Shown here: positions 1 through 64,000 of the stretch, piece by piece
Layout of the letters: each line of letters begins with the position of its first letter
Position numbering within the stretch: position 1 is the first letter of the stretch
Assembly (NCBI GenBank): GCA_050949315.1
Contig: JBMNFL010000001.1
Span: 704,001 to 768,000, forward strand
Length of the DNA: 64,000 nucleotides
Direction of reading: 5' to 3'
Source: Bacilli bacterium
Lineage (GTDB): Bacteria > Bacillota_I > Bacilli_A > RFN20 > UBA1709
Made by a program: the position numbers and the translations under genes
The notes under the pieces: generated by a model
What the model was told of the DNA's origin: nothing
The model's database searches: none
The model's input: only the letters and a program-made list of their open reading frames with translations

Positions 1-916
1 GGAAAATTGCAAGAGCCACTAACATAAGCGCCCCTAAAACAATAAAACAAAGTGTGTAAGATCGATATTCTTTCGCTAAAAAATTCGTAAGAATCAAAGC
101 CGTTACACCACCTGCTGAGCCCATTAAATTTATAATGGCATTAGCCTTACTCCTCAAGGGTTTAGGCGTGACATCTGGCATTAAGGAAACCGCTGGTGTT
201 CTAAAAATAGACATAGAAACCAAAACTAGACATAGCATGACTAAAAACCCAGCTAAGTAAAAACCATTTACAACACCATCATCTTGAATATGAAAAGAGC
301 GGGCGCTGGCTGCTAATTCTTTAGTTCGATATAAAGTTTCTGTTCCTTGATAAGTAAAGCCATAAACGCTATTACTAACCCTATCCTCTTTTTCATCAGC
401 GCGACGACCAAAATTAAATTTACCATCAATAATTTCCGCTTGAATTGCTTCTAGATCATCCTCTTGATGAGAAAAAACTTTGCTAAAAAAGAGCGAGATA
501 TCGGTTTGAGTCTTTGCCTTTTTGTCCATGACCGTAATCACACTTCCTTCGGCATAGTCTTGCGAAGCAACCGTAACCACCGGATTTATCTGGGCTTCTT
601 CTACTTGTTTACGCTGAAGATTATCGAAAATCGAAACGGTGACAATTAGAAGCGATGCGCAAATGGTTCCAATCAAAATGTATGGAGTTCTTCGCCCCAT
701 TTTCGTTTTCGTGCGATCAGACAATACGCCAAAAACCGGTAAAAGAATGATAGCAAAAATATTGTCGGCCGCCATAACTAAGCCTGATAGAGTTTGGTTC
801 AAACCAAAACTATCGATGAGCATTTTGGCAATGACATTGTCATAGACTTGCCAAAACATACAAATCAAAAGAAAAGCAAAACCGACATAAATTGTTTTTT
901 TCGTGTTGAGTTTCAT
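1..916 (-). CDS. MFS transporter (sugar/glycoside type), 3' end runs off the window
   Basis: Not in the ORF track. Manual translation from ATG 916 (RBS AAGGAG) gives MKLNTKKTIYVGFAFLLICMFWQVYDN..., motif A-like GVLSDRTKTKMGRRTPYI and FRTPAVSLMPDVTPKPLRSKANAIINLMG. Open to position 1. Confidence 0.85.
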   Translation of the reverse strand, partial: MKLNTKKTIYVGFAFLLICMFWQVYDNVIAKMLIDSFGLNQTLSGLVMAADNIFAIILLPVFGVLSDRTKTKMGRRTPYILIGTICASLLIVTVSIFDNLQRKQVEEAQINPVVTVASQDYAEGSVITVMDKKAKTQTDISLFFSKVFSHQEDDLEAIQAEIIDGKFNFGRRADEKEDRVSNSVYGFTYQGTETLYRTKELAASARSFHIQDDGVVNGFYLAGFLVMLCLVLVSMSIFRTPAVSLMPDVTPKPLRSKANAIINLMGSAGGVTALILTNFLAKEYRSYTLCFIVLGALMLVALAIF

Positions 917-1141
917 AGTCTTGAATCTCCTTTTTAAATTACCCTAATTATAACATAGCGCCCCAATTACCAAAACATCAATTTCCCTCGACGGTGAAAA
1001 GTTTTATTTTTCTATCATAAAAAATTAAAGGTGAAACAGCATTGCTCTGCCCTTACTAAGCATAAAAATCATAATGGTTGATCAAAAAAACGAAACCAAA
1101 TTAAAACAATGCAAAAAATCTGTTATCAATTTAATTTTCTT

Positions 1142-2350
1142 TTATTTTTTATTCGTGACTATTTTATACATTGTCCGCATTTCATCACGCCCCATTAATT
1201 TGGGAACTGGGTAAAGGGGGTTGCCTTCGGCTAACGCCCGATCAACCATTGTTTCTAAATCTTCGTCCTTGTATGGTTCTAGATATTTGGGAATCTTCAT
1301 ATATTCATTATATTCACGAATACTCTTGATGAATTTATTAGCCAATTCTTCATCGCTTGCACCATCTAAACCGATTTCTCTAGCTAAAATTGCCAAACTC
1401 TTCCAAACACTTGAACCATAATAATCTAAAACATAGGGTAAAATAACCGCATTAGCATGGCCGTGGGCCGTATGATAAAAACCTCCAAAGGTGTGAGCAA
1501 TTGCATGAACATAACCAACATATGCTCTAGTAAAAGCAACTCCCGCCTTGTAAGCGGCTATCTGCATATTATTCCTAGCCTCTATATTATCTGGTTCGTC
1601 ATAGGCTACTTTGATATTAGCAAAAATAAGTTTAGTTGCCTCTATCGCCATTTTTTTGGTTTTGGAAGTATTACTATGACCAATAAAAGCTTCAACGGCA
1701 TGTGTTAAGGCATCCATTCCTGTTGTCGCTGTAACAAAGGCTGGTAATTTGACTGTCAAAAGAGGATCTAAAACGGCATAATCGGGAATTAAATGCGGAT
1801 CATTAATGGCGTATTTTTCTTTTGTTTTACTATTGGTAACCACAGCCGCCAAAGTCGCTTCACTTCCGGTTCCTGCGGTGGTTGGAACTGCAAACAGTAT
1901 TGGTAATTTTCTACCAACTTTCAATAAGCCCTTCATTTGGGGAATGCTTTTCTTAGGATTTACCACGCGGGCTCCGACCCCTTTAGCACAATCCATTGGC
2001 GATCCCCCACCAAAAGCAATAAGAGCTTGGCAAGAGGCTTCTTTATATTGGGCATAAGCCTCTTCAATATTATCAATGGTCGGATTAGGCACGGTCTTAT
2101 TGTAACAACTATATTTGATTCCTTCTTTTTCTAAAGCCGCAAATAAACCATCTAGCAGCCCTAAATTATAGAGAACTTCATCTGTAACAATTAAAACTGT
2201 CGTTATTTTTAATTCTTTAATTTTTTTAGGAAGTTTTAAAAGACAATTTTCTCCTGTGATAATTTCTGGCTCATCAAAATTTAATAGATAACTGGCTAAA
2301 TAAACAATTTTTTGATAAATACGACAATAAATTTTATAAAATATATTCAT
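1142..2350 (-). CDS. Iron-containing alcohol dehydrogenase
   Basis: Motifs GGGSPMD, PTTAGTGSE, GMDALTHAVE and the Fe-ligand histidines in HAIAH...HGHANA. Confidence 0.93.
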   Translation of the reverse strand: MNIFYKIYCRIYQKIVYLASYLLNFDEPEIITGENCLLKLPKKIKELKITTVLIVTDEVLYNLGLLDGLFAALEKEGIKYSCYNKTVPNPTIDNIEEAYAQYKEASCQALIAFGGGSPMDCAKGVGARVVNPKKSIPQMKGLLKVGRKLPILFAVPTTAGTGSEATLAAVVTNSKTKEKYAINDPHLIPDYAVLDPLLTVKLPAFVTATTGMDALTHAVEAFIGHSNTSKTKKMAIEATKLIFANIKVAYDEPDNIEARNNMQIAAYKAGVAFTRAYVGYVHAIAHTFGGFYHTAHGHANAVILPYVLDYYGSSVWKSLAILAREIGLDGASDEELANKFIKSIREYNEYMKIPKYLEPYKDEDLETMVDRALAEGNPLYPVPKLMGRDEMRTMYKIVTNKK

Positions 2351-2393
2351 TTTTTATGCCCTCCCTTTTTGATTATATAACTAAAGTGTTTGT

Positions 2394-2422
2394 TTGCATA
2401 TATTTTTTATTATGTATATAAT
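2394..2422 (+). promoter_or_regulatory. Sigma-A promoter of the yigZ-like gene (TTGCAT-17-TATAAT)
   Basis: -35 at 2394-2399, -10 at 2417-2422, 17-bp spacer; predicted +1 falls on ATG 2429. Confidence 0.6.
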
Positions 2423-2428
2423 AAAAGT

Positions 2429-3025
2429 ATGTTAACAGTACTTCAAGAAACGACTTTCTTTTATGAGATTAATAAATCAAAATTCTATACTTTTCTTTTT
2501 CCCATTGAAAATGAAGAAGATTTTAAAATTAGATTAAAAGCTCTTAAAAAAGAACATAATAAAGCGAGGCATCATTGTTATGCTTATATTTTACAAGACA
2601 AACAAAAAAGTAACGATGATAACGAACCCGCTGGCAGCGCCGGTCTTCCTATTTTAGAAAATTTAAAAAATAAGCAATTACAAAATGTTGGTTTAGTTGT
2701 TGTTCGCTATTTTGGTGGAATAAAACTCGGGCGTAGCAATCTTGCTAGAACCTATGGTTTCTGTGCTCAAGAAATTATTAAAGCCGCCCCCATAAAAGAA
2801 GTGGTTGAACAAGCCATTTATGAGGTCGTTTTTGGCTATGATCTTGTTAATGTTGTTGATCGGTTTTTAGAAAAAAGAGCTTTAATTCTCGATAAAAATT
2901 TTGAGGAAGAGGTTTGTTATAAACTTACTTGCCCTGATGAGACTCTAATAAATGAGTTAATTGACACATGTCTTGGCCAAATACAAGTTAAAAAACTAGA
3001 AAATACCGAGCTTGTTATTGGCTAA
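2429..3025 (+). CDS. YigZ/IMPACT family protein
   Basis: Motifs EINKSKF, ARHHCYAY, DDNEPAGSAGLPIL and VVRYFGGIKLG; start moved to ATG 2429. Confidence 0.9.
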   Translation: MLTVLQETTFFYEINKSKFYTFLFPIENEEDFKIRLKALKKEHNKARHHCYAYILQDKQKSNDDNEPAGSAGLPILENLKNKQLQNVGLVVVRYFGGIKLGRSNLARTYGFCAQEIIKAAPIKEVVEQAIYEVVFGYDLVNVVDRFLEKRALILDKNFEEEVCYKLTCPDETLINELIDTCLGQIQVKKLENTELVIG

Positions 3026-3081
3026 TGAAACTATTAGATGTAGAATATAAGTAACTAAAGAAAATTAAAGGAGGCATACCA

Positions 3082-3981
3082 ATGGAACACAAATTAGATG
3101 AGAAAAAACTAAAAATTATGCGTGAGTCCCCAGGCTTTATTGCCGCGCTTGATCAAAGCGGTGGCAGCACCCCAAAAGCTCTGAGACTCTATGGAATTGA
3201 TGAGACACAGTACCATAACGATGAAGAAATGTTTGACTTAGTTCATGCCATGCGTACTAGAATCATCAAAAGTCCCGCCTTCCGTAGCGAGCACATAGTC
3301 GCCGCCATTCTTTTTGAAATGACAATGAATCGCACTATTGATGGTCGTTACACTGCCGATTATCTTTGGGAAAAGAAAGGTATTATTCCCATTTTAAAAA
3401 TTGATCGTGGTTTGGATAACGAAAAAGACGGTGTCCAACTAATGAAACCTATTATTGGACTTTTCACCACCTTAAACCAGGCCAGAGAAAGAAACATCTT
3501 TGGAACTAAGATGCGTTCAGTTATTAAAAAAGCCAGCGAAGAAGGTATTGTTAAAGTCGTAAAGCAGCAATTTGAATTTGCTAAACAAATCTGCCACGCT
3601 GGGCTTGTCCCAATTATTGAACCTGAAGTTGATATCCATATTCCTGACAAAAAAGAAGCAGAAGTTATTCTAAAAAGAGAATTTAGAAAACACTTAGATA
3701 AATGGGATCCAAACGATAAAATCATGTTTAAATTGACGTTGCCTGATGTCGATAATTTCTATGAAGAACTCTATGAGTATGATTGTGTTGTCCGCGTTGT
3801 GGCTCTATCAGGCGGTTATTCTCGCGAAGTTGCCAACCAAAAATTAGCACGCAATCATCGAGTAAGCGCTAGTTTCTCTCGGGCTTTGACCGAAGGGCTT
3901 AATGTCAAACAAAGCGAGGAAGAATTTAACACTCTTCTCGAAAAATCCGTAACCAGTATTTACGAGGCCTCAATTAAATAA
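3082..3981 (+). CDS. fda: Class I fructose-bisphosphate aldolase (bacterial type)
   Basis: Motifs GFIAALDQSGGSTPKAL, GTKMRSVI, PIIEPEV, Schiff-base region MFKLTLP and LSGGYSR; RBS GGAGG. Confidence 0.93.
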   Translation: MEHKLDEKKLKIMRESPGFIAALDQSGGSTPKALRLYGIDETQYHNDEEMFDLVHAMRTRIIKSPAFRSEHIVAAILFEMTMNRTIDGRYTADYLWEKKGIIPILKIDRGLDNEKDGVQLMKPIIGLFTTLNQARERNIFGTKMRSVIKKASEEGIVKVVKQQFEFAKQICHAGLVPIIEPEVDIHIPDKKEAEVILKREFRKHLDKWDPNDKIMFKLTLPDVDNFYEELYEYDCVVRVVALSGGYSREVANQKLARNHRVSASFSRALTEGLNVKQSEEEFNTLLEKSVTSIYEASIK

Positions 3982-4010
3982 CAAAAAGGGAGTTCAATTC
4001 CCTTTTTGTT
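3980..4010. terminator. Bidirectional intrinsic terminator between convergent fda and trxB
   Basis: AACAAAAAGGGAGT-TCA-ATTCCCTTTTTGTT hairpin with A/T tracts. Confidence 0.7.
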
Positions 4011-4911
4011 TTTCTAACCCTTTAGCAACATTTGTGGCAGCTATCGCGCCATCACTCGCTGCGGTAATAATTTGCCGCAAACTCTTTTTGATGACATCAC
4101 CGGCACCATAAAGACCTTTAACCTTTGATTCCAAATTTTCATCAACAATTAAATAACCTTCGCTATCTAATAATTCCTTATCTAAAAAACTAGTAGCTGG
4201 ATCAAAACCAATGAAAGGAAAAACAACACTAACAGTTAAATTTTTTTCTTCTTGGTTTTTATTGCTTTTAATAACAACTTTTTCTAAAGTTTTGGTACCA
4301 ACGAATTCTTTGGGTGAATAAGAAAGACATAGTTCAATGTTCTTTGTTTGTCTAATTTTTTGAGCCAAAAAATCTTCGCCTCTAAAATCGTCACGACGAT
4401 GAATAAGATAAATTTTTCTAGCTAAAGGCGCTAAGTATAAAGCCTCTTGTAAAGCGCTATTGCCGCCACCAATAATCGCCATGTCTTTTCCTTTATATAA
4501 GGCCCCATCACAGATGGCACAATAAGAAATACCACGTCCATAAAATTTGTCTTCTCCTGGAATATTTAGCTTTCTTTCTTTAGTTCCTGTTGCCACGATT
4601 ATTTTTTGAGCCCGATAACTTTCATCTTCGCAATCAACAATAAAAATTTCTCCTTCTTTTTGGATACTTTTTACATTTCCATAAATATATTCACTGCCAA
4701 AAGATGAGGCTTGATTAAACATTTTTAAACCGAGTTCTGCACCATTAACTTCACTCACTCCTAAATAGTTTTCTATTTTTTCAGTTCTAGTCATTTTACC
4801 ACCAGGAGCATCGCGTTCAATAATGGCTGTTTTTAAGCCTGCTCGTGTGGCATAAATCGCCGCATTTAATCCTGCCGGCCCCGCCCCAATTATCAATAGA
4901 TCATAAATCAT
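3994..4911 (-). CDS. trxB: Thioredoxin reductase
   Basis: Motifs GAGPAG, redox CAIC, GGGNSA, HRRD and GAGDV; start set to the second Met (MIYDL). Confidence 0.93.
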
Positions 4912-5566
4912 TTTTAGCATCCTCCACTATTTCAACAATATCCATCATATCTTCAATAACGCCTGTGGCCCCACAGGCTAATAATTCTTCTAACGGACTT
5001 GTGGCCCATTTGACAGCATAACTTTTAATACCGGCTCTTTTAGCACCAACAATATCATTCGCGGTATCTCCTATCATAATCGCTTCATTGGCCTTTATAT
5101 TTAAAGCTTTCAAGGCCTTATTGAAACTTTCAGGATGAGGTTTAACTTCTTGCACATCTGTGCAACCAATAATAACATCAAAATCTTCTACTAAATTAAA
5201 GACTTTTAAAACTCTAAGTGCACTTATGTGCTGACGAGAAGTTATTACCGCCAAACGAATTCCTTTATTTTTCAAAATCTTAATTAACTTTGCTGTCCTA
5301 GGAACTAACTTGATGTTTTCTTTATTTAAAAGATCATTAGTAGCTAAACGATAACCCGACAATAACAGATCAAAATCATGATCAGGTCCAAAATAATATT
5401 TAAATGAATCCTTAAGCGCTGGACCTAATATCTGTTTATAATCTTCTTCATCAATAGTTTTCTTACTTGGCAAATAACGATCAAATAAATATTTAAAACC
5501 TTTAATAATAACTTCTTGGGTATCAATAAGAGTTCCATCCAAGTCAAAGAAAACGGCCTTAATCAT
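4901..5566 (-). CDS. ppaX: HAD-family phosphatase, PpaX-like pyrophosphatase
   Basis: Motifs FDLDGTL, KPHP and IGDTAND; sits in the hprK-lgt operon as ppaX does in Bacillus. Confidence 0.75.
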
Positions 5567-6461
5567 CTGCCTTCTCCTCGCCTTGATTACTATTCTTTTT
5601 AAATTTATTTTTGATTCTTACAAAAACCATCAAGGCTACTCCTAAAAATATAAACACATAACTGGTATAGACAGAAACCGAAGCTCCACCAAGACCATCC
5701 ATAATATACTCAGGATTTCTAAGTGGTTCCAATATGGCACGACAAGCACCATACCAAATTAAATACAAACCAGATAAGTCGCCTTTATGATAACCTTTTT
5801 TCCAAAAGATACGAAGAATGATAGAAATAAGAACCCAACCGACTAAGTTAATTAAACTCTCGTAAAGAAATAAGGGTTGAGCGATTTCATCTGAAGAACA
5901 CTTAATCCCGGCACCGACATACTCGCCGAAACCACCATTCCCTCCCGCCATTTGCTCTTTAATAAAGTTGGGCAGCCAAGAAAGTTCGCTTGGATTAACA
6001 CAACTTCCATAAACTTCTTGATTAAAAAAGTTGCCCCAACGACCAAGAACTTGGGCAATTAAAATGTTGGGAATGGCCGCATCCATAGCAAAAAATAAGT
6101 TGACTTTTTTATAGCGCTTAAGCGCGACAATAATGCCGACTAAAACTCCCAAAATCACGCCACCTTGAATAGCTAAGCCGCCTTCCCAAATCTTAAAAAA
6201 ACCAAGAAAATCGCCATGGTGCCACGGTGAACTACTATCAGCAATACACCACCATAAGCGGGCACCAATTAAGCCGGAAGGAAAAGTGATAAAAAAGAGA
6301 GTTTCAAAAATCTCCTTAGGATAACCTCCTCTTTTCATCGCCCACTGCGAAAATGCAAGCGTTAATAAGGCGCCAACAAGGATACAAAGTGCATACCAGC
6401 GAACCGAAAAGTTCCCAATCTCAAAGAGAACGGGACTAATTTTACCTAAAACATTTATCAT
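5559..6461 (-). CDS. lgt: Prolipoprotein diacylglyceryl transferase
   Basis: Motifs VRWYA, GARLWW, IWEGGLAIQGG, GRWGNFFNQEVYG and FLYES. Confidence 0.95.
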   Translation of the reverse strand: MINVLGKISPVLFEIGNFSVRWYALCILVGALLTLAFSQWAMKRGGYPKEIFETLFFITFPSGLIGARLWWCIADSSSPWHHGDFLGFFKIWEGGLAIQGGVILGVLVGIIVALKRYKKVNLFFAMDAAIPNILIAQVLGRWGNFFNQEVYGSCVNPSELSWLPNFIKEQMAGGNGGFGEYVGAGIKCSSDEIAQPLFLYESLINLVGWVLISIILRIFWKKGYHKGDLSGLYLIWYGACRAILEPLRNPEYIMDGLGGASVSVYTSYVFIFLGVALMVFVRIKNKFKKNSNQGEEKADD

Positions 6462-7393
6462 TTACTCTTTTCTCCTTGAGCTAATTTATCATAGTTTTCC
6501 ATAAATTCTTTGGTGGCATTATGACCCATCGTTCTATCATTTAAAGTCATGGCCGCCACTTCTACAATATCGGCCATATTGCGCCCAGTAGAAACTGGGA
6601 GCTTGACTGTGGGTATTTTTAAACCAATAACCTCTTCATAATGCAAAGCATCGCTTAGACGATTTCCTTTCTTTGCCTCTTCTGGTGTCACTAAATCAAT
6701 AATGTAGTTGAGTTCTGAATTTTCTGAAACTGCAGTAATTCCAAAAAGACGATAAACATCGATAATGCCTAAACCCCGAACTTCTAATAAATTTTTCTGA
6801 TGTTCTGGGGCCTTGCCATATAAATGGTGTTCGCGCCGATAAACAAGAACCGAATCATCCGCAATTAAACGATGGCCACGTCTGATTAACTCTAATGCGA
6901 TCTCGCTTTTTCCAATACCACTCGGTCCTCTTAGTAAAAGTCCTGAACCGTAAACCGAAACCAAGGTTCCATGCAACAATTTTTGCCGTGCTAATTTTGA
7001 AATAGCAAAAGAATAAATATCAAAAGAGATGACCGGTGCTTTATTATCATCTAGTAAAATAACAAAATCCTTGGCTCTAGCCACTTTTTCTAAACCAGCT
7101 GGGCAAGGGTAATTATCGCCAATAACAATAAAAGGCGTTTTCTCATTGGTTAAATATTCAAAACATTCTTTTTGCTTATCTTCGGGTAATTTAGAGATAA
7201 ACACGCATTCTTTTTCACCTAAAACAATGCCACAAGTTGGGTTGAAATTATAATAAAAACCTATTAATTCCAGCCCAGGAACAATAGCATCAGGATTGAT
7301 AATTTCTTTTTCAAGAGCCTTTTCGCTACCAACAAAGACTCTGTACTTATAAGCAGCTACTAACTCTCTAACATGTAAAGGATTGTTTGCCAT
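6458..7393 (-). CDS. hprK: HPr kinase/phosphorylase
   Basis: Motifs HGTLV, Walker A GPSGIGKSE, LIADD, LEVRGLGII and GRN. Confidence 0.95.
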   Translation of the reverse strand: MANNPLHVRELVAAYKYRVFVGSEKALEKEIINPDAIVPGLELIGFYYNFNPTCGIVLGEKECVFISKLPEDKQKECFEYLTNEKTPFIVIGDNYPCPAGLEKVARAKDFVILLDDNKAPVISFDIYSFAISKLARQKLLHGTLVSVYGSGLLLRGPSGIGKSEIALELIRRGHRLIADDSVLVYRREHHLYGKAPEHQKNLLEVRGLGIIDVYRLFGITAVSENSELNYIIDLVTPEEAKKGNRLSDALHYEEVIGLKIPTVKLPVSTGRNMADIVEVAAMTLNDRTMGHNATKEFMENYDKLAQGEKSK

Positions 7394-7429
7394 AATCTAA
7401 TCTCCTTTTGCATTATAGCACAAACTGTG

Positions 7430-10249
7430 CTATTTCAAAACTTTCACTAAATATTGTCCTGTATAACTTTTTACATTCTTAGCGACTTCTTCTGGCGTGC
7501 CGACTGCTACAATTTCGCCCCCCGCATCGCCACCATCTGGACCTAAATCAATAATATAATCGGCATTTTTAATTACATCTAAATTATGCTCAATGACAAT
7601 GATTGTATCACCATTATCCACTATTCGGTGTAAAACATTTAAAAGTCTTTTTACATCATCGTTGTGTAAACCGGTAGTTGGCTCATCTAGAATATAAAGT
7701 GTCTGACCCGTAGCCTTTCTTTGTAATTCCGAAGCTAACTTAAGTCTTTGCGCTTCCCCTCCTGATAAGGTTGTTGCCGATTGACCTAGTTTTATGTAAC
7801 CTAAACCTACATCATATAAGGTTTGGATTCTTCTTTTGATGTTGGGAATATTTTCAAAAAAGTCTAAAGCTTCTTCGACAGTCATTTCTAAAACATCATA
7901 AATATTTTTCTCTTTGTATGTCACTTGCAATGTTTCTTCAGAATACCTTTTACCATCGCATTCCTCACAGCGGACATAAACATCAGGTAAAAAATGCATT
8001 GGAACTCTAATAACACCATCGCCTCTACAATGCTCACAGCGTCCGCCCTTAACATTGAAAGAGAAGCGGGACTTATCATATCCACGAATGCGCGCTTCTT
8101 TTGTCAAAGAGAAAACTGTGCGAATAAAATCAAAAACCCCTGTATAAGTAGCGGGATTAGAACGCGGAGTCCTGCCAATTGGTTCTTGAGTAACCTCAAT
8201 TATTTTGTCAATGTTTTCCATTCCCTTAATTTCTTTTACTTCTAAAGGTTTAACTTTTCGATTTCCCAAATTAAACATCACACTTTTACCAAGGGTATCA
8301 TTGATTAAAGTCGATTTACCAGAACCACTAACACCTGTGACAACAATAAATTTCCCAAGGGGTATTTCTACATCGATGTTTTTGAGATTGTTTCCTTTAG
8401 CGCCCAAAAGCTCAATCTTTTTGCCATTACCCTCTCTTCTTTTCTTAGGAATCTCAATTTTTTCTAGACCCGAAAGATAGCGACCCGTGATCGATTTGGA
8501 GTTTTTCATCACTTCTTCTGGCGTGCCGATGGCTACAATCTCCCCACCGTGAATGCCGCTTCCTGGGCCGATATCTACTAGATAATCCGCCGATAACATC
8601 GTTTCTTCATCGTGTTCAACAACGATTAAGGTATTTCCTAAATCGCGCATTTCTTTTAAGGCGCCAATAAGTTTAGCGTTATCTTTTTGATGAAGACCAA
8701 TAGATGGCTCATCTAATACATAAAGAACGCCTGTCAAACGCGAACCAATTTGGGTCGCTAATCGAATCCTTTGAGCTTCTCCGCCTGATAAAGAAGAGGC
8801 CGCCCGCGCCAAGGTCAAATATTCTAAGCCAACATCAATTAAAAAGGTAAGGCGACCAACTATTTCTTTAATGACCTGTCTTGAGATTTCTTTTTGGCTT
8901 TCATCTAATTCAACCTCAAGGAGAAATTTTCGAATATTTTTAACTGATAAAGCTGTTAATTGATAAATATTGAGCCCACCAATTCTGACAGCTAAGGCCT
9001 GTTCGTTTAATCTTTTCCCATTACAAGTAGGACAAATCGTATCTCCAATATAAGATCCATACCAATTACGCATCATTTCAGAATTTGTTTCCATGTACAA
9101 TCTTTCAATTTTGGTTTTTATACCCTCAATCGGGGCAAAGCGCTTCATAACATTGCCTGAACGAGTTTCAATTTGATAGCGAATTGGAACCTTGCTACCT
9201 AAAAGCAGGACCTCTTTTTCGTTTTCAGTAAAATATTTCCAAGGTAAATCGCAATCAATGCTGTAGTGTTTACATAAAACCATAAATTCTTGCCACTCAA
9301 TAATTTTACTACCCACCATATTGCGATAAAAATGAATGGCCCCTTCATTTATTGATAAATTTTCATCGGGAATTAACAGATTTAAATCAACTTCTTTTTT
9401 AATCCCTAAACCCAAACAATTTGGGCAAGCACCGAGCGGTGAATTAAAGGAAAAGAGTTTGGGTTCAAGCTTACCAATGGAAAAGCCACAATGCGGACAA
9501 GAAAAATTGGCCGAAAAAAGTAGTTCTTCATCACCGCAGATTGCTAAAGCTAAACCATTACTCCACTTTAAAGCTAGTTCTAGTGAATCCACGATTCGTC
9601 CGCGTTCTTCACTCTTGAGAATTAAGCGGTCAATGACAATATCTATGTCATGTTTTATGTTTTTATCCACTAATTCTAAATCTTCAATTAACTTAAATTC
9701 TTTATCAATCCGCACACGAATAAAGCCTGTTTTTAACAATCGATCGAAAAGATCTTTGTAGGTCCCTTTTTTCTGGCGGGCAACTGGTGACAAAATACCA
9801 ACTTTACTTCCTTGTGGATATGTTAATATTTTGTCTGCCATTTGTTTAACTGTTTGAGCGCTTATTGCGATATCATGGTAAGGACAATATGGTGTCCCAA
9901 TTCGGGCATACAAAAGTCTTAAATAATCATAAATTTCCGTAACCGTCCCTACTGTAGAACGGGGATTTTTGCTGGTTGATTTTTGATCAATAGCAATAGC
10001 AGGAGATAAACCCTCAATAGAATCAACATCTGGTTTATCAAAAGTCCCCAAAAACTGCCGAGCATAGGCGCTTAAAGATTCGATATAGCGGCGTTGGCCT
10101 TCAGCATAGATAGTATCAAAAGCCAAAGTGGTCTTGCCCGAGCCCGAAAGTCCTGTCATCACGATTAATTTATCTCTCGGTAGTTCAAGATTGATGTTTT
10201 TTAGATTGTTTTGTCTTGCACCTTTAATAATAATTTTGTTCCGTACCAT
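7430..10249 (-). CDS. uvrA: Excinuclease ABC subunit A
   Basis: Two ABC domains (GLSGSGKT, GVSGSGKS, LSGGEAQR twice), Zn fingers, 939 aa. Confidence 0.98.
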   Translation of the reverse strand: MVRNKIIIKGARQNNLKNINLELPRDKLIVMTGLSGSGKTTLAFDTIYAEGQRRYIESLSAYARQFLGTFDKPDVDSIEGLSPAIAIDQKSTSKNPRSTVGTVTEIYDYLRLLYARIGTPYCPYHDIAISAQTVKQMADKILTYPQGSKVGILSPVARQKKGTYKDLFDRLLKTGFIRVRIDKEFKLIEDLELVDKNIKHDIDIVIDRLILKSEERGRIVDSLELALKWSNGLALAICGDEELLFSANFSCPHCGFSIGKLEPKLFSFNSPLGACPNCLGLGIKKEVDLNLLIPDENLSINEGAIHFYRNMVGSKIIEWQEFMVLCKHYSIDCDLPWKYFTENEKEVLLLGSKVPIRYQIETRSGNVMKRFAPIEGIKTKIERLYMETNSEMMRNWYGSYIGDTICPTCNGKRLNEQALAVRIGGLNIYQLTALSVKNIRKFLLEVELDESQKEISRQVIKEIVGRLTFLIDVGLEYLTLARAASSLSGGEAQRIRLATQIGSRLTGVLYVLDEPSIGLHQKDNAKLIGALKEMRDLGNTLIVVEHDEETMLSADYLVDIGPGSGIHGGEIVAIGTPEEVMKNSKSITGRYLSGLEKIEIPKKRREGNGKKIELLGAKGNNLKNIDVEIPLGKFIVVTGVSGSGKSTLINDTLGKSVMFNLGNRKVKPLEVKEIKGMENIDKIIEVTQEPIGRTPRSNPATYTGVFDFIRTVFSLTKEARIRGYDKSRFSFNVKGGRCEHCRGDGVIRVPMHFLPDVYVRCEECDGKRYSEETLQVTYKEKNIYDVLEMTVEEALDFFENIPNIKRRIQTLYDVGLGYIKLGQSATTLSGGEAQRLKLASELQRKATGQTLYILDEPTTGLHNDDVKRLLNVLHRIVDNGDTIIVIEHNLDVIKNADYIIDLGPDGGDAGGEIVAVGTPEEVAKNVKSYTGQYLVKVLK

Positions 10250-10302
10250 AATTTACTAACCTCATAAGTGACACCCTTCATCTTAACACATTAATAGGGA
10301 TT

Positions 10303-10330
10303 AAAAAAGTATTTGGCTCAGCAAATACTT
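10303..10330 (-). terminator. Intrinsic terminator after the ABC transporter operon
   Basis: On the minus strand AAGTATTTG-CTGAGC-CAAATACTT followed by a U tract, directly after the ATPase stop. Confidence 0.75.
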
Positions 10331-10332
10331 AA

Positions 10333-10977
10333 TTACAATATTTTTTCAAGTGTCTTTCTTAATTCATCGACATTTTTAAAGTCGCTTTTCCGAAAATCTC
10401 CCTTGATTACTAAGGGGCGTTCTCCCACCACAACAATACGATCAGCTAGTAAAAAAGCCTCTTCAAGATTATGCGTAATTAAAAGAACAGATTTCCCTTC
10501 TATCTTGCTTTTTAAAATATTCAAACTTTTCTCCATAGTCTTTATATCTAAACCCTGCGCTGGTTCATCTAAATAGAAAACATCGCCACCATAAGCCAGG
10601 GCTCTAGCTATTGACAAACGTCTCTTCATCCCGCCTGATAATTCAGCGGGAAAAAGATCTTTCGCTTCTTCTAAACCAAACTCTTTTAAAAACTCTAAAG
10701 CCGTCTTTTCACTAACGCCAAGCAATTCAATATTTTTAAGGGCGCTAAACCACGGTAATAAAACTTCTTCTTGAAAGACAAAACTTGCGCGGCCAGTAAA
10801 GCTTTCAACCACGCCGCTCTGTGGCTTAATTAAGCCGGCAGCAAGTTTTAATAAAGTTGTCTTTCCGCTCCCAGAAGGGCCCAAAATACAAGTTGTTTCA
10901 TTAACTTGGGCTTCAAAATTAAAATTTTTAAATAGTTCGTTTTCATAAGAAAAAGAAACATTTTTAAATTTAAGCAT
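10333..10977 (-). CDS. ABC transporter ATP-binding protein (NitT/TauT/SsuB type)
   Basis: Motifs GPSGSGKT, LLPW, LSGGMKRR, LDEP and ITHN. Confidence 0.9.
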   Translation of the reverse strand: MLKFKNVSFSYENELFKNFNFEAQVNETTCILGPSGSGKTTLLKLAAGLIKPQSGVVESFTGRASFVFQEEVLLPWFSALKNIELLGVSEKTALEFLKEFGLEEAKDLFPAELSGGMKRRLSIARALAYGGDVFYLDEPAQGLDIKTMEKSLNILKSKIEGKSVLLITHNLEEAFLLADRIVVVGERPLVIKGDFRKSDFKNVDELRKTLEKIL

Positions 10978-11722
10978 GAAATCTACCCTCCCTTTTAATT
11001 AAAAAGAGAATAAATTTTTCAACCAAGATACTAAGCAAAACAACAAGTAGTGTCCAAGCAAATAAATCGGTAGTTTCTAGGTAGATTTTTGAATTATATA
11101 AGGCTGCCCCTATCGACTCTTTATAAGGGGCAATTACTTCAGCAGCAATACCTGCTTTCCAAGCCATTCCAACCGCAACATTCATTGCTGCCAGAAAATA
11201 CGGTTTTACAGAAGGAATAACAATTTTTCTTAAAATCTTAGGACGGGACATTTTGAAAGCTTTTGCTAGTTCAAGATAACTTTTGTCAATAGAGTATAAA
11301 CCTTTTTCAACATTTGCCCAAATTGTTGGCAAAACAATTAATGCGCTAGTTAAGATTGGAACATTCCCAACGTTAATCCAAATAATTGCTAAAATAATAA
11401 AAGAAGCTACCGGTGTTGCCTTTGCAAAATGCATCACTGGTTTTAATAAAGCAGAAGCTGTCTTGAATTTATAGGTTAAAAAAGCAATTATAATTCCAAC
11501 AATCGTTCCAATAATTAAGCCCAAAGCAACCCGAAGCAGTGATGTGCCAATAGCTAACCAAAAATAATTTTCACTTATTAAAACGCCCAGTCTTTCCAAA
11601 ACCACAATCGGGGTAGGCACTAGGATTTCTTTGTTTATAATCATGGCTATGCCTTGCCAAACAAGGAGCCAAAAAATTAGCACCAAAGCAAAGCGAAGTT
11701 GTTTCTGGTAATGTACTTTCAT
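10970..11722 (-). CDS. ABC transporter permease (NitT/TauT/SsuC type)
   Basis: About 6 TM segments, EAA-like loop (ELAKAFKMSR) and AWKAGIAAEV. Confidence 0.88.
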   Translation of the reverse strand: MKVHYQKQLRFALVLIFWLLVWQGIAMIINKEILVPTPIVVLERLGVLISENYFWLAIGTSLLRVALGLIIGTIVGIIIAFLTYKFKTASALLKPVMHFAKATPVASFIILAIIWINVGNVPILTSALIVLPTIWANVEKGLYSIDKSYLELAKAFKMSRPKILRKIVIPSVKPYFLAAMNVAVGMAWKAGIAAEVIAPYKESIGAALYNSKIYLETTDLFAWTLLVVLLSILVEKFILFLIKREGRFHA

Positions 11723-11732
11723 TATTCTTCCC

Positions 11733-12680
11733 CTAATAATTTAAATAAAAATCTGCTGTGGGTAATTTGCCTCCAACACTCATTGGTTTAGCTGCATATA
11801 AAACACCCAAAAAATTAGTTAAGGGTTCTTTGTAACTCGTTCCGTGTTTCCAGACAATATTACACCTTGGCAAAGCCGCTTCGGCAACACTGGCTTTTGC
11901 AATATCATATTTTTCAATCAAGTCGGCGGCAGCCTTTAAATTTTTATTGACGTAATTAACACTACTCTGATATTCCTTAACAAAATTTTTAACGGCCTGC
12001 TCATGTTCTTGAACAAAGGTCTTGCGAACAGCAATTCCCCCCATCATTAATTCCCCAACATCTAATTTTCCCCACTCTTCGCTTAAATTAATAGCTACTT
12101 TAAAATTTTGATCTTTGCTAGTCACGGTTGTAACAAAGGGTTCTGGTAACATCGCGATTGTATAATTTCCGTTGAGAAGCTGGGTTGCCGCCTCGCTATG
12201 TTCGCTGGCCCAAACCATTTCCACAGTAACTTCGTTCTCCACCAATATATAATTTAAAATGTGTTCAGCTGTGCTGCCTTTACCTGAAGCAAGGATTGTT
12301 TTTCCTTCTAAATCAGCAAGGCTATTAATCGTTGATCCATTTTCTATAATATATAAAACACCTAAAGTATTTACACCGAGTATTTGAATTTCCCCATCGG
12401 TTTTGCTATTTAAGGTGGCAATTAAATTTGTTGGCAAGGCCGCCATATCTAAATCTCCACTGATTAAACGACCCGTCAATTCGTCAACAGCACCAGCAAT
12501 AGTAAAATCATAAATGTTTTTTGTCTTTTTATCCTCGTTCTGCGCCATTAAATAGGCGGCCCCCATTCCTGTAGGGCCTTTCAAAAAGCCGATTTTGACT
12601 TCTTCTTTTGTTGTCGAACAAGCCGATAGTCCCAAAACTAACAAACATAAGCCTAAAAAAGATAATAAGATTTTTTTCAT
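11733..12680 (-). CDS. ABC transporter substrate-binding lipoprotein (NitT/TauT/SsuA-like)
   Basis: Lipobox LSAC, KGPTGMG and AMLPEPF; adjacent to the permease and ATPase. Confidence 0.85.
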   Translation of the reverse strand: MKKILLSFLGLCLLVLGLSACSTTKEEVKIGFLKGPTGMGAAYLMAQNEDKKTKNIYDFTIAGAVDELTGRLISGDLDMAALPTNLIATLNSKTDGEIQILGVNTLGVLYIIENGSTINSLADLEGKTILASGKGSTAEHILNYILVENEVTVEMVWASEHSEAATQLLNGNYTIAMLPEPFVTTVTSKDQNFKVAINLSEEWGKLDVGELMMGGIAVRKTFVQEHEQAVKNFVKEYQSSVNYVNKNLKAAADLIEKYDIAKASVAEAALPRCNIVWKHGTSYKEPLTNFLGVLYAAKPMSVGGKLPTADFYLNY

Positions 12681-12684
12681 TTTC

Positions 12685-13329
12685 TTAATTAATAAAGGTT
12701 ACTTTATTATTCTCCTTTCTGATTATTTTTTTATCCTCTAAATCTTTAAAACAACGATAAAGACTCGCTCGCCCAATACCCAAAACATCGGCCAATTCCG
12801 ACATAGAACAAGGCAAAATTAAATCCTGGTTTTCTTGGGCTTGCATTTTTAACCATAAATAGAGTTTTTCACTGGCATCTCCTCCAGTAAAAGTTCTAAT
12901 TTTCTGATTTAAAAAATGAATTTTTTGCGAAAGGAGTTTAACATAGGCTTTAACAAAGTCCAATTCACTTTCCAATAATTGCTCAACAATTTCTTTAGGA
13001 ATTATTAAAAGACGACATCTTTTTCTAGCAATTATTTTAGAAGGATATTCGCTTGTTTCATAAAACAAACTCGCCATTCCAAAAAGATCGTTTTCTTTAA
13101 GACAATTGATAAAAGTCTCTTTTTGGTTAAGTCCGCTTTTTAATACATTGACTCGACCAGAAAGAATTAGAATGAGACTGCGCTCAAATTCTTGCGGTGT
13201 CAAAATTTCTTCGCCTCTTTGATAAGTCTTAATTAAAATTTGGCCATTAGTGATCAATTCTTTTAAATGTTGCGAATCGATCTTTGACAATAAAGCGTTC
13301 TTTTTAATAAGTTTTAATGCTTTGTTCAT
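12685..13329 (-). CDS. Crp/Fnr family transcriptional regulator
   Basis: cNMP-binding-like domain (LILSGRV, FGMASLF) and C-terminal HTH SMSELADVLGIGRASLYR; alternative TTG start at 13332. Confidence 0.9.
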   Translation of the reverse strand: MNKALKLIKKNALLSKIDSQHLKELITNGQILIKTYQRGEEILTPQEFERSLILILSGRVNVLKSGLNQKETFINCLKENDLFGMASLFYETSEYPSKIIARKRCRLLIIPKEIVEQLLESELDFVKAYVKLLSQKIHFLNQKIRTFTGGDASEKLYLWLKMQAQENQDLILPCSMSELADVLGIGRASLYRCFKDLEDKKIIRKENNKVTFIN

Positions 13330-13347
13330 CAAAAAACCGCCCCTTTC

Positions 13348-13363
13348 TGTCTTATATGATACA
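13348..13363. promoter_or_regulatory. Candidate Crp-family operator (TGT-N10-ACA) overlapping the -10 of the crp-ABC promoter
   Basis: TGTCTTATATGATACA, 12 of 16 positions self-complementary; minus-strand promoter TTGATA-17-TATCAT. Confidence 0.45.
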
Positions 13364-13397
13364 ATATCCTTTAATTGTTATCAATAAATAAAGACAT

Positions 13398-13432
13398 AAA
13401 AAACCACCTAGCATTTTTACTAAGTGGTTTTT
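13398..13432 (-). terminator. Intrinsic terminator after the hydrogenase operon
   Basis: AAAAACCAC...GTGGTTTTT stem with A/T tracts, 20 nt past the hydA stop. Confidence 0.7.
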
Positions 13433-13451
13433 ATTTTCAATAAATATTCTT

Positions 13452-15176
13452 TTAAATATCAACGTGACTTTTATCAGTATAGTGGGTATGGAATAATTTG
13501 TGAGCAATTCCTTCTCCGGGTTTAACACCCAGATCTTGGTAGAATTCCTTAATCGCTGGATTTTTATGGGATTGACGAACGGGTAATTTTTCAGCATCAA
13601 TTTTATAAAGAGCTTTTCTACGAGCTGATATTTTAGCCCAATTGCGATAGGCGTTGCCGCCTCCACCAATACAACCACCTGGACAAGCCATAATCTCAAT
13701 AAAATGATAATCGGCTTTGCCTTCTTTAATTAATTCCATAATCTTTCTTGCATTAGCAAGACCAGAGGTGACACAAACCTTTACTGGAAGATCGCCAACT
13801 TGAATTGTGGCTTCTCTTGTCCCTTTTAAGCCACGGACCATTGTAAAGTCAATGTTTTCTAAATCCTTACCTGTTACAATTTCATAAACCGTTCTCAAGG
13901 CCGCTTCCATAACTCCGCCTGTCGCTCCAAAAATGACTCCAGCGCCAGAACCTAAACCGAAAGGCTTATCAAATTCACTCTCTGGTAAGGCCCCAAAATC
14001 AATGTTGGCACTCTTAATCATTTTAGCTAATTCCTGAACTGTTAAAACGCAGTCAACATCTTGATAGTTATTACGACCTAATTCTGGTCTTTTGGCTTCA
14101 TATTTTTTGGCAGTACAAGGCATAATTGATAAACTGAACATTTCTTGTGGAGTTTTGCCTATTTTCTTAGAATACCATTCTTTAATAATGGCTCCAAACA
14201 TCCCCTGAGGTGATTTAGCCGTTGATAAATGTCCAAGTTGTTCAGGATAAAAGGTCTCACAGAATTTTACCCAGGCCGGTGAACAAGAAGTAATCATTGG
14301 CAAAACACCACCATTAGTTAAGCGTTCAATTAATTCTGTTCCTTCTTCCATAATTGTTAAGTCGGCCGTAAAATCAGTATCAAAAACATAGTCAACGCCC
14401 AACATTTTAAGAGCCGTTACTAAACGACCAACACTAATGGTTCCACTTTCTTCACCTAAGGCTTCGGCAATATTTACTCTAACGGCCGGTGCTACTTGAG
14501 CTACCACGACCTTCTTGGGGTCGTTAATTGCCGCCCAGGCTTCTTCGGTATCATCACGAATTGTTAAAGCCCCAGTAGGACAAGCTTGAACACATTGTCC
14601 ACAATTGACACAGATGCTCTCGTCAAAGGGCATATCAAAAGGTGTGGAAAAATAAGTTTCAAAGCCACGATGTTTGCGTGATAAAACATGAACTGCTTGA
14701 TATTGACTACAGGCCCATTCACAGCGCCCACAGGCAATACATTTGGAAGGATCGCGAACAATAGAAGGGCTGGACATATCAATTCCCTCTCCTCTTACGC
14801 GCAAGGGGAAGCGATTTTCCTCATTAAATCCATAATGGGCGGCCAAAGTTTGTAATTCACAACTTTGATTGCGCGCACAATGTAAACAATCTTGGTTATG
14901 ATGGGCTAGTATCAGTTCTAGTACCATCTTCCGCGCTTTTCTTACTCTTTCGGTATTGGTGTGAACGACCATGCCATCAAAACAACGGAAAGAGCAGGCC
15001 GGTTGTAAAACTCTTTGGCCTTCAACCTCAACAACACAAACCCGACAATGGGCCTTAACATCTTGATCAGGATGATGGCAAAGCGTTGGTAATTTGATAC
15101 CAATTTGTTGGGCTGCTTCTAAAATTGTCATCCCTTCTTGAACTTCAATAACTTGGTTGTTTATAGTAACTTTCAT
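13452..15176 (-). CDS. hydA: [FeFe]-hydrogenase group A catalytic subunit
   Basis: N-terminal 2Fe-2S, His-ligated cluster HNQDCLHC, two CxxCxxCxxxC motifs, and H-cluster motifs TSCSPAW, MPCTAKKYE and EIMACPGGCIGGGG. Confidence 0.96.
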   Translation of the reverse strand: MKVTINNQVIEVQEGMTILEAAQQIGIKLPTLCHHPDQDVKAHCRVCVVEVEGQRVLQPACSFRCFDGMVVHTNTERVRKARKMVLELILAHHNQDCLHCARNQSCELQTLAAHYGFNEENRFPLRVRGEGIDMSSPSIVRDPSKCIACGRCEWACSQYQAVHVLSRKHRGFETYFSTPFDMPFDESICVNCGQCVQACPTGALTIRDDTEEAWAAINDPKKVVVAQVAPAVRVNIAEALGEESGTISVGRLVTALKMLGVDYVFDTDFTADLTIMEEGTELIERLTNGGVLPMITSCSPAWVKFCETFYPEQLGHLSTAKSPQGMFGAIIKEWYSKKIGKTPQEMFSLSIMPCTAKKYEAKRPELGRNNYQDVDCVLTVQELAKMIKSANIDFGALPESEFDKPFGLGSGAGVIFGATGGVMEAALRTVYEIVTGKDLENIDFTMVRGLKGTREATIQVGDLPVKVCVTSGLANARKIMELIKEGKADYHFIEIMACPGGCIGGGGNAYRNWAKISARRKALYKIDAEKLPVRQSHKNPAIKEFYQDLGVKPGEGIAHKLFHTHYTDKSHVDI

Positions 15177-16429
15177 GATTGATGACCTCCCTTCATGTTT
15201 TTCGTAAACTCGGGTCGGAAAAATCTAATAACCGACTGCAGCGGTTTGGCGGAAGCTTGTCCTAAACCACATAAAGAGGTATCGCACATGACTTCTGATA
15301 ATTCTTCCATTAATTCCAAATCTTCTAAAACGGCGGTTCCGTCCTTAAATTTCCTAATTAATTCTAACAAGCGGCGATTTCCTTCGCGACAAGGTGTGCA
15401 CTGGCCACAGGACTCTTCATCGAAAAATTCAGTTAAATTTTCAACGACATCAATAATGTCTTGATCTTCATCAATAAACATCAAATCCCCAGCTCCAAAA
15501 GTGGCCCCAACCGCATTACAGGGATCAATATCAAAAGGTGTATCTAACAAAGATGGGGGAATTATATTTCCAGAAGCTCCGCCTGTTTGAATGGCTTTTA
15601 ACTTCTTACCATTAGGACAGCCGCCGCCAACCTTCTCAAAAAGTTCGCGAATAGTGATTCCTATTGGAAACTCATAAACTCCTGGATTTTTAATATTGCC
15701 AGAAAGAGTGTATAACTTTGTTCCTGGATTATTTTTTGAACCATATTTACGGAATTCCTCAACACCATCTTTAATAATAAGCGGTACATTAACAAAGGTC
15801 TCTACATTATTAATAATTGTTGGTTTTTGCCATAAACCTTCAACACCAGGGTATGGTGGTTTATAACGTGGCTCGCCCCGTTTGCCTTCAATGGATTCTA
15901 ACATTGCGGTTTCTTCACCACAAACATAGGCTCCCGCCCCTAGGCGAACTTCTATATCAAAATCATATTTACTACCCATGATTTTTTTACCAAGATAGCC
16001 TTGGGCCTTAGCTTCGGCAATGGCCTTTTCTAAATTCTCTCTTAAATATACATATTCGGCTCGCAAATATATGTAAGCCTTGGTTGAACCAACAGCCACA
16101 CCCGAAATCGCCATGCCTTCAAGCATCAAATGTGGGACTTTTTCAATTATAACTCGGTCTTTATTAGTCCCTGGTTCACCTTCATCAGCGTTACAAACAA
16201 CATATTTAACATCTGCTTTGGTATTCTTTACAAAGGACCATTTTTGCCCGACACCAAAACCCGCTCCGCCCCGGCCTCTTAGCCCAGAAGCTTTCATGGT
16301 GTCTATAATTTTGTCGGGATTCTCTACCGCTTTTCTTAAAGCTTCGTAGCCCCCAACTTTGACATAATCTTTAACACTGACTGGATCAATTTTATCAGCA
16401 TAACGAAGGATTTTTAATGTTTGTTTCAT
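15173..16429 (-). CDS. hydB: NuoF-like FMN/NADH-binding hydrogenase beta subunit (short form)
   Basis: Motifs GLRGRGGAGF, CNADEGEPGTNKD, GAGAYVCGEET, ESCGQCTPCREG and SLCGLG; overlaps the hydA start (ATGA). Confidence 0.93.
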   Translation of the reverse strand: MKQTLKILRYADKIDPVSVKDYVKVGGYEALRKAVENPDKIIDTMKASGLRGRGGAGFGVGQKWSFVKNTKADVKYVVCNADEGEPGTNKDRVIIEKVPHLMLEGMAISGVAVGSTKAYIYLRAEYVYLRENLEKAIAEAKAQGYLGKKIMGSKYDFDIEVRLGAGAYVCGEETAMLESIEGKRGEPRYKPPYPGVEGLWQKPTIINNVETFVNVPLIIKDGVEEFRKYGSKNNPGTKLYTLSGNIKNPGVYEFPIGITIRELFEKVGGGCPNGKKLKAIQTGGASGNIIPPSLLDTPFDIDPCNAVGATFGAGDLMFIDEDQDIIDVVENLTEFFDEESCGQCTPCREGNRRLLELIRKFKDGTAVLEDLELMEELSEVMCDTSLCGLGQASAKPLQSVIRFFRPEFTKNMKGGHQS

Positions 16430-16441
16430 TTCTTATCCCTC

Positions 16442-16924
16442 CTATTCAAACTTTGAGATAAGATCTTCAATGTCCTCGGGCTTAAGTGGACCAAAAACCT
16501 CATCGTTAATCATAATAGCTGGTGAGCGATCACAAATACCTAAACACTCACAGGTTTCTAAGGTAAACTTGCCATCATAAGTTGTTTCTCCAACTTTAAT
16601 ACCCAAGAATTTTTCCATGGCTGCTAAAACCTCTTGGGCTCCTTTGATGTGACAAGGAGCTGACTTACACATTCTAATTACATATTTTCCTCTTTTTTGA
16701 ACAGAGAAAAAGGCATAGAATGTGGCTACTGAATATACTTTTGCTTTAGGTATCCCCATTTCCTTAGAAATAACAGAGATAACTTCTTCTGGTACAGAAT
16801 TGCAGGCAATTTTCTGGACCTGCCCTAAAACTTCTACAAGCATATCTTCGCGGCCCTTGTATTGAGCGGCTAAGTTGGCAACTTGTTTCAGGGTTTCAGG
16901 GTCAATACGTCGACAATTATTCAT
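16442..16924 (-). CDS. hydC: NuoE-like 2Fe-2S hydrogenase gamma subunit
   Basis: CKSAPC...CLGIC thioredoxin-like 2Fe-2S motif and VATFY; RBS GGAGGT before ATG 16924. Confidence 0.92.
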   Translation of the reverse strand: MNNCRRIDPETLKQVANLAAQYKGREDMLVEVLGQVQKIACNSVPEEVISVISKEMGIPKAKVYSVATFYAFFSVQKRGKYVIRMCKSAPCHIKGAQEVLAAMEKFLGIKVGETTYDGKFTLETCECLGICDRSPAIMINDEVFGPLKPEDIEDLISKFE

Positions 16925-17033
16925 AAAATACACCTCCGTCTAACAATAGTATCTACCTCTTTGTGTCTTTTTTCAAGGATTTTTTTATTTTTTGCGAATA
17001 ACCATTCATGTGTCGTTTTTGGTTTTATTCATC

Positions 17034-17064
17034 AAAAAAAATAATCTTTCAATGGAAAGATTAT
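17034..17064 (-). terminator. Intrinsic terminator after the heavy-metal ATPase
   Basis: Perfect stem ATAATCTTTC-AATG-GAAAGATTAT with an adjacent A run (U tract on the minus strand). Confidence 0.75.
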
Positions 17065-17096
17065 AACATATATAATTATTAATCGTTAAATTAATT

Positions 17097-18971
17097 TTAA
17101 AAACGAATTCTTAAAGCATTAAAAACTGCTAAGAGACAAAGACCAACATCGGCAAGTACTGCGCCCCAAATCGGTAAAAAACCAAGGACTCCAAGCGTCA
17201 AGGCTAAGGTCTTAATCACAATGATCCCAATAATGTTCTCTTTGATTATTTTTATGGTTTTTTTCGCTACTTTTTTTGATTCTACAAGCGAAAATAAATC
17301 GTCACTCATAACAACGGCATCACTAGCTTCAATGGTTGCTTCGCTACCTAATTTTCCCATCGCTATTCCTACTGAACTTTTAGTGATTACTGGAGCATCA
17401 TTAATGCCATCTCCAACAAAAGTTACTATCTTTTCTTGTTTTAAATATTCATCAATAATTTGTACTTTTTCTAGGGGTAAAAGATTACTATAAAAAGTAT
17501 CTGCTTCTAATTGTTTAGCGCTTTGTCCAACACTTAACTTGTTATCTCCTGAAAGCATTACAACTTCAATTCCTAAATTTTTAAATGCGTCAATGGTGCG
17601 TTTAGCACTATCTCTTAAGACGTCCGTTATTACTATATAACCCAAATACTCTCCTTTATAGGAAACATGAACGGCTGTGCCTTCTTCTTTTTCTTGAATG
17701 TCTTCACTAACGAACTCGGCTTTTCCTACTTTTATTTCATGTCCTTGATAATACGCACTAACACCTTGTCCGGGAATTTCTTGATAACTATCAAGTTTAG
17801 CATTTACTTCCTTACCGTATTTTTTAACTATTGCTCTAGCTATAGGGTGATTAGAAAAAGACTCTACCAGAGCGGCTTTTTCCAAAATGTTCTCTTCATT
17901 ATCACCAACTATTTTAGAAACTAAAAAATCTCCTTGGGTCAAGGTTCCAGTTTTATCAAAGATAATAGTGTCAGTTTTACTAAAAAGTTCCAAATAATTG
18001 CTGCCCTTAAACAGAACACCTTTTTTAGCAGAGCTTGCTATCCCCACAAAAAAACTTAAAGGTATTGATATAACTAAAGCACAAGGACAAGCAACCACCA
18101 AAAAAGTCAAGGCGCGATAAAGCCAAAAAGAAAAATCTTGACCAAACAACAAAGGGAAAAAGGCTATTATAATTGCTAATCCAACAACTATAGGTGTATA
18201 GATCTTAGCGAATTTAGTAATAAATTTTTCGCTAGTTGCTTTACCTTTCATCGCTTCTTTTACATATTTTAAAATTTGACTGGCTGTGGAATCTTCAGCG
18301 CTTTTTTTAACTTTAATTTTCAAAATACCCGACATGTTTATTGATCCCGATAAAACTTGATCGCCACTACTTACTCTTTTTGGCAAACTTTCTCCATTTA
18401 AAAAGGATAAGTTAAGATTGCTTTCTCCATCAATAATCACTCCATCTACTGGTATTTGCTCTCCTGGGCGAATTATGAGGGTATCATCTTTTTTAATTTC
18501 CTTAACCCCAACATCAATAACTTGGTTATCAACTAACAAATGCGTGGTGGTGATTTTTAGACTCAAAAGTTTATTAATTGATTGATAACCCTTATCAACA
18601 GCATGGTTCTGAATAAATTCACCAATTTGATAAAGCAAAATAACTAGAACCGCTTCTCGATATTCTTGAATTAAAAAAGCGCAAACAGAAGCGATAGTCA
18701 TTAAAAATTTCTCATCTAAATTTTTGTTTCTAAAAACATTAGTTAAACCATCTATAATGATGTCATACGCTATTATTAAATAAGATATTAAATATATGTA
18801 TAATGAGGGAAAAGATGAGAAAGGATTAAAAAGAGCTAGCACAAAAAATAATAAGGCTAGCACTATTCGAATGATAATAGTCTTTTTGTTCTTTCCTTGA
18901 TGGCTGTGTCCCCCTGAACAAGCACAGCATTTTTGCTCTTCCCCGTGCTTGTGATGACAAGCTACTCGCAT
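17097..18971 (-). CDS. cadA: Heavy-metal-translocating P1B-type ATPase (Zn/Cd/Pb)
   Basis: Motifs CPC, DKTGT, SNHPIA and GDGIND, plus a His/Cys-rich N-terminus; start overlaps the ArsR stop. Confidence 0.9.
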   Translation of the reverse strand: MRVACHHKHGEEQKCCACSGGHSHQGKNKKTIIIRIVLALLFFVLALFNPFSSFPSLYIYLISYLIIAYDIIIDGLTNVFRNKNLDEKFLMTIASVCAFLIQEYREAVLVILLYQIGEFIQNHAVDKGYQSINKLLSLKITTTHLLVDNQVIDVGVKEIKKDDTLIIRPGEQIPVDGVIIDGESNLNLSFLNGESLPKRVSSGDQVLSGSINMSGILKIKVKKSAEDSTASQILKYVKEAMKGKATSEKFITKFAKIYTPIVVGLAIIIAFFPLLFGQDFSFWLYRALTFLVVACPCALVISIPLSFFVGIASSAKKGVLFKGSNYLELFSKTDTIIFDKTGTLTQGDFLVSKIVGDNEENILEKAALVESFSNHPIARAIVKKYGKEVNAKLDSYQEIPGQGVSAYYQGHEIKVGKAEFVSEDIQEKEEGTAVHVSYKGEYLGYIVITDVLRDSAKRTIDAFKNLGIEVVMLSGDNKLSVGQSAKQLEADTFYSNLLPLEKVQIIDEYLKQEKIVTFVGDGINDAPVITKSSVGIAMGKLGSEATIEASDAVVMSDDLFSLVESKKVAKKTIKIIKENIIGIIVIKTLALTLGVLGFLPIWGAVLADVGLCLLAVFNALRIRF

Positions 18972-19309
18972 ACGTGTTCTAAACCTTGTTGTATGATAGT
19001 TACAACATGCTTATCCGCTAAAGAATAAAAAACTTCTTTGCCTTTTTTTCTTGCCTTAACAAGTTTGGCCTGTCTTAAAATCTTTAATTGATGCGAGATG
19101 GCTGATTGAGTAACACCAATTAAACTAGTAATGTCACAAACACACAGCTCGTGTTCAAATAAAGAAAGCATTATTTTGGCGCGTGTTGAATCACCAAAAT
19201 TTTTAAACAATTCTGCTAAATCATAAATTTGCTCGTCTGGTGGCAGCTTTGATTTTACTAAATCTAAAACTTGATTATGTACAACATTAACTTCACATTT
19301 TGTTATCAT
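18962..19309 (-). CDS. ArsR/SmtB metal-sensing repressor (CadC/ZiaR-like)
   Basis: Motifs LAELFKNFGDSTR, ELCVCD, QSAISHQL and alpha5 site DKH...EH. Confidence 0.92.
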   Translation of the reverse strand: MITKCEVNVVHNQVLDLVKSKLPPDEQIYDLAELFKNFGDSTRAKIMLSLFEHELCVCDITSLIGVTQSAISHQLKILRQAKLVKARKKGKEVFYSLADKHVVTIIQQGLEHVCE

Positions 19310-19324
19310 TTTATCTCTCCTTTA

Positions 19325-19350
19325 AACAAATGAGCATTTATTCATGTGTT
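19325..19350. promoter_or_regulatory. SmtB/ArsR-type 12-2-12 operator
   Basis: AACAAATGAGCA-TT-TATTCATGTGTT (9 of 12 arm positions symmetric), between the promoter and RBS of the arsR gene. Confidence 0.8.
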
Positions 19351-19357
19351 GTACATA

Positions 19358-19385
19358 ATTATATCTCTATCTTTTAAATTGTCAA
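19358..19385 (-). promoter_or_regulatory. Sigma-A promoter of arsR-cadA
   Basis: Consensus TTGACA-16-TATAAT on the minus strand. Confidence 0.75.
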
Positions 19386-19389
19386 TATA

Positions 19390-20910
19390 TTAAATTAACT
19401 TTTTTAAACCTTCTTTAGTCAATTCATAAATGGTATCGGCAACTTCTTCAATATATTTACGATCATGGCTAACCGAAATGATAGCGCCACGATAATTTTT
19501 TAATATTTTTCTAATAATAGGATTTGATAAGGGAGATAAATTTCTCGTCGGTTCATCTAAAACTAAAACATTCGCTTGTGAAAGCACTAAAGCAATAAGC
19601 GCTAATTTTGCCCGCTGACCGCCACTTAAATTAGCAATTTTGCTGTCCATCTCCTCTTTTAAAAATTTACATGCCCCTAAATATTGGTGAATTTTAGTGA
19701 TGGTTTCTTTTTCTTGACCCATCATGGCACTTAAATACTGTGTTGGCGTATAATTTTCAGCCAAAAGTTCATTGTAATTTTGAGGCATGTAAGCCACTAT
19801 AATCCCTGGGGTATAACTGAGTACCTTCAATAATTTATAAATTAATGTTGTTTTCCCAACACCGTTGTCACCAATAATAACAACCTTTTCTGGACCATAT
19901 AAACTGAATTCTACATTTTCACATAATTCTCTTTCGCCAATAGACATGCCTATACTTACAAATTCTATTACCCGCTTTTTAGGTGGAATTTTTTCAACAG
20001 GATCAAAAAAGATGTTAATCGCTTCTTCGCTTTCAATCTTCTCTGTTGGCTTATTCTTTTCCAATCTTTTTTCCTGGGCTTTAATATTACGCATTTTCTT
20101 AGCTAGTAGACGCCCAACGGTTGGTGAACGAACCGCCTGATTTAATTCAAATTCAACTCTACTATGAAGTCTTCTTAAAATCTCTTGTTTTTTCTGCCTT
20201 TCTTTTTGCTCTTTGGCCGATAATTTATTTTGCCTATCAATATACAAAGAGCGTTTTTCTAAATACTGACGATAGGTGCAGGAAGCAAATACTGTTTTTG
20301 CTTTTTGCTTTCTTTTTAGTTGCTCTAAATGAATGATGGCGTTGGCTGTATTTTCTAATAAAGTTTCATCATGCGACACGAAAATAACGCCACCTTTAAA
20401 ATCTTTAATAAACTCTTCTAACCAGATTAAAGTTCTTAAATCTAAATCGTTAGTTGGTTCATCTAAAATTATTAGACTTGGTTCTTGCAAAAGAAGTTTA
20501 ATTATCTGGACTTTTATTTTTTCCCCACCACTTAAAAGACCAATTTGTTGATTGATCTCTAATGGTTCTTTAGCCAAATTAAAATAAGACCATAAATAAT
20601 AAAAATCAGCGAATTTATCGTTACAAATTTTGCTTTGTTCAAAAAAACCTTTGATACTTAATTTTTCTTCTTCTTTATTTAAAAATTGTTTTAAATAGCC
20701 GATTCTTTCGCCCTTGTTTTCAATTTCTCCTTCAAAGGACAAGTAATCATCTACTTTTTCGCCGGCCAAAATTTTTAGAAGACTACTTTTCCCATTACCC
20801 TCTTCTCCAATAACAGCAATGCGATCGCCTTCATTAAGAACAAACGACAGATTCTCAACAAGGGTTTTGCCATTTAATTTTTGAATTTTTAAATTGCTTA
20901 CTCTTAACAT
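19390..20910 (-). CDS. ABC-F family ribosome-associated ATPase
   Basis: Two NBDs (GEEGNGKS/LSGGE/LDEPTNDLD/SHD and GDNGVGKT/LSGGQ/LDEPT/SHDR), a basic helical linker and no TM segments. Confidence 0.9.
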   Translation of the reverse strand: MLRVSNLKIQKLNGKTLVENLSFVLNEGDRIAVIGEEGNGKSSLLKILAGEKVDDYLSFEGEIENKGERIGYLKQFLNKEEEKLSIKGFFEQSKICNDKFADFYYLWSYFNLAKEPLEINQQIGLLSGGEKIKVQIIKLLLQEPSLIILDEPTNDLDLRTLIWLEEFIKDFKGGVIFVSHDETLLENTANAIIHLEQLKRKQKAKTVFASCTYRQYLEKRSLYIDRQNKLSAKEQKERQKKQEILRRLHSRVEFELNQAVRSPTVGRLLAKKMRNIKAQEKRLEKNKPTEKIESEEAINIFFDPVEKIPPKKRVIEFVSIGMSIGERELCENVEFSLYGPEKVVIIGDNGVGKTTLIYKLLKVLSYTPGIIVAYMPQNYNELLAENYTPTQYLSAMMGQEKETITKIHQYLGACKFLKEEMDSKIANLSGGQRAKLALIALVLSQANVLVLDEPTRNLSPLSNPIIRKILKNYRGAIISVSHDRKYIEEVADTIYELTKEGLKKLI

Positions 20911-20921
20911 TTCTTTTCCTC

Positions 20922-21395
20922 TTATTTATGGTATTTTTCGTTATTGATAATTTTAAAACTACGATAAAGTTGTTCTAAGAGTATTACCCGAAATAATTGA
21001 TGAGGGAAAGTTAAATTAGAAAAACTCATTATTAAATCAGCGCGTTGTTTAACTGCTTGACTGACACCATAAGAACCTCCAACAATAAAAACAATAGTGG
21101 AAGTTTTAATAAAGATTTGTTCAATTTGTTTAGCCAGCTCTAAAGAATTTAATTTTTGTCCTTCTAAATCTAATAAAACTACTTGTTCATTGGCCTTGAT
21201 TTTTTTAAGTATTCTTTGCCCTTCTTCGTCCTTGGCTTTTTCAAGATAAGCTCCTGTTTCGCTAGAAACTTTTGCTTCATCAATTTCAATTATTTGAACT
21301 TTTGTATATTTTGAAAGACGCAAAGCATATTCGTTGCTAGCTTCTTTCCAATATTTTTCCTTTAAATTACCAACGGCTATGATTTTTATTTCCAT
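20922..21395 (-). CDS. rlmH: 23S rRNA pseudouridine(1915)-N3 methyltransferase
   Basis: Motifs IIAVGNLKEKY, FIVGGSYG, TFPHQLFRVILLEQLYR and YHK. Confidence 0.96.
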   Translation of the reverse strand: MEIKIIAVGNLKEKYWKEASNEYALRLSKYTKVQIIEIDEAKVSSETGAYLEKAKDEEGQRILKKIKANEQVVLLDLEGQKLNSLELAKQIEQIFIKTSTIVFIVGGSYGVSQAVKQRADLIMSFSNLTFPHQLFRVILLEQLYRSFKIINNEKYHK

Positions 21396-22693
21396 AATGA
21401 GGCCGTCACTAAATTATAAGTTTTTGTGATCCCATTAGCATCTTTGGTTGTAATAATTAAAGTATCGCTTAACTCTATTTGATACAACAAAGAACTCAGG
21501 GAAGCTAAATTAATGATTTCGTGCTCTATTCCATTAATATTTAGTTTAATAATAACCTCTGCCGATTTCATCCCTGCTTCTTCTGCAGCTCCGCCACTTG
21601 CGACGCCATCTTGAGAAGCGATGCCATGCAACTCTGAAACAATATATAATCCCCGAGTGACTCCGTATGTGGCACTCCACTCATAATTTAATAAAGAATC
21701 AAAATTTGTAACCGTTACTCCAACTACTGGTTTTTTATAAGAGCCCTTTTCAATAATTTCTTGACTGACATTTTTTACAATATTGCCTTCAATAGCAAAA
21801 GAAAGAGATTCATACTTACCTTCACTTTCACTATAACGGTAGGCGTTCATACCGATAACTTCACCAGCAGCATTCAAAACTGGTCCTCCCTCCATTCCGC
21901 CATTAATCGGCGCATCAAATTGGAAAGACGGCAAACTTAAAAAATCAGCACTATAAGTCGTTCCATTGTAAGTTGATTGATATTTAACTGATGATAAACG
22001 ATTTTGACCAGAAACATAGCCAGAAACATAGGTGTTAAACAAAGTCCCCGATCCCAATACTGGTGTTCCAATTGAAGAGACAGGATCCCCAATTGATAAA
22101 GTTTGTGAGTCCCCCCAGGTTAAAACCTCATAATCACAGGGTGAATCAAATTTAAAAACCGCGACATCAATATCATCATTAAAACCAACTAAAAGGCCCA
22201 TGTATCGATTACCATCGGCCATAATAAATTCAAAATCGCCCTCACGAACCACCGTTGTGTCTTTTTCAATATCAAAGCCCATCGGTGAAATGGATTTAAT
22301 ATAACGATAAAAAATGCCAGAGGCGCTAGTTGTGACATAATAGGTATAGGTTTCACTATCTTTTGCCTCTTTATCAATAATAAAACCTGAGGTCATCATT
22401 AAATATTCCTGATTACTAACAGTATAACAAGCTGAAATAATTATGGTGGATTCTGACACTTGGTTGTAAACAGTCTTGCTACGTCTGCTCATTCTTGCAA
22501 ACGAAGAAACCGAGGTTGTTGCCCCTTGTGTAACCGAGGCCACATCGCAAATCGTAACCGTTCCATCACTGTTTTGGGTAGTTGTGCTGCCCGAAGACGA
22601 AGTATAACTACCAAAGAAAGAATTACAGCCTGTAAAAATTAATAACCCAAGACTGATGAATAATAATTTTAAAACTTTTCGATGTTTTTTCAT
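21386..22693 (-). CDS. HtrA-like trypsin/PDZ lipoprotein, predicted catalytically dead
   Basis: Lipobox FTGC and trypsin scaffold (SGFII, DVAVFK, IGTP, FDAPIN, GGPVLNAAGEVIGMN), but TSASG replaces TNxH and GMEGGP replaces GNSGGP; PDZ-like C-terminus. Confidence 0.82.
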   Translation of the reverse strand: MKKHRKVLKLLFISLGLLIFTGCNSFFGSYTSSSGSTTTQNSDGTVTICDVASVTQGATTSVSSFARMSRRSKTVYNQVSESTIIISACYTVSNQEYLMMTSGFIIDKEAKDSETYTYYVTTSASGIFYRYIKSISPMGFDIEKDTTVVREGDFEFIMADGNRYMGLLVGFNDDIDVAVFKFDSPCDYEVLTWGDSQTLSIGDPVSSIGTPVLGSGTLFNTYVSGYVSGQNRLSSVKYQSTYNGTTYSADFLSLPSFQFDAPINGGMEGGPVLNAAGEVIGMNAYRYSESEGKYESLSFAIEGNIVKNVSQEIIEKGSYKKPVVGVTVTNFDSLLNYEWSATYGVTRGLYIVSELHGIASQDGVASGGAAEEAGMKSAEVIIKLNINGIEHEIINLASLSSLLYQIELSDTLIITTKDANGITKTYNLVTASLWK

Positions 22694-22698
22694 TTTAT

Positions 22699-23847
22699 CT
22701 ACCCCCGATATTTTATAAGATTGACATTCTTTTCAATCTCGCTATAACCATTGTTATATTCTAATATTTTAAGTTTAACGCTTTCATTTGGTTGACATTC
22801 ATAAAGCACGCGGCGTAAGTCAACTGTTGATTTTACTGGATAACCTTTTATTTCTTTAATAATTGAGTAATCATTGCAACCCAAGACTGAATCGCTGCTT
22901 TGGCTAATAACAAGCACACCCTGATTTGTGGTAATACCATATTTTTGACGCAAAGCATAATTGGTCAAGGCAACTGATTGGTAACGATTATTTGAACTTA
23001 AATCTGCTGGTTCAAAAACGCCGTTTTTCACGTTTTCTACAAAACTATTACGAATCTTTTCGGCCACTAAATACATGTCGTGAATTGGCAAAGCAAAATT
23101 TAGCCCCTCTGTATCATTGTTGTCCCCTGAGGAAAAATATAATTTCAGAGTATTAACTCCAATTACTTCCCCCGCCGCATTAAACAGCGGTCCGCCAGAG
23201 TTGCCTGAATTAATAGCTAAATCTATTTGAATCCCATGTTTTTCTTTTTGGATGCTTTCAACTGCCTCATTACCGATTACTCGATTGATCCCCGCAACCA
23301 CACCAACTGATAGGCTGTTATAAAATTGCGTTTGTCCTGGTGTTCCAACAGCAAAAGTTGCTTCTCCAACCTCTGGGTTAGCAAATAGACTTCGCTCTCC
23401 TAAATTTAAAACCTTGACCCCTGCTGGTGTTCTGCTTTTTTCAACTCTAAGAACCGCTACATCTTGATTGGCGTTTTGACCTAAAACCTTGACTTGAACT
23501 AAAGCTCGATTATAAAAAACAACACGTACTGCAACACTTTTATCTATTACATGCTGGTTGGTTATCAAATAATAATAGCTCTCATCTTCGTGATAAATAA
23601 AACCGCTACCAGAACTTGTTAAAACCTCCACACCATTGTAAATGGTATAGTTATAGACAACAACTGTTCCTTTCAACACATCCTGGTAAACATCTCGATA
23701 GGAAGAAGTTAATTGTTGAAGCGCTAAATCCTGACTTTCTTTTTTTGGCACTTCTTGGGCATCTTTCTTTCTAGAACAGGCTAAAAAAGAGCAAGTTAAA
23801 AGAGAGATTAAAACGAGAACCCAAAAGTTTTTTTTCATTTTATTCAT
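22699..23847 (-). CDS. htrA: HtrA/DegP-family serine protease lipoprotein (HtrC position)
   Basis: Lipobox FLAC, intact triad TNQHV / DVAVL / GNSGGP, PDZ-like tail; follows walJ. Confidence 0.88.
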   Translation of the reverse strand: MNKMKKNFWVLVLISLLTCSFLACSRKKDAQEVPKKESQDLALQQLTSSYRDVYQDVLKGTVVVYNYTIYNGVEVLTSSGSGFIYHEDESYYYLITNQHVIDKSVAVRVVFYNRALVQVKVLGQNANQDVAVLRVEKSRTPAGVKVLNLGERSLFANPEVGEATFAVGTPGQTQFYNSLSVGVVAGINRVIGNEAVESIQKEKHGIQIDLAINSGNSGGPLFNAAGEVIGVNTLKLYFSSGDNNDTEGLNFALPIHDMYLVAEKIRNSFVENVKNGVFEPADLSSNNRYQSVALTNYALRQKYGITTNQGVLVISQSSDSVLGCNDYSIIKEIKGYPVKSTVDLRRVLYECQPNESVKLKILEYNNGYSEIEKNVNLIKYRG

Positions 23848-24592
23848 CAAAACTTCCTCCTTTTGTTATGTCATAGCGTTTTGCCACTTGAAGTTTTATT
23901 TTTTTAAGATCAAAGCCCTTATCAATAAGAATTTTAGAAACCGTTTTTACTGCTTTTTGAGGGGTATTTGCATCCTCGCTCAAATGAGATAAAGTAATAC
24001 TTTTTGTTAAATCACCGATTACTAGACTCAACATCTCGCCACAATCTTCATTTGATAGATGCCCTGAATCCGATAAAATTCGCCGTTTTAAATAAAAACT
24101 ACGATCTGTTCTCAAAAGCATTTCCACATCATGGTTGCTTTCAAAAATATAATGGGTGGCATTAACTAAAAAGGGCTGCACCTTACTACTAATATAACCG
24201 GTATCGGTTAAATAGACCAAACTTTCCTCCCCGTCATCAAAAACATAGCCAACTCCATTTTGTACATCATGAGATATGGGAATAGGGAAAATTTTAATTC
24301 CCTTAAACTCTAACATTCTAAAAGGCTCAACAAAATTACATCGCCGTGGATATAGTGTTTCCTTTGTCGCATAAACCTTTTCTAAATCTACATGTTTTAT
24401 AGCTTTAATATGATCTGAATGCTCGTGTGTAATAAAAATCGCATCGATATCATCAAGCTTATAGCCTAGGGTTTTTAATTTTCTTCTTAACTCAAGAATT
24501 CCTAAACCAACATCCACTAAAATTGTTGCTTGTTTGAATTCAATAAGCGTAGCATTACCATAAGATCCACTTGCTAGTAGATAAAAGCGCAC
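23840..24592 (-). CDS. walJ: MBL-fold metallo-hydrolase YycJ/WalJ
   Basis: Motifs LASGSYGN, THEHSDH, SHD, TDTG, ESNHD, GHLSN and HLS. Confidence 0.88.
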   Translation of the reverse strand: MRFYLLASGSYGNATLIEFKQATILVDVGLGILELRRKLKTLGYKLDDIDAIFITHEHSDHIKAIKHVDLEKVYATKETLYPRRCNFVEPFRMLEFKGIKIFPIPISHDVQNGVGYVFDDGEESLVYLTDTGYISSKVQPFLVNATHYIFESNHDVEMLLRTDRSFYLKRRILSDSGHLSNEDCGEMLSLVIGDLTKSITLSHLSEDANTPQKAVKTVSKILIDKGFDLKKIKLQVAKRYDITKGGSFDE

Positions 24593-25956
24593 TATTTGTC
24601 TCCTTCTCTACGTAACGAGTATTGATTGGTTCCTGTAAACCTTGAATGGCTTTTCGAAAAAACAAGATCTATTTTGCCTCGAGCACCTTGGCGGTGTTTA
24701 TCAATAATTAACTCTACCGGTACATTATCATCAGTAACTTCTTCATCGCCTTTTTTATAATAATCTTCACGGTAGATGAACATAACAATATCCGCGTCTT
24801 GTTCAATTGCTCCCGATTCTCTTAAATCTGACAGATTGGGACGAACGCCTATGTTTGACTTTCCCATCCTTTTCTCAACATCCCGCGATAATTGAGCTAA
24901 AGCAATGACTGGAACTTTTAGTTCCCGCGCTAAAGCTTTTAGGCCTCTAGATATTTGGGCAACTTCCTGTTGACGGCTTTCGTTTTTGCCACCAATTGAT
25001 AGTAAATTTAAATAGTCAATGATAATAAGGCAAAGATCATTGCTTGATGTTTTTAATTTACGAGCTTTATCTTGAACATCTAAAAGTTTGAGTCCCGGTG
25101 TGTCATCGATAAAGATTTTTAATTTTGATAAATCTTTAGCTGCTGTCTGGAACTTCAAAAGATCTCTACTATCAAAATTTAAACTTTTAAGTTTGTCGTT
25201 AGCGATTAAACCACAAGCAGCAATCATTCTTTGAATCATATGTTCGGCCGGCATTTCTAAACTGAAAAAGCCCACTGTTTTTCCGGTTTTTTTAGCAGTG
25301 TTATAAGCAAAGTTTAAGGCCAAAGCCGATTTTCCTACCCCTGGCCTTGCCGCCAAAATAATTAAATCTCCTGGTTGCCATCCTTGAATAATGCTGTTTA
25401 AAGCTGGGTAACCCGTGTCCGCACCAGTAATTCCTGAATATGTATTTTTGGATATTTTTTCCGATAATCTGTTAATCACATCTTCTGCGGTTTGAAAGCC
25501 GCCAATATGTCGACTGCGGGTAATAATCAATGTTTCTTGTTCAATTGTGTTCAAATATTCATTAACATCTCCCTTGCTTTTTTGATTAAAATCGTTATAA
25601 GTTTGTTCTAAAAATTTAGCAAAGCGGCGGAGGTTGGTCTTGTCTTTCAAAACATCAATATAATACTGGGTGTTATTAATCACCACGTTTTCCGTAATAT
25701 CAACAAGGGTTGGTACTCCGCCAATTTCCTCTAAACACTTCATGTCATCGAGTTCATTGGTTAATGTCGTTATATCAACCGCGATATTACGATTATAAAT
25801 GTTTTGAATGGCTTTATAAATTTTTTGATATTTAGGATTGTAAAAATCATCGTCATAAAGAGTAGTCACCCCAATAATGACCGCGTCTCCATCCATAATC
25901 ATTGAGCCCAAAACAGCGCGTTCGGCTTGTTCGCTATAAGGATATTCTAATGCCAT
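24592..25956 (-). CDS. dnaB: Replicative DNA helicase
   Basis: Motifs AARPGVGKS, FSLEM, IDYL, AQLSR and SDLRESGAIEQDAD. Confidence 0.97.
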   Translation of the reverse strand: MALEYPYSEQAERAVLGSMIMDGDAVIIGVTTLYDDDFYNPKYQKIYKAIQNIYNRNIAVDITTLTNELDDMKCLEEIGGVPTLVDITENVVINNTQYYIDVLKDKTNLRRFAKFLEQTYNDFNQKSKGDVNEYLNTIEQETLIITRSRHIGGFQTAEDVINRLSEKISKNTYSGITGADTGYPALNSIIQGWQPGDLIILAARPGVGKSALALNFAYNTAKKTGKTVGFFSLEMPAEHMIQRMIAACGLIANDKLKSLNFDSRDLLKFQTAAKDLSKLKIFIDDTPGLKLLDVQDKARKLKTSSNDLCLIIIDYLNLLSIGGKNESRQQEVAQISRGLKALARELKVPVIALAQLSRDVEKRMGKSNIGVRPNLSDLRESGAIEQDADIVMFIYREDYYKKGDEEVTDDNVPVELIIDKHRQGARGKIDLVFSKSHSRFTGTNQYSLRREGDK

Positions 25957-25968
25957 ACTCTACCACCT

Positions 25969-26418
25969 TTACTCTTTGGCCCGCACATCAACTTTTATTT
26001 TGGCTACAACACCTTTGAATAATTCGTTTTCCAAAACTGTTGTTCCTAAAACTTTGATGCTGTTTTCACCAATAAATTTCTTTTTATCAACATCATAACC
26101 ATGTTGTTTTTTAATTTCATCACAGATTTGTCTGGCGGAAATTGCCCCAAACATCTTTCCTTCCTTCCCGGCTGTCGCATAAATAACAACAGTTGTTTCT
26201 TCTAGTTTGTTTTTTAATTCACCAGCCTCTTGTTTTGCTTGTTTATATCTTTCTTGTTCTTCTTGGTCTTGCTTGTTTTTAATCGCAATCCCTTTAGCCG
26301 AGGCGGGAACCGCCATTTTACGAGCTAGCAAAAAGTTGCGGGCGTAACCATCAGCGACTTTAACAATTTCGCCTTTTTTACCAACATTTTTTACATCCTG
26401 TAATAAGATTACTTCCAT
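25969..26418 (-). CDS. rplI: 50S ribosomal protein L9
   Basis: N-terminus [30 protein letters not shown]. Confidence 0.97.
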
Positions 26419-26513
26419 ACTTTTTTCTCCTTTCTAGCTAGTTAACAAGCGGATTCTTTTATATTTGATTTGTCCTTGTTTTTCGGTACATTATTAAATA
26501 AATGTTTCTTTTA

Positions 26514-28544
26514 TTAATACCCTGGTTCCTTCCAAGTTATATCATTGATATAAAGACCTAGAATTCTCTTAAGATCCGCTAAAACGTTTTCTATTTTTTC
26601 GTTACTTATTTGTGTGGCTGAAGCGCTATGATGTCCGCCACCACCCATTTTTTCCATAATCAATTGAACATTAACGGTGCCATTAGAGCGGGCGCTAATA
26701 CCTACCACTTTATCACTAATATTTCCAACAACAAAGACAGCGCGTACTCCCTTGACACTAATTAGTTCTTGACCAACTTTAGCTAGCATGGTCCTACCGA
26801 TGGCTTGATTGGTTGGCGCTGTTGCAATTATTATTCCAAAATAAGGGCTTTCTATCGTTGACATTATTTTGGTTTTTAGAACAAATTCTTCAAACTCATC
26901 CTTTAAATAACTGTCGGCAATTGAGTTGTCGGCCCCAAAATCTTTTAGGTTCATTGCAGCTTTAAAGGTCGCCGCCGATGTCCGCGCTTTAAAACCATTA
27001 GTGTCCATTAAAATTCCGGCTAACATGTAAGTTGCAACCTTTGGTGTGATTTTAACATCAACTTGGGTATTCATAATCATTTCTGTAACTAACTCAGAAG
27101 CTGAAGATGCGTTGGTGTCAATATGACTAAAAATTGGTTCATCAATGGCGTCTTCTGCCTTACGATGGTGATCAATAACCGCAACGTTTTTGGCAATTTC
27201 TAAAATTTTTGGCGCTGTTGTTATACTAGCTCTATTGACGTCAACAACTACTACCAAAGATTGTGAATTGATTCTTTCAATGGCTTTAGCTGGAGATAAA
27301 GAGAAAATATCCAATTCGTTTTTAGAAAACAGTTCCTTAAGCATCATGCGCGCTTTAACTTCAACCTGTTTCTCATCATAAACAATTACTGCTGGTCGAT
27401 TAGCGGCATTGGCGATCGCTACAATACCTAAGGCTGCTCCAATTGCATCAAAATCTGCTTCAGTATGAACTAGAATGTATATTGATTGATATGTTTGGAC
27501 GTGGGCAAAGAAAGATTGAGCCAAAACCTTATTTCGTACAGCGTTGCGCCGCATTTTGACTTCTGTTCCTGCACCCCCGAAGAATTCCATTCTTCCGCCA
27601 AAGTTGTTGACAACCACTTGTCCACCGCCTCGGCTTTGAGCAACATCAATGGCCGCTGCCGCAAGTTCTGATAATTTCGAAAAATTTTGAATTCCTCGAC
27701 CAAAACCTAAGGAGATAGTAAAGACAATGTCTCGATGAGAACTTAATTTACTAACATCGTTTATAATTTTAAATTCTCCATCCCGAATTTTGACGTAAGA
27801 TTCTTCAGACATTATTCCAAAATACGAATCTTCTTTAATCTTTTTGATAACAACATTAAATTCTTTGCTCCAATCAGCAATCGTTTTTCTAATTAAAGCC
27901 TCAATTTGTACATATTCATCGTCGGCCGCAATATTAGCCACATCAAGTAGATTATCAAGTAAAATCATCGTGAAAACTGGTGCTTCGTCTTTTCTTAACT
28001 TATAAAGATTATCCACCTCTGAAATGTCTTTAAAAATTAAAACATTTAATTCTGCTAACTGCATAACTTCATATATTCTTTGATTAACTTTTTCTCTTAA
28101 GGTTTCCGGGGCTTGCTTGCCATCACCATTTTCAAAAAAAGCCTTGAGATTAGGAAAGCGCTGATCAATAGTCAAACCTAAAACCTTGATTCCTCTTTCT
28201 GTAAAAATGTTAGAAGACCAGATTATTTCACGTTTATCATTGTAAATGATTAATCCCATTTCACCAAAAGAATATGCTTCTGAAATATCTGCACCTAAAG
28301 TGTTCGTGATTGTTATGTAATTCTTACGAACCGCTTTTTCAAAAGAACGAACAGAAAAGAAACCCGCATACATAGGAAGTATCATTAATAATCCAAGAAG
28401 GATAAAAACAAACGTATCGCTTTTGAAAAATGAATACTCATCACCTAACGTTCTATTAGCGGCAATATATACTCCAACTAAAACGATTTCGATAATATAG
28501 ATTATTAACCATCTTATTTTTGAACCCTTTATTAGATCAAACAT
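26514..28544 (-). CDS. gdpP: c-di-AMP phosphodiesterase GdpP (2 TM, PAS, degenerate GGDEF, DHH/DHHA1)
   Basis: Motifs SRGGGQVVV, HTEADFDAIG, IDHHR, MDT, ISARS and GGGGH; canonical gdpP-rplI-dnaB gene order. Confidence 0.92.
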   Translation of the reverse strand: MFDLIKGSKIRWLIIYIIEIVLVGVYIAANRTLGDEYSFFKSDTFVFILLGLLMILPMYAGFFSVRSFEKAVRKNYITITNTLGADISEAYSFGEMGLIIYNDKREIIWSSNIFTERGIKVLGLTIDQRFPNLKAFFENGDGKQAPETLREKVNQRIYEVMQLAELNVLIFKDISEVDNLYKLRKDEAPVFTMILLDNLLDVANIAADDEYVQIEALIRKTIADWSKEFNVVIKKIKEDSYFGIMSEESYVKIRDGEFKIINDVSKLSSHRDIVFTISLGFGRGIQNFSKLSELAAAAIDVAQSRGGGQVVVNNFGGRMEFFGGAGTEVKMRRNAVRNKVLAQSFFAHVQTYQSIYILVHTEADFDAIGAALGIVAIANAANRPAVIVYDEKQVEVKARMMLKELFSKNELDIFSLSPAKAIERINSQSLVVVVDVNRASITTAPKILEIAKNVAVIDHHRKAEDAIDEPIFSHIDTNASSASELVTEMIMNTQVDVKITPKVATYMLAGILMDTNGFKARTSAATFKAAMNLKDFGADNSIADSYLKDEFEEFVLKTKIMSTIESPYFGIIIATAPTNQAIGRTMLAKVGQELISVKGVRAVFVVGNISDKVVGISARSNGTVNVQLIMEKMGGGGHHSASATQISNEKIENVLADLKRILGLYINDITWKEPGY

Positions 28545-28593
28545 AAATCATCCTCCACCATTTCAATGCTTTATTATAGTCTAAATAGAAAAA

Positions 28594-28617
28594 AATATCA
28601 CTAAAAATAGTGATATT
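28594..28617. repeat. Perfect 10-4-10 inverted repeat upstream of gdpP
   Basis: AATATCACTA-AAAA-TAGTGATATT; overlaps the predicted -35 of a minus-strand promoter whose -10 TATAAT is at 28573-28578. Confidence 0.6.
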
Positions 28618-28654
28618 CATCGATATTTAACAAAAGAAAGTTAAAAACACAAAC

Positions 28655-28680
28655 AAAAAAGCCTCGCTTATGCAAGGCTT
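28655..28680 (-). terminator. Intrinsic terminator after rpsR
   Basis: AAAAAAGCCTCGC-TTAT-GCAAGGCTT stem with a U tract on the minus strand. Confidence 0.7.
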
Positions 28681-28688
28681 TAATTCAA

Positions 28689-28916
28689 TTATTCAACAAC
28701 GTAGGGTAATAAGGCCATTTGTCGCGCTCTTTTAATAGCAACGGCTAGCATTCTTTGATACCTAGCGCTGGTGCCTGTTACTCTTCTTGGTGTAATTTTA
28801 CCATTGGCTGAGATGAAGTTCTTTAAAAGTTCAACATCTTTATAGTCAATATAAGTGATTTTGTTCTTTGTAAAATAACAAACCTTTCTACGTGGGCGTT
28901 GTTTTTTAAATGCCAT
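28689..28916 (-). CDS. rpsR: 30S ribosomal protein S18
   Basis: Motifs [22 protein letters not shown] and [13 protein letters not shown]. Confidence 0.98.
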
Positions 28917-28929
28917 TTATTTTACCTCC

Positions 28930-29373
28930 TTAAAATGGTAGGTCATCTTCCGAGATGTCGATGCTTTCTTCATATTCTTTTGGACTTGAAAGTTCCTGTT
29001 TTTCATCTTCTCTACCGAAAGAATCGCGATTCTCTTGAGCGCTCTTGCTCTCAAGAATTTGAATATTATAGGCCGATATTTCGGTTACATATACTCTATT
29101 GCCATTCCGGTCTTCGTAATTTCTTGTTCTTACCCGACCTTCTAACCCGACTAACATGCCTTTTTTTAGATACTGTTCTACAAATTCGGCCAATTTATTA
29201 AAAGCAACACAAGGTATGAAGTCGGCCTTGTTTTCTTCTCCTTGTTGAGAGCTAGCAAAACGATTATCAACGGCAAGCGTGAAGGAAATTGCCGCATTTC
29301 CTGTCGTTTGCGAACGCCTTAATTCAAAGGGGTCGCGAGCTAAACGACCTACTAAGACAACATGATTTATCAT
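28930..29373 (-). CDS. ssb: Single-stranded DNA-binding protein
   Basis: Motifs MINHVVLVGRL, ADFIPCV and C-terminal DDLPF. Confidence 0.97.
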   Translation of the reverse strand: MINHVVLVGRLARDPFELRRSQTTGNAAISFTLAVDNRFASSQQGEENKADFIPCVAFNKLAEFVEQYLKKGMLVGLEGRVRTRNYEDRNGNRVYVTEISAYNIQILESKSAQENRDSFGREDEKQELSSPKEYEESIDISEDDLPF

Positions 29374-29384
29374 TTTTTATCCTC

Positions 29385-29675
29385 CTATTGTTCTAAGGCT
29401 ACGATTATGTGACGAATAACGTTGACATTAATATCACAGAGTCTTTCAAACTCAGCGTTGAGCTTGTTGTTTTCTGTTTCATAATTAACGACAACATAAT
29501 ATCCGCGGGTTTCCTTATTGATTTCATAAGCTAGTTCGCGGCTGCCCCATTCATCAACATTAGTAATCATCGCTCCGTTTGTTTTGAGAATATTTAAAAG
29601 GTTCTCAATTTGAGCTTTGCGTGTTTCTTCATCAAGATTATTGTTGAGAATGAACATGGTTTCGTACTTTTGCAT
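29385..29675 (-). CDS. rpsF: 30S ribosomal protein S6
   Basis: Motifs KYETMFI, WGSRELAYEI and VIRH; rpsF-ssb-rpsR operon. Confidence 0.97.
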   Translation of the reverse strand: MQKYETMFILNNNLDEETRKAQIENLLNILKTNGAMITNVDEWGSRELAYEINKETRGYYVVVNYETENNKLNAEFERLCDINVNVIRHIIVALEQ

Positions 29676-29680
29676 ATTTA

Positions 29681-29750
29681 CACCTCCTCACGGTCTGTCG
29701 GCCACTTTTTAAAAAGTAGCGAAGAGTATGCACTTCTTCACATAGTGCCC
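29681..29750 (-). promoter_or_regulatory. S6:S18 ribosomal protein leader (cis-regulatory RNA)
   Basis: The minus strand reads CTCTTC-GCTACTTTTTAAAAAGTGGC-CG-ACAGACCGT-GAGGAG: a stem, a CCG-containing internal loop and a stem that sequesters the SD. The -10 TATAAT is at 29755-29760. Confidence 0.7.
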
Positions 29751-29827
29751 AGTCATTATAATACAAATTATTCTAATCTGTAAAGATTTTTTGACTTCTT
29801 TGGACTTTTTTCATCTATGCGAAAATA

Positions 29828-30109
29828 TTATAACATATCATTAGATTTTTTTATATCTTTTCTTTCTTCTTTTAAGACTGTATATATGCTTTCTGCTTCG
29901 TTATTTTTAATGTTTTCTCCTAAACAACTGACGCGAATAGTCAAATGGCAGTTTTTCAGTTGCAAAAATAAAATGTCGCCCTTTTTTACTTCGCTTGATG
30001 GCTTAGCAAGTCGTCCATTTATTTCGACACGCCCTAACTGGACTAAATCTTTAGCCGTTTTTCTTCTTTTCATAATTCGTGATAATTTTAAATATTTATC
30101 TAAACGCAT
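29828..30109 (-). CDS. rqcP: S4-domain RNA-binding protein YabO/RqcP (Hsp15-like)
   Basis: Sequence MRLDKYLKLSRIMKRRKTAK...GRVEING...KPSSEVKKGD. Confidence 0.85.
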   Translation of the reverse strand: MRLDKYLKLSRIMKRRKTAKDLVQLGRVEINGRLAKPSSEVKKGDILFLQLKNCHLTIRVSCLGENIKNNEAESIYTVLKEERKDIKKSNDML

Positions 30110-30214
30110 CAAACATCACCACTTAAATTTTAACACATTTTTATTCCTTCTTGTTTTTGTTTTACAAAAGACAAAAAAATGTTACAATTATTTTACAAGA
30201 AAGTAGGGTTAAAT

Positions 30215-31087
30215 ATGGAAATATTTGAATATCAAAATCTTTCTGGGCTTAAGTGGGAACACGATAATCCTTCTTATATTGTTGTTGTCTCGCACGGTAT
30301 GGCTGAACATATTGAACGTTATGATTATTTTGCTAACAAGTTAGTGGCCGATGGCGCTTGTGTTTTTGGACTTGACCAAATAGGACACGGAAAAAAGGCG
30401 GGCTCTGATCTTGGTCATTGGAATCCTGGGGATTTCAATAATTGTGTTGAACATTTTTACCAATTAATTCTGCTATTAAAAGAAAGGTTTCCTGACCTTC
30501 CTATTATTCTTTTTGGTCACTCTATGGGATCATATCTTACCCAACAATACATCAAAGTTCATGGCGACAGTGTATCTAAAGTAATTCTTTCGGGAAGCAG
30601 TAAAACAGGGGCCTTACATAAAATGGGGAAATTTTTGGCAGACTTTTTTACTTATGGTAATCAAAAAAATCCTAACGCCTTTTTAAATAATTTATCCTTC
30701 GGCTCTTACAATAAACCTTTTAAACCTAATAGAACCGAATTTGATTGGTTATCTAGAGATGAGAAACAAGTTGATAAATATGTTAACGACCCTCTCTGTG
30801 GTTATTGCTGCACAACTGGCTTTTTTAGAGAATTTTTAACTGGATTAGCAAAGTTGAATAACGGTGTTTCTTCCGTTCCTAAGTCTTTACCAATTCTTAT
30901 ATTGTCTGGAGACAAAGATCCCGTGGGGGCGCAAGGAAAAGATACCAAAAAACTTTATGATATGTATATTAAAAACGGATTAAAGAATGTTGAGATTAAA
31001 CTTTATAAAGATGGACGGCATGAAATGCTAAACGAAATTAACAAGGATGAGGTTATTTCTGATATTATTAGCTGGATTCATCAATAG
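30215..31087 (+). CDS. Alpha/beta hydrolase (lysophospholipase-like)
   Basis: Motifs HGMAEH, GHG, nucleophile GHSMGS, GDKDPV and RHEMLNE; start set to ATG 30215. Confidence 0.9.
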   Translation: MEIFEYQNLSGLKWEHDNPSYIVVVSHGMAEHIERYDYFANKLVADGACVFGLDQIGHGKKAGSDLGHWNPGDFNNCVEHFYQLILLLKERFPDLPIILFGHSMGSYLTQQYIKVHGDSVSKVILSGSSKTGALHKMGKFLADFFTYGNQKNPNAFLNNLSFGSYNKPFKPNRTEFDWLSRDEKQVDKYVNDPLCGYCCTTGFFREFLTGLAKLNNGVSSVPKSLPILILSGDKDPVGAQGKDTKKLYDMYIKNGLKNVEIKLYKDGRHEMLNEINKDEVISDIISWIHQ

Positions 31088-31098
31088 GGGGGATTGTT

Positions 31099-31761
31099 TT
31101 GTTACCAAACATTGAATGGTGGGAAGTTCTAATTAGACTTTTCGGCGCTATAATCTGTGGCGGATTATTTGGATTAGAAAGAGAATTTTCGGGACATCCC
31201 GCTGGTTTAAGGACGCACATTCTTGTTTGTCTAGGTGCGTGTCTAGTTATGTTAATCTCATTATATGGTTTTGATAACACTGCTGACCCCGCCCGCTTAG
31301 CGGCTCAAGTTGTTAGTGGTATTGGCTTTTTAGGAGCCGGAGCCATTATTCGCGAAGGTGGCGATATCAAAGGTATTACAACTGCGGCTGCTCTTTGGAT
31401 TGTTGCAATAGTTGGTTTAGCCATTGGTAATGGTGCCTATTTGGCGGCGGCCATCACAACCGTGAGTTCAATAATTTTAATGATTCTTCTCCGTTCCTTA
31501 CAAAAGAAATTAGGAAGGCGCTCACAACACTTTGTAATAATTTTAGACGGGCAAAAACCCATGCTCAAAAAACTTGTTGAAATTTGTGATGAATTAGATG
31601 TTATTATCACTCATGTTGAAGCTAAAACTGTTGAATGGGGGAACGTTGATGCTCTTCAAATATCAGCATCTTTTAATCCTAGAACCGCCAAGACCTCAAT
31701 TTCAACTTTGTTTATCGAAATTGAAGACCAACTCAAGCCTCTTTCTATAAAATTAAAATAA
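31099..31761 (+). CDS. MgtC/SapB family membrane protein
   Basis: Motifs GLERE...AGLRTH, RLAAQVVSGIGFLGAG and GITTAAALW; ACT-like C-terminus. Confidence 0.92.
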   Translation: MLPNIEWWEVLIRLFGAIICGGLFGLEREFSGHPAGLRTHILVCLGACLVMLISLYGFDNTADPARLAAQVVSGIGFLGAGAIIREGGDIKGITTAAALWIVAIVGLAIGNGAYLAAAITTVSSIILMILLRSLQKKLGRRSQHFVIILDGQKPMLKKLVEICDELDVIITHVEAKTVEWGNVDALQISASFNPRTAKTSISTLFIEIEDQLKPLSIKLK

Positions 31762-31790
31762 AAACGAATACTAGAAAGTATCCGTTTTTT
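31760..31790. terminator. Bidirectional terminator between mgtC and recR
   Basis: AAAACGAATACT-AGAA-AGTATCCGTTTTTT. Confidence 0.7.
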
Positions 31791-31792
31791 CT

Positions 31793-32389
31793 TTACATTT
31801 TTCGTCTTCCTTCAATTGCTTTTATTAGAGTGTATTCATCCGTATAATCCAAATTTGCCCCCAAAGGAAGACCATAAGCAATCCTTGAAACAAGAACGTT
31901 TTTATCGCTTAATATCTTTGCTAAATACAACGCTGTCGTTTCACCTTCGGTTGTTGGGTTGGTAGCTATTATAACTTCTTTTATTTTACCTTTACTTATT
32001 CTTTCTATTAAACTTTGAATATTTAAATCGCGGGGACTAACTCCATTAGTAGCCGAAATAACCCCATATAAAATGTGATATAGTCCGTTATAGTCGCGGG
32101 CTTTTTCAATAGCAAACGCATCTTTAGGGTTTTGAACAACACAAACTATTTCTTGATTGCGCCGTTCATCAGCGCAAACATCACAAACATTTTGATCCGT
32201 AATCTGTCCACAGATAGAACAGCGATGTAATTCTTTTTTAGCGTTGATTAAAGAGGCGGCAAACGCCTTTATTTCTTCTTCGTCCATTTCTAATATCTTA
32301 TAAGCTATTCTTTCGGCTGATTTTAAGCCTATACCAGGGAGTTTTTTTAAGGCATCTATTAATTCTTCAAATGCTCTAGGATAACGCAT
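31793..32389 (-). CDS. recR: Recombination mediator RecR
   Basis: Motifs LPGIGLKSAER, C4 Zn finger and Toprim EVIIATNPTTEGETTA. Confidence 0.97.
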   Translation of the reverse strand: MRYPRAFEELIDALKKLPGIGLKSAERIAYKILEMDEEEIKAFAASLINAKKELHRCSICGQITDQNVCDVCADERRNQEIVCVVQNPKDAFAIEKARDYNGLYHILYGVISATNGVSPRDLNIQSLIERISKGKIKEVIIATNPTTEGETTALYLAKILSDKNVLVSRIAYGLPLGANLDYTDEYTLIKAIEGRRKM

Positions 32390-32390
32390 G

Positions 32391-34301
32391 CTATTCCTCC
32401 TCTATTTCTATCAAAGAGCCAAAAATCCGACGACCAAGTTCCAGCTTTTCATCTATTGGGGCTGGCTCGTGGTTTTCGACTTCTTCTCGACTATAACGAT
32501 CGACAATCAAATAAGGCTGAGGTAATGTTTGGCTTTTCATTTTGTCAATATAATGAAGTTTTAAAAGTTGGAAGTCGTTCTGTGCTACGCCCATAAAGCA
32601 ATAATCTCCACCTAATAACTCTGTTAAAAAATCTTTTATGACGTAATAATTTTCTTTGCGATTGATTGAATCAGCGCGAGGTTTAAAATCAAAAGCGATA
32701 ATAATTCCTTTCGGTCCCGCAGCGATTGGCCCACTATCTAACAACAAAGAGGCTGCCCGATTGTAGTTGGGTTTAGAGGTGTAGTTGTTTATTAAACTCC
32801 ACCTTCCGCGAATGAAAGAAAGGTCTTCTTTAGTGGCTTGAAGCATATAATTTATAGCTTCTTCTTCAGTTATTTCCTTTTGTTTGCTTTTCTCGCTTTC
32901 AAGTTTTTGATCTTCGTCGTCGTTAATTTGCTCATCGCTCATTTTTTGTTCGTTTTCTATAAAATCTTCGCTTTTTTGTAAATTATTCTCACTTTTTTCA
33001 TCCAACAGGGTCGTTTTTCCGTCTAAAAGGGTGTTTTCGGTCTCTTTTTGTGATTCATCGACAACAGCTTCTTCTTCCTTTTTTTCAATTTCTTTTTCTT
33101 GTTTTTCTACTTTTTTATCTTCAACAGGCTGCTCTTCGTGGTTTTTTTCAACAAAACTCTCTTCTTCTTTATTGCCGAGTTTTTCTATCTCGATATTTTT
33201 ATCTACTACAAAAAATTCCCCTTTGCTTTCACAATTACAAAGTTTTAAAACCGCCAATTCAAAATAAGCCTTGGCCGTGTGAACGCGACGATAGTTATTA
33301 TTTGCTTCAAGTAAAATGTCTATATACGCTAACGCTGTTTTAGAATCTATTTTAAGGTTTAGCTTTTGGGCTTGCTCACGATTGATTATTTTTAAAATTT
33401 CTGTGTTGCCTGTTTTGTTATAAATAATAATTTCTTTTAAAATGTTTATCAGCAAATTTGTTAGGCGAACTAAATCTATTCCCTTTTGATCAAAGTCATC
33501 AACAACTTTTAAGGCACGATCTATTTCTCCTTGATTAAAAATATCAATAAACGATATCGCTTCTTCCGTTGACAAAACGCCATAGATATCACGAACGTGT
33601 TGCTCCGTTAAATTATCTCCCGCATAAGCGATTGTTTGGTCTAAAATCCCTATGGCATCTCTAACCCCGCCGTCAGCTAAGGTTGACACTAGAGAAACTA
33701 CTTTAGGTTCATAATTTATTTTTTCTTTTTCTAAAATGATTTTTATTCTTTTTTCAATATCAACATTTGAAATGCGCCCAAAATCAAATCTTTGACAACG
33801 CGAAATAATGGTTGGCAAAACTTTGTGAACTTCGGTTGTTGCTAAAATGAAAATAACATTGATTGGTGGTTCCTCTAAAGTTTTAAGAAGAGCGTTAAAC
33901 GCGCTTGGAGTCATCATATGAACTTCATCGATAATATAAACTTTATATTTTCCTTGAATTGGGGCATATTTGACTTTTTCAATTAATTCACGAACTTCAT
34001 CAACGCTATTGTTGCTGGCGGCATCTATTTCAATAACATCTGGGTGAATTCCCTCAGCAATAGCTTGACAGTTTTCACAGTTCCCGCACGGTTTTTCTCC
34101 GCGTCCTGTACAATTAATTCCTTTAGCAATTAACTTTGCAATCGTTGTTTTTCCTGTGCCTCTAGGCCCAGTCAAAAGATAAGCGTGTGCTATTCGCTCA
34201 TTTTTGATTGCGTTTTTTATTGTCTGAATTATATATTTTTGCCCTACAACTTCATCGAACACTTGTGGTCGATAAAGCCGATATAATGCTCGATATGCCA
34301 T
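32391..34301 (-). CDS. dnaX: DNA polymerase III subunit gamma/tau
   Basis: Motifs YRPQVFDEVVGQ, GPRGTGKT, EIDAASN, IDEVHM and SRC; acidic linker. Confidence 0.96.
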   Translation of the reverse strand: MAYRALYRLYRPQVFDEVVGQKYIIQTIKNAIKNERIAHAYLLTGPRGTGKTTIAKLIAKGINCTGRGEKPCGNCENCQAIAEGIHPDVIEIDAASNNSVDEVRELIEKVKYAPIQGKYKVYIIDEVHMMTPSAFNALLKTLEEPPINVIFILATTEVHKVLPTIISRCQRFDFGRISNVDIEKRIKIILEKEKINYEPKVVSLVSTLADGGVRDAIGILDQTIAYAGDNLTEQHVRDIYGVLSTEEAISFIDIFNQGEIDRALKVVDDFDQKGIDLVRLTNLLINILKEIIIYNKTGNTEILKIINREQAQKLNLKIDSKTALAYIDILLEANNNYRRVHTAKAYFELAVLKLCNCESKGEFFVVDKNIEIEKLGNKEEESFVEKNHEEQPVEDKKVEKQEKEIEKKEEEAVVDESQKETENTLLDGKTTLLDEKSENNLQKSEDFIENEQKMSDEQINDDEDQKLESEKSKQKEITEEEAINYMLQATKEDLSFIRGRWSLINNYTSKPNYNRAASLLLDSGPIAAGPKGIIIAFDFKPRADSINRKENYYVIKDFLTELLGGDYCFMGVAQNDFQLLKLHYIDKMKSQTLPQPYLIVDRYSREEVENHEPAPIDEKLELGRRIFGSLIEIEEE

Positions 34302-34347
34302 AATTCCACCTGCCTGTCTTTATTATACTTTTTTTAAGCTTTCTTTT

Positions 34348-34791
34348 CTATCTCTTTCTTTTGAAGTAATCTTTCAAAAGAACTTCGCATTCTTCTGCCA
34401 TAATTCCACCTGTATGCTTAACATAATGGTTTAAGCCTTGGAGATCAAAACTATAACAGAGTGATTCTACTCCTCCGCCTTTTTTGTCGGTCGCCCCATA
34501 ATATACTTTAGCAATTCTTGACTGAATAATTGCTCCGCAACACATTAAACATGGTTCTAAAGTAACATAAAGATCGCAATTGTCTAAACGCCAATTATTT
34601 AAATGTTTTGTTGCTTTTTCGATGGCGTTGATTTCTGCATGTCTTGTGGGGTTTTTTCTTTTTTCTTTGTTATTATGTCCGCGAGCAATAATTTTACCCT
34701 CATAAACAATCACACAACCAACTGGGACCTCATCAATAAGCGCGGCTTTTTTGGCTTCTTTCAACGCTTCTTTCATGTACTTGCAATCCAT
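34348..34791 (-). CDS. tadA: tRNA adenosine(34) deaminase
   Basis: Motifs EVPVG, HAE, NWRL and TLEPCLMC. Confidence 0.93.
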   Translation of the reverse strand: MDCKYMKEALKEAKKAALIDEVPVGCVIVYEGKIIARGHNNKEKRKNPTRHAEINAIEKATKHLNNWRLDNCDLYVTLEPCLMCCGAIIQSRIAKVYYGATDKKGGGVESLCYSFDLQGLNHYVKHTGGIMAEECEVLLKDYFKRKR

Positions 34792-34812
34792 ATATGCTCC
34801 TCTTTTCTATTA

Positions 34813-34897
34813 AAACGCCATCGCACAAACCCTTTCTACTTATGGCTGCTACCTTCCGGTCCTGACCAGGTTCGTAGTGGAATCTTGCAATGGCACC
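34813..34897 (-). ncRNA. ffs: Small (4.5S-type) signal recognition particle RNA
   Basis: Helix-8 signature GGTCAGGACCGGAAGGTAGCAGCC; 5' end GCCATTGC pairs with 3' end GCGATGGC; -10 TATAAT at 34901-34906. Confidence 0.92.
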
Positions 34898-34937
34898 ATT
34901 ATTATATATGATTTGGCGCTTTTATTCTACTTTTTCT

Positions 34938-36122
34938 TCAAGCCCCTCTTTTTTTAAATAACTCTTCTACCATTAAAGACCACTTAACTGCCGTGTTCCC
35001 GTTTGCTAATAAAAATTTATATATTTCTTCTCCATCAGCAATTTCAAAATTTTCTCCAGCTTTATATGGAAGCGAAAACAAATCAGTAATTGGTATTTCC
35101 TTAACGATTTCCTGTTTATTTATTTCCCCAATATACGTTATTTTTTGATGATCAAGCATAACTTCTCCCTGACCGCTTTCAATTACCTTGTTTGGTATTA
35201 TCTTAATAACTGTAGCCTTATCCTTTAATATAATTTCTTTTTCACCAATTATTTTATTGATACTGTTTCTTTGCCATTCATACCATTGCTGTGGGTGTTC
35301 AAAATATTGATTATCTTCAAAATATCCCGTCTCTTTTATCCGTAATTTAAAACCACATTCTCGACAAAGTATTTCATCATTACGACAAAGTATTTTAAAC
35401 TCAGAGTCACAACTAGGACAACAATACAAAGTTGTTTCTAAACCCTCGGCCAATTTTTTCCCTTTAAATCTTTGCTGTTTTGTTCGATTCCATTCATGGT
35501 CATTAAACATTAATTTTTCGTTTATAATTTTTGTTATTTCTGCTATATCTTTCTCTTTGATTTCTTCTTTGCTAAAAAGTTGCTCTATTATTATTTCGAT
35601 TCTTCCTTTTCGCGAGCTTTTTGCCCATTTTGGTCGGCAAAGATAGCTGCCGTTAATCTTTACACTAACTACCGGCGCTGAACAAAGTTTTAATAATTTA
35701 GAAACAGTTGTTGGTAGCGGAAACCCAGCTCCACAACTCGGCAAACGCCCCGATGGAAAAAGTCCCAAAACGCCTCCTCTTTTTATAACCGACAACATTT
35801 CACGAACAGCTTTTAAATCTTTTTGATATTGAAATTTCGAAATTGTTCCCATTTGTTTTACTAGCCAACTAATTTTTTTGTTTTGAAAATGGCTATAACT
35901 TCCAACAAAATTGATGGCTTGCGGATAAAACGCTCCCTGTATTATGACAGGATCAAAAACCGCGGCGTGATTGGCGATTATAATATATGGTGGTTTAATT
36001 TTTTTAAGATTTATTTTATTAATTATTTTTAATTTATATTTATACTTTAAATAAGGCCACGCGAAAACATAGCAAAAAAACAGCACTATTTTATTTGGTT
36101 TTTTAGTTGCTGTTTTTTTCAT
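34938..36122 (-). CDS. Lysophospholipid acyltransferase (PlsC-like) with C-terminal Cys-containing extension
   Basis: NHAAVFD (HX4D) and LFPSG; CPSC...CREC in the extension. Confidence 0.82.
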   Translation of the reverse strand: MKKTATKKPNKIVLFFCYVFAWPYLKYKYKLKIINKINLKKIKPPYIIIANHAAVFDPVIIQGAFYPQAINFVGSYSHFQNKKISWLVKQMGTISKFQYQKDLKAVREMLSVIKRGGVLGLFPSGRLPSCGAGFPLPTTVSKLLKLCSAPVVSVKINGSYLCRPKWAKSSRKGRIEIIIEQLFSKEEIKEKDIAEITKIINEKLMFNDHEWNRTKQQRFKGKKLAEGLETTLYCCPSCDSEFKILCRNDEILCRECGFKLRIKETGYFEDNQYFEHPQQWYEWQRNSINKIIGEKEIILKDKATVIKIIPNKVIESGQGEVMLDHQKITYIGEINKQEIVKEIPITDLFSLPYKAGENFEIADGEEIYKFLLANGNTAVKWSLMVEELFKKRGA

Positions 36123-36123
36123 A

Positions 36124-37083
36124 TTACGCTTTATATAAATCGTAAATTGCTGTTAATGATTCAGCGTTTTCGATAACGTTTATGGCTTGTGATAACATTT
36201 TACCGATTGATAAAACCTTAACACGAGGACTTTCTTTTTGTAATGGAATGGTGTTTGTTACAACTATTTCCTCAAGCGCTGATTCTTCTAGTTTTGTTAA
36301 GGCGTCATTAGAAAACACCGGATGTGTACAGGCAGCATAAACTTTTTTAGCTCCTTTTTCAATTAGGAATTTGGTTGCTGCCAAAATTGTTCCGCCTGTA
36401 TCAATCATGTCATCAACTATTACAGCCACTTTATCTTTTACATCACCGATAATGTTGACTATTTCAGCAATGTTGGGTTTTGGACGCCGTTTATCAAAAA
36501 TAGCAATTGAACTGCTTAAATAATCTGCTAGATTGCGAGCACGAGTGACACCTCCGTGATCCGGCGATACAACAACAACCTCTTCTTTGGCTATTTCGCT
36601 TGCTAACTTGCGTCTTAGATAACGACCAATTAGATTAATTGCCGACATGTTATCTACTGGGCATTTAAAAAAGCCTTGAATTTGTGGAGCGTGAAGATCA
36701 AAAGAAACAACACGATCTACCCCCGCTGTTTGTAATAAATCAGCCACCAATCTAGCGGTAACTGGCTCTCTAGCTTTGGCTTGCCTATCCTGGCGACCAT
36801 AGCCATAATAAGGAATTATGCAAGTTATTTCTCTAGCAGATGCCCTATTCAAAGCATCGACAAAAATCAATAATTCCATCAACCTTTCGGTTACTGGTGC
36901 GCACGTTGATTGAACAACATAAACGTGCTTTCCTCTAACGCTTTCTAATGTTTCAACAATAATTTCGCCGTCCGCAAAATGTTTAACCTCACAAAGGCCG
37001 CGCCTAATTCCCAACATGGTACAGATTTCATCAGTCACCTTTACATTAGCCGTCAAGGCAAATACTGCAGATTTTTCAAACAT
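36124..37083 (-). CDS. prs: Ribose-phosphate pyrophosphokinase
   Basis: Motifs FADGE, PYYGYGRQDR, DLHAPQIQGFF, SPDHGG and DDMIDTGGT; start ATG 37083 with RBS GGGGGA. Confidence 0.96.
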   Translation of the reverse strand: MFEKSAVFALTANVKVTDEICTMLGIRRGLCEVKHFADGEIIVETLESVRGKHVYVVQSTCAPVTERLMELLIFVDALNRASAREITCIIPYYGYGRQDRQAKAREPVTARLVADLLQTAGVDRVVSFDLHAPQIQGFFKCPVDNMSAINLIGRYLRRKLASEIAKEEVVVVSPDHGGVTRARNLADYLSSSIAIFDKRRPKPNIAEIVNIIGDVKDKVAVIVDDMIDTGGTILAATKFLIEKGAKKVYAACTHPVFSNDALTKLEESALEEIVVTNTIPLQKESPRVKVLSIGKMLSQAINVIENAESLTAIYDLYKA

Positions 37084-37179
37084 TCCCCCATCCCCCAACT
37101 TTCTCAAGAATATTTTTACTTTCTTTTTACTATCATAGCACAATCGCGTTGATTTGTTTCATAAACTTGTGTTTTTTTA

Positions 37180-38022
37180 TCAATTTATTTGATGAACAAT
37201 TTTTACAAACGGATATTTGTTTTTTAATTTTTCTTCACAGGCCTTAAGAAGATCTTTATCTTGACTTAAAGCGTAAACACAACTGCCACTTCCAGACATG
37301 CCAACATAATCAAATCCTTCTTTTTCTAAAACTCTTTCGACCTCGTTTATTTCGGGGCAAAGAATTTTTGCTCCGGCTTCTAAATCATTAAAACAATCTT
37401 TAATTAACGCGGCATAATTTGCGTTTTCGAGATGCTCACGAACTCTATATTGTAGCGACTTTGTCGGTGATTTATCAAAAGCATCATATGCTTCTTTAGT
37501 TGAAACGACACCCGATGGTTTAACTAAGATTAAATTTAATTTTAATGGTGTTTTTATAGGAATAATTTTAGAACCGTCTTCAGCGATGACCGCTAATTTG
37601 TTATAAATGAAGAAAGGGACGTCACTTCCAACTTTAATCCCAATGTCTGCTAATTCTTTTTTTGTTAATTTTAAATCGAGCAATTCATTTAACGCCACCA
37701 AAACTGCGGCTGCATTTGAACTTCCGCCCCCTAGCCCAGCCATCATTGGGATTCTTTTAATAATTTTTACATCTACTCCCTTTTGGAATGGATGTTTCTC
37801 TTGAAGTGCTTTTATTGCTCTATAACAAATGTTGTCTTGGTTAATAGGAACATCTTTTTGATCTGAACTTATTTTTATTTTGTTGCTGTTATTTAAATTA
37901 ACAATGACGTCATCAAATAACGAAACCGGCATGGCGACCGAATTGATTAAGTGCATACCGTTTTCGCTTTTCCCTAGAATTTTTAAACCAAGATTTACCT
38001 TCGCGTAACTTTTAACAATCAT
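37180..38022 (-). CDS. ispE: 4-diphosphocytidyl-2-C-methyl-D-erythritol kinase
   Basis: Motifs AKVNLGL, KRIPMMAGLGGGSSNAA, GSDVPFF and MSGSG. Confidence 0.93.
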   Translation of the reverse strand: MIVKSYAKVNLGLKILGKSENGMHLINSVAMPVSLFDDVIVNLNNSNKIKISSDQKDVPINQDNICYRAIKALQEKHPFQKGVDVKIIKRIPMMAGLGGGSSNAAAVLVALNELLDLKLTKKELADIGIKVGSDVPFFIYNKLAVIAEDGSKIIPIKTPLKLNLILVKPSGVVSTKEAYDAFDKSPTKSLQYRVREHLENANYAALIKDCFNDLEAGAKILCPEINEVERVLEKEGFDYVGMSGSGSCVYALSQDKDLLKACEEKLKNKYPFVKIVHQIN

Positions 38023-38849
38023 TTTCTTCTCCTTATTAAATTTTTAATTAATTCTGTTAGTTCTGTTTCTTTTAATTCACCAATTCGTTTATTACTGTCT
38101 ATATTTAAATTGGTTAACACTTTTTTTCTTTCTTCTTGATCCTCAATTATTTTTTCTAAATTGTTAAAAAGCGTTTTTCGCCTTTGAGAATATAAAACTC
38201 TAATTATTTCTAAAAACGCTGAACTATTAATGTTTTCCTTTTTTTCAAAAAACAAAACCGTTGAGTCAACTTTTGGCCGCGGGGAAAAATCGTTTTTACT
38301 TACTTCGATAATTTTTTGGGTTGTTGCTAAATACTTACTACAAAGCGTTAATTCATTCTCGTCTTTACCCCCAGAACTACTTAAAATGCGTTTAGCCACT
38401 TCTTTTTGCACCATCGCAATAATATCGATTTTTTTGTTAATATTGAGACATTTTACTAAAATGTCGCTGGTTAAATAATAAGGAAGATTGGTAACAATTA
38501 TGGTTTTTTCTTCAATTTCAAGTGTCTCTAGGTCAACCTTCATAAAGTCTTGATGTTTAAGTTCAAAGTTTTTATACTCTTTTAATTCTTCTTTTAATAT
38601 TGGGATTAGTTCTTCGTCAACTTCAAAACAAATTACTTTTTTGGCTTTTTCTAAAAGAAACTGAGTAAGCGCGCCAAGCCCAGGTCCAATTTCTAAAACC
38701 GTTGTCTCTTTATCAATAAAACCACAGTTAGCAATCTTTTCTGGAATTTTTGGTGCAATTAGAAAGTTTTGTCCGTATTTCCTTTTTATTTTAAAGTTAT
38801 ATTTCTTTAAAATTCTATTTGTTTCGGCTCTGGTTGCAATCCTATTCAT
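38019..38849 (-). CDS. rsmA: 16S rRNA m6,2A1518/1519 dimethyltransferase
   Basis: Motifs GQNFL, EIGPGLGALT, NLPY and PRPKVDS. Confidence 0.95.
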   Translation of the reverse strand: MNRIATRAETNRILKKYNFKIKRKYGQNFLIAPKIPEKIANCGFIDKETTVLEIGPGLGALTQFLLEKAKKVICFEVDEELIPILKEELKEYKNFELKHQDFMKVDLETLEIEEKTIIVTNLPYYLTSDILVKCLNINKKIDIIAMVQKEVAKRILSSSGGKDENELTLCSKYLATTQKIIEVSKNDFSPRPKVDSTVLFFEKKENINSSAFLEIIRVLYSQRRKTLFNNLEKIIEDQEERKKVLTNLNIDSNKRIGELKETELTELIKNLIRRRK

Positions 38850-39384
38850 TGGTAATCGCCTCGATTTTTTGGCTTAACTCTTGTTTTGTTAATTTTAACA
38901 TGTTTAAGCGCTTATAAAATGTTTTAGCATTGCAATAGCCAATATTTAAATTTTTACCCAGCCTTTTTCTTAATAAGGCTGAATTTTTGTTGCCGTTTAA
39001 ACCAAGACCAAAAAAGTCCTCCCACCTTAGGTTTTCTCTTTTATTTTGATAACTGATACAACCATTTAAAGCTCTCATAATTGTTTCTTTACTTGCGTGT
39101 TCTACCCCTATTTTTTTTGCTGTTTTAGCTTCCTCTTTATCTAAAAAGGCCTGCTTAGCATCTGGAATTATCTTTAAAATTTCGTTTCTTATTTTGGTCC
39201 CAGGATAATCGGGATCAGTTAGAACGATAAATTCACGGCCTGCTTTTTGAAGTTGTTTAATTGTTATTTTAGTCTCTAAAGGCAAGGCTGTTCCATCGGT
39301 TTTAATAATGTCGGCCTTTAAAAAGCTTTGTAATTTTGTAATATCGTGTTTCCCCTCTACGATAATAACTTCTTTAATCTTCAT
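38842..39384 (-). CDS. rnmV: Ribonuclease M5
   Basis: Motifs IKEVIIVEGKHD, LTDPDYPG, GVEHAS and IGYCNAK. Confidence 0.93.
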   Translation of the reverse strand: MKIKEVIIVEGKHDITKLQSFLKADIIKTDGTALPLETKITIKQLQKAGREFIVLTDPDYPGTKIRNEILKIIPDAKQAFLDKEEAKTAKKIGVEHASKETIMRALNGCISYQNKRENLRWEDFFGLGLNGNKNSALLRKRLGKNLNIGYCNAKTFYKRLNMLKLTKQELSQKIEAITNE

Positions 39385-40153
39385 CGCTAATACCAAAAAG
39401 CGCTAAAGCGTTTTTATAACTTTCCTTGGCTAATGTTATATAATCCTTCCCTAAAAGCGTGGCTGCTTCTTTAATAATTAATGTTATATTTGATGGTTTG
39501 TTTTCTTGACCACGAAAGGGGTGCGGGGCAAGGTAAGGACTATCTGTTTCAAAAATCAAACGCTCTGGCGAAACTGTTAAAAGAGCTTCTTTAGGTGTGC
39601 GCGCATTCTTAAAAGTTATTGGCCCAGCAAAAGAAATGTACATATTCAAGTCTTCATATAATTTAACCATTTCTTTGCTGCCAGAATAACAATGTATAAC
39701 ACCACGAATGATTTTTTCCTGATTCTTTTTTAAAATTTTATAAGTGTCTTCGCTAGCGTCTCGTGAATGAATAACAATTGGTTTTTTAAATTTATACGCT
39801 AATTCTATTTGTCTTTCGAACCAAACTTTTTGATCTGCTTTAGGTGTTTTCTTCCAATGATAGTCAAGTCCGATTTCACCAACGGCCACCACACATTTTT
39901 TAGTTAAAAGTTCTTCTAATTTAGCTAAACAATCGCTTGGTTGATTAAGAATTTCGTTTGGATGAACGCCAACCGCGGCATAACAAACATCGGGTTCTGT
40001 TTCGGCTATTTTTACCGCTTTAATAGAACTTTCTAAATCGTAGCCTATAATTACAAATTTGCTGACACCAACTAATTTAGCCTCTCTTAAAAAGTCTCTA
40101 TATTTCCCATACATTTTTCCGTTGTTTAAGTGACAATGTGTATCAAAAATCAT
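39374..40153 (-). CDS. tatD: TatD family nuclease
   Basis: Motifs DTHCH, GVHP, GEIGLDYH, IHSR, HCY and ETDSPYLAP. Confidence 0.94.
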   Translation of the reverse strand: MIFDTHCHLNNGKMYGKYRDFLREAKLVGVSKFVIIGYDLESSIKAVKIAETEPDVCYAAVGVHPNEILNQPSDCLAKLEELLTKKCVVAVGEIGLDYHWKKTPKADQKVWFERQIELAYKFKKPIVIHSRDASEDTYKILKKNQEKIIRGVIHCYSGSKEMVKLYEDLNMYISFAGPITFKNARTPKEALLTVSPERLIFETDSPYLAPHPFRGQENKPSNITLIIKEAATLLGKDYITLAKESYKNALALFGISDED

Positions 40154-40154
40154 T

Positions 40155-41492
40155 TTACTTCCCCACACAAAAACGCGAAAAAACCTCATTGTCTAAATCA
40201 ATGTTGCTTTTTTCTCCCAAAATTTCCAGTAGCGCGTCTAAAGCCAGCCTTAAATCAATATAAATCAAATCAACTGGAACCATTTTTTTGCACGAAAGGC
40301 TTGCGTCCTCAAGGGCTCGTTTTGCTTTCTGCATTAAACCAATTTGTCTTGTGTTTGATAATAAGGCATATTGATCATATTCTTTAAGTTCAATTCCCGT
40401 TTTCTTAACAATTGCTTTTTTTAGTTCTTCTATGTTGTCTTTTTTTAATGCCGAAATAGATATGCCTTCTATTTTGCTTTTTATTCCTATATCTTTTTTG
40501 TTTAAAACGATTATATGGGGTTTTTTCTTAATTCCTGTCTCAATTTTTTGCCCTGTTTTGCTAGCATCAATTACATTGATGATAATATCTGCTTCGCTTA
40601 TAGCTTTTTTTGATCGCTCAACTCCAAGACTTTCGATTTTGTTAGTGGGGTTTCTTAATCCCGCGGTATCTAAAAACAAAAACGGTAAACCGCCAATTAT
40701 TATTCTTCCTTCAACGATGTCTCGCGTTGTTCCTGCAATATCTGTAACTATCGCTTTTTCTTCTTCTAATAAGGCGTTAAGCAGGCTGCTTTTCCCAGCG
40801 TTAGGCTTGCCGACAATAGCTACTTTTATTCCATCTCTTATCATTTGCCCCGTTTCTGCTTCTTCGAGAATTTTAGAGCTTTTTTCACTTAATATCTTTA
40901 TTCTTGGAAGCAAAATTTTATTTGTTAATTGCTCGATGTCTTCGTATTCTGGATAATCTATATTAACTTCAATTTGGCTAATAATATCTAAAAGATCGTT
41001 TTTTAAATCTTTTATTTTATTAGAGACACTCCCTTTGAGTCCTTGAAGCGCCACTTTTACTGCACTTTCGCTGTTGGCGCGAATCAAATCGTTGATTGAT
41101 TCTGCCTGAATCAAATCTATTTTCCCGTTGATAAAAGCTTTCTTTGTAAATTCTCCTTTTTCTGCAAGTCGCGCCCCAAATTTAATACATGCTTCAATTA
41201 TCTTATTGATTATAACTAAATTCCCGTGACAACTTATTTCAACCGTGTCTTCTCCGGTAAAGGTTTTTGGTGCTTTTGTTAAATTTACAACAACATCATC
41301 AATTACTTCTCCGTCGTTAATAATTTGCCCGTGTATTATTTGTGGGCCTTGGTCTTCGCTGATGGGCACACTAAAAATGTTGCGAAGAATCTTATGGGCT
41401 TCTTTGCCGCTCATTCTTATTAACGCCAAAGCGCTTTCAAATGGCGCCGTAGATAAAGCAACAATGGTATCATTAAACAAAAAGTTCACCAC
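40155..41492 (-). CDS. mnmE: tRNA U34 modification GTPase MnmE
   Basis: Motifs DTIVALST, FTGED, GKPNAGKS, GTTRD, DTAG, NKKD and C-terminal FCVGK; the true start may be TTG 41480. Confidence 0.96.
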   Translation of the reverse strand: MVNFLFNDTIVALSTAPFESALALIRMSGKEAHKILRNIFSVPISEDQGPQIIHGQIINDGEVIDDVVVNLTKAPKTFTGEDTVEISCHGNLVIINKIIEACIKFGARLAEKGEFTKKAFINGKIDLIQAESINDLIRANSESAVKVALQGLKGSVSNKIKDLKNDLLDIISQIEVNIDYPEYEDIEQLTNKILLPRIKILSEKSSKILEEAETGQMIRDGIKVAIVGKPNAGKSSLLNALLEEEKAIVTDIAGTTRDIVEGRIIIGGLPFLFLDTAGLRNPTNKIESLGVERSKKAISEADIIINVIDASKTGQKIETGIKKKPHIIVLNKKDIGIKSKIEGISISALKKDNIEELKKAIVKKTGIELKEYDQYALLSNTRQIGLMQKAKRALEDASLSCKKMVPVDLIYIDLRLALDALLEILGEKSNIDLDNEVFSRFCVGK

Positions 41493-41529
41493 CTTTAAAT
41501 ATATTATACATTTTTTGTTCGGTTAATAT

Positions 41530-41555
41530 AAAAAAAGTTGGTTTGGAACCAACTT
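41530..41555 (-). terminator. Intrinsic terminator of the rnf operon
   Basis: Perfect stem AAGTTGGTT-TGG-AACCAACTT with an adjacent A run, 4 nt after the rnfB stop. Confidence 0.8.
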
Positions 41556-41559
41556 AATT

Positions 41560-41877
41560 TTAAAGTTTTATTGTGCTGCCATCCGGCCCTGGCGTTTCAG
41601 CTAAATATTTCTTTATTGCTTCTTTCTGCTCAGGCTTAGCAACACGACAAGGATCTAAACTTTTTATTTCGCCTTTAACAATAGCGGCGGCAAAACCCGA
41701 ACACCCCGGTTTACCACAAGCTCCACAATTATAGCCAGGAAGTAAAGAGTTGACTGTTTCTATCCTTTCATCAGTCTTGACTGAAAAATAATGAGCACCA
41801 ACGGCACAAATCAAGCCCATAAGTCCTGCTATCGCTAAAAAAACCACAACGGCAGTAACAACATTTCCCCAGTTCAT
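41560..41877 (-). CDS. rnfB: RnfB, N-terminal anchor and first Fe-S domain only (105 aa)
   Basis: TM helix, then F.V..DER...LPGYNCGACGKPGC...C; no CxxCxxCxxxCP ferredoxin repeats; RBS AGGAGG. Confidence 0.85.
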   Translation of the reverse strand: MNWGNVVTAVVVFLAIAGLMGLICAVGAHYFSVKTDERIETVNSLLPGYNCGACGKPGCSGFAAAIVKGEIKSLDPCRVAKPEQKEAIKKYLAETPGPDGSTIKL

Positions 41878-42056
41878 TCTTTTTCCTCCTTATCCTTGCT
41901 GTTTTTTAAACAACTAGTAATGGGACAAGTCTTACAAGCGGCGTCTAATTTTTCACAACCTTCGGGCTTCGGTGTATTTTTGTTTAATACATAAGAGAGC
42001 ACAAACAAAACAATTAGCGCCATAACAATAATAATTGCCCAAATATACGACGGCAT
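41874..42056 (-). CDS. Small membrane-anchored Cys-rich protein inside the rnf operon (unknown function)
   Basis: 60 aa: one TM helix, then C-x6-C-x2-C-x4-C. RBS GGAGG lies inside the rnfA end, the ATG abuts the rnfA stop, and there is an ATGA overlap with rnfB. Confidence 0.8.
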   Translation of the reverse strand: MPSYIWAIIIVMALIVLFVLSYVLNKNTPKPEGCEKLDAACKTCPITSCLKNSKDKEEKE

Positions 42057-42629
42057 TTAGAAAATCCCTCCAAAACCATAAAAGGCCAAGGCCATAACTC
42101 CTGCCAAAACAAAAGCCACCGGAATACCTTTAAAATATTTAGGAACGGGAGCAACTTCAATTTTTTCACGAATTGATGAAAAAATAAACATAACCAACAA
42201 ATAACCAACACCGATGCAAACGGCGTAAACTACTGCTTCAATGAAACTATAATTATTTTGAATATTGGTGGTGGCAACACCCAAAATCGCGCAGTTGGTA
42301 GTAATCAGTGGTAAATAAATTCCTAAAGCTTCGTAAAGTTTGGGGATGAATTTCTTCAAAAACATTTCCACAAATTGAACGAGTGTTGCAATAACCAAAA
42401 TTGAAACAATTTGATCCAAATAGTTAATCCCTAGCGGAATCAATAAGAAGTGATAAATGCACCAAGTAACCACCGAAGCCAAAACAAGAACGAAAATAAC
42501 AGCAAAACTCATTCCGATCGCATTTTTCTTTTGGGTTGAAACCCCTATAAACGAGCAAATACCCAAAAATTGAGAAAGCAGAACGTTGCTAACTAAAATA
42601 GCGCCAAAGCCCAGTGAAATTAATGCCAT
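42057..42629 (-). CDS. rnfA: Rnf complex subunit A
   Basis: Motifs NVLLSQFLGIC, LVQFVEMFL and LGIYLPLITTNC. Confidence 0.95.
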   Translation of the reverse strand: MALISLGFGAILVSNVLLSQFLGICSFIGVSTQKKNAIGMSFAVIFVLVLASVVTWCIYHFLLIPLGINYLDQIVSILVIATLVQFVEMFLKKFIPKLYEALGIYLPLITTNCAILGVATTNIQNNYSFIEAVVYAVCIGVGYLLVMFIFSSIREKIEVAPVPKYFKGIPVAFVLAGVMALAFYGFGGIF

Positions 42630-42630
42630 T

Positions 42631-43284
42631 TTATTTCACCTCTTTCTTTTCTTTTTTAGGCCTGTTATGAAAAGCGGCAGTAATTGCAAACATAACGCCC
42701 AAAGCAAAGAAGGCTCCTGCTGCTTGACCAAACAAGGATATTTTTAATTCTGGTAATAAAGTTAAAGTAAACGATTGCGTGGTATTAAAAGGGTTAGAAA
42801 AAGTGAGCGTTTGGGTGGAAATTATTTCCCGCACTAAACTAAAAACAATTAAAACAAGACCAAACCCCAACGACATGCCTACAGCATCAATAATTGATGG
42901 CAAAACCTTGTTTTTAGAAGCAAAAGCCTCTGCTCGACCAAGAATTAAACAATTTACAACAATTAAAGGTATGAAAATACCTAAAGATTCGTGTAGTTCT
43001 GGAGTAAAAGCCTTCATTAAGGATTCAATACAACTAACAAAAGTGGCAATCACAATAATAAAAATAGGAATTCTTATCTCGTTTGGAACTAATTTTCTAA
43101 TTAAAGATATTGTTATATTAGATAATAAAAGGACGGCAAACACCGCAAATGACATCCCAATGGCGTTATCTACCCTCGTAGAAACCGCCAATAAAGGACA
43201 AAGCCCAAGAGCAGAAACTAAAATGGGGTTTTCCGTAAAAACGCCTGTTTTAATGATGTTTTTAAATTTTACTTTTTCTTCCAT
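42631..43284 (-). CDS. rnfE: Rnf complex subunit E
   Basis: Motifs ENPILVSALGLCPLLAV and LGIFIPLIVVNCLILGRAEAFA; start ATG 43284 with RBS GGAGG. Confidence 0.95.
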   Translation of the reverse strand: MEEKVKFKNIIKTGVFTENPILVSALGLCPLLAVSTRVDNAIGMSFAVFAVLLLSNITISLIRKLVPNEIRIPIFIIVIATFVSCIESLMKAFTPELHESLGIFIPLIVVNCLILGRAEAFASKNKVLPSIIDAVGMSLGFGLVLIVFSLVREIISTQTLTFSNPFNTTQSFTLTLLPELKISLFGQAAGAFFALGVMFAITAAFHNRPKKEKKEVK

Positions 43285-43285
43285 T

Positions 43286-43837
43286 TTATTTATCCTCCCT
43301 AACTGTGCTATGAAAATCAATAACCTTAGTTACGGATTTTTTAATTCCATTCATGGTTTTGGTAGCTCCTGTTGATAGGTCCGTTCCTTTGTCTAATTTA
43401 TTAAACGGTAAATCTTTAAACCACGCGACAAATTCTTCGTTTGCAATTAAATCGGCGCCATAGCCTGAAGTTTCGCTATTAGAAATAAAACTAATTCCTA
43501 TGATTTTTTCTTCTTCATTACTAAGAACTATCAAATAAACGATATCCCCACTATAGCCCTTACCAACCGCTTGATAAGCGCTGGCTTTTTTTTCTCCTCC
43601 CGTTGTTAAGTCATAAATCGTGCTAATGCTATATTGATCTAAATTATCATAACCCTTGCTGACGTCTTCTACTGTTTCAACATTTGGATAAAGTTCTTCG
43701 ATGGCTTCTTTGGCTTTTTGAATATTTCTTTCATTAATTATCGGATTTGTAATCCAGTAAACAATTGCTAAACAAAAAGCACAAATTATACCAACAATCG
43801 CTAAGATCAAGGGATATTTTAAAAACTTATTTTTCAT
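43286..43837 (-). CDS. rnfG: Rnf complex subunit G (FMN-binding)
   Basis: N-terminal TM helix, GYSGDI, ETSGYG and flavinylation motif STGAT. Confidence 0.88.
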   Translation of the reverse strand: MKNKFLKYPLILAIVGIICAFCLAIVYWITNPIINERNIQKAKEAIEELYPNVETVEDVSKGYDNLDQYSISTIYDLTTGGEKKASAYQAVGKGYSGDIVYLIVLSNEEEKIIGISFISNSETSGYGADLIANEEFVAWFKDLPFNKLDKGTDLSTGATKTMNGIKKSVTKVIDFHSTVREDK

Positions 43838-44901
43838 TAAGCTACACCCCCTAAGAAGGCAACGCCAATATTAATTCCAATTGCCAAGACAAGAAGCGCC
43901 AAAATTACGCCCCAGCGTTGACCAATTTTATCAGTGGTTTTACCTTTAACTAAACCGTCAATGATTGGTGTTAAAAGGTTCATAAAAACAATAGAGAAGA
44001 CCACGCCTTCTGGCAGGGCTCCAGAGACCCTAATTAGAATCGTAATTGCTGCGGCGCCTAACCCAAAAATAATTTTCCCCATCGGCGATGTTGGTGTAGT
44101 AACTGGATCAGTAACCATAAACACCGCACCAAAGGCTAGTCCCCCAACCAAAATATGGGTTATTCCATAAACAAACGGGTTGGCAACCCCAAAGGCTAAT
44201 CCCATAAATAACGTTATTAAGAACGCCGAAACAGTATAACTTACCATAAGTCTTGGGTCGGCAATCTTTCTAATTGATAAATAAATTCCAGCAATAAGTA
44301 ATGTTAATGCGCTGGTTTCGCCAATCGCCCCCGCGTAGTTTCCCAAAAACAAACGACCGAGACTGAAGCCGTCAGGTAGAATTCCGTCTTTCCAATTGAG
44401 TGCGCTCGTTATTGTCGCGCTTGTTGTGGCATCACTAACTAGCCCTGGAACTCCAGTGATTGCTAAAGAAAATGATAAGGCAACAATAATTCTTCCTAGG
44501 CCAGCTGGGTTAATTGGGTTATAACCAAAACCTCCGAAAACAATTTTACCAAAAACAATAGCTAAAACAATGCCGACGACAATTGCATAATAAGAAACTG
44601 TAACTGGCAAAGTCAAAACAAAGATTAAGGCCGTAACATAACTATAAGAGCCTACAAAATACTGCCAAACATTCTTTTTAATTATTAAAGCGGTAACAAC
44701 ATCTGTAACAAAAGCCGCAACTAAAGCAACAACCCCCATTAGAATGGTTTTTGTTCCTTCAGCTTCTCCCATAAGGGTATAATTCATTAAAATCGCCACA
44801 AACCAAACCACAACCAAAACAAGGCTTAGTTCAAGCATAATTCCTTTAGTTGTGCGCTTTGTGCTTCTTTGGAAAGGCGCTGGTTTTATTCTAAACTTCA
44901 T
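43837..44901 (-). CDS. rnfD: Rnf complex subunit D
   Basis: Motifs KIVFGGFGYNPINPA, TSAT, GAIGETS, FMVTDPVTTP and PEGVVFSI. Confidence 0.95.
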   Translation of the reverse strand: MKFRIKPAPFQRSTKRTTKGIMLELSLVLVVVWFVAILMNYTLMGEAEGTKTILMGVVALVAAFVTDVVTALIIKKNVWQYFVGSYSYVTALIFVLTLPVTVSYYAIVVGIVLAIVFGKIVFGGFGYNPINPAGLGRIIVALSFSLAITGVPGLVSDATTSATITSALNWKDGILPDGFSLGRLFLGNYAGAIGETSALTLLIAGIYLSIRKIADPRLMVSYTVSAFLITLFMGLAFGVANPFVYGITHILVGGLAFGAVFMVTDPVTTPTSPMGKIIFGLGAAAITILIRVSGALPEGVVFSIVFMNLLTPIIDGLVKGKTTDKIGQRWGVILALLVLAIGINIGVAFLGGVA

Positions 44902-44913
44902 CCGCTCTCCCCC

Positions 44914-46233
44914 TTATTTCTTGGCAGCCTTAGCTTTGGCGGCCGCAATTTTCAGCATCAATTTGGCTTTGCGAATACTTTCTGTCACCATAATTCGACT
45001 TGGACAAACGAAAGTACAAAGACCGCATTCAATACAACTATTTACTTTTAAGTCTTGGAGTCTTTTTTCGTCTTTCTTTTCAACTGCCTCTTTAATCTCT
45101 ACTGGTTGCAGAGAGGCCGGACAGTGAAGAGTACAGGCTCCACAACGCAAACAAGGTTCAGCTTCAATTTCTTCAAAAAATAAAACTGTGTAGCCTCCGC
45201 TTTGCTTTTCAACAACAAATTGGTCATTCATTTGTGCCTTGCTACACATTGGTCCACCAGCCAAGAGAAAAACTTGTTCTCCTTTATAGCCGCCACAAGC
45301 TTCAATAATTTTGCTAACAACTGTCCCAACAGGAACTCGAATGTTTTGGGGCTCTTTAATTGCGGTTCCTGAAACAGTAACAACTCTTTCGGTTATAGGT
45401 TTTCCTTCTAAGACGGCTTTAGCAACCGCCATTGCCGTTTGTGCATTATTTACGATAACCCCAATTTCAGAAGGAAGATTTTCATATTCTTTTTTAAAAA
45501 CGTTCCAAACCAAGGTTCTTTCCCAACCGGCCGGGTAACGATCTTTAACTTCTTTAATTTCAATATTAGGATAACTGTCTATATACTTTAGAATGGCTTC
45601 TTTCATATCGGAGTGCCCTTCTTTAAAGGCGATAATTGCCTTTTTTGCCTGACTTGCGCGCATCATTAAACTTATGCCCTTGAGCATGGTCTCGGTTTCT
45701 TCAACAACCATTAAATTATCGGTAGTTAAATAAGGCTCGCATTCACAAGCGTTAATTAAGATGGTTTTAATATTTTTGGCTCCATATTTGATATAGGTTG
45801 GGAAACCCGCGCCACCTAAGCCAACTATTCCCGCTTCCTTGATGGCCTCAACAATTTCTTCAGAACTAACTTTATCATAATCATATTTTTTTAAACTTTC
45901 TTCTGTTTCATATTTAAAATCGTTATCAATAACAAAGTGGTCAACCGGCCGACCCGTTAAAGAATTAAATCTTTTTTCCGTTCCTGAAACAAATCCAGAG
46001 ACAGGCGAGAAAACCGGAACATAAAAACCTTGAGAAACACCAATTCTTGTTCCTTTTTTGACATAATCGCCTTCTTTGATGTCTAACAACAACTCTTTTC
46101 CGTTTCCTGAAACAAGAGGAATATAAATTTTACCGATGGCCTTTGGATCAGTAAGCGTAATAATTTTTTTGCCGTGGGTTAACTCTTTGTGACCCTGGAT
46201 ATGACAACCGCCCCGAGAAAATAGAATTCCCAT
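44914..46233 (-). CDS. rnfC: Rnf complex subunit C (NADH/FMN, two 4Fe-4S)
   Basis: Motifs AGIVGLGGAGFPT, NACECEPYLT, YPAGWE, GGPM, CLRCGACTLHCP and CIECGLCTFVCP; start ATG 46233 with RBS GGAGG. Confidence 0.96.
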   Translation of the reverse strand: MGILFSRGGCHIQGHKELTHGKKIITLTDPKAIGKIYIPLVSGNGKELLLDIKEGDYVKKGTRIGVSQGFYVPVFSPVSGFVSGTEKRFNSLTGRPVDHFVIDNDFKYETEESLKKYDYDKVSSEEIVEAIKEAGIVGLGGAGFPTYIKYGAKNIKTILINACECEPYLTTDNLMVVEETETMLKGISLMMRASQAKKAIIAFKEGHSDMKEAILKYIDSYPNIEIKEVKDRYPAGWERTLVWNVFKKEYENLPSEIGVIVNNAQTAMAVAKAVLEGKPITERVVTVSGTAIKEPQNIRVPVGTVVSKIIEACGGYKGEQVFLLAGGPMCSKAQMNDQFVVEKQSGGYTVLFFEEIEAEPCLRCGACTLHCPASLQPVEIKEAVEKKDEKRLQDLKVNSCIECGLCTFVCPSRIMVTESIRKAKLMLKIAAAKAKAAKK

Positions 46234-46321
46234 TTTATTCCTCCTTTTTGTCGACACAGATATATTAATTTATTTGTTTTATACTGCCTTTTATAGTAAA
46301 ACTGAATATCAATTCACATTA

Positions 46322-46350
46322 ATTATCAGTTGCTTTCTTCTAATAGTCAA
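46322..46350 (-). promoter_or_regulatory. Candidate sigma-A promoter of the rnf operon
   Basis: TTGACT-17-GATAAT on the minus strand. Confidence 0.55.
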
Positions 46351-46385
46351 GAACTTTTAAAAAAACTAAAAATTTATTCAATAAT

Positions 46386-46406
46386 AAAACAAGCCCATAA
46401 GGGCTT
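46386..46406 (-). terminator. Probable terminator after jag
   Basis: AAGCCC-ATAA-GGGCTT hairpin at the jag stop with a weak U tract. Confidence 0.5.
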
Positions 46407-47040
46407 AATTTTCTTCTTCGGCGACTTTTGTTTTCTTTTCTTCGGTATAAATGATGTTAATTTGTCTTTTTTGCCCTGAGCCCGAGCTTTCAGTTTTAAT
46501 ATTGCGCATCGCGCTTAAGGCGTTGTGGACAATTCTTCGTTCATCGCTAGTCATCGGATCAAGTTTCGCATTAATCTTGCTTTTTTGTACCTCGCGGGCA
46601 ATACGCCGGGCCATTCTGGTGATTTTTTCGTACTTTTCCTCTTTATACGTGCTAATATCTAAAAGAATGCGATACCGTCTCCCAAAGGCGGAGCTGATAG
46701 CGTTGCGCACAACACTATTAATTGCCTGGAGCGTCCTTCCATTTTTACCAATTAGAATTGAATTGTGGGTTGTATCTAAGTTGATTTTGAGAACGCCTTC
46801 TTCAAGCGTGGTTTCCATAGACCCTTCTAAACCATAATTCTTAATAATTTTGATTATGTAGGCTTCGGCAAATTCAATAACATCGGTTATTGTATATGCT
46901 TCAATTTCAACCTTTTTACCAAATAGCCCTTTTTTCTCTTCTAAAACTGTGTAATAGACATATTCGGCATCAATATTAAATTCTTCACACGCCTTATCAA
47001 TAGCTTCTTCAATTGTTTTTCCTGAAAATTTAGTTTTCAT
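46405..47040 (-). CDS. jag: RNA-binding protein Jag/EloR (KhpB)
   Basis: Jag_N (GKTIEEAI...KKGLFG), KH (LIGKNGRTLQAI) and R3H (ERRIVH). Confidence 0.95.
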   Translation of the reverse strand: MKTKFSGKTIEEAIDKACEEFNIDAEYVYYTVLEEKKGLFGKKVEIEAYTITDVIEFAEAYIIKIIKNYGLEGSMETTLEEGVLKINLDTTHNSILIGKNGRTLQAINSVVRNAISSAFGRRYRILLDISTYKEEKYEKITRMARRIAREVQKSKINAKLDPMTSDERRIVHNALSAMRNIKTESSGSGQKRQINIIYTEEKKTKVAEEEN

Positions 47041-47050
47041 TTTGCTCCTC

Positions 47051-48220
47051 CTATCTAGCCGCGCTTAATTTTGCTGGTCTAGCAAATTTTTGCATGAATA
47101 TAGCTTGCAAAATTGAGAACCAAGAGGACGCTATCCAGTATAGAGACATGGCGATTGGCAGCATCCAACCAATAATCACAATCATAATTAAGAAGAAGTA
47201 TGTCATAAAGTTTTGTTGATTTAGGCCACCTTGCATACCTGGGCGTTTGTCCCTCCGGGCTTTATTTAACCATTGCGATATTTTCATAGAAACAAACTGT
47301 GAGACAATCATTAAAAGAAAAACGGCAATGCCAAAAAAATTGATTTTGAGAATTATATCACCAAGATGGGCTCCAAGACTAATATTAAAAATTGTGGCTT
47401 CGTGAATCATAGCCGTGTCTTTTACTGCTCCATAAACTGCAATAAATACTGGGAATGTCAAAAATGGTACTATCAAACTAGATATTGGGTTTATTTTATG
47501 CTTTTTGTATAAATCCATGGTTTCTCTTGCTCTTGCTGCTTTTGCTGATTCGTCATTGCGGTTAGCATATTTTGCCGCAATAGCATTGAGTTGAGGCTGT
47601 ATCATCTGTAATCTTTGTGTTTGTTTTGTAGAACGCCACGTTATCCCTAATAGTCCTGTTCTAATAATAAATGTGACAAGAAAAACAGCACCAATTAATG
47701 CGATTCCGCTTCCACCAAACCAAGAACCAACGGTGGTAAAACCCCAGGAAACAGGATAAGCTAAAATTTCAAGTAAACCGCAAGAAAATGCATAGCCAAA
47801 ACTCTTGGGTTCAATGTAGGCCCCTTCGCCGCCATCCGTTGGTTTAGTTATTTTATCATAATGGTCTTTTGTAACGAGACAAGTTTTAGGGTGATTGTCT
47901 TTATAAATTTTATAAGCATAATCATACTGTAAAGTCTTGCCTTCGGCCGCCCAGTCTTTGTTTGCACTGGGTGTGCCAGCTAACGCTTCCCATGTTGCTC
48001 CTTCATCACTTGTCACTTTTGATTTAAGAATTTCTTCGGTAGTTGGTTTTTTATGATAAACATCAACAACAGACCCGTCGTCATGATCATAGTTATAAAT
48101 TACCTGAGTAACAATGTGATCAATGTCTTGGTGGCTACAAAAGTTTGTACCACAAGCCGTAAATGTTAGAAGTATTAAGGCAAAAAACAAAATAGAAATT
48201 GTTTTAAATAGTTTGTTCAT
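47051..48220 (-). CDS. yidC: Membrane protein insertase YidC, lipoprotein with an extended N-terminal domain
   Basis: Lipobox FTAC, IIRT, MIQPQL, LYKKHKINP and SLYWIASS; lies between rnpA and jag. Confidence 0.92.
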   Translation of the reverse strand: MNKLFKTISILFFALILLTFTACGTNFCSHQDIDHIVTQVIYNYDHDDGSVVDVYHKKPTTEEILKSKVTSDEGATWEALAGTPSANKDWAAEGKTLQYDYAYKIYKDNHPKTCLVTKDHYDKITKPTDGGEGAYIEPKSFGYAFSCGLLEILAYPVSWGFTTVGSWFGGSGIALIGAVFLVTFIIRTGLLGITWRSTKQTQRLQMIQPQLNAIAAKYANRNDESAKAARARETMDLYKKHKINPISSLIVPFLTFPVFIAVYGAVKDTAMIHEATIFNISLGAHLGDIILKINFFGIAVFLLMIVSQFVSMKISQWLNKARRDKRPGMQGGLNQQNFMTYFFLIMIVIIGWMLPIAMSLYWIASSWFSILQAIFMQKFARPAKLSAAR

Positions 48221-48559
48221 TTAGTTATCACCTCGTTTTGTAAACTTTTTATAAAGATATTTTAATTCTTCCAAATTCTCGCTGAAGTTTTTATCGAGAT
48301 ACCCTTTTCGTAGGATTAATACCATATCATAAGAACACTCTAGTGAGAAAACATCATCAATCATCATTCGAACTTGACGTTTGTAGCGGTTCCGTTGGAC
48401 CGCGTTGCCAAGTTGTCGACTAACACTGATCCCAATTCTGATTTGGCCTAAATCGTTTTGGCGATAACGAAGAATAAAGGATGAGTTAGAACAAAAGCTT
48501 TTTGCATCTAAAACTTTTTTGAAATCTTCATTTTTTAACAAACGATATTGCTTCTTCAT
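48221..48559 (-). CDS. rnpA: Ribonuclease P protein component
   Basis: Motifs RLLKNEDF and RIGISVSRQLGNAVQRNRYKR. Confidence 0.96.
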   Translation of the reverse strand: MKKQYRLLKNEDFKKVLDAKSFCSNSSFILRYRQNDLGQIRIGISVSRQLGNAVQRNRYKRQVRMMIDDVFSLECSYDMVLILRKGYLDKNFSENLEELKYLYKKFTKRGDN

Positions 48560-48603
48560 TTTGGAAACCTCTTTTTGAAAACCACTTCTTTTGTGGTTAA
48601 AAA

Positions 48604-48738
48604 TCAGGCAGACAAAATTTTTCTACCCTTTTTCCGCCTTCTTGCTAAAACCTTGCGGCCTGCCGGTGTTGCCATCCTGGCCCGGAAACCGTGCATTTTG
48701 GCACGCTTTCTCTTGCTCGGTTGATAGGTTCTTTTCAC
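48604..48738 (-). CDS. rpmH: 50S ribosomal protein L34
   Basis: 44 aa, [22 protein letters not shown]...; GTG start at 48738 with RBS GGAGGTG. The ORF-track start at 48894 is overextended. Confidence 0.97.
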
Positions 48739-48774
48739 TAATAACACCTCCACGATAAATTGATACGCGGTATA

Positions 48775-48804
48775 ATTATACGTGCCCGCGCATGATAAAG
48801 TCAA
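48775..48804 (-). promoter_or_regulatory. Sigma-A promoter of rpmH-rnpA-yidC-jag
   Basis: TTGACT-18-TATAAT on the minus strand. Confidence 0.6.
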
Positions 48805-48849
48805 CCAAATAAAAAAATCCTGTTTGTTTAAATTTCTTTGTGATTTTGA

Positions 48850-49065
48850 TTTTATTTCTTGTGGATAACAACAAAATGTACCCAAAAACACCATGTTTTT
48901 TGATGTGGATATTTTTTTCTTTCAACAACGATTATCAACGGATGTATCCACAAATAACCAACATTGCTTTTTTTCTCTTTTAATCCACAAAAACATTATG
49001 TGGAAAAGTGTAAATTCTCTGTTTTTTTCGTTGTTTTTGGTGTTAATTTAGTGTGGATAACTTTT
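48850..49065. other. oriC, upstream DnaA-box cluster
   Basis: Perfect TGTGGATAA at 48860 and 49052; one-mismatch boxes at 48904, 48944, 48981 and 48999; gene orientation switches here. Confidence 0.88.
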
Positions 49066-49136
49066 AAACCTCCTTTTTTGCCTTTTTATTTCATAAAATG
49101 TGTGTTAGAATTTGCCTGTAGTGAGGTTTTACATAT

Positions 49137-50489
49137 ATGAATTTAGCAAACAAATATGAGGAGATTTGGCAAGGCGTTTTAGCCGACCTCAAAAAACAAA
49201 TTAATGACAATGCGGTTTTGAGTAGTTTTTTTTACGGAACAAAAATTATCGCCATAGACGGCGACTCTATTACTGTTTCAGCTCCTAATGGTTTTGCAGC
49301 AGAAATTTTAAACCGAAGATATCTTGAAACCATTCAAGAGACCTTGAATGCTCGAACTCAATCTAATTTTAAATGCCAAATTGTTGATGCCAACTCTTTA
49401 GATGAGGCTATTAAAATTACAAGAACGGATCCTGTTTCTGTCTCTTTTATTAGTAATTTAAATCCGAAATTTACTTTTGAAAGTTTTGTTGTTGGTCCTA
49501 GCAACCATGAAAGTTATGTTGCTGCGATGGCAACCGCTGTAGATCCTGGGAATTTTTACAACCCTCTTTTTATTTATGGAAAATCTGGTTTGGGTAAAAC
49601 CCACTTGCTTCACGCTATTGGTAATTATATTCGCTTTAAAGCGCCAAATATAAAAGTTTTATATCGTTCAACCGATGATTTTATTGAAGAAGTTGTTAAA
49701 GCTTTTAAAGATTCGGGGATTGAAACTTTAAAGGATCGATATCGCGAAGTTGATGTTTTGTTGTTAGATGATGTTCAATTTTTATCAACAAAAGAAAAAA
49801 CAAAAGAAACTTTATTCCATATTTTTAATTTATTAATTAATACTGGCAAACAAATTGTATTAACCAGCGACCGTCACCCTCAAGAATTAAAGTCTTTGGA
49901 GGCTCGTCTTGTTGGCCGTTTTTCTTCGGGTTTATCGGTAGAAATTAAGGCTTTGGAGTATGAAACGGCTTACCAAATTTTAAAAAAGAAAATCGAATCT
50001 CACGATATTAATAATGGAAAAATTGATGACGAGGTTCTTCAATACCTAGCCGCCAACTATTCATCTGATGTTCGCAAGCTTGAAGGCGCCCTAAATAAAC
50101 TGTTGTTCTACGCTATAACTTTTAATCCGGGTTCGGATATTGATATGAAAGTTGTAAATAACACCTTCGCACCTTTAATTCGTAATCAAGAAAGAAATCA
50201 AGTTGATATTAATCGAATTAAAACAGCGGTTTCTGAATACTACTGTATTTCGCCGTCACAACTATCAAGCAAACTTAGAACTAGTAATATCACCGTTGCT
50301 AGACATATCGCTATGTATTTATGTCGCAACATGTTAGACGTTTCTCTTGTAAAAATAGGAGAAGAGTTTGGGGGACGGGATCACTCGACTGTGATTAATG
50401 CTTGTGAAAAAGTTGAAAGAATGTTGAAAGAAAACCCTGATTATATTCAAGCTGTTGAAGAGTTAAAAAAACTTATAAAATCGGTATAA
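49137..50489 (+). CDS. dnaA: Chromosomal replication initiator DnaA
   Basis: Motifs NPLFIYGKSGLGKTHL, LLDDVQF and FGGRDHSTV. Confidence 0.98.
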   Translation: MNLANKYEEIWQGVLADLKKQINDNAVLSSFFYGTKIIAIDGDSITVSAPNGFAAEILNRRYLETIQETLNARTQSNFKCQIVDANSLDEAIKITRTDPVSVSFISNLNPKFTFESFVVGPSNHESYVAAMATAVDPGNFYNPLFIYGKSGLGKTHLLHAIGNYIRFKAPNIKVLYRSTDDFIEEVVKAFKDSGIETLKDRYREVDVLLLDDVQFLSTKEKTKETLFHIFNLLINTGKQIVLTSDRHPQELKSLEARLVGRFSSGLSVEIKALEYETAYQILKKKIESHDINNGKIDDEVLQYLAANYSSDVRKLEGALNKLLFYAITFNPGSDIDMKVVNNTFAPLIRNQERNQVDINRIKTAVSEYYCISPSQLSSKLRTSNITVARHIAMYLCRNMLDVSLVKIGEEFGGRDHSTVINACEKVERMLKENPDYIQAVEELKKLIKSV

Positions 50490-50610
50490 AAACATTTCTC
50501 TAGTTGAATAAATATGCTATAATTATAGAGGTCGTTATCCACAAATCCACGTTGCTTATTATTAAAACTATAAATATAAGAAATAAGAAGAAAGAGAAAG
50601 GGAAAATAAA
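50490..50610. other. oriC, downstream part (DnaA boxes and putative DnaA-trio/AT-rich unwinding element)
   Basis: TTATCCACA at 50535-50543, degenerate AAATCCACG next to it, then TTGCTTATTATTA and an AT-rich tract, as in the Bacillus-type bipartite origin. Confidence 0.75.
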
Positions 50611-51732
50611 ATGAAATTTGCAATCTCCAAAAATTATTTACTAAATGCTTTAAATACGGTATCTAGAGCAGTCTCTTCCAAAAATCCAAGAGCTATTTTA
50701 ACAGGAATCAAATTTGAATTAAATCATCATGGTTTATTCTTAACAGGAAGTGATAGCGATATTTCAATCGTAACTAAAGTACCAATGCAAGACAATAACA
50801 ATAATGTTATTACCTCTTTTGAACCAGGGGTTGTCGTTGTAAGTTCAAGATTTATCACAGACATCATTAGAAAACTTGAAGGAAGCATTATAAATTTTGA
50901 AACTTTAGAAGAAAACACTTTAAAAATCACGGACACAATTTCTGACTTTTCTTTGAATTGTATGGAAAGTCGCGATTATCCTGTTTTAGATTTAAGTTTG
51001 GAAGGAACAACTATAACTCTACCAACCGTTGTTTTAAACGAAATTATCAACCAAACTAGTTATGCCGCCAGCGACAAAGAAACAAGACCAATTCTTACTG
51101 GGGTTAATTTCCGTGGTGAAGGGCGGCAATTAGAATGTGTTGCCACCGATAGCTATCGTTTAGCAAAAAAGAGCGTTTTCTTAGAAAAGGAAGTTTCTTT
51201 CAATATTACTATTCCAGCTAAGACACTCAACGAAGTTGCTAAAGTTGCTGAAGGAGAAAATAGTGTTGAAATAATTATTACGGATAAAAAAGTTAACTTC
51301 CGTTTTCAAAACTCTTTAGTTAGCACAAGGGTTATTAATGGAGCTTATCCCGACACCTCAAAATTAATTCCTCTTTCTTTTGAATGTCATCTGGACACAA
51401 TTGCTCAAAGCTTTGTGGCCCGCATTGAAAGAGCATCACTTTTGTCGGTTGATCGTAACAATGTTGTTCGTCTTTCAATGAATCACGATGGAGTTTCAAT
51501 TTCCGCCAAAGCCCAAGAAGTTGGTTCGGCTGTTGAAACCGTAAACGACTATCGTTATGAAGGAGAACGTTTAGATGTTAGTTTCGCAGCTAAATTTGTT
51601 ATTGATGCTATTAAAGCGCTAGGTTGCGAGGCAATTACTATGTATTTCAATAGCGATTCTAAACCCTTTATCATTAAGAACGAAAAAGACTCTTCTTGTA
51701 TTCAATTAGTGTTGCCAGTTAGAACCTATTAA
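50611..51732 (+). CDS. dnaN: DNA polymerase III beta clamp
   Basis: Motifs LTGSD, RPILTGV, ATDSYRL, GAYPD and C-terminal LVLPVR. Confidence 0.97.
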   Translation: MKFAISKNYLLNALNTVSRAVSSKNPRAILTGIKFELNHHGLFLTGSDSDISIVTKVPMQDNNNNVITSFEPGVVVVSSRFITDIIRKLEGSIINFETLEENTLKITDTISDFSLNCMESRDYPVLDLSLEGTTITLPTVVLNEIINQTSYAASDKETRPILTGVNFRGEGRQLECVATDSYRLAKKSVFLEKEVSFNITIPAKTLNEVAKVAEGENSVEIIITDKKVNFRFQNSLVSTRVINGAYPDTSKLIPLSFECHLDTIAQSFVARIERASLLSVDRNNVVRLSMNHDGVSISAKAQEVGSAVETVNDYRYEGERLDVSFAAKFVIDAIKALGCEAITMYFNSDSKPFIIKNEKDSSCIQLVLPVRTY

Positions 51733-51898
51733 AAAGAAACAAAACAAAGGCAAGGGGAGTAAAAAAACAAACGCCCCATGAATTTATATTAAAAACAAAA
51801 AAATAAAGCAAAGAGACACTAAAAACGACTTAATGCTTTATTTTTTATTATTCCTATGTTAGAATATAAATGTATTTATATTCTTGGGGAGGAAAAAG

Positions 51899-52101
51899 AT
51901 GGTTAAGGTTGCCATTAAAGGAGAATATATAAAATTAGGTCAATTTTTGAAACTCGCCCACCTGATTCAAAGTGGCGGAGAAGAGAAAACGTTTTTATTA
52001 AACACTCCTGTTTTTGTTAATGGCAAAAAAGAACAACGGCGAGGACGCAAACTGTATCCAAATGATAAGGTCGTTGTTGTGACAAAAACATATTTAATAA
52101 C

Positions 52102-52111
<10 letters not shown>
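51899..52111 (+). CDS. yaaA: S4-domain protein YaaA
   Basis: Motifs EYIKLGQFLK, SGGE and VNG.KEQRRGRKLY; ATG 51899 with RBS GGAGG. Confidence 0.9.
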
Positions 52112-55142
<3,031 letters not shown>

Positions 55143-55157
55143 AAAGGAGACTTTAAA

Positions 55158-57668
55158 ATGGCAAACAAAGAATTAGACCACACTGGTGAAGTATTTGATT
55201 CGGATATTGATATCGAACGGGTAACTGAGGTTGATTTGAGTTCTGAGATGAAGGCTTCTTTCTTGGATTACTCAATGTCAGTTATTGTTTCGCGAGCGCT
55301 TCCCGATGTTCGCGATGGTTTGAAGCCGGTACATCGGCGGATTATCTATTCAATGAATGAGTTAGGAATGACTAGCGACAAACCCCATAAAAAGTCAGCG
55401 AGAATTGTTGGTGATGTTATTGGTAAATATCATCCACACGGAGATACGGCGGTTTATGATGCGATGGCGCGTTTAGCCCAACCCTTCTCCTTCCGTTATC
55501 CTTTAGTTGATGGAAACGGAAACTTTGGTTCAATTGATGGCGATCGTCCGGCGGCGATGCGTTATACCGAAGCCAGAATGTCCAAAATCGCCAACGAGAT
55601 GGTTAGAGACATTAACAAAGACACGGTAGATTTTGTTCCCAACTATGATGGCGAAGAAAAAGAGCCAGTTATTCTGCCATCGAGAATCCCAAATTTGTTG
55701 ATTAATGGTTCGACGGGTATTGCTGTTGGTATGGCAACCAACATTCCTCCACACAACCTTTCAGAAGTCATTGATGCGACACTAGCAGTGGCAGAAAATC
55801 CTGAAATTGATGTTGTAGAATTAATAAATAAACATATTCACGGTCCTGATTTCCCAACCGCAGGAATAATTCTTGGACGTTCAGGAATTAAGAAAGCATA
55901 CGAAACAGGAAGTGGCCTGATTGTCATTCGTTCGCGTTGCGAAATAGAAGACGATCCTTATCATGATGGGCGGAAAAGAATTGTTATTAGCGAAATTCCC
56001 TATCAAATAAATAAACAGACAATGATTGAAAGAATGGCCGATTTAGTTAAGAACAAAGTTATTGACGGGATTTATGATTTACGAGATGAATCTAACCGTG
56101 AAGGCATACAGGTTATTGTTGAACTTAAAAAAGAAGCGATTCCCGAGGTGGTCTTAAACCAACTATTTAAATTTTCCTCATTGCAAGTTTCTTATAGTAT
56201 CAACTTATTAGCCATTTTAGATGGTCAACCACAAATCTTCTCTTTAAAAGAGATTTTAAATAATTATATTGATCATCAAACGAATGTCATTAGAAGAAAA
56301 ACACAATATGATCTAGATAGAGCTTTAGAAAGAACACACATCTTAGAGGGCTTACGGATAGCAAGAAGACATCTTGATGAGATTATTGCTATTATCAAAA
56401 CAAGCGCCTCTCCAGACGTTGCTCAAGAAAAGATGATGAATGCCCTATCTTTAAGTGAAAAGCAAGCAAAAGCTATTCTAGATATGAGGCTTCAAAGATT
56501 AACTGGAGTCGAACAAGAAAAAATTGATGCCGAAATTAAAGATTTGGCTATCAAGATCGCCGACTATCAAGATATTATTGCTAGCCGAGAACGCGTAATT
56601 CAAGTTTTAAAAGAAGACTTAAATGAAATCAAAGAGCGCTATGGCGATAGTAGAAAAACAGAAATTTCTAGCGACTCCTCTTCTATTGAAGATGAAGAGT
56701 TAATCCCAACAGAAGACGTTGTTTATACTTTAACAACTAATGGTTATGTTAAACGCGTGCCAGTTGACACCTATCGTACTCAGAATCGTGGAGGTCGCGG
56801 GGTCAAGGGAATTACAACCCACGATGACGATGTTGTGGAAAAACTTCTCTTTGCCTCTACTCACACAGACATTATGTTCTTTTCTAGTTTTGGAAAGGTT
56901 TATAGAATGCGCGGATATCAAATCCCTGAATATACAAGACAAGGGAAAGGAATTCCTGTAATTAACTTATTACCAATTGAAAAAGAAGAAAAGATTATGG
57001 CAATGCTTAATGTCGATGAGTATGATGAAGAACATAGTCTCATCTTTGTTACTAAAAAAGGCGTTATCAAGCGAGTGGCTATATCCCAATTCAACAACAT
57101 TAACAAAAATGGAAAAATAGCTTTGACCCTTAAAGAAGGCGACGAACTATACGATGTTAAGAAAACAAGCGGAAATGTTGAAATTTATATTGGAGCCGAT
57201 AACGGCAAGGTCTGTCGCTTTAACGAAACCGATGTTCGCCAAATGGGACGAAATGCGGCGGGAGTTCGCGGCATCAACATTAGCGAAGAGAGCCAAGTAA
57301 TTGGGGTTACGACCTCTGATGAAGGCAATTACATTCTTGTTATTACATCTAAAGGCTATGGTAAGATGAGTAATCGAGAAGATTATCGTCTGACCCAAAG
57401 AGGAGCAAAAGGCGTCTTGTCTTTAAACGCCACCAAACGCAACGGGACTTTAGTAGCTATGCGCGCAGTTAATGGTGACGAAGACCTTTTAGTTACAACA
57501 ACAAAGGGAATAATTATTAGAATATCTTTAACCCAAGTAAAAGTTGCCGGGCGTAACACTCAGGGCGTAAAAATTATTAAACTTGACGCCAACCAAGAGG
57601 TTGCATCCATTGCAATAGCAGATTCTCAAGAAGAGGAAGAAAGCGAGACAGAAGCAAGCAATGAATAG
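55158..57668 (+). CDS. gyrA: DNA gyrase subunit A
   Basis: Motifs [26 protein letters not shown] and GyrA-box QNRGGRG. Confidence 0.98.
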
Positions 57669-57670
57669 GC

Positions 57671-57686
57671 GGTTTCACGTGAAACA
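57671..57686. promoter_or_regulatory. parS centromere-like site
   Basis: GGTTTCACGTGAAACA, one mismatch to TGTTTCACGTGAAACA, about 8 kb from oriC. Confidence 0.85.
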
Positions 57687-57708
57687 AAACTAAAAAGGGG
57701 GGAGTTTT

Positions 57709-59001
57709 GTGATAGATATTAAAATCATTAGAGAAAATCCTGAGCTAGTAAAAAACAATATAAAGAAAAAGTTTCAAGACGAAAAATTAATGCTTGTCGA
57801 TGAAATAATTAAACTAGATTCTCAGCAAAGAAAAACCAAAACAACTATTGATGATTTACGTAACGAAAGAAATGTTGTAAGTAAAAACATTGGAATTTTA
57901 TTTGCTAAAAAGAAAAACCAAGAAGCCGAACAACAGAAAGAAAAGGTCAATGAAATTAATGAAAAATTGTTGATTTTGGAAAAGGAAGAAGAAAGTTTAA
58001 GCCAAGAAATCAAGCAAAAAATGTTGCTTATTCCTAACATTATTGATGACACGGTTCCCATTGGCAAAGACGATAGTGAAAATGTTGAGGTCGAAAGGTT
58101 TTTAGAACCACGGGTTCCAAGTTTTCCTATTCCTTATCATGTAGATATATTAGAAAATCTAGAAGGAATCGATCTTGACAGTGCCCGCAAAGTTGCTGGT
58201 AACGGTTTTTATTATTTAATGGGTGATGTGGCTAGACTTCATTCGGCCGTATTGAATTATGCCCGAGATTTTATGATTAATAAAGGTTTTACCTATGTTA
58301 TTCCCCCTTATATGATACGCAGCGAGGTGGTTACCGGTGTTATGAGTTTTGCTGAAATGGAAGCGATGATGTATAAAATTGAAGGAGAAGACCTTTATTT
58401 AATTGGAACTAGCGAACATTCAATGATTGGTAAATTTATTGACACCATAAACAATAAAGAAAACCTACCTTATGCTTATACAAGTTATTCCCCCTGTTTT
58501 AGAAAAGAAAAAGGTGCACACGGTATAGAAGAAAGAGGAATTTATCGCATTCACCAATTTGAAAAACAAGAAATGGTGGTTATTTGTGAGCCCGAGGATT
58601 CTAAAGAGTGGTTCGAAAAGCTTTATAAATACACAGTTGAATTATTTACTAGTATGCAGATTCCTGTTCGGACTCTTGAGTGTTGCAGTGGCGATTTGGC
58701 GGATTTAAAAGTTAAAAGTATTGATGTTGAAGCTTGGAGTCCGCGTCAGGAAAAGTATTTTGAAGTTGGTAGTTGTTCCAACATGGGGGATGCCCAAGCG
58801 CGAAGACTAGCTATTAGAATCAGAGGCGAAAAGAAAAACTATTTTGCACATACTCTTAATAACACCGTTGTCGCGCCACCAAGAATGCTTATAGCGGTTT
58901 TAGAAAACCATCTCAACGAAGACGGTTCAGTTAATGTTCCTCCGGTTTTGCAACCGTACATGGGCGGAACAAAAGTTATAAATACTAAAACAAAAAAGTA
59001 A
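57709..59001 (+). CDS. serS: Serine--tRNA ligase
   Basis: N-terminal coiled coil, IPN, LIGTSE, CFRKE, RIHQFEK, EVGSCS and HTLNNT. Confidence 0.96.
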   Translation: MIDIKIIRENPELVKNNIKKKFQDEKLMLVDEIIKLDSQQRKTKTTIDDLRNERNVVSKNIGILFAKKKNQEAEQQKEKVNEINEKLLILEKEEESLSQEIKQKMLLIPNIIDDTVPIGKDDSENVEVERFLEPRVPSFPIPYHVDILENLEGIDLDSARKVAGNGFYYLMGDVARLHSAVLNYARDFMINKGFTYVIPPYMIRSEVVTGVMSFAEMEAMMYKIEGEDLYLIGTSEHSMIGKFIDTINNKENLPYAYTSYSPCFRKEKGAHGIEERGIYRIHQFEKQEMVVICEPEDSKEWFEKLYKYTVELFTSMQIPVRTLECCSGDLADLKVKSIDVEAWSPRQEKYFEVGSCSNMGDAQARRLAIRIRGEKKNYFAHTLNNTVVAPPRMLIAVLENHLNEDGSVNVPPVLQPYMGGTKVINTKTKK

Positions 59002-59026
59002 CTAAAAAACAGGTCAAAATTGAATT

Positions 59027-59047
59027 GAGAGCGCAAGCTCTCTTTTT
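59027..59047 (+). terminator. Intrinsic terminator after serS
   Basis: GAGAGC-GCAA-GCTCTC-TTTTT. Confidence 0.85.
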
Positions 59048-59148
59048 AATTTAAAAACTAGAGTTTCAGAAAATAATTTTCGTATTCGAAAATTAAAATA
59101 GATTCACGCGTGTGGACATGCTATAATCAACCCAAGGACGTGATTTAA

Positions 59149-61683
59149 ATGAAAAGCAAGCCCAAGTATTCTCCGATGATGGAGCAGTATCTAAAAATAA
59201 AAAAACAACACCCAGACACTCTGATTTTTTTCCGTTTGGGTGATTTTTATGAATTGTTTTTTGATGACGCGAAAATTGCATCCAAAGAATTGGAATTAGT
59301 TTTAACTGGAAAAAGTGCAGGGGTTAAAGAAAGAGTTCCCATGTGCGGCGTGCCTTACCACGCGGTAAACAATTATTTAGAAAAGTTAATTAAGCGCGGT
59401 TATAAAATTGGAATAGTAGAACAAACTGAAGATCCAAAAACCGCAAAAAAACTAGTTAAGCGAGAAGTTGTTCAAATTATTACACCAGGAACTTTAGTGG
59501 ATGTTGGTCTTGACGATAAGCAGAACAACTATATTCTTTGCATTGAAAAACACTCAGCCTTTTATATTTTAGCTTTTTGTGATCTTTCCACTGGGGAGCT
59601 TGGCGTTTTAAATATTGAGAACAACCAAGAACGACTTTTAAATGAAATTGATACTTTTGAAACTAAGGAAATTGTCGTTGCAGAAGATTTTGATACTAGC
59701 GTTTTAGATAACGGACGCAACAAATTTTTGATTTCAAGACACAATGATGTTGTAGCAACTCTTGAACACGAACATATTGTTTCTGAGCTTAAAGATGTTC
59801 GTCAAATAAGTTGTATAGTTCGTTTGGTTGACTATTTAGCAACAACCCAAAAAAGAAACATTGACTATTTACAAAAAGCCCGTATCATCAAAACGAATCA
59901 ACAACTAAAAATGGATGTCTACACTAGAAACAATTTAGAGTTGATTAAGACTATTCGTAACGATGATCGCTATGGATCTCTACTATGGGTTCTTGACAAA
60001 ACAAAAACAGCTATGGGGGCGCGTTTGCTTAAAAGTTATCTATATCGCCCTTTAGCTGATGCCAAGGAAATTGAAGAACGTTTAGATATTGTTGAAGCGT
60101 TGAGCAAAGATTTTTTAGTTCGAAAAGAATTAAGCGGCCTTTTAGCTGAAATTTATGACTTACCTCGTTTAATTGGGCGCATTGGCTATGGAAACGCAAA
60201 TGGTAAAGATTTAGTGCAGTTGTCGCGCTCCTTAAAGGTAATTCCCAACATAAAAAGCTTATTAAATAAAAGCGCAACAGCATGTCTAGTTAATTTGAGT
60301 CAAAAACTAGAAAAGCTTGATGCCGTTGTTAGCTTAATTAATAAAAGTATCGTTGACAACCCGCCTTTTGTTATTCGTGAAGGCGGGATGATCCGTCGTG
60401 GTTATGATAAAGAACTTGACCAGCTTTATATTTTAAGTAAGGGCGGCAAACAATGGATTTCCGATTTAGAAGCCAAAGAAAAAGAAAAGACCGGAATAAA
60501 AGGGTTAAAAATAGGCTACAACAAAGTTTTCGGTTTTTACATTGAAATTAGCAATTCGTTCTTGCCACAAGTAAAGGATGAGTTTGGTTATATTCGCAAG
60601 CAAACATTAACAACAGGCGAAAGATATATCACCCAAGAGTTAAAAGAAAAAGAAGACCTAATTCTTAATGCCGAAGACAAGATTGTTAAATTAGAATATG
60701 AGATTTTCCAAAGCATTAGAAATGAGGTCAAAAAATATACAGGAAGAATTCAAAGTTTAGCGGATGTTTTGTCAATAATTGATGTTTTGTGTTCCTTTGC
60801 AGAAGTCGCGGTTTTAAACGGCTACACAAGGCCAAGAATTAATGACAATCAAAAGTTAGTAATTAAAGAAGGTCGGCACCCTGTTTTAGAAAAAGTTTCG
60901 CAAGAGGCCTATGTGCCTAACGATTTAGAAATGGACGCTGACAACTTTTTGCATTTAATTACTGGGCCTAATATGGGCGGAAAAAGCACATATATGCGCC
61001 AAGTGGCTTTGGCCATTATCATGGCTCAGATTGGTAGTTTTGTAGCAGCTAAAGAGATGGACACGCCTGTTTTTGACCAAATATTTACAAGAATTGGTGC
61101 TAGTGATGATTTAGTGTCTGGTCAATCAACTTTCATGGTGGAAATGTTAGAGGTTAATAACGCATTAAGAAATGCTAGTTCAAGATCTTTGATTGTTTTT
61201 GATGAAATAGGCCGAGGAACATCAACCTTTGATGGAATGGCTTTAGCCCAAGCGATAATTGAATATCTTTGCACGCAGGTTAAAGCAATGACCTTGTTTT
61301 CTACTCACTACCACGAACTTACCAATCTTGAAGGGCGTCTGAAGGGTTTAGAAAATTATCATGTGACCGTTTTTGAAGAAAATGAAAAAGTCACATTTCT
61401 TTACAGGGTTGAAAAAGGCAGCGCGAATAAATCTTATGGTATAAATGTAGCTAGACTCGCTCACTTACCACAGAAGTTGTTAGATCGTGCTCGCGACATC
61501 TTGAGTTATTTGGAGAAAAATAAGGTTTTAACAACACCAGGAGATTATATTATCAAAGAAGTTGTTAAAGAAAGTGCGGTTGAACAAAAAATCAAAGAAG
61601 TTGATCCTTTAGCCATCTCGCCACTCGAAGCTTTAAACCTTCTTTATGAAATGAAAAAGAAATTAAAGCAGGAGGACAAGTAA
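59149..61683 (+). CDS. mutS: DNA mismatch repair protein MutS
   Basis: Motifs FRLGDFYELF, TGPNMGGKS, STFMVEM, DEIGRGT and SYGI; extended -10 TGCTATAAT at 59119. Confidence 0.98.
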   Translation: MKSKPKYSPMMEQYLKIKKQHPDTLIFFRLGDFYELFFDDAKIASKELELVLTGKSAGVKERVPMCGVPYHAVNNYLEKLIKRGYKIGIVEQTEDPKTAKKLVKREVVQIITPGTLVDVGLDDKQNNYILCIEKHSAFYILAFCDLSTGELGVLNIENNQERLLNEIDTFETKEIVVAEDFDTSVLDNGRNKFLISRHNDVVATLEHEHIVSELKDVRQISCIVRLVDYLATTQKRNIDYLQKARIIKTNQQLKMDVYTRNNLELIKTIRNDDRYGSLLWVLDKTKTAMGARLLKSYLYRPLADAKEIEERLDIVEALSKDFLVRKELSGLLAEIYDLPRLIGRIGYGNANGKDLVQLSRSLKVIPNIKSLLNKSATACLVNLSQKLEKLDAVVSLINKSIVDNPPFVIREGGMIRRGYDKELDQLYILSKGGKQWISDLEAKEKEKTGIKGLKIGYNKVFGFYIEISNSFLPQVKDEFGYIRKQTLTTGERYITQELKEKEDLILNAEDKIVKLEYEIFQSIRNEVKKYTGRIQSLADVLSIIDVLCSFAEVAVLNGYTRPRINDNQKLVIKEGRHPVLEKVSQEAYVPNDLEMDADNFLHLITGPNMGGKSTYMRQVALAIIMAQIGSFVAAKEMDTPVFDQIFTRIGASDDLVSGQSTFMVEMLEVNNALRNASSRSLIVFDEIGRGTSTFDGMALAQAIIEYLCTQVKAMTLFSTHYHELTNLEGRLKGLENYHVTVFEENEKVTFLYRVEKGSANKSYGINVARLAHLPQKLLDRARDILSYLEKNKVLTTPGDYIIKEVVKESAVEQKIKEVDPLAISPLEALNLLYEMKKKLKQEDK

Positions 61684-63432
61684 ATGGGAAAAATAAAGGT
61701 TTTAGATGCCAAACTTGCCAACATGATTGCCGCCGGTGAAGTTATTGAAAGACCAAGCAGTGTGGTTAAGGAATTATTAGAAAACGCGATTGATGCTGAA
61801 GCAAACGAGATTGTGATAAGCATCAAAGAAGCCGGAAGAAAAGAAATTCAAGTTCGGGACAATGGTTATGGCATGAATAAAGAGGATATTTTAGCTTCTT
61901 TTACACGACACGCAACAAGCAAAATATCTCGTCCTCAAGATTTATTTAATATTGGAACGTTGGGCTTTAGAGGAGAGGCATTACCATCAATTGCCGCGGT
62001 GTCTAGGGTGACTCTGCAGTCGTGTACTAAAGGAAATCACGGTTGGCGGGTTCAGGTAGAAGAAAACCAAATAAAGAAGATTGAGGCCAGCGATAGCCGT
62101 GTTGGGACAACGGTTATTGTGCAGGATTTATTTTATAGAACACCAGCGCGATTAAAACATTTGCGTTCGGATAATGCAGAAATAGCGAGTATTTATGAAG
62201 TTGTTACAAATGTTGCTTTTGCTTACCCAGAAATAAAAATAACCCTAATTAATAATGATCGCGAGAGTTTTAATAGCAGTGGGAACGGCAATCTTCAAGA
62301 AATAATTGCTAAAGTCTATGGACTTGAAACAGCAAAACAACTAATTGCCGTTGATTTTAACAATAATGATTTTCAAGTGTCTGGTTATATCGGCAAATTT
62401 ACCAATCACCGCGCCAATCGCCGCTATATGAACTTTACCCTTAATTCAAGAACCGTAAGAATTCCTGCCATTCAAAGCGTTTTAATTGAAGCCTATCAGA
62501 ACTATTTACCAGTTAACCGTTATCCTGTTGCGGTTTTAAATATCAAAACAGATCCAAGGTTAGTTGACGTTAATGTTCACCCCACCAAACGAGAAGTTCG
62601 GCTCTCAATGGATGACAGTCTTTATAAATTGATTAAGGAAAATGTTCGTAAAGTTCTTTTGGAAACAAGCATGATTCCCAAAGTAAATGTTGAGAAAAAA
62701 GAAAAAACCCCGCAACCTCAATTGAGTTTAGATGAAGAGGATTTAAGAAAAATATTAGAGGAAGGGAAAACAATATTTCAAGACCTGTCAAAAAAGGAAA
62801 AAACATGGGAATTAAAAGAAAGCGAAGAAAAACTTGAAGAAGAGCAAAGACCTCAACTTAATCGGCTGCGGCCAATTGGACAAATACATGGCACATATAT
62901 CGTAGCTGAAAGTGTAGATGGTTTTTATTTAATTGATCAACACGCTGCGATGGAACGGATTAATTTTGAGAAATATTATCAAGAATTAAGCAAGAGTAAA
63001 ACCAAAATAAGTCTTTTAGTCCCGCAAGTAATTGAATTGAGTTATCGAGAAATCCAAATAGTTAAAGATAAATTAGAACTATTAGAAGAAGCTGGAATCA
63101 AAGCGGAAGTCTTTGGCAACAACGCTATTAGAGTCACTGAAATTCCTCTTTGGTTGAGCCAAGAAGAAGCAAGTCTTTATATAAACGGAGTCTTAGAACA
63201 AGTTTTGGCTGATAAAAATATAGACATTATGGCTTTAAGAGAACACGCCGTAGCGACAATCGCCTGTAAGGTTTCGCTCAAAGCCAACCGAAGACTAACA
63301 ATTGATGAACAACAAGAACTATTGGACCGCTTGATTTTGTGCCAAAACCCTCATTGCTGTCCTCATGGACGTCCAGTGATGATTTTCTACTCAATTTATG
63401 AACTTGAAAAATTATTCAATCGGGTTATGTAA
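61684..63432 (+). CDS. mutL: DNA mismatch repair endonuclease MutL
   Basis: Motifs IAAGEVIERP, GFRGEAL, DQHAAMERINFE, ACK and CPHGRP. Confidence 0.98.
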   Translation: MGKIKVLDAKLANMIAAGEVIERPSSVVKELLENAIDAEANEIVISIKEAGRKEIQVRDNGYGMNKEDILASFTRHATSKISRPQDLFNIGTLGFRGEALPSIAAVSRVTLQSCTKGNHGWRVQVEENQIKKIEASDSRVGTTVIVQDLFYRTPARLKHLRSDNAEIASIYEVVTNVAFAYPEIKITLINNDRESFNSSGNGNLQEIIAKVYGLETAKQLIAVDFNNNDFQVSGYIGKFTNHRANRRYMNFTLNSRTVRIPAIQSVLIEAYQNYLPVNRYPVAVLNIKTDPRLVDVNVHPTKREVRLSMDDSLYKLIKENVRKVLLETSMIPKVNVEKKEKTPQPQLSLDEEDLRKILEEGKTIFQDLSKKEKTWELKESEEKLEEEQRPQLNRLRPIGQIHGTYIVAESVDGFYLIDQHAAMERINFEKYYQELSKSKTKISLLVPQVIELSYREIQIVKDKLELLEEAGIKAEVFGNNAIRVTEIPLWLSQEEASLYINGVLEQVLADKNIDIMALREHAVATIACKVSLKANRRLTIDEQQELLDRLILCQNPHCCPHGRPVMIFYSIYELEKLFNRVM

Positions 63433-64000
63433 ATGGAAAAGGTTTTAGTTATTTGTGGTCCAACAGCGGTAGGCAAAAGCGAATTAGCTATTTATTTAGC
63501 CAAAAAGTATAACGGTGAAATAATAAACGGCGACTCTATGCAAGTTTATCGAGAAATGAATATTGGGACCGCCAAAGTTAGTGAGCAAGAAAGAAAAGAA
63601 GTTCCCCATCATCTTTTTGATATAAAAACTATCAAAGAACACTTTAGTGTTGCCGAATTTCAAGGTCTGGTTCGCGCCAAAATTTCAGAGATTACAAGCC
63701 GTGGGAACCTGCCAATTATTGTTGGCGGAACAGGTCTATATTTGAAGGCTAGTCTATACGATTATGACTTTCAAGAAAAAGAAAAACGCGATTATGGATT
63801 AACCAAAAAAACTACCGAAGAACTCTACGATATTTTAATTGAATTAGATGAAGAAACAGCCAAGACTATTCACATGAATAACCGACGCAGAATAATAAGG
63901 GCGATTGAAATATTTTATGAGACTGGTGTTGGTAAAGTTAAACATAATCAAAAACAAAAACAGAAACCCATTTATGATGTTTTTTTCCTAGGACTTTCTC
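63433..64000 (+). CDS. miaA: tRNA dimethylallyltransferase, 3' end runs off the window
   Basis: Manual translation gives MEKVLVICGPTAVGKS...DSMQVYREMNIGTAK...VPHHL...VGGTGLY. Confidence 0.95.
   Translation, partial: MEKVLVICGPTAVGKSELAIYLAKKYNGEIINGDSMQVYREMNIGTAKVSEQERKEVPHHLFDIKTIKEHFSVAEFQGLVRAKISEITSRGNLPIIVGGTGLYLKASLYDYDFQEKEKRDYGLTKKTTEELYDILIELDEETAKTIHMNNRRRIIRAIEIFYETGVGKVKHNQKQKQKPIYDVFFLGLS

Follow-up and report, generated by a model that had tools for sequence, protein, structure and literature searches.

A small four-cysteine membrane protein encoded between rnfA and rnfB in rnf operons with a short RnfB

The Rnf pump has been described with six subunits, to which RnfH is added in some Proteobacteria. 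The window analyzed in this study is a stretch of 64,000 nucleotides from a Bacilli bacterium whose genome is represented by one contig of 1.01 Mb. It carries an rnf operon of seven genes in the order rnfC, rnfD, rnfG, rnfE, rnfA, a small gene, and rnfB; this operon and all its features described below are on the minus strand, and the coordinates are those of the window. The first gene, rnfC (44914..46257), encodes a protein with the Complex1_51K, RnfC_N, SLBB, and Fer4 domains, and upstream of it there is a promoter-like site (46322..46350), which is a consensus match only, with 10 of 12 positions matching. The next genes are rnfD (43837..44901, PF03116), rnfG with its FMN_bind domain (43286..43837, PF04205), rnfE (42631..43320, PF02508), and rnfA (42057..42629), whose product of 190 aa matches both PF02508 and, with 243.6 bits and thus above the cut-off of the model, TIGR01943. 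Judging from the alignment of relatives, rnfE probably starts downstream of the listed TTG at 43320, and the ATG at 43284 is more suitable. The last gene, rnfB (41560..41877), is directly followed by a terminator-like hairpin (41535..41555) with a 9-bp stem and a T run, and encodes a mini form of RnfB of 105 aa. As seen by comparison with Pfam and NCBIfam, this protein is composed of a transmembrane (TM) anchor and a single-cluster PF04060 domain, the latter being its sole Pfam match, and the polyferredoxin domain is absent. Profile matches in PDB align it with residues from about 5 to 95 of RnfB from A. woodii (9eri_B), residues 8-90 of RnfB from C. tetanomorphum, and residues 1-79 of RnfB from A. 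vinelandii. The part of RnfB retained here is the flexible ferredoxin-like domain that, according to the available excerpts of a recent review (PMC12174285), passes electrons to the [2Fe-2S] cluster of RnfA/E.

The small gene (41874..42056) starts with ATG and encodes a bitopic protein of 60 aa. Residues 3-27 constitute an N-terminal TM helix, which is followed by the juxtamembrane segment L-N-K-x-T-P-x-P-x-G-C, the cysteine motif C34-x6-C41-x2-C44-x4-C49, and a tail rich in acidic and basic residues. The TAA codon of rnfA (42059..42057) directly abuts the ATG of the small gene (42056..42054), and the TGA of the latter (41876..41874) overlaps the ATG of rnfB (41877..41875). The ribosome-binding site of the small gene, GGAGGG (42066..42071), is located 9 nt before its ATG, within the end of rnfA, and that of rnfB, AGGAGG (41885..41890), is located 7 nt before the rnfB start, within the end of the small gene. 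As read from these junctions and signals, the small gene is translationally coupled to both rnfA and rnfB. The open reading frame is the one given by the original prediction, in which all 60 residues were identical, and its TAAATG and ATGA junctions and the ribosome-binding site inside rnfA were all reproduced on the minus strand, the strand itself having been left unstated. The description of the gene as unannotated holds for its function only: homologs are already called as genes in public records, where they are named "hypothetical protein," and the adjacent mini-RnfB is named "(Fe-S)-binding protein" or "electron transporter RnfB."

The family to which the small protein belongs is well conserved. 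Among 68 non-redundant small proteins, cysteines C41, C44, and C49 are invariant, and positions C34, L24, N25, T28, P29, and P31 are each conserved in at least 90% of sequences. At least four cysteines are present in the tails of 67 of these 68 proteins; the gap between the third and fourth cysteines is four residues in 65 of them, and the gap between the first and second ones varies from five to nine. The median pN/pS ratio of the small gene is 0.14, as estimated from 40 pairs of equal length with 3-25% nucleotide divergence. Because the open reading frame is conserved both in sequence and in position and is under purifying selection, it goes beyond what chance would produce, and these comparisons identify it as a real gene under purifying selection. 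A profile search of 1.84 billion representatives yielded 453 relatives at E ≤0.001 (themselves representatives at 50% identity), including 144 at E ≤1e-10; the best 150 of the 453 matches are 50-110 aa long. In addition, a metatranscriptome contig identical to the window covers positions 42021..42270, with the 3' end of rnfA and the initial 36 nt of the small open reading frame, and further contigs from RNA libraries cover portions of rnfB, rnfA, and rnfE, although this cover is sparse, DNA carry-over is possible, and the uncovered portions carry no meaning.

The position of the small gene between rnfA and a short rnfB is conserved in the majority of relatives. In a sample of the order, formed by 40 relatives and the genome of the window, 29 of 41 genomes have a match at E ≤0.01, and for 26 of the 28 matches outside the window's own genome the gene is located between rnfA and an rnfB gene encoding 94-130 aa. 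One other match (E 0.004, genome G020) falls within a long open reading frame in a genome without RnfA and was rejected as spurious; another is a good four-cysteine homolog located away from rnf in genome G002, whose own rnfA and rnfB abut. RnfA is present in 31 of the 41 genomes, and three of these had no match in the search. Reading of the open reading frames in two of the three (G029 and G035) revealed a diverged small gene in the rnfA-rnfB slot, and in the third one (G001) the contig stops inside rnfA. Thus the small gene is found in 30 of 31 RnfA-positive genomes of the order sample, the remaining one being cut by the contig end, and a real match was found in none of the ten RnfA-negative genomes; these counts, as well as the other phyletic counts in this study, cover related genomes and are not independent.

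Similar results were obtained in a pattern scan with one genome per species. It identified 72 loci, of which 66 have the order rnfE-rnfA-small gene-rnfB and three more are clipped by contig ends and have the same rnf context, so that 69 of 72 loci are linked to rnf, with RnfB of 92-130 aa throughout. The carriers belong to Erysipelotrichaceae, Solobacterium, Bulleidia, Coprobacillus, Massilimicrobiota, Candidatus Stoquefichus, Anaeroplasma, Bacilli, and Leptotrichia/Leptotrichiaceae. The three exceptions, found in two Mycoplasmatota isolates and one Izemoplasmatales MAG, are three-cysteine variants located downstream of msrA and upstream of a dCMP deaminase gene; the five rnf operons of these three genomes encode the mini-RnfB directly after rnfA. 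The original prediction of a seventh rnf gene, encoding an anchor and four cysteines and coupled on both sides, is supported, the slot being kept in 26 of 28 order-sample matches and in 69 of 72 scanned loci. The homologs that it called for do keep the cysteines (three invariant, the fourth in at least 90% of sequences) and are linked to rnf in most loci.

In a broader sample of the class, 76 of 151 genomes contain the small family, and 88 of 150 have an RnfA-like gene. When the two sets were compared, all 76 small-gene-positive genomes fell within the 88 RnfA-like-positive ones, and no member of the family was found among the 62 genomes lacking an RnfA-like match. Twelve genomes have an RnfA-like gene and no match to the small gene. 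Four of them encode versions of 35-40 aa in the same slot; three have Nqr operons, with NqrF following; three have a long polyferredoxin RnfB and lack the small gene; and the last two are a genome that is 55% complete and a genome that is masked at the junction. A copy of the small gene is located directly after rnfA in 59 of the 76 carriers. The other 17 have copies only elsewhere, and therefore the family is not exclusive to rnf. The unlinked copies mostly have three cysteines, and they occur upstream of the dCMP deaminase gene, in the interval between a phosphoglucomutase-like gene and ung, after ilvE, and near pdhAB; in eight genomes with an unlinked copy, rnfA is directly followed by an rnfB gene encoding 94-115 aa.

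Another regularity concerns the type of RnfB encoded next to the small gene. About 100 non-redundant operons with the small gene encode RnfB of 86-130 aa, with one additional RnfB of 187 aa, which contains two PF04060 domains and also has no polyferredoxin arm. On the other side, none of the 31 inspected operons with a long RnfB, 28 from Fusobacteriales and three from the class sample, contains the small gene. Within Fusobacteriales, where 61 genomes were searched and 36 of them are RnfA-positive, strong matches to the small gene were found in four, all with mini-RnfB; the other 32 were inspected in 28 cases (G052, G056, G093, and G095 were left out), and in all 28 RnfB has a length of 297-446 aa. 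Five weaker matches in Fusobacteriales (E 0.001-0.01) are located inside long open reading frames or contain stops, and were rejected as spurious. Thus the rule that the small gene is accompanied by a mini-RnfB holds, but the converse fails: mini-RnfB operons without an adjacent copy are the five operons of the three Mycoplasmatota/Izemoplasmatales genomes and six extra operons in genomes of one family, which have three rnf operons each, all with mini-RnfB and only one with the small gene. The suggestion that the small protein is a partner of the truncated RnfB is thus retained in one direction, as the gene was seen only beside an arm-less RnfB and in none of the 31 long-RnfB operons, and is to be relaxed in the other.

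The link between the small gene and the mini-RnfB may reflect shared descent of one operon type. In a quick, free RnfA tree, in which rows L031 and L032 were mislabelled as having no small gene, the Leptotrichiaceae carriers join an Erysipelotrichales MAG and are separated from other Fusobacteriales (SH-aLRT 95-99), but a single Fusobacteriales clade was not rejected by the AU test (p 0.34). Leptotrichiaceae would be the sole second lineage with this operon type, and this p value is compatible with an origin there that may be non-independent. Comparison of distance matrices produced a partial correlation of 0.47 between the small protein and RnfB given RnfA, versus 0.29 between the small protein and RnfA given RnfB, which is weak evidence, because the three genes share one operon.

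The small protein also resembles the mini-RnfB itself. The spacing C41-x2-C44-x4-C49 of the small protein is the same as C51-x2-C54-x4-C59 of RnfB, as had been pointed out together with the mirrored layout of anchor and cysteine domain, and the likeness proved to be greater than that, since hhalign aligns the anchors in addition to the C-x2-C-x4-C core. The profile of the small family is matched to that of the mini-RnfB with a probability of 95.8% (E 7.9e-9, 59 columns, score 48.6), pairing C41, C44, and C49 with RnfB C51, C54, and C59, at 15% identity and with about two thirds of the score contributed by the hydrophobic anchor. All controls gave much weaker matches. Peptides of the feoB type were aligned with RnfB with a probability of 57% over ten columns, and 30 column shuffles within the anchor and tail blocks scored at most 20.6, with a probability of at most 14.5%; when the anchor was kept and the tail was shuffled, the score was about 33, compared with 48.6 for the real profile. 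The solved N-terminal parts of RnfB (9eri_B, 7zc6_B, and 8ahx_B) likewise have a single TM anchor followed by C-x2-C-x4-C.

At the same time, the two proteins differ in their fourth cysteine. RnfB has the motif C-x2-C-x4-C-x16/17-C, with the distal cysteine about 17 residues downstream of the core; the small protein lacks this cysteine and has in its stead an upstream one, five to nine residues before the core, and, unlike RnfB, it stops about 11 residues past its last cysteine. No PF04060 match was found in the small protein of the window or in the family members tested, and the hhalign result, as a profile comparison, is a likeness to RnfB and not membership in the RnfB family. With these reservations, the small protein probably originated by shortening from the N-terminal half of RnfB, with the anchor and the C-x2-C-x4-C ligands retained. 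A protein of 135 aa (P0234), in which a Bulleidia-type small protein is fused in frame to an anchor-less RnfB Fe-S domain, provides a lead only, because just one such sequence, on one metagenome contig, is available. Among proteins of 29-167 aa it is the only fused form of the small protein, and none was found among those of 168-2000 aa, the latter being weak evidence.

Structural predictions agree with the division of the protein into a well-defined anchor and a flexible tail. In the AF2 monomer, helix 3-27 has pLDDT >85 and the cysteine tail is unstructured, with pLDDT of about 50-63. A sequence search of PDB with the family profile produced chance-level TM matches only (E ≥0.38) and no similar chain. 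The 12 residues after the helix contain on average 2.5 lysines and arginines, versus a net charge of +0.2 before the helix, and by the positive-inside rule the inferred topology of the small protein is N-out/C-in. The cysteine motif would consequently face the cytoplasm at the membrane surface, which is the place of action of the flexible one-cluster domain of RnfB.

As a conserved four-cysteine membrane protein resembling the front half of RnfB is encoded inside the operon, this Rnf is likely to include a seventh component, or to use a helper, that is hitherto undescribed; our literature searches found no paper describing the small protein or a gene between rnfA and rnfB. Operons with the structure rnfCDGEA-small gene-rnfB and a mini-RnfB form a distinct Rnf type, found in small-genome Bacilli, Erysipelotrichaceae, Anaeroplasma-like lineages, and some Leptotrichiaceae. 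Our tentative preference, held at somewhat less than even confidence and derived from sequence comparison, is that the small protein is an RnfB-derived accessory subunit that binds a metal or an Fe-S cluster beside the mini-RnfB. It would descend from a truncated duplicate of the N-terminal half of RnfB and would bind a metal center, a small [4Fe-4S] or Fe(Cys)4 site being the likeliest. Located beside RnfB on the RnfA/E dimer, it would add to RnfB another anchored module, for redox or for docking, and would help electrons from ferredoxin to reach RnfB and the [2Fe-2S] cluster within the membrane. A short cysteine motif of this kind could have a parallel in FeoC of E. coli, where, according to the excerpted text of PMC8749426, the compact CX4CX2CX5C motif forms a [4Fe-4S] cluster.

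A more far-reaching version of this scenario, which we consider doubtful, is a seven-subunit Rnf of Erysipelotrichaceae, small-genome Bacilli, and some Leptotrichiaceae, in which the RnfB-derived Fe-S micro-subunit and the mini-RnfB would together constitute a two-anchor electron-entry module replacing the polyferredoxin arm, and the unlinked three-cysteine paralogs would be spin-offs with other membrane partners. Data on the Rnf complex of Thermotoga maritima are relevant here. This enzyme is active and pumps Na+, and its RnfB of 10.56 kDa, with one predicted [4Fe-4S] cluster, accepts electrons from clostridial ferredoxin, the number of clusters in it being still to be established (Kuhns et al. 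2020, PMC7414866, as excerpted). In the available text of that paper, the genes are ordered rnfCDGEAB, and a seventh gene goes unmentioned. Thus an Rnf complex with a mini-RnfB can accept electrons from ferredoxin, which may count against a strictly needed partner.

The accessory subunit has to be weighed against a second possibility, that the small protein is a non-stoichiometric maturation factor similar to NqrM, delivering iron or Fe-S to the [2Fe-2S] cluster of RnfA/E or to the cluster of RnfB. NqrM was reportedly described by Kostyrko et al. in 2016 as having a single TM helix and four cysteines, a layout also seen in the small protein with its four conserved cysteines. According to excerpts of PMC12174285 and PMC6209661, the gene for NqrM accompanies the nqr operon, and its product is considered necessary for insertion of [2Fe-2S]; like the small protein, NqrM is small, membrane-bound, and encoded with the operon of a homologous pump (PMC12174285, excerpted). 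The small gene follows rnfA, whose product is one of the two cluster-holding subunits, and a helper acting in trans would explain both the genomes with three operons and one copy and the copies unlinked to rnf. However, the NqrM gene is located after the structural genes, whereas the small gene lies between two of them, and the tight translational coupling on both sides is more suited to equimolar synthesis. Identity with NqrM (PF04400, DUF539) was rejected, as none of 27 family members matched at E ≤1 and the whole genome also had no match at E ≤1, leaving no detectable sequence relation between the two. Moreover, Rnf complexes with a long RnfB share the RnfA/E cluster, and a general insertion factor would be expected in them, yet the gene is lacking in 31 of 31 such operons. 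Overall, a helper similar to NqrM explains the unlinked and single copies better, but not the absence from long-RnfB operons; such a role would suit the data on the seventh gene equally well, and we regard it as rather unlikely, although a serious competitor to the accessory subunit.

The small protein also resembles the peptides of the PF12669 (FeoB_associated) type, which suggests that it could be a generic peptide of this kind lodged by chance in the rnf operon of this lineage, with no specific role in Rnf. These peptides, too, are 50-70 aa long, begin with a TM helix, continue with a basic stretch next to the membrane, and carry a cluster of cysteines. PF12669 is the only recurring Pfam family, matched by 13 of 27 members at E ≤1 with the best value of 1.2e-4, and in ESM Atlas, where Bacillota clusters are found at 0.94, the nearest named cluster is PF12669 at 0.85 (a lead only). 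Paralogs of the small gene in several unrelated gene contexts also conform to a generic peptide. Comparison of the rnf-linked family with 17 feoB-adjacent peptides of the same order by hhalign resulted in a probability of 92% (E 5.5e-7), but the alignment covers only 16 columns of the cysteine core, and all Pfam scores, including 15.9 bits (E 0.016) for the protein of the window and 21.6 bits for the one rnf-linked copy matched in a genome scan (G012), are below the cut-off of 27 bits. The spacing Cx3-5Cx2-3Cx6-8C of the PF12669-type peptides, for which even translation is not established in the excerpted text of PMC8749426, differs from C-x6-C-x2-C-x4-C, and the conserved LNKxTPxPxGC motif distinguishes the rnf-linked family. 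The genomic context is different as well. PF12669-type peptides are encoded directly after feoB in 16 of 17 cases among the relatives, and the genome of the window already has such a peptide, of 51 aa and directly after feoB, separately from the small gene, which is located between rnfA and rnfB and not beside feoB. The latter slot is kept while the identity of RnfA drops to about 40%, and the family is absent from all class-sample genomes without an RnfA-like match (0 of 62). We consider a chance guest of this sort quite improbable. Least probable of all, in our opinion, is a micro-subunit with a structural role only, Zn-bound or disulfide-free, which would stabilize the anchor of the mini-RnfB and take no part in redox reactions: the anchor is indeed the best conserved and best modelled part and alone scores about 33 against the RnfB anchor, and the cofactor-free extra subunit RnfH of A. 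vinelandii is a precedent (PMC12174285, excerpted), but three invariant cysteines and one nearly invariant, with RnfB-like spacing, argue for a metal site, be it Zn or Fe-S. RnfH of Azotobacter vinelandii Rnf1, which is, like the small protein, an extra lineage-specific product of an Rnf gene, is cytoplasmic and unlike it in sequence and layout (PMC12174285, same excerpts).

The RnfB-like small protein, whether as an accessory subunit or as a helper, is a candidate for the input or assembly component that is missing from the picture of how the mini forms of RnfB accept electrons from ferredoxin. Its existence makes it worthwhile to search later Rnf preparations and maps for small chains. With it, micro-proteins composed of a TM helix and a cysteine cluster, a large uncharacterized class that includes the PF12669-like peptides, gain a second well-defined partner system. 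The carriers of this type of Rnf include common lineages of the gut and oral cavity and organisms of anaerobic digesters.

Loss of the polyferredoxin arm of RnfB takes more than one form among the loci collected from other genomes. In ten Fusobacteriales RnfBs (355-446 aa; loci L123-L126, L128-L130, L133, L139, and L145), a Lys/Glu-rich helical repeat, present in two to four copies C-terminal to the one-cluster Fe-S domain PF04060, replaces the ferredoxin domains, and these repeats are an alternative route to the absence of the arm. In one Bacilli genome, a 187-aa RnfB carries two PF04060 domains (L183:2928-3488); its gene is preceded by an 82-aa homologue of the small TM-plus-four-Cys protein of the window (L183:3484-3729) and followed, some 0.8 kb further downstream, by another paralogue, of 66 aa (L183:1951-2148). 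Within one family, three genomes (G211, G150, and G122; loci L196-L203) have three rnf operons each, with the mini-RnfB, which lacks the arm, in all of them; G211 has an additional nqr-like operon with NqrF (L198). The metagenome protein P0234 (135 aa, from one ENA contig) joins the small protein in-frame to an RnfB Fe-S domain devoid of its anchor, and may be a genuine deletion variant or an assembly artefact. As for rnfE of the window, its longest reading frame opens with a TTG in the region 43284..43320 and extends 35 nt into rnfG; a start at the ATG at 43284 agrees better with the relatives.

Paralogues of the small protein with three Cys residues are found outside rnf, repeatedly located just upstream of a dCMP deaminase gene (L074:2501-2731, L085:2459-2683, L165, L170-L172, L181, and L182) and preceded by msrA, aspS, or a ThiF-like gene; the lineages concerned have rnf operons of their own without the small gene. 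The window's own genome encodes a second small TM-plus-four-Cys peptide, of 51 aa, outside the window and directly 3' of feoB (L112:1471-1623; at about 547.5 kb on contig C1 of G000). It scores 22.4 bits against the FeoB_associated family PF12669 and is the true PF12669-type gene of this genome.

The rnf loci L100-L104 are near-identical to Bulleidia loci, yet their records are labelled Bifidobacteriaceae, Duodenibacillus, Eubacterium, or Lachnospiraceae; these contigs are probably mis-binned. Finally, the segment 41400..43400 of the window is matched word for word in 14 metagenomic DNA runs, whose sources are anaerobic digesters, bioreactors, and landfills, which suggests that such systems are the habitat of the organism.
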